DNA of 61,997 nt, filler included, from Platydemus manokwari (lineage: Eukaryota): NCBI GenBank assembly GCA_037951405.1. It is 6 parts of 6 records of this genome, joined end to end, with 100 filler letters (N's around TTAATTAATTAA, not from the genome) between each part and the next. Parts side by side here need not be neighbours in the genome. Positions count along the whole stretch, not along the records: positions 1 to 10,822 come from JBBMOY011103553.1; 5 more parts are not named here. One strand, 5' to 3'. The position numbers and the translations under genes are program-made. The notes under the pieces were generated by a model, which saw only the letters and a program-made list of their open reading frames with translations, ran no database searches and had not been told where the DNA came from. This document shows, in pieces, positions 1 through 61,997 of the stretch. How positions within the stretch are numbered: the stretch's first letter is position 1; the number at the start of each line of letters is the position of its first letter.

Positions 1-109
1 ACAATTTACGAGGTGTGCAGCGCAATTATCCACTAGAAGAGCAATTTTGCGATCCAATCTCTTATCCCATTTTAACATTATCCGTGATTCTAATAAGCGG
101 GGTTTACTG
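1..109. mobile_element. Right terminus of a Tc1/pogo-type DNA transposon (terminal inverted repeat followed by TA)
   Basis: Ends ...TAATAAGCGGGGTTTACTG|TA. The reverse complement TA|CAGTAAACCCCGCTTATTAG shares its CAGTAAAC terminus with the pogo-like element at 24949. Confidence 0.55.
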
Positions 110-177
110 TATTTTAATTTTAATACAATATTGATTGTATTTATGTTGTGATTTTGTAATAAAAACTCTGTTCACAA

Positions 178-2996
178 ATGATTTCCTTATTTAAGTCAAA
201 GAAAATGGCCAATATGAAAAAGAATACAGACGGTTTAAAAATTTCAATTAATGAAATGTCGATATTTAAAGATCAAATCAAGAGATCCATGAACGATTTG
301 GAAATGAAAATCAAAAAGCTAAACAATTCACCGGCACTCAGTGAAGAATTGACAATAAATGTAGGTTTAATATTGGATTCTATCATTCAGAGAGTCGCAT
401 TTAAAATTTTAAATTGTTATCTGGTTTATTATTTATTAAAAAAAATAAGCTATTAGGAGGAGATAATTTCAATAATGTTGATTTGTCACTTTAGGATTTT
501 CTATGAATATTTGTTCTAATGTCATATGAGAAGTTCCCACACTAACTTGTCTGCTGTTTGGCCCATTATGCTAAAAGTAGATCTTAGTTTTCCTTTTACT
601 GGCATTAAGCTCTTGTATTCTTCGATAGTTTCGATCACAATATCTCTAAATAACGTTTTTTTAATTTGAAAATATATTTGAAGGAAACTAAACTTCTGGC
701 TTCTTAATTTTTACGCAAATATTTGATTTCAAAATCAATTATAGCAAAGATTGTTTTTAAATCGTTTTATAATTGTCTTAATGGATTTTGGGATAAATTT
801 TCTTTATTGTAGAAAGCGTTGTATTTTTTAATATTTTATGATATTTAAAATTTATTTATATGCCCAATCAAACTTGATCAAATTTCACTGTTGTTTGAAA
901 ATTATGATGCTCACCAAATATTATTTAAAAAGTTAATTAAAAATCAAATTTGAACTAATTCCAAGATTATAACTGAAATATATAACTAAGATTATCATTT
1001 AATAATTATTATTTCCTATTTTTAATATCGAATGTAAGAGTTATTTAGAATATAAAATAATTATCAAACAGAACTTTTAGTCAACAGCAAAAAGGTAAAG
1101 ATCATAAAGGTTGAGAACATATTAGTTAAACTGTTGTGCATAATACTCTGAATTTACCTATAAATTTAAAATATTAATTAAAAAAGATGTGAATGAAATT
1201 GATTTTATTCCTCTAAATCCTAACCTTATTTGGTTAAATTTCTAAAAAAAGGCATTTTAAAAATCTTAAAAGAAAACACATAATATCATTCTTAGGAAAC
1301 AAATATTAATATCATGTCATCTGTTCAACAAAAAATAATTATATTAACTGACTTTACTAAATAACTATTAAAAATGAATTGAAATCTTAATGCAACAAAT
1401 TAACCATCTGGAATTCAATGATTAAGTTACGTTTTATGTCGTTAGTGATAATTGGTCGAAATGGATCTATCTTAATTTTGTAATATATTAATTTTTTCCA
1501 AAAATCACTCATGCAAATTTGACAATATTTGTTACATTGATATTAAAAATTTCAAAAATTAAAAAACTCACTACTAAATTAATAATGATCAAGATAATAT
1601 CTATTGAATGCTTGTGCATATTTTATTATTCTATATGAAATTCGTTTATATATCTAGAATATCCAGATATCAAGCGATTCTTATAAATTTGGATTTGAAA
1701 ACTTGAATGAAGCAGTCAGGCATGCCAATTCTAAAATAGGTTTTATTTTGATTATTAAACTAATTACGTGAAAAATAAATTTGATAAGTCTAATTTAATT
1801 TTTATGTTTGGATTATTTTTACACCGAAATTCTTTATTAAATTTTCATAATATTGCTATATAAATATTGCCGATTTTATATAATTAACCAAATGTAAAAA
1901 AATGGAATTAACAGTAACAATTCATCAAGAATTTAGAGATAAAATAATATTTTTTTGTAAAACACGAAAATTTAGAACTTTAAAATTCAATAGAAAAAAT
2001 GCTTTATAGTCTTTAGGAATAATAATAACGATTTGCTAGCTCTAATAGTATAATTCTTAAATAAATATAAATCTACAAAATTTTCTCAAAATCGTTTCAA
2101 ATTTAAAATAATTTAGGTTGATATAAAATATTTAAGATTTCGAAAAACAATTATATACAAATAAGGATGCTTTCATTCCATTTCTACATGATCTAAGGGT
2201 AAATTCCTGAAAGACTTTTGACTTCTGTTGATTTACCCACCTGTTACAAGGTAAAAACTCTGCGTTATTATATTTTTATCTACTTAATTATTATTTTTTA
2301 CACATGTATATCTGAGAATATAATTATGAAAACAACAAAAATTTTGATGATTTCCAATTATAATTACAATGGAAATTTTTTGTCAGTCCTAAAATAAGTT
2401 TATATTGAAATTGGTCTGATATCTAAGAATGTAATTTTGAAAATAAATTTAAATACTGAATAATAAATTGTTAGTCATTTAAAAATTTCATTCTATTATT
2501 CGCTTTAAGTTTTTATTTTTCATAATAAAGATTGTAAATATTTTTAAAAATTTACTTTTTGCTTCCACCAATGTTCATTTAGCAAAAATGATAAAATTAT
2601 AATGTTGATTAAAAATGATAATATTCCAATAACATGTTTTATAATTTAATTTTACTGGATATTTTTAAAAAGTTAAAAGACCGTAAATATAAAAAAATTA
2701 ATGTTTTTTTAAATTTCTTTATTGTACTAAATTGTATCTTAAAATTTCCTTTTCATTGATCAGTAAACTCAATACTTGACCTCAAAACAACTAATCTCAA
2801 TGATGATTTCACAAATAATCAAATGATGACAACAATAAGAAAGGAATTCGAAAAAGTTCTTTTCCAAAATGAACAACGATTGGATTTTGTAGTTTGCTTA
2901 GTTGAAGAATTGCAAAAACTGAATACAGATCAACAGCGTGCAGATGTTTTAAATAAAATCAGAGAAATCCTTTCACACTCAATCACAAAAGTTTGA
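178..2996 (+). CDS. Tentative 3-exon gene (178-360, 1658-1739, 2764-2996), about 165-aa helical/coiled-coil protein of unknown function
   Basis: Phase-compatible GT-AG junctions: AAT|gtaggt...tctag|AAT ATC CAG (phase 0) and ATA G|gtttta...atcag|TA AAC (phase 1). The spliced frame stays open to ...ILSHSITKV*. No family recognised. Confidence 0.45.
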
Positions 2997-5323
2997 ATTT
3001 TCAATACAATATAAATAATAACTAGTAAATGAATCGGTACTAAATCGAAACAATTTGAGTGATAAAAGCTAAATTTAAAATTGAAAATATTTAGATTATG
3101 TTGATTTTAATTGTAATTCTCAACATTTCGTTCTCTTAGAACCACAAATCTTGTTCGTATTTAAAAGTTGGAAAGTAATCCAAAGTAGGAAGTTCATTAA
3201 TTGTCTAAGTAGACGAAGTTTATTTAAGAGGATCAAAATACCATCGAATGAGTTCAGTACCAGAAGTTGGGTGTTTATTGAATCACACTTTGCATCCGAA
3301 GATTTTCGTTTAAGTGTCTGAAATAGAAAGGATATAAATCGTAAAATAATAATTTAATTAAACAATAATAAAGTATAATTAATTTTTGACTGAATATGGT
3401 TAAGTTCAATATTTTGAGACAACATATAATTTGGCTAAAAGTGAATTGAAATGAATGAGGTGATATACTTAGACTTAAATCAACAAGTTATTCTCGATTA
3501 TTTAAACCTTTAAATAACGAATGTTAGTTATAAACTAATAGTTGATGTTTCTACCAAGTATCCGACTCTTAACAGAGAATTAGGTCTGTGTTACATTAGT
3601 TTATGATAAAAAAGAGAATATGAACAATCTAATACTTGTAATCAATAGATTAAAATATACAATAACAATTTAAAAGAGTAAGCGTTATGTCCTGAAGGCA
3701 TTTTACAATCGGTGGATAGTCTTTGTGACTCATTTCTCCGAATATAAAACCAAAAAGATAGTGAGTTTAATGATTTACAAACTCTTAACGACTTTGTCGG
3801 AATTTAAATTAAAGGTTTCCAACTAATCTCCTTTCGGAGATTGATGAAAATTGATTGATGAAATAAATAAATAAAATAATTATCATGTTTGCAATGTAAA
3901 ATCCGAACAAAGTGATGTCCAACGAATATGAACGAGTGAAAATCTGATTGACGAAGAGTGTATATACCATATGTTCATTGTATAAAACCTGACTGACTCG
4001 AATATGTGAATATGTGTTCACAGAAGAGAAATTTTTTATGTCCTTGTTTTCTGAATGTACCAGTTTATTTATATAGTTTACTTGAGAAGGAATGACTATG
4101 CAAAATTAATCATCGTCATTTCTCCTTAGAGATTTTCAGTGTTGTCATGGTAGTTCCGGGTTTTATTTAAATTTCTAAGCCTTCAATTATGGTTCTCTGT
4201 GCAACGTGAATTATTCATGCAATTTTGAATTATTTCTTTTGTGTAATTTAATTAATTATTTATATATATTTATTATTTGTAAAATTATTATTATGTATTT
4301 GTCATAATTGCTATTACATATTATACTATGAATATGTATGATATCCAATAAAAGTTAAAATTTCTAATTACACGGATGATTGAAAATTTTAAGTTTTGAT
4401 TTGAAAAATTGAATTCATTTTTTAATTATTAGGAAAAACCCTCAATTATAATGATCAAGATGTATCAACATGAGTAGATTGTATATAATAATGATAATAA
4501 TAATAATTTGTTTTCAGATCACTCACACATCTGGTGATGCTGCAAGAATTCATAATAATCTTGATGATTTAAATTGTGGATTATTTGAAAATATGAAATC
4601 GGGCGAAGTAAGGTTGTGTGGTAAAATAATGTGCTTTAATGTTACGTTTTAGGATTTCTTTATTAATTTTAATTTGGTGAGAAATTTCTTAAAATCTATT
4701 GGGAAAAATATAATTTTTAATAACAGTATTTATTATTACTTCATATTAGAACAAAAATTTGACACATGTCGAGAATAACAAAAGTAATTGGCACCAGAAA
4801 TAATCCATAATTGAGAGCTGCCTATTTAATAAATCATTCATTGTAAATCTAAAACCATAATAAATGTAAATCCAATATGATAAATTTGAATTCTTTATAT
4901 TTCGTTCATGGTGATAAAAACACTTCAAGAATGTTTTATGCCTATTACTTCACAGTTTGATGAAAATTATTGAAAACGACACAATAAAATAATTGAATTT
5001 ACTAATATTTCAAGATCTTTCTTAGAAAATCGTTTTTAGTAAGGCAAAATCTAATTAAAATCAAACCGTAAAATTTAAGTGTGAATATTCTAATATTCTT
5101 TAATTAAGTTTTCAATCAACGAAGAGGATAATCAAAAATTTGAACATTCAATTCAAAATTTAAGCGAAATTGAAGACAGAAACTTATATTTAGCCATGGA
5201 TAAAAACGATATAAAAGTTGCACATCAAAATAAATATGATAAGATGAAATGTGTTTTTAGAAATCTAAACAAAAAATCCAATTAAAATTAAAAGTACAAA
5301 AGATCATCGAAACCATTAATAAT

Positions 5324-5752
5324 ATGTTGCATCCTTTTGAGAAAGAACAATTGACAAACTCTCTCAAAGAAAATATTTATGAGAAGATCTTTAAAGAATT
5401 CGAAATATTGGTCAATGAAGAATTATCAATTTATAAATGCCTCGACTCTAGAATGTTATTCAACAGAATAAATAATAATTTATACAGTGATTTTTTTAAA
5501 AATTATATATCTCAGGGCCTTCGAAATTGTTTGTCGACTTATGATGGTGAATCGTTAGTCATGAGCGATATTATAAACAATAAAATTTCAATATTATTTA
5601 GATTAGCAAATTGTTTACCGTCAATGTTTAGCAGCTTGTCGGAATTTCTGATGAAACATTTGAAAGCAGTAATATCGATAACAGATAAATTGCCAAATGA
5701 CAATAAAAAAGAAGATTTACGAGATATTGAAAAGAACGAAACAAAGGGTTAA
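5324..5752 (+). CDS. 142-aa ORF, possibly the terminal exon or remnant of an unknown gene
   Basis: Long open frame for such AT-rich DNA, with globular-like composition. A candidate upstream exon lies at about 4519-4606 (ttttcag...GAA|gtaagg). No motif recognised. Confidence 0.3.
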   Translation: MLHPFEKEQLTNSLKENIYEKIFKEFEILVNEELSIYKCLDSRMLFNRINNNLYSDFFKNYISQGLRNCLSTYDGESLVMSDIINNKISILFRLANCLPSMFSSLSEFLMKHLKAVISITDKLPNDNKKEDLRDIEKNETKG

Positions 5753-6594
5753 ATTTTTATAAATACCTAAAATGTAAGTATTATTACAGATATTTATGCA
5801 TTGTAGATTGTGTTTTTATTGCCGCTGATAGTATAAAAATGAATGATTCGATATCCAGCAACTCGGGTGATTTTTTGGATAGTTATTTTTAGATAATATT
5901 TTAGCAAATAAATAGCATTAACATAAAAACGATCATAATTATATGGAAAGTAATATGTAAACTAAAAATGTAATAAATAATAATAAATAACACAATTATT
6001 AATACAAATAAAATTAAAAATAAAGATATGAAATAAATGATTGATTAAATCATTCTGTAAATCATTCTGAGCAGAATCAAGGGATGTCTTCAGCATTAAT
6101 TTAAAGTCCACAAACTTTCATAACGCAGTTTTCAAAACCAAAGAAAAACAATCCACCTATTCGATTGAAAGTGTTTCCTTAAACCAATTAGATGCAGAGG
6201 AAAAGGATTGGATTTGTCAAGCAGAAAAGAAAGAAAGAAATTTAAGCAATGATATTTGAAAGGTATTTAAATAGAATAATTAACTAATTAAAAACAGTTT
6301 TCAAAATAAATTCATTCAGGAATTAACAGAAAAAATCTGAAAAAAGCGATCATAATGAAATTAAATATAAAAAATTATGGACCATAGCATCAGAACTTGA
6401 TTTAAATTATTGCGATTATGCTTTTAAATTGTAACTAGTTAAGATATTTCATAATCAAATATAATTAAATTGAGTTGATCTTTATTAAAACAAAGTAATG
6501 ACTCTAAAAAGTTAATATAAATTTTATGGAACATTGTAAATATTAAAAATATAAAATAGAAAGATATTAAAGCTTCAAAATCGATAAAATAAAT

Positions 6595-6660
6595 TGCAGC
6601 ACGTGGGTATTTGATCCCAGCACCTATCGCATGCGAAGTGATATAATTGATTATACTATA
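6595..6660 (-). pseudogene. Degenerate, 5'-truncated tRNA-Ala(CGC)-like sequence
   Basis: Minus strand reads TAGTATAATCAATTAT-ATCAC-TTCGCAT-GCGAT-AGGT-GCTGGG-ATCAAATA-CCCAC-GTGCTGC-A. This gives an anticodon stem/loop with CGC, an Ala-type ATC T-loop, U70 and A73. The 5' acceptor strand is absent. Confidence 0.5.
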
Positions 6661-9600
6661 TAATACATTTTAATATTTGGAAGTTCGATTAATCAGGAGA
6701 TCACGAGGCAACATCCTTGACAGGAATCGGATTGGTCCAATCAAGAGGTTTGAACGCGGAATCAAGAAAGGAACTAATCTCAGACTATCCGAAAGAAAGA
6801 TAAAAAAAAATCACAAGAAAGGGTTGACTAATCGACCGAATTCTTCGAAGTTGAACCTTGAAATCCTCGAATGAAACCGTTGTTGAATGAAATAAGTTCA
6901 CCAGCTTTAAATCACTACCGAGAGTTCGAAAGTGGTGACAATCTGTTCAATGTTCAACCCCTGTCTTGCCATGGGCTCGGAGTTGATAAATTTAAATTCT
7001 TCATGAATTCTGGTAACTATAATCTGTTCTGCTTTAGGCTCGAGTATAGTTTTTCCCACAAATCGTCCTTGAATGCATTGAGGCCGACCGGTCTGTAGAC
7101 ATCAGCTGTGGTAATTCAGTCTGAAAGTCACGATCTAACTAAATATCATTGATTGCATTCTTTGTTTAAGTCTCTTGATTGAGGTCAAAGTGGGACATTG
7201 ATCATCCCAAAAGACCACAGCATGGATTGCCAGATCTTGCTCATCGTCATCTGTTCTGGCAGAGGACTCAAAGAACGATGAGAGTGGTATATCATCTCCT
7301 GTTTTGCATTAAAGCCGGAGATGATACTGTTTTCGGTCACTGGAATTTACATAGGTGGCTGGTGAGTTTGACTACTGCCTTCTGTTTTGCCGACTCTCGA
7401 AGACGAAGTATGGAATTTCCTCTGATTTGTAGGTGGTCTTACCCATTCTTCATGTTAAGAAGCACTCTCGTTTGGTGGTGATGCCAGATTCGAGCAGACT
7501 GTCGAATATTTGAGGCAAAGAGAAACTTGAGTGACTTGGTGATGTTTTCCCCGATATCCCAAGCACTTTGAGTACATTGAAAGGTTTCTGTGAAACTAAG
7601 CCCAAAGATCCCACTACATTTATATGAATAGTAACAGCACAATGGAGATTTTACTGTTTCATCATACCTATCAGCGGAGCATAATGGGCAAAGTTCCTCT
7701 CATTGCTCTTAACCATGCGGGCATTTTTTTGTCTACCAGGAATAATCGTCGATCCATCCTGTCCTTTATGGATAAATCAACTCAAAGTTTCGATACAGTG
7801 TCACACCCTTTAAGATATGACACTGTTTCATTTACATTTACCATAACATCTGGTAAATTAAGAAACTGATGAACCAGTCTCAGACAGTCATCATGTATTT
7901 GAACGACAAGAGTCAAGCATGGCACACATGACTGTAACACATGTCCCAGCATCTTTACATCAACATAACATCAACGACATCTACGTCTCAGTGGATCTTT
8001 TTTGCAGACGGTAGCGTTCAAAGGCAACCGGTTAAACCTAGCACGGTGTATAAATCGCCAAGCAAAACCTGTAATTTGACCATTTCTCACAATTTTTTAA
8101 AATTTTACATTCTTGCATATGACTATTCCAAAAAAATTAGATTTATTATTTTGAAGCCATGTAAGTAAATATGATTCCGCAAGTGCTTGGTGAAGAATTG
8201 GAATTCTTGCAAATGGACTGGTTCAACAGTACCTTTTAATCATCTCAATACATTGCGTAACGAATTAATTAGACCATGAAAACTGATTCATGAAGCTTGG
8301 ATGAGTCTCATCCTGATTATATGCTAAAGCTTAAGATCATCGATATTGATCAGTTTAAAAACCAGAATAATCTGTTGTACTGACCAGGACCTAAATGCGT
8401 TCTGTTTGAATAGAGATAGCATGTCTCGGAATTAGTCGGAGGACATAAAATCTTCCTCATCACTCCTCTGAAACAAGAAGTCAATCTGTCTCATATAACA
8501 AACTTCTTGAATCCCTTGGGTTCTCTTAAAGAACACACTGATTTCTCTAATTCGAAAACCAAAGACCAGAGTTGGGAATAGAATGCTTTTAATCGCATGT
8601 ATCTTATAATCACCAAGCAAGTCAAAACCTGCAACACAATGCATATTTCTCAGAAATTTCTTGAGTGTCTATTTTTACCCAATGGGGACTCCTAGATATT
8701 GATAAAACTCTCAAGGACATAGTTACGAATTTACTGTAGGTTTATATTTATCTCCTTCGAACTGTCATTCATAATAGGAAGAGAAATATATGCACGTTAT
8801 CGTTGCTGGAACACAAAATTGCATTTAATTGCTAAGTTTGAAACAATGTCCAATAAAAACTGCAAATCATCAACCGATCTGGACACTAAAAGAATATCAT
8901 ATGCATATGCAACTACTGGAACATTTTTACAAAATTTTATAAGATACTACATTAGCCGAGTCAATTTCAACCAACAGTGAGTTCATGAAAATTGCTAAAA
9001 GAAGCATGGAAAAGGGGCATCCGTGCTTTAGTATCAATGAACTTGTAATAAGTAGAGACGTTTGTTTAGATATCTTTGATGATCGCTATGATATCATCGG
9101 TGATACAGTACTCCTCTATAATTTTGAAAATCAATTGGTGAGCCACGCTTAAGAAAGCGATTCGAATATCGATAAAGGCCATCGCAACTGGTTGTAGCGT
9201 ACGATTGTATTCCTTAAGGATTTCGGTCAAGAGTGCATTGTGTTCAATACAACCTTCAAATTCCATCCCCATTTTGCCCGGGGCTCAATATATTACTCTT
9301 TCTAACAACCGGTCAGGAAAATGCCCATTAACAATTTATAGCTTGAATTTGAAAGAGCTATAGGTCTCCATTTGGAAATCTATTTATAATCAGATTTATC
9401 TGACTTTGGAATCAAGAACCTTCTAAATTATCTCCACCAATCAGGAAATGTGTTGTATCCTATGATCTTGTTAAGAGTACCAGCCAATAATTCCAATTTA
9501 GGATCCACCTTTTCAAGGGAGATTAATTCACAAAATCAGGCAAAGGACTACAGATACCTAGAGTCTTGAATTTAGTCACAACTTAATCTGATTAGATCGA

Positions 9601-9760
9601 GCTCAAGTGTAACATCACTCTTGACAGGTATTCGAAATTTTCAGAAAGAACATATCAAATGAATCGTCGGTATAAGCTGAGCAAATCCTTTCCATGCTAG
9701 TTCCACAAACTCTCTTCATAACAATCTTCTCAACCGTACGTTTTGGCATGGTGTTCAACA
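6661..9760 (-). mobile_element. Decayed, 5'-truncated non-LTR retrotransposon of the R2/NeSL group (RT + CCHC + RLE), copy 1
   Basis: Minus-strand motifs in the expected order: WRPIA (~9365), FEGCIEHNALL and AFIDIRIAFLSVAH (9066-9272), KHGCPFSMLL (~9010), VAYAYDILL (mutated YADD, ~8900), YQYLGVP (~8695), CR*C...HVLQSC (~7950), HDDCLRLVH, ASNIRQSARIWHHH (~7490). Many stops and frameshifts. Confidence 0.9.
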
Positions 9761-9782
9761 TTATATATATGTAAAATTTATT

Positions 9783-10822
9783 ATAATACATAAAAGTTTT
9801 AATCGTAGTGGAAGTTCGACCAGTCATGAGAATGTGGGTTGCCTGACCCAAGGCAGTGCACTTACTTAGAATGAGCTTGTCCAATGGATGGTTATGAGCT
9901 CAATTGCTAGGAGGGAACTGATCCCCAACTAATCGAACAGAAGGATAAAAAAAAGGGTGAAGACTAGACTGGTCGACCGGCTACTCAGAAGTTGGATTGA
10001 GTTACATACTGGGTTCGATATGCCTGAATTCATCACTGGTTCAAGTTCTATATTCCAATATTCTGTCTAGACTTGAGAGCTCTTGAATTTCCAAATTCTG
10101 ATGGTCGGCTGTCCGGATTCTAGCTAGGCATTAAATCCTATTTTAACGTTCTCACCTATGAATTTAAAATCATACGGAGAACATATGTATTATTAAAATA
10201 CAACCTGATATTTGTTGTGCATTTATAAACACATGGCTTTATGGGTGTTAAACCAAAACCATAATGAAATTGGGTTTTACCTCTAATTGGTAGATTTGAC
10301 TCTTCTTTCATATTGATTAGCACCCCCGTTTGATGGTGATGCCGGATCCGAGCGGACTGCCTAATGTTCGAAGCAGACATGAGTTTGATAAGAATCTTCA
10401 TATTTGTATCCGTTAGACCAAGCACTTTTAGGACATTCAATATCTTTTGTGGGACTGATCCTAGTGAACCAACAACTATGGTGTGTACAGTGACATTATA
10501 GTTAGGTTTATTTTTTTTACCAGATCGCACAGTGGGGCATAATGGGTCAGATTCCTTTCATCTGCTTGCACTATTTGTTTTTCCGTATCCAGTGGACATT
10601 TAATGTCTACAAGAAAGATTCGTTTATCTGAGCAGTTCTCAATATAGAGATCCACTCTGAGTTTCGCAACAGTGTCATGTCCTTCAAGATATGGCACTGT
10701 TTCATTTACATTTACCATAAGATCAGGAGAGTTTATAAACTCGTGGACTAGCCTCAAACACTCATCATGCCGTTGTGTAATCAGGGTCATACCTGGAATA
10801 CATGATTGCAGTACATGGCTTA
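9783..10822 (-). mobile_element. 3' part of a related RLE non-LTR retrotransposon, copy 2, cut by the contig end
   Basis: SHVLQSC...QRHDECL...KLRVDLYI...LVDIKCPLD...HYAPL...IVVGSLG...ARIRHHH (ORFs 10476-10790 and 10156-10530, offset at a homopolymer near 10511-10518). Its 3' region 9783-10005 is homologous to 6661-6860. Confidence 0.9.
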
Positions 10823-10922
10823 NNNNNNNNNNNNNNNNNNNNNNNNNNNNNNNNNNNNNNNNNNNNTTAATTAATTAANNNNNNNNNNNNNNNNNNNNNN
10901 NNNNNNNNNNNNNNNNNNNNNN
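10823..10922. other. Artificial assembly spacer N44-TTAATTAATTAA-N44 (also 20054-20153, 30764-30863, 43559-43658, 52939-53038)
   Basis: Identical 100-bp construct occurs five times; the 12-mer places stop codons in all six frames. Confidence 0.97.
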
Positions 10923-12397
10923 AATTGTACAAGATTTTCTTTAATAAACACTCAATTGTTCTAAAAAAATTCCGGTTTTTAAGTTATAGACCCAATAATG
11001 AAGATTTAAATTATTAATTTAAATCGATATTTCCGTTATTTTTATTTTCAATAACCTGTCAAATTCAGCTGTTTTTTGTGGATTTCAATTATAAATGTTT
11101 AATTAAATTAATTACTCCCTAAATTTTTAAATTCATCTATTTATTAATAAAATTTCAAATAACGAAAATCTAAATTTTACATTTCTGTATTCATTTAAAA
11201 ATCAAAAAAAATATTTCTTTTGCTACAATCTTTCCTTTTTTCCAATATTTATTTCTCTCATTTTCTCAAAAACAATTGCATTATGCTTTTATAAAACAAT
11301 TTGGAACCTTTTTCTTATTTTGACATACGAAGCGACAATTACTCTACATAATTGCAATTATAATTCAATTTGCAACATGCTACCAATTTGTCTATATTGT
11401 ATATTACTTGAACTTGAATTGTATTTAATTTTTGTTGAGTCATATATAATCATATATAAAATTATTACAATTGTAATAAAGTAAATATAATATCGATGAT
11501 TTTAACAATTGAAAATATCATTCACTATCAAATAATATTGAACTTTACACTTCAATCTATACTCCACGTATCTAGTGATGATATTTTAATTTTTATATAA
11601 ATTATCAACAAAGGATCAACAAATGTTTTCGTTAAATTAGTGAATAACGAACAATTTAATGGTCTCGAAATGCAACGCTGCTGTAAATATATTATATTAT
11701 TGTCAAATTTTTACATTAATGAATTCTGTCGGTTAGTATTAACATTCAAAACATCACTTTCTATAATGATTATGTTAAATTATTTTGGTTTACATATATA
11801 TTATTAAAAATTTAAAATGTTACGTAGAATTTAATTCTTAATAAAGCTGTGAAATATGTGATTTGGCTGATTAATTATAAATAATAGTAATAATAATAAT
11901 CCAATTACCTCCATTTCACATTTACAAAATTCAGTTAAGCAATCTTCTGTCATTTACTGAAAATTGGAAGACTGGTCACAATTTGTTAATAAAATAATTC
12001 TGATTACTTCTATTTTCTAAAATTTAATTGATTTTATATTGATTACTTCTATATAGTAAATAAAAATGTATTTAATAATGAAAAAAAAATTTGATTACTG
12101 AAATAGTTTGCCAATTAAATTAAGGTGGTGGCTTTCTGGAAGACTTGAAATTATATTTGAAATTTTTATCTTCTGAATATTTACTTATATTATATAATTA
12201 ATAAACTTCTTATAAATACTTCATAAAATTAATTCTGTTTACGATATTTGTTTAAAACAGCTTTGATCATGAACCAAGATAAATGAATTTATTTAAATAT
12301 AAATAATTATTTTTTGTAACACATTATTATTTAGTATATTATAAGTTTTAATTTTTTATTAGTGATTATATTTAGTTATTTTAGTCATTTTCTAACG

Positions 12398-24948: not shown

Positions 24949-25577
24949 CAGTAAACTCTCATTAATCCGGACCTCGTTTTTTAAGTCCCCTGAATTTTAC
25001 CCATAATTCCTTGTTAATAAAATTGTTTAATCCGGAATTTGCATTTAAAATTGGTTTTTGTTTATTTTAGGGTTAAAATTGATGGTTAATCCGGATTTTT
25101 CATCACTTGGAAAAAAATTATTTTTTTGTAAGAAGTAAAATTTTTAAAATAATTATTAAGTTAAAGGTATTCTTTTTAAATGAATAGGCAAGTGAAGAAG
25201 TAATATGATATAAATAACAGCGCTTATAATAAATGTCATTTATTTTATTAAAATATTTTAAAATTTTAGCGTTTAGTTGATAATTTCTTTATTTATTATT
25301 TTTTATATTACGGTTATGGTAATACAAATTGTAACCTTATTTCAGACCCTTAATGAGCAAGCGTCAACGTCATGATCTGACAACGGAAATGAAATTAGCT
25401 ATTTTAAAAATATTTGATAATAGAGAAAAGCAAATTAACATTGCTCATGGGCTTAATATACCCAAATCAACAATTTCAGACGTTAAAAAATTTCGAAGCA
25501 AAATCGAACAAACTTCACCGTTAATATACAATTCTAAAAATAGAAAAACTAAAAATTTTCAGAGTGAAAAATTCTAA
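24949..25577 (+). mobile_element. Truncated pogo/Tigger DNA transposon: left TIR plus CENP-B/pipsqueak-type HTH
   Basis: TA|CAGTAAACTCTCATTAATCCGGAC, with TAATCCGGA repeated near 24963, 25028 and 25087. ORF 25353-25577 MSKRQRHDLTTEMKLAIL...IAHGLNIPKSTISDVKK is a typical Tigger N-terminus. No DDE domain seen. Confidence 0.85.
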
Positions 25578-28500
25578 AATTAATTTCATTTTCACGTTTT
25601 TAATTTTCGAAAGTAAATTATTGCTATAAATTATTGCTGAAAACTTATTTGTGATTTCATTATATAAAAACTAATCTAAAAAAATATATTGCTAGAAAAA
25701 ATATATGCATTAAATTCACAAAAGTAGTTAGCTCATTGAAAAATGAAGTAAAGGTTTAAGAAATTACGAAATAGAGTAGTGAAACAAACTTGATTGAAAG
25801 TTCTAAACAATGATATGAAATACAATTAATATGTAATTAATAATTTCAATGTTAATGTGGGAATCATTTAAGATTTATGAAAGTATTTAGAAAATTAGAC
25901 AAGGGGATAAAGGGATAAAAAATCTCTTAATTAAATTGATATAAATTATGGGCTGTAATTAGATGGTGTGTAAAGATTTTTGAATATGGGACAAACCACT
26001 GCAAATATCGTTGGAAACCATGTCTTATCTTGTATATAAAATCGAAATTCTAACATGTTATCGAATCATTTCATAAATTGATGGTTTTGTGGCCGATAAA
26101 TAGGTGAAATCATAGAAATTTTGTTAGATCTTTTATTTAATTTCTCTATGAATTTGACTTTTCAGACATTCAGATGATTTTCGGATTGACATATGGTCAA
26201 TTGTTGCTATTCCTATCTGACAAATAAAAACCTGATCTGGCTGTAATAAAAAAAATTTTCGTTAACACTGCCGACAGCTTAAAATATTGCCCGGTGTTAG
26301 AAATATTTTCGTCAAGAATGAAATAATTTGTGTGAATTCGGATAATGTATATTTTTAGAGTGGGTTAATTTTAATTTTGATATTTATCGTCGATTTTCTA
26401 TTAATTTATTGATTTGTTCTTTACTTGAAATGAATACGAAATTTTAGAATTATGAAAACTGAAATAACTTCAATATTATTCCGAATAATTGTGTTGCTAC
26501 AGTATATCGATTGGATTTTATTTGGGGCGAAAATGCATTTGACCAGTATAGCATTTTTGATCGAATAATTGTTATCGAAAACTGATAGTTCTGCTAACAA
26601 GCTGATCATCATATACAGACACACACACACATATATTTAACTTGAAAATCTCATTTCGAACTACTATGAATGATTTTAGAATGAATGTAATTCTGCAGAG
26701 AGAAAAAGGTGATAATAAGCAAAAGATGAGATTTCAAGGATAAAAATGAAATTTACAAAACTCAAAACACTTATAACAATTGCATTTTTTGTAAGAACGA
26801 TTAGGTTGACAGTAGAACCATTATAAACTTTGTTATAATCTAGATTTTGGCACGCTCTATGGAAATGTTCTAGTATCAAGTAGAATGGCAATGTAAATAA
26901 GCAAGCTATGATATTTGATGAAATAAACACGATTGAATACAAATTATTTCTTAAACAGAAAAAATCAATGAAGTCAATCGATGTTAATAAATATATCTTC
27001 AATGATTATCAACATATTCATTTTACGATTCTGATAATATAAAATGATTATGATGGTTAATATGGAAGACACTCAACTCTCTGGATGAAATTCATGCGAG
27101 TATCATGTAAAAGCTTATGTAACAGCACTTCAAAACAAAAAGGGAAAATGGTGTAAAGTTTAGCTTGACTTATCCATTTAAAAGAACACAATAAAAAATG
27201 AATTACTTGATTATGTAATCACAAAGGACATGAAAATTTGTTAATGTTGATATTAAATGATTTATACAAATAATTTCTATGTTTACAATTATAATAAATT
27301 AAATGATTTCTGGGAATCTTTTCGCAATGAATCATTTCGGTAAATTTTTGAATTGCTATATTTCTGTGATATATAAACGGAGTCTGAAACAAAATAATTA
27401 CCAAACCGTGGTGTAATCAAATTTCATTTTACTTTTATAAATTCAATTTCATGTTTTGGTCTTAGTTTGTGTTCTATAGACTGATAAAAGAAATCACCTT
27501 TATATATATCTGTATTGTCTTTGTCATTGTTTTGATTTATTCATAATTTTCTTTGTTTTCTAGATAGATAGTTCTTGTTCTCTATTAAAAATCCAATTAA
27601 ACCAGAAAAAATTGTAATTTCTTTGTTAAAAGTATCTTTATTATTTTTAATCATTTTAAATTTTTGTAATTTATGAACATTATTTAATGTTTATCACTAT
27701 TATTTCAGATTCTGTATATAGGCCACTTCTAGAGTTTCTACTGTTGGATATTTATTAATAATAAACAACTGACTCCAAATACAATATGTATTAATCAATG
27801 CACAAACTACAAAGTCTTAACCCAAACTTGGCTTCAATTAGCAGTTGTCCATCTTTATATGGTTCTTTATACTCACGATCTGTGTGTATTTTTTGTGTCA
27901 TCTATCACATTTTGATTTGGTATTTGTTTTACTGTGTTCTTATTGGGTTTTTAAGTTTTTACATGAGTGGGTTGGTCAATTCCTATATGTGTGTTTCGTG
28001 TTGCTATGCCCCCCTTTCCAATTGTAATTTACCATCTAAATTCGCTGTAATTAGCTGATTGCTATGCATGCACAGCTGTGTAGGCATCCTAATGTTCAAA
28101 GTGCCAAAACAAGGGTTCCAAGGTGTAATTTTCATTTTTCTTTTTGCAGAATTTCATCCCAACCAACACTACCAAATAATTCTTATAATCAAATATGTTG
28201 GGTATTTGGAATAATGACATTGCTTATTTAAGAGACATGACTCCGAATTCATTTTTTTTGTGCATGAACTTTTTATGATTATCATGTAAATTTTTGTGTA
28301 TATTGGTAGAAATTTTTATTATTAATAATATTTTACTTATTTTTATAATATAATAAATTAAAACTAAATTGAAATAACTGTGAAAAGTAAAGTTAAAGTT
28401 ATAATTAAAGAATCGATTATTTAAAAAATATAATTTAACCCAAAAATTAGCCCATATTTTAAACCTAACAACTACAAAATACCCCTACTTAAAAAATATC

Positions 28501-29750
28501 TAAATACTCAAAATGCCCTTATAAAATAAATTACACTTATTTAAAATAAAGCAGAATTTGGCAGGCAACTGAAATGAACATCAATAGATATAAATCCCTT
28601 TTATTAAAAAAATAATAAACATCATTTTTCACCCGCATTTTAAAATGACAACCCGTAGTAAATGAAAATTCATTCAAAATAAATTAAAAAGAACCCGCAT
28701 ATTAATCGAAATTCAGTCCCAATAAAAACGCCTTAAATGGCCTGTTACAAATATATTTCCATTATAAAACCATCAGGACCCGCCTGTTAGTAACTTCAAA
28801 GTCAATTATTCGAATTCGTTGCCGAAGAAAGCCAATTTCCCTTGTATAAATCATCTACCCAGTTCATCTGAAAGATCAATTTAAATATTGATATTCGACC
28901 TGATTGATAGGATACCAAAATACGATTAAGATGCAATATCTGGAAAATCATTGTCTATTTATATCCAAGAACGTATATTCTTCCTATTTATCAGGTTAAT
29001 CCAAACCATCTTGAATAATCGGTTCTACTCCTCTTGGGAGCATTGTTAACCGGAAGTTTTGTCCAGAATTATAAATCTCTGTACGTTTAAGTGTATACAA
29101 GTATCGTTTAACCATAGCTAATTGTATAAAAGTAGTAATTCATAGCCATAATTGTCGTATAAAGTAGCATTTTATTTTGTAATGTTTATTGTAATAAAAG
29201 TGTATAAACATAAACGAGTTGGTTTTGAATTTGACGAGTGCCCTAAGTATCATTTCATTGTCTGTAAAGAATCATTGCATTGTCATTTCATCACCATTTT
29301 GGAAAGGTGTAAAGAGGTAAATAATAATAACAAAAATTTGAGACTGATAATTAATAAAGCAATATCATTGAGACGTTCATCTCGCCTTCATACGAGGATT
29401 AATACGATCAAGGCGAAGAAGGATCATAAAACAATAGTTTTAGATGATTCCTGGGGTTATAAGAATTCCGTGAGATTAATTAGACTTTGATATTGCCCAA
29501 ACAAAATTCAAATATCATTGAAAAGTAGTAAACAAAAAGAGACTGACCCCAAAATCGAACAAATAAAATGATTCTGTTTTAAATCTATAAAGCAATTTTA
29601 AAATGTTATTTCGATTCGACTGTTATAAAATTCCTTTTATAAGTAAAGATATTAAACTAAAAACGCATTGAATATTTATTAAACTTAAATTTCTTAATTA
29701 CCATCGTGATTTATTATGTTTATTTTGAGATATTCGTTTCTGTCTTAGTC

Positions 29751-30029
29751 CATTATTCTTCAAAATGGTGGTCGCGAGAGATTTCATTTTCGACATTGAC
29801 TTATATTAAGACAAAATATCGATCGAATTTTAAAGATCAGGAATTAGTACTGAGACCAGCTATCACAGCAATATAGCCTATATTTGATGTTTTATGTCAG
29901 ATTATACTAAAAAAATTTCTGGCGTTAAAAAAATTGGCTTTATTATTATGCTTATTTTAGTTCCTAGCGGTCGCGAAAAAATTTGGACTCTTAAAGTGAA
30001 TCGCAACATAAAAAGTGTGAAAACCACTG
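29751..30029. mobile_element. Non-autonomous hAT (Charlie-like) element
   Basis: Near-perfect 8-bp target-site duplication tcttagtc (29743-29750) / ccttagtc (30030-30037). Right end AAAAAGTGTGAAAACCACTG, degenerate left end CATTATTCTTCAAA, subterminal GGTCGCGA motifs. Confidence 0.7.
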
Positions 30030-31779
30030 CCTTAGTCCACTAAAATACATTGACATCGGTTGTTGATTATTTAAATTATTATTATGTTTGTGAATTTATT
30101 TTTTAATATATTCGAATGTTTGAGAATTGATATCATCAAGCGGTCAGAACCATATAGCATCGCTATCAATTAAGTTCGACTATTATATTTAAATGAATGT
30201 GATGAACTTTCATTTTTCCGAATTGATTAAACTAATTAAAAGACTTAATTCATCGTTTCTGATGATTTTTTTCTTTATATTTAATTTTTAAAATATAAAT
30301 TTATATGATTAATGATAATATTTGTTTTGTAGGATAATCGGTTATAATGACAAGATGAGAGAGAGGGTGGAAGATCACCATATAAATAGCTACGCTTAGA
30401 ATCCGGTTTTAGTACTAAATACACATGCCTAAATGTACATGCCTAAACAACTATTCAATCACGATAACCAACTAATTAAAAGTAGTATAGTACTATGATT
30501 TCGATTTGTTAAAATTTGTGACTACACATGAATTGACCAATCCAAGTCATGATAAATCAAAGAATCCATGAAAAACAGATCATGGCACAAAAGTTTGTCA
30601 TATAAAACACATTAAAATATCGGATTATAGATTAATTTTTAAGATTTGGCCACTTGCCAAATGGTAGTCAGTTATTATCAGTTGAAATATATGTAATTAT
30701 AAGTTATGATAATGCTGAGCAGCAATTTATGCGTCAATAAACCTGCTACTTCACAGTTTTAGTNNNNNNNNNNNNNNNNNNNNNNNNNNNNNNNNNNNNN
30801 NNNNNNNTTAATTAATTAANNNNNNNNNNNNNNNNNNNNNNNNNNNNNNNNNNNNNNNNNNNNTTAAATATTAGAAAAAACAAACGGTGTAATTTTGAAA
30901 TATAATAAAACATTGATGGAAACGAGTTGTCTTTTTACTGATGTTGATCATTATTTTTATTATAAATTCTAAAGCCCGATTTCTTTATCAATTTCATCGC
31001 ATTACAAGGCATTTATAATATTTATAAATATTTGGATTTCAAAATGAATTTCGTGATATCAAACTTTTAATAAAGCTAAAATTAAATTTAGAGATTTGTA
31101 AAAATTTAAAAATAAACATATTTAATTATAATTTATCTTACAAAGCTGAACAACTTTCTTTCAAATTATTCTTGTAATTTTATATTTTTTGGAAATTCTT
31201 GAATAAAAATAAACTATTTTAAGAAATTTCGAAATGAATGTCATTTCATGAGTTTCAATAATATGATCACATTTGAGAAAATAAAATAAAAATGTCGATG
31301 TAAATATTATGTTTTGATTTCAACAAATTTAAAATATGTGCTGAGATATGGGGCAGTTAAAACACAAAACCCAACAATCAATCCATACATAAATATCAAC
31401 AATTTTTTGTGTTTATATTATCAACATATTTATAATTGGGCTGTTCATGATAAATAACTGAATATCTTAAAAATATTAATAAATATTTTTAAATCTTTAT
31501 CTCGTGAATATTTTATGTTTTGGGATTTTTAAAATGTGGTCCATTTTGTGAAATGGATTTAAAATAAAATACATGTTGTCTGGCACAAAAATGTATTAAA
31601 ATCGAGTAAGTGATCAAAATAGAGTTAAATGAAAACATGACCACAAGTCAGAACAAGGACTGATTAGGATTGAGTTAACTCGAGGCTGGATCAAATAAAG
31701 AACTGCAAATATTCATTGAGAGTTAAAGAAAAAAGTATTTTACGAATGAATAATGGAGAAATCATAGCGGTCCTTTATC

Positions 31780-32170
31780 ATGGTAGCGAAGTTCATTATT
31801 GTTTGAATTCATTGGCTTTGGAGTTTTGATATCAGTTTTAACAATCATATTGAGTTTGATTAGAAATCTTCAGATTATAATCTGATAATTATCGATCAAG
31901 TTAACCCAGTCGAATGTAATTTGATATTCGAATGGATATTTGTCAGTGTAGATTGTCCTTGATGTACAGGTTCATTGTAAAATCAGAAACAGTGTCGCAT
32001 TGGAGAAGGCACAGCTGATTAACACATTGATTGAATCGAGAAATCAATGGACTAATCTCAAACACTCATCATGTCGTTGGACAATGTGAGAGAGATACGG
32101 AACACTTGACTAAAGTGCATGTGTTAATGATTCAAAATCCATGTAACAACACTAGCATCCTCTCATTATG
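31780..32170 (-). mobile_element. Highly decayed third copy of the RLE non-LTR family (CCHC/RLE region)
   Basis: Minus strand HAL*SSVPYLSHIVQRHDECLRLVH. DNA ggactaatctcaaacactcatcatgtcgttg matches 10745-10776. Confidence 0.75.
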
Positions 32171-33349
32171 AAGTCATTTATAAAGATGAGTTCACCATGA
32201 TAAATAAATCATCTAGTATGATTATTAATGAATTCATTATATGTTTTGTGTTTGAATCTCTGACGATTAGAGTATAAGTTTGAATTATTAGCACAAATTC
32301 GAGTCCTTGATGCTTTAATTAACTCAGTGATTTACAAAAACACATCTCAACAAAGTCGTGGTCACTTAATAGCGGTAAATTCATTTCGAGATAGTTAGTC
32401 AAATACCATAGAATTTAAGTTTGATTCTATCTTAAGTATTTTGGTTTCTAAATTTTATGATCATAGATCTTGATTGGTTGCCAATAGCGTTGACGCTTTT
32501 AATAGGCTGATCATTGTAAAGGTTTGTATAATTATATATTGATACAAGCTTGTCGGGGATAGCAAAAGGATATTCTGAGAGTTATTAGAGATTAAATATT
32601 TGCAGTGAAATTTTTCTAATCGAGATAATGTTGTTCATAAAAATGATAATCATACCAATGATATTTATAATAATAATTTTCATTATAAAATAATAATGAT
32701 ATTAGCATTAATAATAATTATTTTATTTATTGTAAATAATAATTATAATCAATAATATAATTATTTAATTTTATATTCAACTATTTTTTCTGACATTCAC
32801 ATTGAGATCCAAAAAGAAATCAGAGCCCATACAACTATTGCATTGAAACTATCTCAAAACTGATGAACAAATTAATTATTCTGGAAATCCATGTTTTCCA
32901 CTGAATGTGTATTTCTAAAGTTTCATTTGATAAAAAAAATCAATACAATGAATACAGAAAAATTAATAATGAAAAATTGTCTTTGGTTTTCAATTGTAAA
33001 TATATTAATTTTTTTATTAACTAGTGGGAAATGTCGAAGTTGATATGATGCATCTCTCCATAGTTGCTATGGTTTTTGGAGTTTATAACGTTTTTGAGGG
33101 TTTTATTGATGAAACATTGACAATCCCAATATTATGTCATCGATACACCGGTTTATACCCGTCAGTATTGAGTCGTATATCGAATTCAATTGATGGATTT
33201 AAACCCAAACATCCTTACCAGTTGTTGATGCATAAAATATATCATAGTTTGCCTGCAATATTGAAAATGATACCAAACAGGTCAAGTATAAAATATAGGA
33301 TTGGAAAATAGAAAATAAAATTTATTTAACTGTCATCCATATCATCTTT

Positions 33350-33560
33350 AACAAATGTTGGCTCACTGCTCTCTTCATCATCAACGACGAAATTACCAAC
33401 AATGAATTTTGCAGTTTCTCGCAGACACAGTACCGGTGCCAAGCACGGAATTAATCTTTTTCTCAATTGCTTTCAACCGCATTCATTCCATCTTTCCACA
33501 AAAAATACGTCAGCTTTATCAAGTCGCTTTGCTTAAACTCCATAATATGCCGCAAAATGA
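33350..33560 (-). mobile_element. mariner transposase N-terminal HTH remnant
   Basis: Frameshifted translation ...YFLWKDGMNAVE / EKKINSVLGTGTVSARN / KFIVGNFVVDDEESSEP resembles the mariner pattern NINxxFGxGTxxERT...FxxGDxxLEDEERSGRP. Confidence 0.65.
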
Positions 33561-35704
33561 TACTTTTTAAATGATAGCCATCTGAAACAATTATTCAATT
33601 ATAAGATAGAAAATAAACATTTAAAAAAGGATTTAATAATGCATTTAAACAAAACATTTCTTCATAAAACATTGGAATTTTTTAGATTTACATACGATTG
33701 ATGTTTTGTTTATATTTCTCAATTTACATATTGTCTGCATTGGTTAAATAAATATTATTATCTATCGGACAAGACTTTCGTTCCAATCCTATATTTGATA
33801 CCCAATAATTCCTATTCCACTCAGGTATTAAACTAAATTGACTATCCTCACTAACATCACGATAATATATTATTACAATCAATTTTACACCAATCAAATT
33901 GAGTGGAATTAATGCTGGAAATAAATGGTTTAAATGGAAATAATGATTGAATCTTCCTGTAAAAATATGGACCAAATCCATTCCAAATTGTATGAATAAT
34001 CGTCGTATCTAATTTTCCAAGAGTAAAAGTAAATTTCAAATATTAGATTTCAGTGCAGCATGTCTGTTTTAAATTAAGTGCGGTGCACCCATAATGGTCT
34101 CAGTATTTATAGTCAATCTTTGTTTACTTCAGCCTTTATGCGTTGACAGTCTTTGTTGCCTTGTTTCAATTATGCGTGCATTGTTTCGAAAACTACTGAT
34201 CTTTATTTAACTGAGCGTCATTGATATTTTAAATAAATTGGTACTTGTTTTCCATTATTTTACAATTTCTGTTTTTTTCATCAACACATTTACTTTGTTG
34301 GTGAAAATAAAATTATCTTTAAATGACATTTTCTTCGTTTGACTTAATAAGTTTATTGTAATATAATTTTTCTTTTTTTATTATTATTTTATTTGGTTAT
34401 ATTCTCATGCAAGTCTTTTTAAAAAACTTGTTCGGAAATCAATTTCTGGGCCTATTTGGTAATCTTTAATTTTCATTTCATCATTTTTTAATATTTGTTT
34501 AATGATTGTCTCGACGGGTAAGTCGTTTGATAAAATTTATTAATACTAATCTTATACAAAATTTTTTATAACTCTATCGTACATAGTTATTTATAAAATC
34601 AATATTTAAATCCACTATTAAAAGAACAGATGGAACTGTTTTCAGTTTTATCACATTCCATTTTTCTCTACCATTAATCGCGTGTGTGTTATCATTGTTT
34701 TCTTTCTACCACAGTGATTTATCTTTACAACAAACATAATAAGCAACGGAAACTAGGATTTCACATTTCTGACGAGCAATTATAAGTAAAACATGTTAAT
34801 TTAAAACAAAATATGACTAACAAATCTACACAATAAGGAAATAGTCATCGCTGGAGTTATTATGTTATTTGGAAGAGAGAACTGTTCGAATTATAGAAAA
34901 CTCGTCAACGTGGTGATCAAATCAATTGAATGAAAGCCTAGGAATGAAAACCAGTGGAATTCCTGATACTTGAAATATCTGTCCATTAATGCTCAGTCTG
35001 AAGCAGGGATTTTAGATTAATAAATAAATTAATTAAATTTTTGGTAGAATTATTAATGAAATCATTCAAGTATTTTTATTAATATTTGAATATTGGGGTT
35101 AGCCGACGTTATTCTCTTAACATTGATGTAAGACCATCGAAACATTAATTTTGCAATCAATTCGTTACGTCATACTTGAGTCTGTGTGAATATAAGCATA
35201 TGATCTATAAAATGTACTATTAATATATTATTACCTACTATTATATTGATCTTTAAACCTTAGAAATGTGAAGCCCGAAATGGAAAACCTGTGTAAATAA
35301 TAATATAATATTTTCTGTTTTCTTCTGTCGACCAAGAAACCGATGAATAACACATTTCTATAATTTAGAAAGACGTGTGTACAAATTTCGGAAAAATTGA
35401 AACGATTAGATGAAAAGGCAAGGAAATAAATGAAATGACACGGAATAGAATTACAGCCAAATATAAGCAATAACTTCAAGGATCATTCGCTCTAATTGTG
35501 AGACCAAATAAGAAGCTGATAACTCGTTAAGAAAGAGTAAGAATACGAAGCACAAATATTCGACAGGGTGATTTGAAGAGCACATTTCAGCAAAGAGCCA
35601 TGAAGAATAAAGAACAATTTCGAAAAATTTTAAGACAAAATTTGTTAATTCCCACAAAGAGTAAGCTTGTTATTGAATATTATTGAGGTTAAATCAGCAT
35701 TCCT

Positions 35705-35752
35705 TCTATCTATCTATCTATCTATCTATCTATCGATCTATCTATCTGTCTA
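35705..35752. repeat. (CTAT)n microsatellite
   Basis: Directly visible. Confidence 0.9.
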
Positions 35753-37589
35753 TATATATTTAAGTTTTGTTATATTTGATGGGTAAAAGTAGTATTCGGA
35801 TCCTAAATTCCATTATTAATTGTAAGCGAGTTTCTGCTTATTTAGCTGAAAATACATTCTAGCTCATTAATCTTTTAATTATATTGGTGCCGAAGTTACA
35901 TTCCGGTACCTTATGTAAGGGCGTATATGTATATGTGGCATGAAATTGCGAAGTTCAATGACACAAACGATTACAGACAAAAATAATAAATTATCCGATA
36001 ATAAATTACCAAATATAAAATTTTCAGACTGAATACAAAATCACGAGCAAATCTTCACTAAAGTGTAGAGCGAATAAAAAATTCAGTAATTAAATTTTTC
36101 CACAGGCTTCATCAGCAATTTAATAATTTTGAACTGATATGATCATGTCGTGAGAATTTTCTTTCACAATATAAATGATAAAATATCAAACGAAGAAGAG
36201 ATAATAGCATTTACTTACATATTTTCTATTCATAACCATACATAAATTATTTCTTAGCTAAGAAATTGATAATTAAAACATCTAGCACCATTTGATTAAT
36301 TGGGAGAAAATAAGAGGTTCATTGTCATGATTATCATTCAAATTAAATCTCATTAATTGACGCTGATATCGACAGAATATACAATTTTTTTTAAAGTATT
36401 AAAAATTAATTAGAACACTGGGATTTCGAATTTAAAATCTGTCCTTGCTATGTCGGATAGTAATAGCCATATATGAATCTAGGATACATTTTATTGATTG
36501 GTACAGTGTCGAATTATTTATAGAAAAATCAAAATAGATTTTCATGATGATTTTTAACTCACGACCATTTCACCTAATAAATTACTTGGGAAACCATAAT
36601 GATTGAGTGTTCGGATTTTGTAGCAAGCAAGCAATATATAGGCGGGTGCTAATTTTTACTTAAGGGAGTCAATGTATGCTCTTGTAATATTCACTTTAAA
36701 TAAATTGTTGTTTAGATAAATATTTTGTTTAAATTTATTGGGTTTACTAAGTTTTAGGTTTGATATCACCAGAATTATGTGATATTTGAAACCATGAAAA
36801 TAAATAAGTTGAGCTCTATTTTAGTTTTTATTCGTAATAATTAATTAGTACCCCTGACTCCAAAAGGTGTATGCGGATTATAAACGAGATATGATGTTAT
36901 ATTATAAATTAATAATAAAACAAGTAACTTGATCTGAATGAAATATAATTGTTATTACAATGAATACTAATAGATAAATAATAGTAAAATTCAAAAAGAA
37001 CTACAATACAGTTAAATATAAAAAGCAAGATTTTAAGCAAATAACCAGGTGTTGGAATTGTGTTTTAGTTATTCCACTATTGTTGAGTTCTATTATCATA
37101 GAACTTTCCCTTAATGGTTTTCAGGAAATTTCATCGATGGTTAGGCCTAAAAGCACTATATGGCATCGTTTTTTGATTTTAGGATTTTAGTTTTCAATTA
37201 TATTCTAGGTGAATGAGATTTAGACTCGAACCTTTACTTTGGAAGAAATGTCTAACTTCATTTTAATAATAGTTAAATTATTTGATAGATGGATTCAAAA
37301 TAATATCCAATTCGCACTAAAAATAATGATATTTTTACTAATTGATTTTCATTGTTGCTATTTTTAGTAACTAATTTATTTAAATTTTATTTTTGTATTT
37401 CTTTTATTCTATTTTTTTATTTTATTTATTTTTGGTAAGGGATGACTTATTCTTAATTATTTTACTTGAAAAATTTTTATATATAAATTGTTTACTTCCA
37501 TTTTTATGAATGGCTATACCCAGCAAAATAAGTCAATTTTTATAAAAAATTTTAATAACTATTTTGTATTTAAATAAAGAATATATAAT

Positions 37590-39060
37590 TGGCAACTACA
37601 TCTTTAAAATTAATATGGTTTCGAGAATCTAGAGACTGTAGGACATGCTGTAGTCACAAACTTTCAATAACCAAATTTTTTTTGACTGGAATTCTAGTAA
37701 AACAACTCAATGGATTTGCAATATTAAGTGTAGGTCACCACGAAAAGAGGGCCCACTTAACAATAAAACTAGAAATAGATATTTCCGAAATCTGATATAC
37801 TACAAAGATTCTTGACAAAATATTCTCAAATTCCCAAAATATCCACGTGGTTCAAGGATGAGGTTCGTATCATGCTGTGAAATCAATAGTAGGATAGAAA
37901 ATCCCTCAAAATAACATTACATTGAAACCTCAGGTAACCATACATTACATTATAATTAATAACTCTTGGCATTATATATAATATAGATCAAGACTTTTTA
38001 TTAATTGACGATATTTATAGAATATAAGGCGGACTCTTTGCAAGAAAGACTTGTAAGAATCAGACGCAAAATCAATACCAATTTCGTCATATATGTTCAT
38101 CATAAATTAATTTTATTAAGAGTACAATAAGATGAAAGATAAAAATAAAACTAGATATGAGAACAGAAGATAAATTGGAATAAAATAGGCCTTTAAAAGA
38201 TTGCGAAGAGAATGGCAGAGATCATTAGAGTCTTTTCGATAAGTAATGAAAGACAACTAGATTGATCAAGAATGTCAGCCAAATGAAAATGCAAAGATGT
38301 TCTCATATGGTCGCCAAGACAATAAAATAACCTTGTAAAGATATAAAGCTTTAGATTTAAGGCACACAACATTTCTCTTTCATATGAACATGCCACACAT
38401 CCAAAGGATTTGAGAGGAAACAATTCAGAATTCTACAGGTCGAAATACTTCACTTATGAAAGACTCCATCTAGAGCATTGTTTGTGACTTCAGATTTCTA
38501 AAAATTTTGGACCATCAATTCCGGTCATTCATCATAAAACATCTAACCAACCCGATTATTTACAGATTCAACGAAGCCTCCGATTTATCATGTGCATTCC
38601 TCTGGATATCAGTCAAAATTGACTCTGACAAAAAATCAAGTTCCATAACCTGGTGGACCAAGCCAGGGTTTGCAGCTCGAAAACTCAGGAAGCTTCAAAT
38701 TGGCTGTGAATTCAATCATCATAATGATGAAATTCAATTAAAAGTCACTGTCTTACCGGACAAGACATACTTTTTCTCAGACGATTGCCGTGGCAAAGTC
38801 TCAGATATTCTACACGATTTGGTGTTCATGTCCTTCTTCAATTGAAAAACAAGGTCGATCGGTCCGCTGTTTCCCCCTTCTCATTCATCGCAAAAGTCAT
38901 TAAAGAACGTCCATCTGTCACAGGAAGTTTAGATATTGACCCACAACACGCACAATCACATGCCATACCTTATCAAGGTAAAGAAATCGACATGAAGACT
39001 TGTGCCACCCAGTCAATGCTTTCTAACAAGGAACCCCTAAAGAACCATAAACTCAAAAAC
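37590..39060 (+). mobile_element. Possible decayed LTR-retrotransposon 3' region (integrase traces, then a broken downstream ORF)
   Basis: RDCRTCCSHK resembles the integrase CxxC. SYHA/EINSRIE near 37870-37900 resembles YHPxxNGxxE. GC-elevated broken ORFs follow at 38200-39060. Confidence 0.3.
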
Positions 39061-41623
39061 CGAAATCCAATAAATTATTTAATACTTTCACGATTTCTTT
39101 ATTTGTAATTGGATGGTTTTGTTCTCTTTGTTTTTTATTGTAATGTACATTTTGTTTGCCTATATTTCACATATTGTATTCCCGACGAACATTACTATAT
39201 TCGAGCCACATTTTATGAGCATATTTGAAACACGACTACTGATCTTTCGATAGGAATCATATGATGATAAAAAATACAATATTATATGTAATATAATTTT
39301 TAATTTTGTTAGACATTGATAGATTTTTATATGATGGGATAAATAAATGAACAAATCCAGATAATGATTATTACATGTTTAATCTAGAGAAAAAACACTG
39401 AATTCTAGGAAAATGTTTCATATTCCAAAATAAATCTCGTCAACAGAAATAATGAAGCTAAATAAAATATTATCTGACACAAAAAAAACATCGCATTGAA
39501 ATAACTTAAGTACGAATAAATTGATTATTAACTAATAGAAAGTACAAGAAAAATGATATTTTGAAAAGCTTTATCTTGCTTTACTTAAATCTGAAATAAT
39601 TATTTTACAACCCAATGATAACGTCAATCCTGTAGATTCATAATTCGACTTACAATATGGAGAATTAATCGAAAATAACAGCTTGTAAATTCGTTTTCGT
39701 GTTTAATAAATCCTTTATTTTTCGATAAATTTTATTTTTTAAAAGAATATTAATGATGAGTTTGATTTGTTCATTTTCATTTTTATCGTCATCAAATAGA
39801 CAAATTGATTTCAGTTTTATTCTTTTAAGTACCTCGATTTGATTTTAAAACATTGTTTTCTTTCAATTTGTTTCCGTAACTGTCTCATTTTGTCTCGGCC
39901 TTGACTTTAGAGGTCCAACAAAATAAAATTACGAAAAAATTGATTTATGTTGAACATTGATTTTTGTTTTGAAGATTGAAACAAACGAGACAAGATATTT
40001 TGAAATATTGACGGAAAAGAAAACTAGATAAGTTGAACATTTTCTGAGCCAATTAAAGACAAACTTCAATCAATAACAAAGATAAACTTCGAATAAACGG
40101 CATCATTGATTCGTAGATATCAATATAAATTAAGAAAAAAATCATACTCCATGAGTCATAACATTAGCATTGTGTTAAAAATTGAATCTTTATTTTTCCA
40201 CCAATCAAATTTCAGATGAGGATGTGTGTTGAGATTTAGAATGGCAGTAGAAATTGATTTTATAATGAAAATCTTTGTTTCTGGATAAATATTTTAGACA
40301 ATAAGCCAGCAGTCAGTAATTATCAACATTGAGACAATATTACAATTTTGAGATAAAGAATTGATTCCCATATGGAAATAGAACCAGCTTTCGATATTAG
40401 ATTGCTTGTATTAACAGATTTTAAAATGCAAATGACAGACTAAAATAGGAATTATTCATTAAAACAAAGTAAATTGTTAAAAGTCGATTTCACCATGAAA
40501 ATTTACAGAATAAAGAAAGGTGCTTTCTATCAAGTTTGAGGAAGACTTTTATCAATACAATAAAAACAACAAAATCATAAAAAAATGAACTGATTAATAA
40601 TATTTTCAGCATTTATTTATAGATTTAATTATGCATTTTTCCATTAAAAATCATTTTTAAAATCGGAAATTTCTTAGCATTTTCCGAACATTGTAAAATG
40701 AAAATTTTCGAAAATAGAATAATCAATTATTAGCTTAATAATCACCATAGTGATGTGTATTGTTGTTTGTGTTTTTTCGTCTTAATTTTGTCTTCTCCTT
40801 TGATTTTGGTACTGGTAATGATAATAAACAATAAGGATTACCCGAGCAGACGAAAATCTATCATAATCTATCGCAATTGTTGGACTCTGAACATCAAAGC
40901 AGGTGGAATGGATTCAATCCCACCGTCAAAAGCAGCTTCACTGCATTAATGATTTTAAACTGTCAATACTTGTAAAGTGCATTCACTAATTAATCCAGTT
41001 AAAAATGAATCCGGTGCTATATTTATTTGATAGAAAATTATTAATATTAAATACACAAGCTGAAAAATCGCATTATTTCTCAGCCGCCTCCAAACAGTGA
41101 TATTGAATGACAGTCTTTATGTTGCTTTGATCTTATCATCAAAGATGATTTCTCTGAAATGGTTTCATATCCTCTTAAATTTCAATGACGTAATATATAA
41201 TAAAAAAATCACACCCCATCTTGCCTTTGTTGTTTATTATTTTTTTCTATTTATTAATAGCTATGGTTTATTAAATTATTTATTATTGTTGATACGGTAT
41301 AACTCAAGGTTTTGATATGTCTAATATATATACATACAGCTTCCTCTAACTCCCAACATAGTATTTAATTGATTAGATTAGCTCATATTTTTCACGCTTT
41401 ATATACTTGACATATACAAAAGAAAAGATTGTTGTTGAATTTTATTATGCTTAATTTGTTATTCTTCTATTTTTAAAAAGGCAATCTATTGATAGATGAA
41501 AATATTTTTTTCATTGTTAGGTATTGAGAATTTATATAAGTGTATTTTGGTATGCTGCATCAAATAATTTTATATTCGATTTTATGTCTAGATCAGCTGA
41601 AATTTCTGTTTAAATCAAGATAA

Positions 41624-42200
41624 TGGGTCCTTTGACCTACTTTCTTGAAAATGAAGTTTCAGATATGAGATAATTTTGTAACGTAATTTTATATGTAATT
41701 GTGATGATTGATTTATCAGTATAATTCAGTTAATATTTCATTTTTAGAATGTCTAATATGGACAAAACATAATTTTAAAACCAAATTCCTATTCTAATCA
41801 CAACACTTCTATACGATTATTTGAGTTTTTAAATTTAAATTTTATAATTATGAATCGGGTTAGTTAATTACAGATATGTTCAATAATATCATTGGTTATT
41901 TTTATAAAATAATTGTAAAAATTGAGAATATCTCTCAATTTGCTTCTAATGTTAAAAAGGGGTCCTGGCTAATTTTCAATAAATTGCAATTCGATCTACT
42001 TTTTTATTTTTTCCAAAAATCAAATTTTAGGAGATTTCTAAGCTATGGTGTATTTAATATCTGATTTCTTAAGTACTTAAATAAAAAGTTCAAAATGTTT
42101 TTCAATAACTTAATTAAATAAACTATATAGAATTTCGCAATACACTGAACAAATTTAAAATCTCATTTTAGGACCCTTTTTTTAACTTTTGCCAAAATTT
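41624..42200 (+). repeat. Dispersed repeat, copy B
   Basis: Collinear similarity to 23690-24260. Confidence 0.85.
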
Positions 42201-45200
42201 TTGTGTAATGAATTTTAAAATTTTTATTTTTCATTATCATTAGTTTATATTGAAATTCGTGACTCAGTACATTATCACTGCCCGTGTTTATGTGTGTATA
42301 AACTATAAAATTAAGTTGTGAAATAAAACTTTTACCCGTGGTCAAACAATATCTCGGATCGTGCTTTTATCAAATGAAAGTTATTTAAAATTTAAAGTAC
42401 CTCTGTCTAATAAAAGAACAATCGACCCAGTTCATGACAAAGTATAAGATCAACTAGAATCTTGAAAATTATTATAAAACGGTCGATTAAAATTTACTTG
42501 TAGATGTGTATATACATGTTGGTGTGTGTGTGTGTCTAAATTAGTGACTTACATATTCTCAAACATTTGTAACTAAATAATGATCATTCTTTTTACTCGT
42601 GCATTCGAACAAGAAAGAAATGGAAGAATTTTGATTAGTGAATAATTTTCGGTGCAATTCATCTTCGTGTGTTTTTAAGCCTGCAATCAATAATTATATT
42701 TTTACTAATTTAATTTACGCCATCATTAAGTGATTGTAAAATAGGATATGTACTAATTTGTTTCATTGGTTAAGTGTTTAAAACGAAACAAAACTACGTT
42801 GACAATCAATCATAAAATCTAATTCAGTTTGGGTTCTGGAACCTATCAAATGAGAGTAGAAATTGATACAATAATTTATTGATTAACAATGGATCAGGAT
42901 AATCCAGTAACTGGATCAATATATTTGATAAACTGTACTGATCAAGTAGTTTAAAAATTCAGCTATTTATCGAGTAAATCTACCACAGTGAAATAATATT
43001 GAGTTCCGATATGAGAATTTTTATGTGGTGGGATGATTTTGAGAAAATCAATACTAGATAGCAGTACTTTCAAATCAAAATACCAGTGTATTTACAGAAA
43101 AATAATTTTCGAAATACGATAACATTTATTGTTATCAAAATTTAATCGATAATCAATTTATTTTCAACTTATCAAGGACGAAAATGAAAACTAAAATCAA
43201 TTCTCTTTCACGAAGTTCTACTGACGAAAGTAATGCAAACATACATCCAGAGCAAATATTTACCGAAAATTTTTAACTGAAATCAGTTACGATAATATTT
43301 GGCATTTCCATATAAAATTGACAGCTTAATTATCAGAGTTTTGCATTCATGTTGGAATTCGAATTTTCTTCACTTAAACTATTTATTATCAAACTATTTT
43401 TCCCATGTTCAATATAACTGAGATTGGAACTGACTTAACTGTCAAAAACAATCCACATATTTGATGTGACATTTACCGGATTTCGTTTGCGGTACTGATT
43501 GCGTGGTGCTCTACGGTGGGAATATGTGTGAAGACTTCATAAATATTTCAATGGTTTTNNNNNNNNNNNNNNNNNNNNNNNNNNNNNNNNNNNNNNNNNN
43601 NNTTAATTAATTAANNNNNNNNNNNNNNNNNNNNNNNNNNNNNNNNNNNNNNNNNNNNTTACTATGCAAAATGTACTTTAAATAAATAAATATTTTTCAA
43701 AAAAAACCGAAATTTTAAGGTTATACACCTAATAGGTAATATAATTTTGAAACTGATAGTTAGGTTAATTAAATATATATCACTATTCCCACACCTATTA
43801 TCTTCACACAATAAGGTTGTGCGAGGTGAAGGAACAACGAAATAAGGTAGATTACACATGTGGCCTGACTCAATAGCTCATAGAGACTGATTATGACAAT
43901 AGTGGTATTAAATAGGATTAAGCTTAGTAAAATAATTACTATCAAAATAAAACCCAACATTATCAACCCATTTTATGAATTAGAAATAATTATCCCCGAT
44001 AACGATTCGTTAATAGATATTGATAATTCATATTAAAAAGTGGAAAAATAATGATAATGTTTCTAAAAATAGAAATATAATTGATTAGCAGAAATAGCCC
44101 CCTAGAATATATAAAACAGACATACAATATCCATTAAATAATTTTGCCCATTAAACAAAAATTTCCATAAAAAAGAATATTATTATTCCATTTATAGAAA
44201 AGGCATTCAAACACAGTAAAAAGATACCCAGCTAAAAATCAATTGTTGAATTTATCAGCATTCGTAAAACATAAGCTATTTCAAATATTCCTTGTAAAGT
44301 TCCATGTTGTATACTGGAAGATTTCAACTCGATAGCTTTGATAAATATTCTACGCAACAACCGGCAAATATCGGTTAAGTAAATCTAACATAATTTTAAA
44401 ATCATCATAAAGCTATCCTTGTCAAACCTATTTATAGAGCAAATAGCTCATTTGCCTTCAATTGATTACGCTGGTGAGGTTTCATAAATCACTAACTCTC
44501 AAAATAATCTATTGTTTAGTAATTGAGGCCATATGTAAAGTATCAAAATCATTTTATTACAAATCATAGGATTCAATAAGGTTTTGATTTAACTCTCGTT
44601 TTTGATAAAATATAAGACACCTCTTCATGTAGGGATTTTTCAATCATTATTCTCATCCCATTACCTTCTCAGTGGTATTAGAGTCATTAACACAGTTTGG
44701 TATATAAAACACTGAATAATTTCGAGATCCTTTCCTGCATCCAAGTTGCAGAATGCTCGATGTAAAGATGCAATAATCAATTTTAAGTTAAACTACTACT
44801 TAAAGGTTATCAGAGCTCATGAGACTGATAAAACGTAAGTACTATGAACAAAATAAATTGTAATAACAAGATTAATCGCGATAAAACAATAATAGGACCA
44901 CCAAAATTAACACATTAATTTTATAAGTTTTGTTTCTCAAATCTTCTATTACGAATTAGTCAATAAATATTGCTAGACGAATTGAAAATTCAATAAAACA
45001 GAAAACGTTTCATTATCGAATTAAAGATTTGAACAAATCTCGATGTAATCAAACAAAATAATAGCTGTAATACTCCAATACCACCGCTGAGTGAAAAATG
45101 TTAAAAATATTTGCCAATCATCATTTATAATAATTCTTACGAATAAGTTTCTTGTATTTGGAGCATTCTTTGGAAACAGAAAGAATGATAAGAAATATAA

Positions 45201-45331
45201 TGATACAAACAATAATTTTAAGAGATATCAAAGCATTAAGGATTTTATAATTAAGACAACGGTGTAAAAATAATACATGTTCAATCTTGAGTTTATCGAG
45301 ATAACCCGATGAATATTTCGAAGATATTCTA

Positions 45332-46261
45332 TCAGACATTGGCACAGCAAATAGGGCAAATAGGGTCGCACAAACTGATAATCAGTTCTCTGGTACGCAT
45401 TTCGAAGCATTGGTTGCATATTCTATGAGCACAAGCATAAAATTGAAAATAATTGCTATTATTGGAAACATGACTAAAACAAATTACACATTTTCTTTCA
45501 CTATCAATCAATAAAGTTGGAAATAGCTTCACATATAAACCGTCATTTACAATCGGTAAATATATAAAAATAAATTTCATATACAAAATGGTACGGTTCA
45601 ATGAACTCGGTGTGTGAAATCTCCTCGATTTTGTTTCATTTATTTTGGATAATCTTTCAAGATCTACAGTGTAACCAACATCTTCATCTGATTTAATGAT
45701 ATTGGTCAAATCAGCAATGATTATGTAATAGTGTAATAAAAACCGCAACAACGCTGTTTGGCCTGTGGTTTGCAAGGCTTCCAAATCATCCACTGCTTCA
45801 TAAAATGCGTTCCTATCGATGGTTTTATGCTGGAGGTTATTACCAAATACTTTTCTGACACCCTGCAAATGTACATTTGCCTTGATTATGCTCATCATTC
45901 GTTCATCTCTTTCAATAATCGATATGTAAACATTGATATTTTGGAGAGAAATTTCGAAATATTCTCTCATCATCAATTTGTGTTTGTTTAATGTGTTTTG
46001 GAATTTTTGTTGATAAATTTCATTTAATAATGTCTCAGATTTAATTTCTTTCACTATTCGGTTTGATTCATCAACAAAAACGATGTCGTGGATAGTTGTC
46101 ATGTCTACCGGACATTCAAGTTTGGTATCAATTGACATATACAAACATTCGTCGCAAAACACATGAAATTTGTAGCATTGCTTGAAACCGGAATAACATC
46201 CAACATGGCAATCATCATAACATATTGAACAGATTCTCTCATTTGTATTTGAATCCATCAT
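45332..46261 (-). CDS. Intronless double-RING-finger protein (309 aa from ATG 46261), putative E3 ubiquitin ligase
   Basis: N-terminal C3HC4: CSIC...CYKFHVFCDEC...CPVD. C-terminal C3HC4: CVIC...CAHRICNQC...CPIC. The linker of about 200 aa looks helical, and the frame is uninterrupted. Confidence 0.85.
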   Translation of the reverse strand: MMDSNTNERICSICYDDCHVGCYSGFKQCYKFHVFCDECLYMSIDTKLECPVDMTTIHDIVFVDESNRIVKEIKSETLLNEIYQQKFQNTLNKHKLMMREYFEISLQNINVYISIIERDERMMSIIKANVHLQGVRKVFGNNLQHKTIDRNAFYEAVDDLEALQTTGQTALLRFLLHYYIIIADLTNIIKSDEDVGYTVDLERLSKINETKSRRFHTPSSLNRTILYMKFIFIYLPIVNDGLYVKLFPTLLIDSERKCVICFSHVSNNSNYFQFYACAHRICNQCFEMRTRELIISLCDPICPICCANV

Positions 46262-46769
46262 TAATAAATTAAATTTATAATGAAAATATTTAAACAATTA
46301 TTTTCACTTTTTCAAAATACAGAAAGTTGTATTATAATTCATTAAAATATTATTTTTATTAAAATTTTAATTTTAAATTGTTTTTTATATTAAATAGTAA
46401 TGACAAATATTTTATTCATCTTGTTTAAAAAATATTCTATTTGGTTGAAGTTTTAAATTAAAATTCTAACATTATATAACAATTTAAATATTCAATATAA
46501 ATGGAGTTTATAAAATAAATTCAAAATAAAATTTTTAATAATAATAATTAAAAAATACTCATTTTAAATATTAGTGAATATTTAAATTTTCTTATTGCTA
46601 TATGAAAGTACAACAATCGCTCTTAATACATAGAGTTATTTTATACCTATTGTTTTGTCGAAATAACAAAATGGTTGTCATGATACTTGAAATAATAAAT
46701 TTAAAAAATAAATGTCAATAAATTTAATTATTTTTAGTTAAAAATCTATATTAGCTAACCCGTGACATT

Positions 46770-47105
46770 TTTAATAATATAAAATAACTTATTTTTATTA
46801 AATTATTGGAAAAATTAAGAGCGTATCTCAATTTGTTTTTAATGTTAAAAATGTTCCTCACTAATTTTCAATAAATTAGAATTCGATCATCTTTGATCCG
46901 TTTTCAAATAATCAAAAATTTTATATGATATTTAAGCTCTAGTCTATTTAATATTTGATTTTTTAACAAGTAAAATCTTCTCGAGTACTTAAATAAAAAA
47001 TTCAAAATATTTTAAAAAAATATAATTAAATAGACTTTATAGATTTTTGCAATGCACGAACCAAATTAAAAATATTATTTTAGAACCATTTTTCTTAACT
47101 TTAGC
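46770..47105 (+). repeat. Dispersed repeat, partial copy C
   Basis: ctaattttcaataaattagaattcgatc...gagtacttaaataaaaaattcaaaat matches copies A and B. Confidence 0.8.
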
Positions 47106-49929
47106 CATAATAATTGTTCCTAAAATATGTTCACAACAGTAACTTCAAAGCATTTATTAAATAGTGTTTTCATTTTTTTAATAAATACCTTGTTTTTTAA
47201 AATAATGAATTTGAGCTAATTGTTCCAAATCCAGGGCTGTTAGATCGAGAATTAATTAGTGCAAAGAAACATTGTTTCTTTATTAATATCAATGACATAT
47301 TTCGGTGGATAGAACACCGTTCTTATTTGAACTACATCTTACAAGATACTTCGTAATATATGCCCTAATAAAAAATTTTAAAATAAATAAGTATAAAAAG
47401 AAGGTCATCTTGTCATCTCCATCACCTGTGTTGGAGTGTTTCAGCATGCTTATTCTCTCAACGAGTTATTGGTAGAAAATTAAAGAAATCCCCAATATCA
47501 CGGTAACAATCGAATTAGATTCCAAAATAAAAGTCCAGGATACATTCCATTGTAGACGAATCTTAAATAAAAATCGAATAAAAATCAACTATACAAGTAT
47601 ATATATGAAAGTAATTGAGTGGTAATAATTATTGCAATTAGGTGAAAATTTTGCATGCTCGATTGCATATAGAGAAATTCTAAGTGTTTTCTTTAAATTA
47701 TTTTTATTCATAAACGAATGAGGAACGATAAATTATATTTTGTTTATCAGTTATGACCATGAATTTGAATTTTTAACCATTATTTTTATATATAGTGATG
47801 ATATTTATATATATGGTTAGTATGTCTGTTTCTTTACCGTGTTTCTTTACTCTGTATATGTTTTGCCAATTTGATTTATTAAAACTTTATGTTTAATTAA
47901 ATTTTAAGTAAAGGTTTAGTTTTATTTTCATTTCTATATTGAGCTATTTATAAGTGATGTCCCAAAATAGTTATATATAACGCTATAAATATTATAGACC
48001 AAATAAACCATTTCTTCACTTTTTAATTCTTCGTCCGAATACAGTTGAATTAATCTGAAGAATCTAAGATCGACAAATGGATCGAATACCCGAGAGAGAT
48101 TTGTTCATTTGTTTGACCATTAGAGAGAAACAGTCATAAGCAGTTTTATAACAAGTATTGTTACCTCTTTCATTTCCTTGGTATTATTTGATCGTACACC
48201 ATGTTTCGGTGTACCAAATACCATTCAGAATTGTTTTACAAAAAGTTTTATTTACGATTTCTAAAATCGTCATTTGTTCGAAATATTTATGAGTCAATAA
48301 AGCCATGTTCTTTCATTGATTATAAGTGTTCGAATAATTGTTATTTTTATAGGATAATGACTCGATAATGTAAAAATATAACTCATAATCTTATAGTTAT
48401 CTAGTTTAAATTAAAGAAAATTAATCTTGGTGCGATTACAACTAAAATATCTGACTTAATCTCCAAACAAAAGAAACAGAAGCCCACGGTACCAAACACA
48501 ATCAGTTATGATAATTAAATTTTCGTCTAAATTTAAGAAAGGGGATTCTCAAATAAAATTTTAAATATGTTGAGTGCAGTGCAAATGTCGGGATCAACCA
48601 CATAACATATTATATTATAAAACATCAACTTATACATTACCACCATTGCCACACATCATTATCATGATAATTGTGACCATTGCAATCTAACGAAGCATTC
48701 TCTAAAATGTATAAAGAATCAATAGCACAGTATTTTCTTAATTATAGATGGGGATAACCAAATCAAGAACAAGATCAGTTATTCCAATTCGACAATAATT
48801 AGATGATAACAATTAGACATTTGATCAGAGATATTGATTATCAAGTGAATCTGGTCAACAACTTTGTATTGATTTGGTTTGAAATTGACAGAAATTGACA
48901 ATGCTATTTGGATTGTTATAATGGTCGATGATATTAATGTGAAATCATTTTGACAACATATTATTGTTTATTTGAATTATTTGTTTGTTTATTATTTTAT
49001 TTTATTAGAGGGAAAGAGGAGAATTTCGACAAACATATGATGGATTCCTACTAGCTTGTGCTAAGTAGTATTTAGTATGACAATTTAAAGATAATGGAAC
49101 TAGTAATAACTCGTTGAACGATCAGTAAATTAAGATAATATGATTAAAATCAGAAGTATGGAGATTCCACCAATGATCTGATCTAAATCAGAACAGTAGG
49201 TTGCGTGTAATTTGGATAAAATAGTATAGATAAATAATAAAGCAATGAATGATAATAGGAATATTTTTATTATAACACAAATTAACGATTGCATAATGCG
49301 ACTAGATTAACAGAAATGAAGTGTTGTGTCTTGAAGATGAGAACAACCGTCGTAGGGACGTAGATGCCGTCGTACTTCGGAAAATAAACTAATGAATTGA
49401 TTGATTTTAGTTTACAAGCTCTTATGGCTTTGAAATTAATAATTTAGCCAAGGAAATCTCAACGAGCTTTGCGAGGAGATTAGTAAAGTTAAAATAATGA
49501 TATTTATCATTGGCTTAGATAAATTTAACGAATTGAGCGATTGAATAGATTATTGGATAAGGTGATCCCAAGCTTAAGGTGATGAATATTCCTAAGCTTC
49601 TGTGTGTCAATGGATGAGAAGATTCTGCTGGATTGAGGCTAATCCTGATTCTATAAGATTAATATTCCAATTAACTTCTCCCAAAATAGCTATGATAATT
49701 CTAGATAGATGAGGTTTTTTCCAGAATTAATTGATTGGTGAAGAGTGCCTTGAGCGTTGAAGATTGGATGCAAAATTTACGCGCTTGAAATTTCTCTCAG
49801 AAATTAATGTGAAAATTCTACATTTAGACTGGGTTTATATACCCAGATTTTTTGTGGGAGTGATGATTAATTTTTTCCCATTAATTTTATTTATTTACTT
49901 TCAATGGTTACTAATGCTTTCACCTTAGT

Positions 49930-49985
49930 AATATGCAAATCACCATGGAGATGTACATTATTATTTTAAAGTGTCATGGCAACGC
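49930..49985. promoter_or_regulatory. Octamer plus two RFX X-box-like motifs
   Basis: ATGCAAAT 49933-49940, ATCACCATGGAGAT 49939-49952, GTGTCATGGCAAC 49971-49983. Confidence 0.3.
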
Positions 49986-51059
49986 GTTTTTTAAATTTAA
50001 TTTTTGGGTTCGATTATTCATTTATTTTATCATATAATTTATGTAGGTGGGATGTGCGTTGACTGTACCCAGCACATATAATAAAGGAAAAATAATTAAT
50101 AAAACAAAATAATTAAGAAAAACATTAATAATGTGGATGAGAAAATGCTGTAAGTGAGGTAGTTAATAAATACATAAATCACCAATTGGTCGTTTAACAA
50201 ATACATGAAATTACTGTAAGAATACATGAATCATCACTTGGCCAATTAAAAATACATAAAATCACCATTTGACCATCGGTCGAGCTAACATAAATAACCG
50301 ATTAAAAATCTGCAAAACATTCACTTCCACACTGTCACAGAAAACATTTTGCACGACATTGGAATATAATAGGAAAAAGTGACTACTTGGATTACGTTAA
50401 ACTTCGAGTACTTTTTTGACAATTGATCTTTTGTAAACCGAGTGACGTACAAGGATACGTATTTATTCGTTTGCACGTAAATTGTGCGGAGTAAGGATAT
50501 TGTTCATTTTTCTAATCAACTTCACAAATTTTATAATAATAACTTCACATTTTGATTTAACCATTATTTTTGTCGAAATTAATTCTTCTTAAAGTGACCC
50601 TCCACTTCATCCGCTTCGGACTATCAGCCACTTGCTTTCGCGACGTGCTGAGTATTGCAATTATTTTTGTTTTATATCTCCGATTAGTGTTGTCATGTTT
50701 TGTTTCGTAAATAAAACTTTTCATCTAGTAACGTCTTCTTAATAACTCAGAGTATTATAGACATATAACATTTATCTAGGTGTGAGATTATAACTATTAA
50801 TTTATAACATAACTTTAGATTTTTATCAAGAATACGCTCAGTCGTTTCATTGTTAAATTTAACTAATCATTTAGTCAATCTTAAAAGACAGATTAACGTT
50901 AGGAATCTTTAGGTTATTTCATTCAATAATCACTTATCCGATAACGTGGTGATCTATACCCGTTGTCGAAGTCCCTTTGAACTAGTGTTATAATCAAATA
51001 AAATCGACCAGAAACAAACATACCAGGCATAACTAATAATAACAATAAAAAATCCGAAG

Positions 51060-51382
51060 TCATATAAAGATATTATTATTTAATACAAAACTCTTTATAG
51101 TTTATTTAATTATATTCTTTAAAAACGTTTTGAATTTTTTATTTTAGTTGTTTGAAATCAAATATTAAATTACCGGTGCTTTAAATTCTTCTAAAATTTG
51201 ATTTTTTTAAAAAGAATCAAAGTCGGTCGAATTGCAATTTATTGAAAATTAACGAGGACCCCTTTTTACCATTAGAAACAGATTGATAGATACTCCAAAT
51301 TCTTACAATTATTTGGTAAAAATAGGCAATGACATTATTAAAAAAATATCTGGAGTTAACTAACTCGATTTATAATTATAAA
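51060..51382 (-). repeat. Dispersed repeat, partial inverted copy D, interrupted at about 51383
   Basis: atcaaagtcggtcgaattgcaatttattgaaaattaacgaggaccc is the reverse complement of the family core. Confidence 0.8.
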
Positions 51383-52600
51383 TGTTGGATATGCACACTA
51401 TATAAAATTGTACAAACACTCCCTAAATACTCCCTATAAATATATAAAAAATAACTGAACAAACGTTCCCTAAACACTCCCTATAAATATATGTAAAAAA
51501 TATGTACAAGCACTGCACTCCATCTACAAACATAAACATCACTGCACTCCATTTACAAACACAAACAATATTTGAGTGTGGACTGATCTGCTGTCGAGAG
51601 AACTGTTTTAACTGATTAGTTAATAAACATTAGTTTTTATCCTTTACTTTTACGCTCGTAATAAACTTTAGTGTTTCATCAGTTTGATCTTTTATTTTTA
51701 TGCGAGTAATAAACTTTATATTATCATTTTTATATGTTGTATTTTGCTTATGAATCTTTTATTATTATTCTTGTTTTATGTCAAAATTCGTATTTTATTA
51801 ATAAATCTTTTATTATTATTATGAATCTTTTATCATTTTTTATTTTATGTCAAAATCCGGTGGATAATAAAGATACGGAGAGAAATAAAAATAAATAAGT
51901 GATAAATGGTGAAATTAAACAAATGATAAAAAATAACGGCAAATAAATAATGATTAATATTGAGTTAATTATAACAAATAACATAGTAAATAGTAAAAAG
52001 ATATGAAGAAAAATAATAAGAAATATAATAAATATAACTATAATGGACAATAAAAATCAGATAGAATCATTAATTATTCACACGAAACGTGTGAAAAAAT
52101 CAGCAAAAAGTGATTGGCATGAAGAGCCGTGTAAGTGGGTCGATTCGATCAGTGAATATAAATAACGGCGCTGATCAGAGCACTACGCACAATATTAATT
52201 ACAACACGAAGCAGCATAACACTGAATACCAATTGAAACCAAGGCCAATAGCGCATAAATATTGATTATTACATTGATATAGTTCGGAATTGTCAAAATC
52301 GGTGATATTCAGCCAGACGATTTATCATCACAGCAGAGGAATTTTAGAGAAAGCGACATCGAAATGTGTTGAGGAAATTTATAGCATCGCTAGATTTTCG
52401 CCAATAAATAATCATCAACCTTGTTAGGGGTCGTGCCATATCGGAAGTTCATACAGCGCCGCCGCAATCACAGTAAGGCCCAAAGAGACAACGCATTCTC
52501 TGTGCTTCAATCTGAAAGTTAACATTAAATTTACTTTCCGACATCTTGGTCTTCAATACCAGGTGTTGAAACCCCTTTAGGACTGGTGACTTTAGATTAA
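51383..52600. mobile_element. Possible LTR-like insertion with internal direct duplications and decayed adjacent sequence
   Basis: Starts TGTT exactly where repeat copy D stops. Duplicated ctccctataaatatat and cactgcactccat.tacaaaca, and repeated gtaataaac. No matching second LTR in the window. Confidence 0.35.
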
Positions 52601-53049
52601 ATCGAGCCAAATAATTAATCATCATTCAAAAATGAAACAACCACCTCGTAACACAAAATTCATTTAATAAAAAGTGGTGCCGAGAAGTAATTTTTAAGAG
52701 TGAAGAGAAGCAATAAATTGCTTAATAAACTAGTAATAAACTGCTTGATTTGAAAGATAAATTAGTGGGGGCAATAAATTCCTTGATTTGAAAGTTAAAT
52801 TACTTGTAAATTAAATTAATTATAACAATCAATTGAGATTTGTTTCCTATAATTATATATCTTATTAGGTTGTAAATAAAGTTCGCGGACAAAATTGTAA
52901 ATAAAAATTTGCCATCACGTTTTGCCATCGATTTATTCNNNNNNNNNNNNNNNNNNNNNNNNNNNNNNNNNNNNNNNNNNNNTTAATTAATTAANNNNNN
53001 NNNNNNNNNNNNNNNNNNNNNNNNNNNNNNNNNNNNNNTAATGCTGCCA

Positions 53050-53075
53050 TTAATAATAATTATAAAATAATAATG

Positions 53076-53125
<50 letters not shown>
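53050..53125. repeat. (AAT)n microsatellite near a contig end
   Basis: Directly visible. Confidence 0.9.
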
Positions 53126-53127
<2 letters not shown>

Positions 53128-56100
53128 GAAGACCTAAATCGATAAGTTTTTTGTAATAATAAGCTGTCATCACCTTAAAACCAAAATAAACACTGAAAGT
53201 AAATAACGAAACAGTGGGAGGTCTAACATATGAAAATACTCAACAGGAAATAAGAAATAAAATCGTGACTTTAGCTATTAAAAAATCACATTCCGCGAAA
53301 CTGAGAAAACATAAGTGTAGAAAAGATGATATTTACAACTGGGTTACCGACAACGAGTTGAGATACAAATTTCTACTAGCAATCTCAATATATCTGATAA
53401 TTCGTTAATGGACAGAACTACAACACGTGGTTCAAACATATCAGGTGCGGATGAAGCCACATGTTCGGTAGTAATAATACTGTGGAGGTGCTGGAATAGA
53501 GATTATATGCAATTTAGAATGCATTAAACTCCATTAACAATATTCTGGTAGCCCCACCAATTTTTTTGTACTCACTTTATGTTTTAAAAAGCTATTACCG
53601 GGCAATGTATGCCACTGTTATGCGGATGCATTAATCGCTGCAATATTGGTTGATAATTTGTTTGCTATATCATCTCAAATATTATATAACATCGACGTGA
53701 CAACAATCGAAACAAACGTTATTAGCAATGTCTGAGTTCGAACAGCTCAATTGAGTATGATAAGCGAATATAATAGGTGGTGTAAAATGTTGTATTTTCG
53801 TACTTGTTTGTGTGAGAAAAAAAATACTTATCATTATCGATTTCTATTTACCGTACGAGATAATCAAACATGGCATGATAGAAACAATGAGCACGATTAA
53901 TTGTGACAGAGTTTTGAAATCGGTAATTCATAACAATTAAGGATCATTCCGAATTTATGAAAAATTCACAGTGAACTTCAGGACAACTATGTTCAATTTT
54001 TGAAATGTTATATTTTTGTGTTAATTTCTTCAGAAAATATATTTTATATTGAGCAAGAAATTAATCCATTAATCCTTCATACATTTAGCAGGAGAAACTT
54101 TTATTCAATATTATAGAATTATGGCTTATAATTCATCTAAATCTAAGAATTTCAAATATCGTCTTCTCTTACTATTATTTGAGCTTCAACATTGAATTTA
54201 ACTTTGTGTTTTTGTAGGAATCTCAGAAGTTATCAACAAATATTATTATCATTTTTATAAGATTATTATCAATGAACGTTATAAAAAAATTTTAAAACAT
54301 AAAATTAAAACATTAAAAGACAATTTATTGGTCATTATTTTCAAACGGGATTTTGGAAATCTACGACTTGATATTCTGTCCGAAATCGAAGATCTGATAA
54401 AATAGACTTCTTAAAAATATTTAACCCTCATCAAGAACTGGAATGGAGACGTTGAAAATGAATTCATTCATTGATTAATATTCTAACGGTATATGTTCAC
54501 AATTAAAATTATTTTCATGAAATTATTTAAGTTAATAACTGCGGTTTCGGGATCACGGTGCTTGGAGTTTAAAGGTAAATCAGTGCCGAAATCGATATAC
54601 AAGACTGGTCAAATTGAAAGATTTTCATATCAATACAAAACTAAGATATGAAATAGGATTTTGCTTAGTTACAATATGTGTTCTCTGGTGAATAGTGAAA
54701 CTGTCATAATATAACTATATGCATAACGTAACGCTAGTGATGTGATGATAGTGGTAATCGTATATTTCGATAGAAGGATTGTGTTTTATTATTAATGAGA
54801 ATTTGTTATATAGTAAGAAGTCAGATAGGAAAATCAGAACCGTATTATTTATAGTTATTATCATTTGATATAATAAGAAACAATCTGTTTTACTTAGATA
54901 GAGAACCTTAATTAATTAATTTGATGTTGTTATGGCCTGTGGTCAACGGAATTGTCGAGTATTTTAATTTTTTTCTTGGCCTGTCATTTATATTGATCAA
55001 TCTCAAATATCCAATTGCAAATATCTGGTGCCAATTTGATATGTTTTAGAAAAAAAATCTAACTTCTATCCTTAATCATCATCAATTATTTAAAACAAAT
55101 AAATTATTGTATTTTTGAAAAGGGCATATAATATGTAAACTTAACTTTCTCCTTTTCCCATGACAATCGAACGAGTTCCGTTTTCAAATTATCGTTGTAT
55201 TAAAAATACATTTAAAAAGTTGATAACGCGTAATAAACTGATGATCATACTACTAAAATCATCTCAGAAATACGTGAACGAGTACTATTAGCGAAAGAGG
55301 AAAATATTGAAAATCTAGAAGTGTTTCGTTTCAATGGATTATGTAGTCATGAAAGGTGTTCATTGTCAATGTTTAGCGATAGATTTTTGGCTATTCTCTC
55401 AGACACTCATCATTAGTGATTTATTGTTCTTGAGGTTGACCAAAAACTTTTAATTATAGAAAAAAGGGCAGCGAGAGGGAAGAATTGCTATTAAATATCT
55501 GTTGAATATTCTGCTTATTCTTTCATTTCGAGTCTTTAATTTCATTTCTTGATTTCGTTTCATGTTTATTTCATGAGTAATTAATATTGTATTATATTTA
55601 TCGAAATTTCTTTTGTATTTTTTCGTTAATTTTAATGGATTTTTTATTTTTTTTATTTAGCTCTAGAGAATAATATTTTCGTCCAGAAATCATGAAGAAA
55701 CCAAACATAATATTGAAAAAATTAATGTTTTGAAAAGATTTGGAAACAAATTAAATTCATTTGATCGAAAGACGGAAACTTAGCGTAAAGTCACGACACA
55801 AAATTATATTTAATTGCACTTATCTAGACAAATAAATATATATAAAATCGGATTATAAAATTTTTAAATTCATATTTTAAAAATCATTATCATCATTTTA
55901 AATTCCTCTTTCTCTAAAATTTTATATTTTATTTCCATTCTTAATTATCTCTCTATCAAATTCTATATATATTTAATTATATAACATTTTTTATTTCTGC
56001 TATCTACTTCTTCATACCTTCTCTTTCTCTACTATATAACTTATCATCTATATAATTCTATCTTCTTTACATTTTTTCTTTACCTTATCTATTTCTTCCT

Positions 56101-57749
56101 CCTTCTTTTCTATATTTTATGTCATGGATCTTCTCAGAATCGAATCCAAATCCACGGTCTCCATGTAAGCTACTACTGTTTTGTAAAGCACGTATTGATG
56201 ATCAACTGAAAAATCACGACGCAATGTTATATTTGTCTACAAACTTTTCAATTCATTTTTTACAAAAATTATTGTCTCATCTTAAAATTCTCAAAAATAA
56301 ACTTTATAGATTAGCTCGGAACTTATGTGCCTAAAAGTGAATAATTTTTTTCACAAAATATCTTTTGTAATTCTTCATTAAGTCTAACTTTCAATTGTTG
56401 AGGCACAACTTCAGTAAATATGTTTTAATGGTCTAATCTTTTGGAAAGCTTTTCGATTCTATTTCATCCGATCTTTCGATTTTTAGAAACAGCCTATATA
56501 ATATTTGCAGCTTCAAAAGATTGTGTTGATTCTAGTATTCTATTTTTAATCGGTTTCGTAATGCTTTCAACTCATCAGTTAAGAATAGAACAACAATCTT
56601 AACCCGTCACCATTTCACTTACATTCAATGTAACTTACCCTTTATCCATGAGATATGAGTGACCGATATCTTCATTTTGAGAATTAAGCCAATTATAATC
56701 GGACCTTACATTTCTATGAAAATTGATCAAAATGATGGATTTATTAACGAAGGAATCTCATAATAATTGTAAATTCTTTCTGGTATCATATAGATTGAGA
56801 TTAAATCAAATCGGTTTTACTGTTAGTTGGAATCGTTTGAGTTCCAATAACATTTTCAATTGTTTCCAAAGGTTGATGTTTGTTATTCGGAAAACAACAA
56901 GAGTTAGTACAGAATCTGCTGATAAGGCATAGATAGCAATTTTCTGGATGGAAGTTTTCATTATCTCTTGATATTTATTTTCCTAACTTTTTCCTACACT
57001 AAAGATCGATTAATTTTCCTAAATCATTCGAAAATTTCCGAAAAATGTTAGAAAAATTGGCATCTTCTTCAACGGTTTTAACAAATCATCTAATAAAGAA
57101 AATTATTTACTTTCTCAATTTATTTATTGAAAATAAAATTTTGTTTAACTGGTTAAACCGAACTGACTTTGACCAGTTAAATATCGACCAGAAAACCTTG
57201 ATTGATTTTCTTAAATTCATTACAAAATGCCTTGCACAACAAAATATATTATTCTCTAATTTTGATCTTAACAGTCTATTTAAAAGTTAGCTGACTCCTA
57301 AGAGAACAAAATAGCAAGGATCTACTAATACAAGATCTTGATTTTAAAATTCATTGAAGTTTAGAGAACTTATGCACTATCGGATTAATGTTATCTAAGT
57401 GGTACACACATATATAGTCTAAAAATAGCTTTATATTGAACTCATCTTCGAACATGAAAATTTTAATGTTTAAACCATCTCCAGTAACAGCAGCTCTTGG
57501 ATTAATCGAAGTATCGAAAAACGAAACTAAAAGTAACAATTCAGCTCAAATTTTAAACTTAACTGTTATATTTGTGGATTTTGTATAATCTATTGATTGA
57601 ATAACGTAAAATCATTTTAGATTCTTGATTGGTTATTGATTTTATTGTTCGACATTTTAGTGATTGAAAGTTAGTAAATTGCAACTAAAAATAAATCGCC
57701 TTTGTTCTGAATTGAGATGAATCGAGGAAATTATCATGTTACGGAGATA

Positions 57750-58850
57750 AGTAGTAGATATGAAGCAATCGACAGCAAATAAATGGCAGGCTGTTTGCGT
57801 TGTGCTTACCGTTAAAAATTGACATCACATCAAAGTCCACACACGACTCAATCGAAGTATTTAAAATCCAGAAAACACATAAAAAATTCTGTTTTAATAA
57901 ATCTTTTGATAAACGTTATTGTTAAATGTTGGGCATGGATTGCCTAAGATGTCTGTATAAAACGAATCAAGGTTTGTCGTTATAAAACACTATTTTTATT
58001 ATTGTTTCATAATGTTTTTTCACGACGATTTTTACACAAAATTTAGTCCACCAGAAATTAACTTTAATTTTTTTATTGAATTTATTCTATCGACCATACT
58101 TCTTCACCAAACTTCTTTGTCGATATTTTCTCATATTTTTACTTTATCCGAACTGCTCACGTTAGTTGCTTTCGATTTTCGAACTTCTTATATTTCATGG
58201 TATTTCAATCTGAAGACCGAGAAGGAAAATCCAACAAACCAATGTCCTTTTCAGGAAATAATGTCCACCTATGTTTGGACTAAGGCTTTTGGGTCTTGAC
58301 ACGAATACTGTTGTATAAAAATATATTATTAGTATTTTCCTTAATAACTTTTCGATGTCGATTCCAATATGTATTCTCAAATAAATACTCCCGGCCCATA
58401 CTTAATTGGCGAAAGATAAATTTTCATTTCTAAGACTGTATTTCTTTCTACACCTTGATAACGACAATTTAGTGAAAACCGATTTAATTTTAGTTTAATC
58501 ATTCCATATAACACAACTCTATTCTCTGTTCTCCCACGAAAATAAATTAAAGGTCAGGCTCTAATGGTCTTTCTAAGTGCAATTCTAAGTACGAGATCTG
58601 GCACTTGTTTCTATAGTCTTGACTAAAATTCTGCACATCTTGAATGACCTGGTCCTCGCAAAACAGTGTCGTGTCCATGTTTTTTTCTAAACGTTGTTCT
58701 TTATAGATCTTTGACATTGGTCTTCACCAGATTCTACGTTATCTTTTATCTGCTCTTTTTCCACGCTGATAATTTCCAAGTTACGAATAGCTTTCACATC
58801 ATTCATATCCATATTAAAAATCTTAAATTATATTTTGGTGAGGAAATCTC
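57750..58850 (-). mobile_element. Very decayed Ty3/Gypsy gag-pol remnant
   Basis: Minus-strand traces in the expected order: frameshifted zinc knuckle (CF../GPGHSRC, ~58650), IVVKK (~58020), SMPNI (~57930), QTA (~57790). Confidence 0.35.
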
Positions 58851-61800
58851 AAATTCTTTTAAATTTGCCCATTTTTCAATTTCCCGGTACTTTATTTAAA
58901 AATCAATATTTTTACAAAAAATTATAGATTTTTAATAAAACTTTAGCGATTTTTTCCAACCTTACGTTTTTATCCGACAGTGTATATACATATACAATAA
59001 GATAAAAATCAAAATATATGTTGATATTATAATATTTAAAATATGCTTAATAATAAAGCTATTTTTAGGAAATTCAGATACAATTTAGTGTTGTCATCTG
59101 CTGCAGAGATTAGCGAGAGAATTGAGCAATGTGAACTCCACAACTGATATTGTTGATATTCAGATTAATATCGTAATCATAATTGATATATATTTTTCGG
59201 TTTATTGGTTGTTAGTTTGATATCAAACATATGATCTAATAGTTATTAAAATCTATCCGACCATAATCGATAACAAAGTATAGCAATTGCAGGCAATGAA
59301 TGGTGTAAAACATTCTATCGTTTTTATATTAAAAATTATGTACAAATATATTTCGTTACTTTGCTTTGGGTTTTGTAAAGGGGCAACTAATGCAACCAGT
59401 ATTGTCAACGAGCTCTCCAATTTACCAAAAAATACTGACCATGAATAAGGTATCAATTATTCACTGTTCTTGAAGCTCCGTGGCTCAATGTAAACGAAAA
59501 AAAAAGTTGGAGAAATTAAAAATAGAAATTTCCGCATTCCATTTGCATGCAATACCAATATTATTCTGGGTTGATTTTAAAATTTAATGAAGCAGATGTT
59601 CTTCATACGTGAATTCATTATTTGATTATTGTTGTCGTGGCTCATTGATTTTGAATTTATATTTATCTATGAATTTCTTGATGCCAAAATTAGAATTGGT
59701 TTCATTGTTTATTTTCTTCATTAAATATTTGTTGTAATTATGGTGGTTTTGTCTAACACATGTCTGCTGGATGGAATAATGGGAATAAATGGTTTGTAGT
59801 TCCATATTGGTGGGTTGACCTTAAATGAGGTTCTATGCGTGAGTGAATTTTGTCACACCTTAATACCATATCGATACCATATCACCTGTGTTGATGTTGT
59901 TAACAATCATTCGATGTAGGGGGTTTCGAACCCTCCTAATTGTTTGGAAAAAAGGTCCTAAATAGAAAAATATTTGTAAATATTTATAAAACTGGAGCTA
60001 ATTCATCATATGAAAGAAATGATTTTATTTTGTTTTAATTGTTTATGAGATATAAAAATAAATAAACGGCCATTGTAATATTTTTGAAACCTTTATTAAA
60101 ACCACAGTTATTCAGCTCGTCAATTTGAGTTCCAAAGATTCCTGAATCTGGTAGCGTGATAATTTCTAATAAATGATAATAAAAGAGGAATTATTTCCAT
60201 AAAATTCAAAATTAAGACCATCTAGCACTTCAAAAACGGTGATATTATTATTGAACGATACGCGTTAATGATGGGCAAACGATAAATGTTTTCTCCGATA
60301 TTACTGACTGGGAAGATGAATTGATGAAGCTACGTGATGATATTAATTTTGAATTGACCTTAATAGTTTTTAGAAATTTCGATCGAAAGAGCGGAAATAA
60401 AAACATGACAAAAGCACGATCTCAATTTCATTTCTTTGCTCAGATACCTCATATCCGTTAGTAACTGATATTTTGTTGTCGAATAGCTTCATTGTGTTGA
60501 ATTCTTTTCCATTGGATTTGTCCGTGAATGACTGACAATCAAATCATGATTCCGATGCGGTTTCGAGCATTAATAAGTGAATCCAACAAAAATCAGGAAA
60601 TGTCAAGCCAATTTGATATTCTGTGAATGAAAAGTGTTTATCAATTTATTGGAAAAAATAAATTATCGGAAAATAATCTGTAAACGTTGTTTTAATTGCG
60701 ATGCTTGGATAAAGTTGCTGATAATGATAAATATAAATATAATATAATAATATATTTATTATCTCTGACAAATTGGATAACTTTTCTCACGTACTTCTTT
60801 TCGTTTTAACTTCATTTAACTTCACTGGATTCAAACAAACCCAAGCATCGTTTTGATTGGCTAAATCGATAAGACATTTTTATTTCTCATTAAAATATCA
60901 ATAATTCATTGAAATATTGGAATCGAATATTATCAAGTGGAACTGTCTGGCAGCATTGTAGACAAGTGTACGAAACATTCTCCCAATGACGAATTCTCTG
61001 ATACAGCTGTTCTGAAACAACTGAAAAATATAAATCTAAACCGTTTCTCCAATTTGTTCCAGTTTTGGAAATCATTTCAAGTAGCACCTGAATAAAAGTT
61101 GAATGACTCTGCGAAATGTCAATTAGGAGAATATCAATACGTGAAAGGTTATTTGCCATGTAATCGATCGAAGGCGTTAAACGATATTTATTCGATGATC
61201 GATGGTAATCAATGAATACAATAAACATAGGTCGACATTACAAATCACAAGCGATTGAGTAATAAAATTATTCATTTCTATAATATTAATTTTTCTTGAC
61301 AGCTCATTTACACATGTTCCGTCATGAGTGCGCCATTTTCTCACGTGGCTATCTGATTCTCGCTTCGAGATTGAATTGTTTTACTACAGTGAATACCACT
61401 TGAATAATAACCATGTTAATGAATATATTATCATACTTGATTTGGCAAACATTCCCATTATATTATGGCATAAATTATTCTCTAGTGGTCACATTCACCA
61501 AGAGACCTTTAATGGATTATCAAGACCTCAGATTGAGAAATAAATAATCGAGTTTTGTGTTTGGGTGAAATGTTTCTCATTATTATTAATAGACCACTCA
61601 AAAAACATGTCATCGATTTTTTTTTAACAAATAAATTGATTATTACGCTCTTCTTATCGACTACTAATTGGGAAATTAATTTTCTATTTACTGTGTTCAT
61701 TGGAATTCTGATGGTTTTTTTGGTGTTAATTATTCATGGATAATGAGAATTAATCAAGATATCATATACAATATCCATGGCAACATTTCATATGAGAGAG

Positions 61801-61997
61801 GTGTTTTGGTCAATATGTATATGTAAGGGTGCCTAAATAAAATATAATTTCCAATATTTCTTTTAATTTTAACTATTTAAACAAATAATAGAAATAAATC
61901 ACTTTTTAAATATGAGAAAAATATAAAAATCAATAACTCTTCTTCTTGTTTTCATTGAAAGAAATTTTAATTTTCTCGAATTTGTTTAAATTAATTT

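What the first reader, a model, noticed from the sequence alone, without database searches (positions are those of the whole stretch)
6595..10822. Candidate tRNA-Ala-targeting R2/NeSL-group retrotransposon
Seen: on the minus strand, the 3' end of copy 1 (...TCGAACTTCCAAATATTAAAATGTATTA) runs almost directly into a tRNA-Ala(CGC)-like sequence. That sequence keeps roughly position 8 to the discriminator but lacks the 5' acceptor strand. The element end is defined independently by homology with copy 2, which stops at the same TAATACA motif. Established: RLE-encoding non-LTR elements often insert site-specifically into multicopy RNA genes (R2 in 28S rDNA, NeSL in spliced-leader genes, Utopia in U2, some in tRNA genes). 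Inference: this family cleaves tRNA-Ala genes, or a tRNA-Ala-derived SINE, near position 7-8, which may be an undescribed target specificity. Only one junction supports this.
Basis: partly seen in the sequence, partly recalled or inferred. Interest (0 to 1): 0.72.

Follow-up and report, generated by a model that had tools for sequence, protein, structure and literature searches.

The report
Old retrotransposon abutting alanine-tRNA half
A broken jumping gene ends exactly where the back half of an alanine transfer-RNA sequence begins, likely because it inserted into that tRNA; similar flatworm elements are already known to land in other tRNA genes, and here the case rests on a single junction.

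Summary
Partly confirmed. Two tandem minus-strand copies of an RLE non-LTR retrotransposon are real; their intact relatives encode Ulp1 protease, RT, CCHC and RLE (NeSL-clade build). The tRNA-Ala piece is real (own covariance model 26 bits; Rfam none), and its T-arm, acceptor and trailer occur in a contig of about 195 times single-copy depth. Positions 8-26 score like random AT-rich DNA, and 6664-6645 is the element's own tail (16 of 20 identical to copy 2). The junction lies at tRNA position about 27-29 (6642-6640), not 7-8. Copy 2's flank is copy 1's coding region, so 1 of 2 visible 3' ends touches a tRNA. No second junction was recovered. tRNA-targeting RLE elements are published (LIN15_SM Arg, LIN25_SM Glu, NeSL-1_TV Pro; PMC4640811), and this scan noted such elements in other genomes. 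Best reading (0.6): tRNA-directed insertion at a new tRNA type and site. Ala-specific, family-wide targeting is unproven.

The parts
9769..10822 (-). Copy 2: 3' part of a younger RLE non-LTR element (end of CCHC knuckle, RLE, 3' UTR, AT-rich tail); 5' part cut off by a contig linker
   Evidence: tblastn to full-length relatives, 0 stops and one frameshift near 10515; phmmer 31 hits with E<=0.001; family depth about 1800-2400 at its lowest listed places vs about 13 single-copy; 3' end inferred from the contig break at 9798 and the alignment
10291..10820 (-). Copy 2 coding remnant: His-Cys end of CCHC; RLE with PD, D and D-x-K-C-P
6641..9768 (-). Copy 1: older, decayed, 5'-incomplete element (pre-RT region, RT, CCHC, RLE, 3' UTR, tail)
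   Evidence: tblastn HSPs 9520-7454 with many stops and frameshifts; weak profile match up to about 9765 (E 0.002, 3 frames); confirmed by a single-copy contig 7910-9798 with 0 differences
8400..9630 (-). Copy 1 reverse-transcriptase remnant (WRPIAL, EGCIEH, AYAYDI for YADD, YQYLGVP)
   Evidence: Pfam RVT_1 only E 0.037 on one 72-aa piece
7454..8198 (-). Copy 1 CCHC knuckle and RLE remnant
6641..6664 (-).
   Evidence: 16 of 20 identical, ungapped, to 9794-9775 (AT-rich null 0.005); MAFFT; fold z about 0; GC 12% over 6643-6668
6595..6642 (-). tRNA-Ala(CGC)-derived 3' part, positions 27-73, with one extra A in the T loop; 6642-6641 (AT) could belong to either side
   Evidence: 34 of 47 to consensus, 37 of 47 to the best single gene; 1-nt gap at 6611 against the high-depth contigs
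6577..6594 (-). 18-nt T-rich trailer shared with the high-copy repeat; sharing ends at a T4 run
   Evidence: contigs of depth about 2600 over 6579-6628 and 6577 to about 6607, loose end beyond 6577; that continuation is absent from the window
10823..10922 (.). Assembly linker (44 N, 12 nt, 44 N) that hides copy 2's 5' part and 5' flank

Best explanation
This is a decayed, 5'-incomplete RLE non-LTR retrotransposon of NeSL-clade build whose 3' tail joins tRNA-Ala at position about 27-29, likely because its endonuclease nicked a tRNA-Ala gene (or its abundant derivative) there and primed reverse transcription from the nick. SHOWN: element class and domains; tail end at about 6641; tRNA homology from 6642; a high-copy parent for the tRNA 3' part; a younger sister copy joined to copy 1's coding region. 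INFERRED: target-primed insertion at the base of the anticodon stem, sense to the tRNA, perhaps with 2 nt (AT) of microhomology. It happened either at an orphan tRNA-Ala copy at this locus, or in a source copy inside the tRNA repeat, whose 66-nt 3' flank was then carried along (3' transduction); the latter would explain why sharing with the repeat stops 18 nt past the tRNA. INFERRED, weaker: copy 2 arrived later at copy 1's 5' side, by re-use of the same upstream-recognised site or by nesting. Specificity is probably loose, as for LIN25_SM.
For: The tail end and the tRNA start were placed by separate tests and meet within 2 nt: copy 2 alignment and contig break versus covariance model and profile. 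Orientation and anatomy (element tail, then the 3' part of a tRNA in sense, then a T-rich terminator) match LIN15_SM, whose flank starts at position 24, and LIN25_SM, position 5 (PMC4640811 S6 Fig; positions counted by me). Copy 2's tail holds the 14-mer TATTATAATAAATT seen in the LIN24_SM tail of that figure (14 of 14 by eye); copy 1 has 12 of 14. Intact relatives are Ulp1-RT proteins of about 1500 aa, and both copies nest among them (SH-aLRT 95-100). A tRNA-like stretch occurs once in 62 kb, so a random landing inside it is improbable (inference). R2Bm recognises its target mainly upstream of the cut (PMC10499050, passages), so a young-old-tRNA order is compatible with one site used twice.
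Against: One junction only. Copy 2's flank is not tRNA (1 of 2 ends). Two more relics of the clade lie in the window with no tRNA near them, so the clade is dispersed here. In run X1 no multi-copy contig covers 6630-6700 (depth 13-25). One extra single-copy contig covers only about 6641-6675 and does not enter the tRNA (read from bin depths; AT-rich, may be chance). The parent's 5' half was never seen, so an intact tRNA-Ala(CGC) gene is not shown. Rfam gives no support. My tRNA-Ala model was built from loci fetched with a pattern taken from this window, which inflates its score; on the 21 columns outside the pattern the match is only 12 of 21 to consensus (15 of 21 best). A full cloverleaf can still be drawn over 6667-6594 (null 0.0008, thresholds set after the fact).
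Confidence: 0.6

Rival explanations
1. Chance neighbourhood: a non-specific element landed in, or was joined by a later deletion to, a stray fragment of an abundant tRNA-Ala-derived repeat.
For: Four relics of the clade in 62 kb, only one beside a tRNA piece; copy 2 is not tRNA-flanked; no second junction; the window copy leaves the repeat 18 nt past the tRNA. Non-specific R2-group families exist (R2NS-1_SMed; PMC5035012 passages).
Against: The tail is complete and abuts the tRNA within 2 nt, in the orientation known for tRNA-targeting relatives; a deletion would not be expected to stop exactly at the tail end. tRNA-like DNA is rare in the window.
Confidence: 0.18
2. Template-jump chimera: the element's RT began on a pre-tRNA-Ala transcript at its U-tail, stalled near position 27 (a modified G26 is a known RT stop; recalled, not tested), jumped to the 3' end of the element RNA, and the product integrated at an unrelated site. 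No DNA targeting of tRNA genes is needed.
For: Sharing with the repeat ends at a T4 run (6580-6577), as a Pol III transcript would; the junction sits at 26/27-28/29; the locus holds no other tRNA. R2Bm shows low-level template jumping in vitro (PMC10499050 passage).
Against: Needs initiation on a non-self RNA; position 37 is A, not the G expected from an edited mature tRNA-Ala (inference, weak); T runs are common in this DNA.
Confidence: 0.12
3. One reading: the element ends at TGTATTA (6661) and a degenerate tRNA runs from position 8, or is even whole from 6667.
For: A cloverleaf can be drawn with D stem 4 of 4 and acceptor 6 of 7 (null 0.0008 of 50000 AT-rich places); 6658-6650 resembles the start of an A box (by eye); TGTATTATA is shared with copy 2.
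Against: Needs an 8-nt gap where the other register needs 1; positions 1-26 add nothing to the model score (24.2 vs 26.0 bits); no G18G19; GC 12% vs 52%; copy 2's own tail also gives acceptor >=6 of 7 with D >=3 at 2 of 15 end points; the strand does not fold into a cloverleaf (z 0.44); copy 1 would lack the AATAAA-bearing tail.
Confidence: 0.08

Closest known systems
LIN15_SM (Schmidtea mediterranea; R5/LIN lineage, NeSL clade; PMC4640811 text section 10 and S6 Fig parts 1-2 of 3)
   Same: RLE non-LTR element; AT-rich tail joined in sense to the 3' part of a tRNA gene near the D-stem/anticodon-stem hinge, followed by a T-rich terminator.
   Different: Targets tRNA-Arg isoacceptors with the flank starting at position 24, shown on many copies; here tRNA-Ala, position about 27-29, one decayed copy.
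LIN25_SM and LIN24_SM (same paper and figure)
   Same: Very similar terminal tail (AATAAA-bearing AT-rich end; a 14-mer shared with LIN24_SM); LIN25_SM hits tRNA-Glu plus other tRNA-like and unrelated sites, i.e. loose specificity.
   Different: LIN25_SM's flank starts at tRNA position 5; LIN24_SM targets 28S rDNA and has a poly-T tail. No protein comparison with either was possible.
Nematode NeSL and Utopia-1_TSP (PMC4640811 section 9 passage)
   Same: Single ORF with N-terminal Ulp1-like protease, RT, zinc knuckle and RLE (in the intact relatives).
   Different: Targets are spliced-leader and U2 genes; Caenorhabditis Ulp1-RT rows fall in a different part of my tree.
R2 (R2Bm, R2Tg)
   Same: RT plus CCHC plus RLE; avian R2 proteins are the nearest solved relatives of P0105 (E 1e-47); model for target-primed insertion.
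   Different: R2 has N-terminal zinc fingers and Myb and targets 28S rDNA; the relatives here carry Ulp1 instead.
Dada DNA transposons (PMC3706591, PMC8869645; search listing only)
   Same: Target multicopy small-RNA genes; the term tRNA-Ala occurs 4 and 5 times in these papers.
   Different: DNA transposons, no RT; passages not read.

Membership tests
RLE-encoding (R2-group) non-LTR retrotransposon | RT followed by CCHC knuckle and C-terminal PD-(D/E)xK endonuclease in one ORF | tested here: met
   Colinear tblastn HSPs of copy 1 to aa 725-1502 of P0073; motifs aligned. Copy 1 is broken; copy 2 shows only the C-terminal part.
RLE-encoding (R2-group) non-LTR retrotransposon | 5'-variable, 3'-fixed end with 3' UTR and no LTR | tested here: met
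   Homologous 3' UTRs and tails; copy 1 starts inside its ORF.
NeSL clade (broad, incl. R5/LIN, Utopia) | N-terminal Ulp1-like protease or zinc fingers, no Myb | tested here: inconclusive
   The N-terminus is missing in both copies; 8 of the 8 intact rows of their nearest clade or next to it that I scanned and that exceed 1340 aa (P0073, 78, 84, 86, 103, 105, 106, 107) carry Peptidase_C48 above cut-off.
NeSL clade (broad, incl. R5/LIN, Utopia) | RT phylogeny groups with NeSL-1 and R5 | tested here: inconclusive
   Tree of 56 rows: both copies sister (100), nested in an unnamed Ulp1-RT clade (95-100), apart from Caenorhabditis and arthropod/turtle rows; midpoint root, no Repbase references, no R2/R4/HERO outgroup; 8 weak or fused hits left out.
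R5/LIN lineage of flatworms | RT clusters with R5 and LIN families | not testable with these tools
   No named R5/LIN protein among 58 + 31 hits; only the tail resemblance.
R5/LIN lineage of flatworms | Host is a flatworm | tested here: inconclusive
   AT-rich animal DNA; the best named hits of the FAAH-like gene are vertebrate and mollusc at 35-38%, the two best hits (59%, 43%) are unnamed.
Target-specific (tRNA) retrotransposon | Several independent copies share one target position | tested here: inconclusive
   1 of 2 visible 3' ends at a tRNA; read-laying could not show the upstream neighbours of the high-depth tRNA contig.
R2 proper | 28S rDNA flank | tested here: not met
   No rRNA match in the window at E<=1; flanks are a tRNA piece and copy 1.
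tRNA-Ala gene | Complete cloverleaf with A and B boxes | tested here: not met
   Only positions 27-73 match; ARAGORN 0 at default.
tRNA-derived SINE | tRNA head plus a shared unrelated body in many dispersed copies | tested here: inconclusive
   The parent has a shared downstream sequence at depth about 2600; this fits a tRNA array spacer or a SINE body; dispersal could not be tested.

The most novel reading that the evidence does not exclude
An undescribed Ulp1-RT-RLE lineage is site-specific for tRNA-Ala at the base of the anticodon stem (position 27-29), and the young copy-2 family occupies most of the roughly 200 tRNA-Ala repeats: its base depth (about 1800-2400) is close to that of the tRNA 3'-half contig (2600), and the young-old-tRNA order records repeated use of one site by upstream recognition.
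Probability: 0.2. Interest if true: 0.55.

Novelty: new member of a known kind. Interest (0 to 1): 0.33.

Why it matters
tRNA-gene targeting by RLE retrotransposons is known, at positions 5 (Glu), 24 (Arg) and in the T loop (Pro). A confirmed tRNA-Ala site at 27-29 would add one more natural specificity. That helps to map how RLE proteins change targets, and such proteins are being mined as gene-insertion tools. tRNA-Ala does not occur in the 10 supplements of the Utopia paper; searches listed no tRNA-Ala-targeting RLE element (titles and abstract starts only; the library lacks Repbase and most subscription papers, and I did not find the Fell et al. survey in it). With one decayed junction the gain is modest.

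Tried and rejected
No whole genome is held, so the flank census could not be run. Rfam: four scans, no tRNA. The search for homologous proteins with copy 2's 114-aa piece found nothing; the HMMER scan did. Viral contigs held no relative. No RNA holder listed. Two read-layings on run X1 (contigs only): one search showed 15 of 74 joints and 6 of 352 loose ends, none linking copy 2's tail to the tRNA; one search showed 8 of 15 pieces and 6 of 16 loose ends. Relatives of copy 1's 3' UTR diverge at 6720-6746, before the tail. The repeat's downstream continuation is not in the window. The third relic (32186-31906) has no 3' UTR above null (scores 33-35 vs 34-36), so it gives no junction. Folding gave no cloverleaf and no significant tail structure. 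Earlier findings by sequence: nothing. No literature search on template jumping was completed. Rejected: R2 proper (no 28S flank); cleavage at position 7-8; duplication as the origin of the tandem (copies only 66% alike).
Full report
Setting. The window is AT-rich animal DNA (GC 22-36%) made of contigs joined by N linkers. A FAAH-like amidase gene lies at 12335-14095. No whole genome is held. One public run, X1, holds 81% of the region's words; it may be the source of this DNA and is not independent support.

The elements. Six-frame translation shows RT, CCHC and RLE remnants on the minus strand. An HMMER scan with copy 2's 100-aa piece found 31 proteins at E<=0.001. The full-length ones are single ORFs of about 1350-1540 aa with Ulp1 protease and RT domains. 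They map colinearly on copy 1 from 9520 to 7454 and on copy 2 from 10820 to 10291. Copy 1 has many stops and frameshifts; copy 2 has 0 stops and one frameshift in its two HSPs, and its family has depth in the thousands against about 13 for single-copy DNA. So copy 2 is the younger. The copies are 66% alike in DNA. In a tree of 56 rows they are sisters inside an unnamed Ulp1-RT clade, apart from Caenorhabditis and arthropod or turtle rows. No Repbase reference was available, so NeSL-clade build is shown but R5/LIN membership is not.

The tRNA piece. Rfam and default ARAGORN see nothing. A pattern scan of metagenomes returned 118 loci, in which ARAGORN called 117 tRNA-Ala among 147 tRNAs. A model from 38 of the 66 distinct genes gives one significant window hit, 24.2 bits, E 9e-5, and 26.0 bits for positions 27-73 alone. 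The pattern came from the window, so these scores lean high; outside the pattern the match is 12 of 21 columns. Independent of that, run X1 holds a 49-nt contig of depth 2600 over 6579-6628, with 3 other letters and a 1-nt gap at 6611 that restores a 7-nt T loop, and further contigs of similar depth down to 6577, where the repeat and the window part ways. The piece therefore comes from a tRNA-Ala gene family or tRNA-Ala-derived repeat of roughly 195 times single-copy depth. Depth is only a rough guide to copy number. The parent's 5' half and anticodon were not seen.

Where the junction is. Four results point to 6641 instead. (1) 6664-6645 is 16 of 20 identical, without gaps, to copy 2's 9794-9775, at 22 versus 23 nt from the shared TCGAACTTCCA anchor; AT-rich places reach this in 0.5% of 20000 draws. 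Two aligners chose this register unaided. (2) The single-copy contig over copy 2's flank stops at 9798. With 31-letter words this means that other copies share letters down to about 9769 (inference; chance sharing could move the true end up to about 6 nt, and a heterozygous site could also break a contig). (3) Positions 8-26 score no better against real Ala D arms than 80% of 1500 random AT-rich places, and GC falls from 52% to 12% at 6642/6643. (4) The tail motif matches published LIN tails. Against this, a full cloverleaf can be drawn over 6667-6594. Both tails fold, weakly, into a hairpin ending at 9769 and 6641, which would account for the apparent D stem. I place the junction between tRNA positions 26/27 and 28/29.

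Is it targeting? For: a complete tail abuts the tRNA within 2 nt, in the orientation shown for LIN15_SM (flank from position 24) and LIN25_SM (position 5) in PMC4640811 (section 10, passages, S6 Fig parts 1-2 of 3). The tandem order does not exclude targeting, because R2Bm reads its site mainly upstream of the cut (PMC10499050 passages); whether this lineage does so is untested. The similar depths of the copy-2 family and the tRNA piece are a hint only.

Mechanism. Most likely (0.6): RLE nick and target-primed reverse transcription at tRNA-Ala position about 27-29, here or in a source copy whose flank was carried along.

Novelty. tRNA-gene targeting by NeSL-related elements is published for Arg, Glu and Pro. 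This scan's unchecked notes report such elements in other genomes, and a Ulp1-bearing LINE front end in this genome; I did not test them and do not count them as support. tRNA-Ala is absent from the Utopia paper's 10 supplements and no tRNA-Ala-targeting RLE element showed in the listings of searches; Repbase and subscription papers are not covered. Verdict: new member of a known kind, possibly with a new target; interest 0.33.

Noticed in passing
window 31906-32186 (-): Third decayed relic of the same clade (CCHC/RLE piece; tblastn E 9e-6; DNA score 85 vs null 37 +/- 4); no recognisable 3' UTR or tRNA nearby.
   Followed up: partly
window 38474-38836 (+): Fourth relic, post-RT region, E 2e-9 to P0110.
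   Followed up: partly
window 12335-14095 (+): 586-codon open frame for a FAAH-like amidase (Pfam Amidase E 1.6e-83), apparently without introns; the closest hits (59%, 43%) are unnamed.
   Followed up: partly
window 45332-46297 (-): 321-codon open frame with two weak RING-finger matches (E 0.001, below cut-off).
   Followed up: no
window 23675-24246, 24450-24796, 41607-42204, 46718-47117, 51086-51383: Dispersed repeat of up to about 600 bp, 66-82% alike, in both orientations; two copies face each other at 23.7-24.8 kb.
   Followed up: no
window 10823-10922 and four more places: Contigs are joined by 44 N + 12 nt + 44 N linkers, so adjacency across them is not established.
   Followed up: yes
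window 7190-7450 (-): Copy 1's 3' UTR is about 800 nt against about 520 nt after the last homologous codon in copy 2; 7127-7600 has relatives at depth 130-400 in run X1, so part of it may be a separate repeat.
   Followed up: no
L029:271-343 region: A metagenome tRNA-Ala copy whose 5' part is replaced by AT-rich sequence up to about position 20 (listing); possibly another insertion junction or pseudogene.
   Followed up: no
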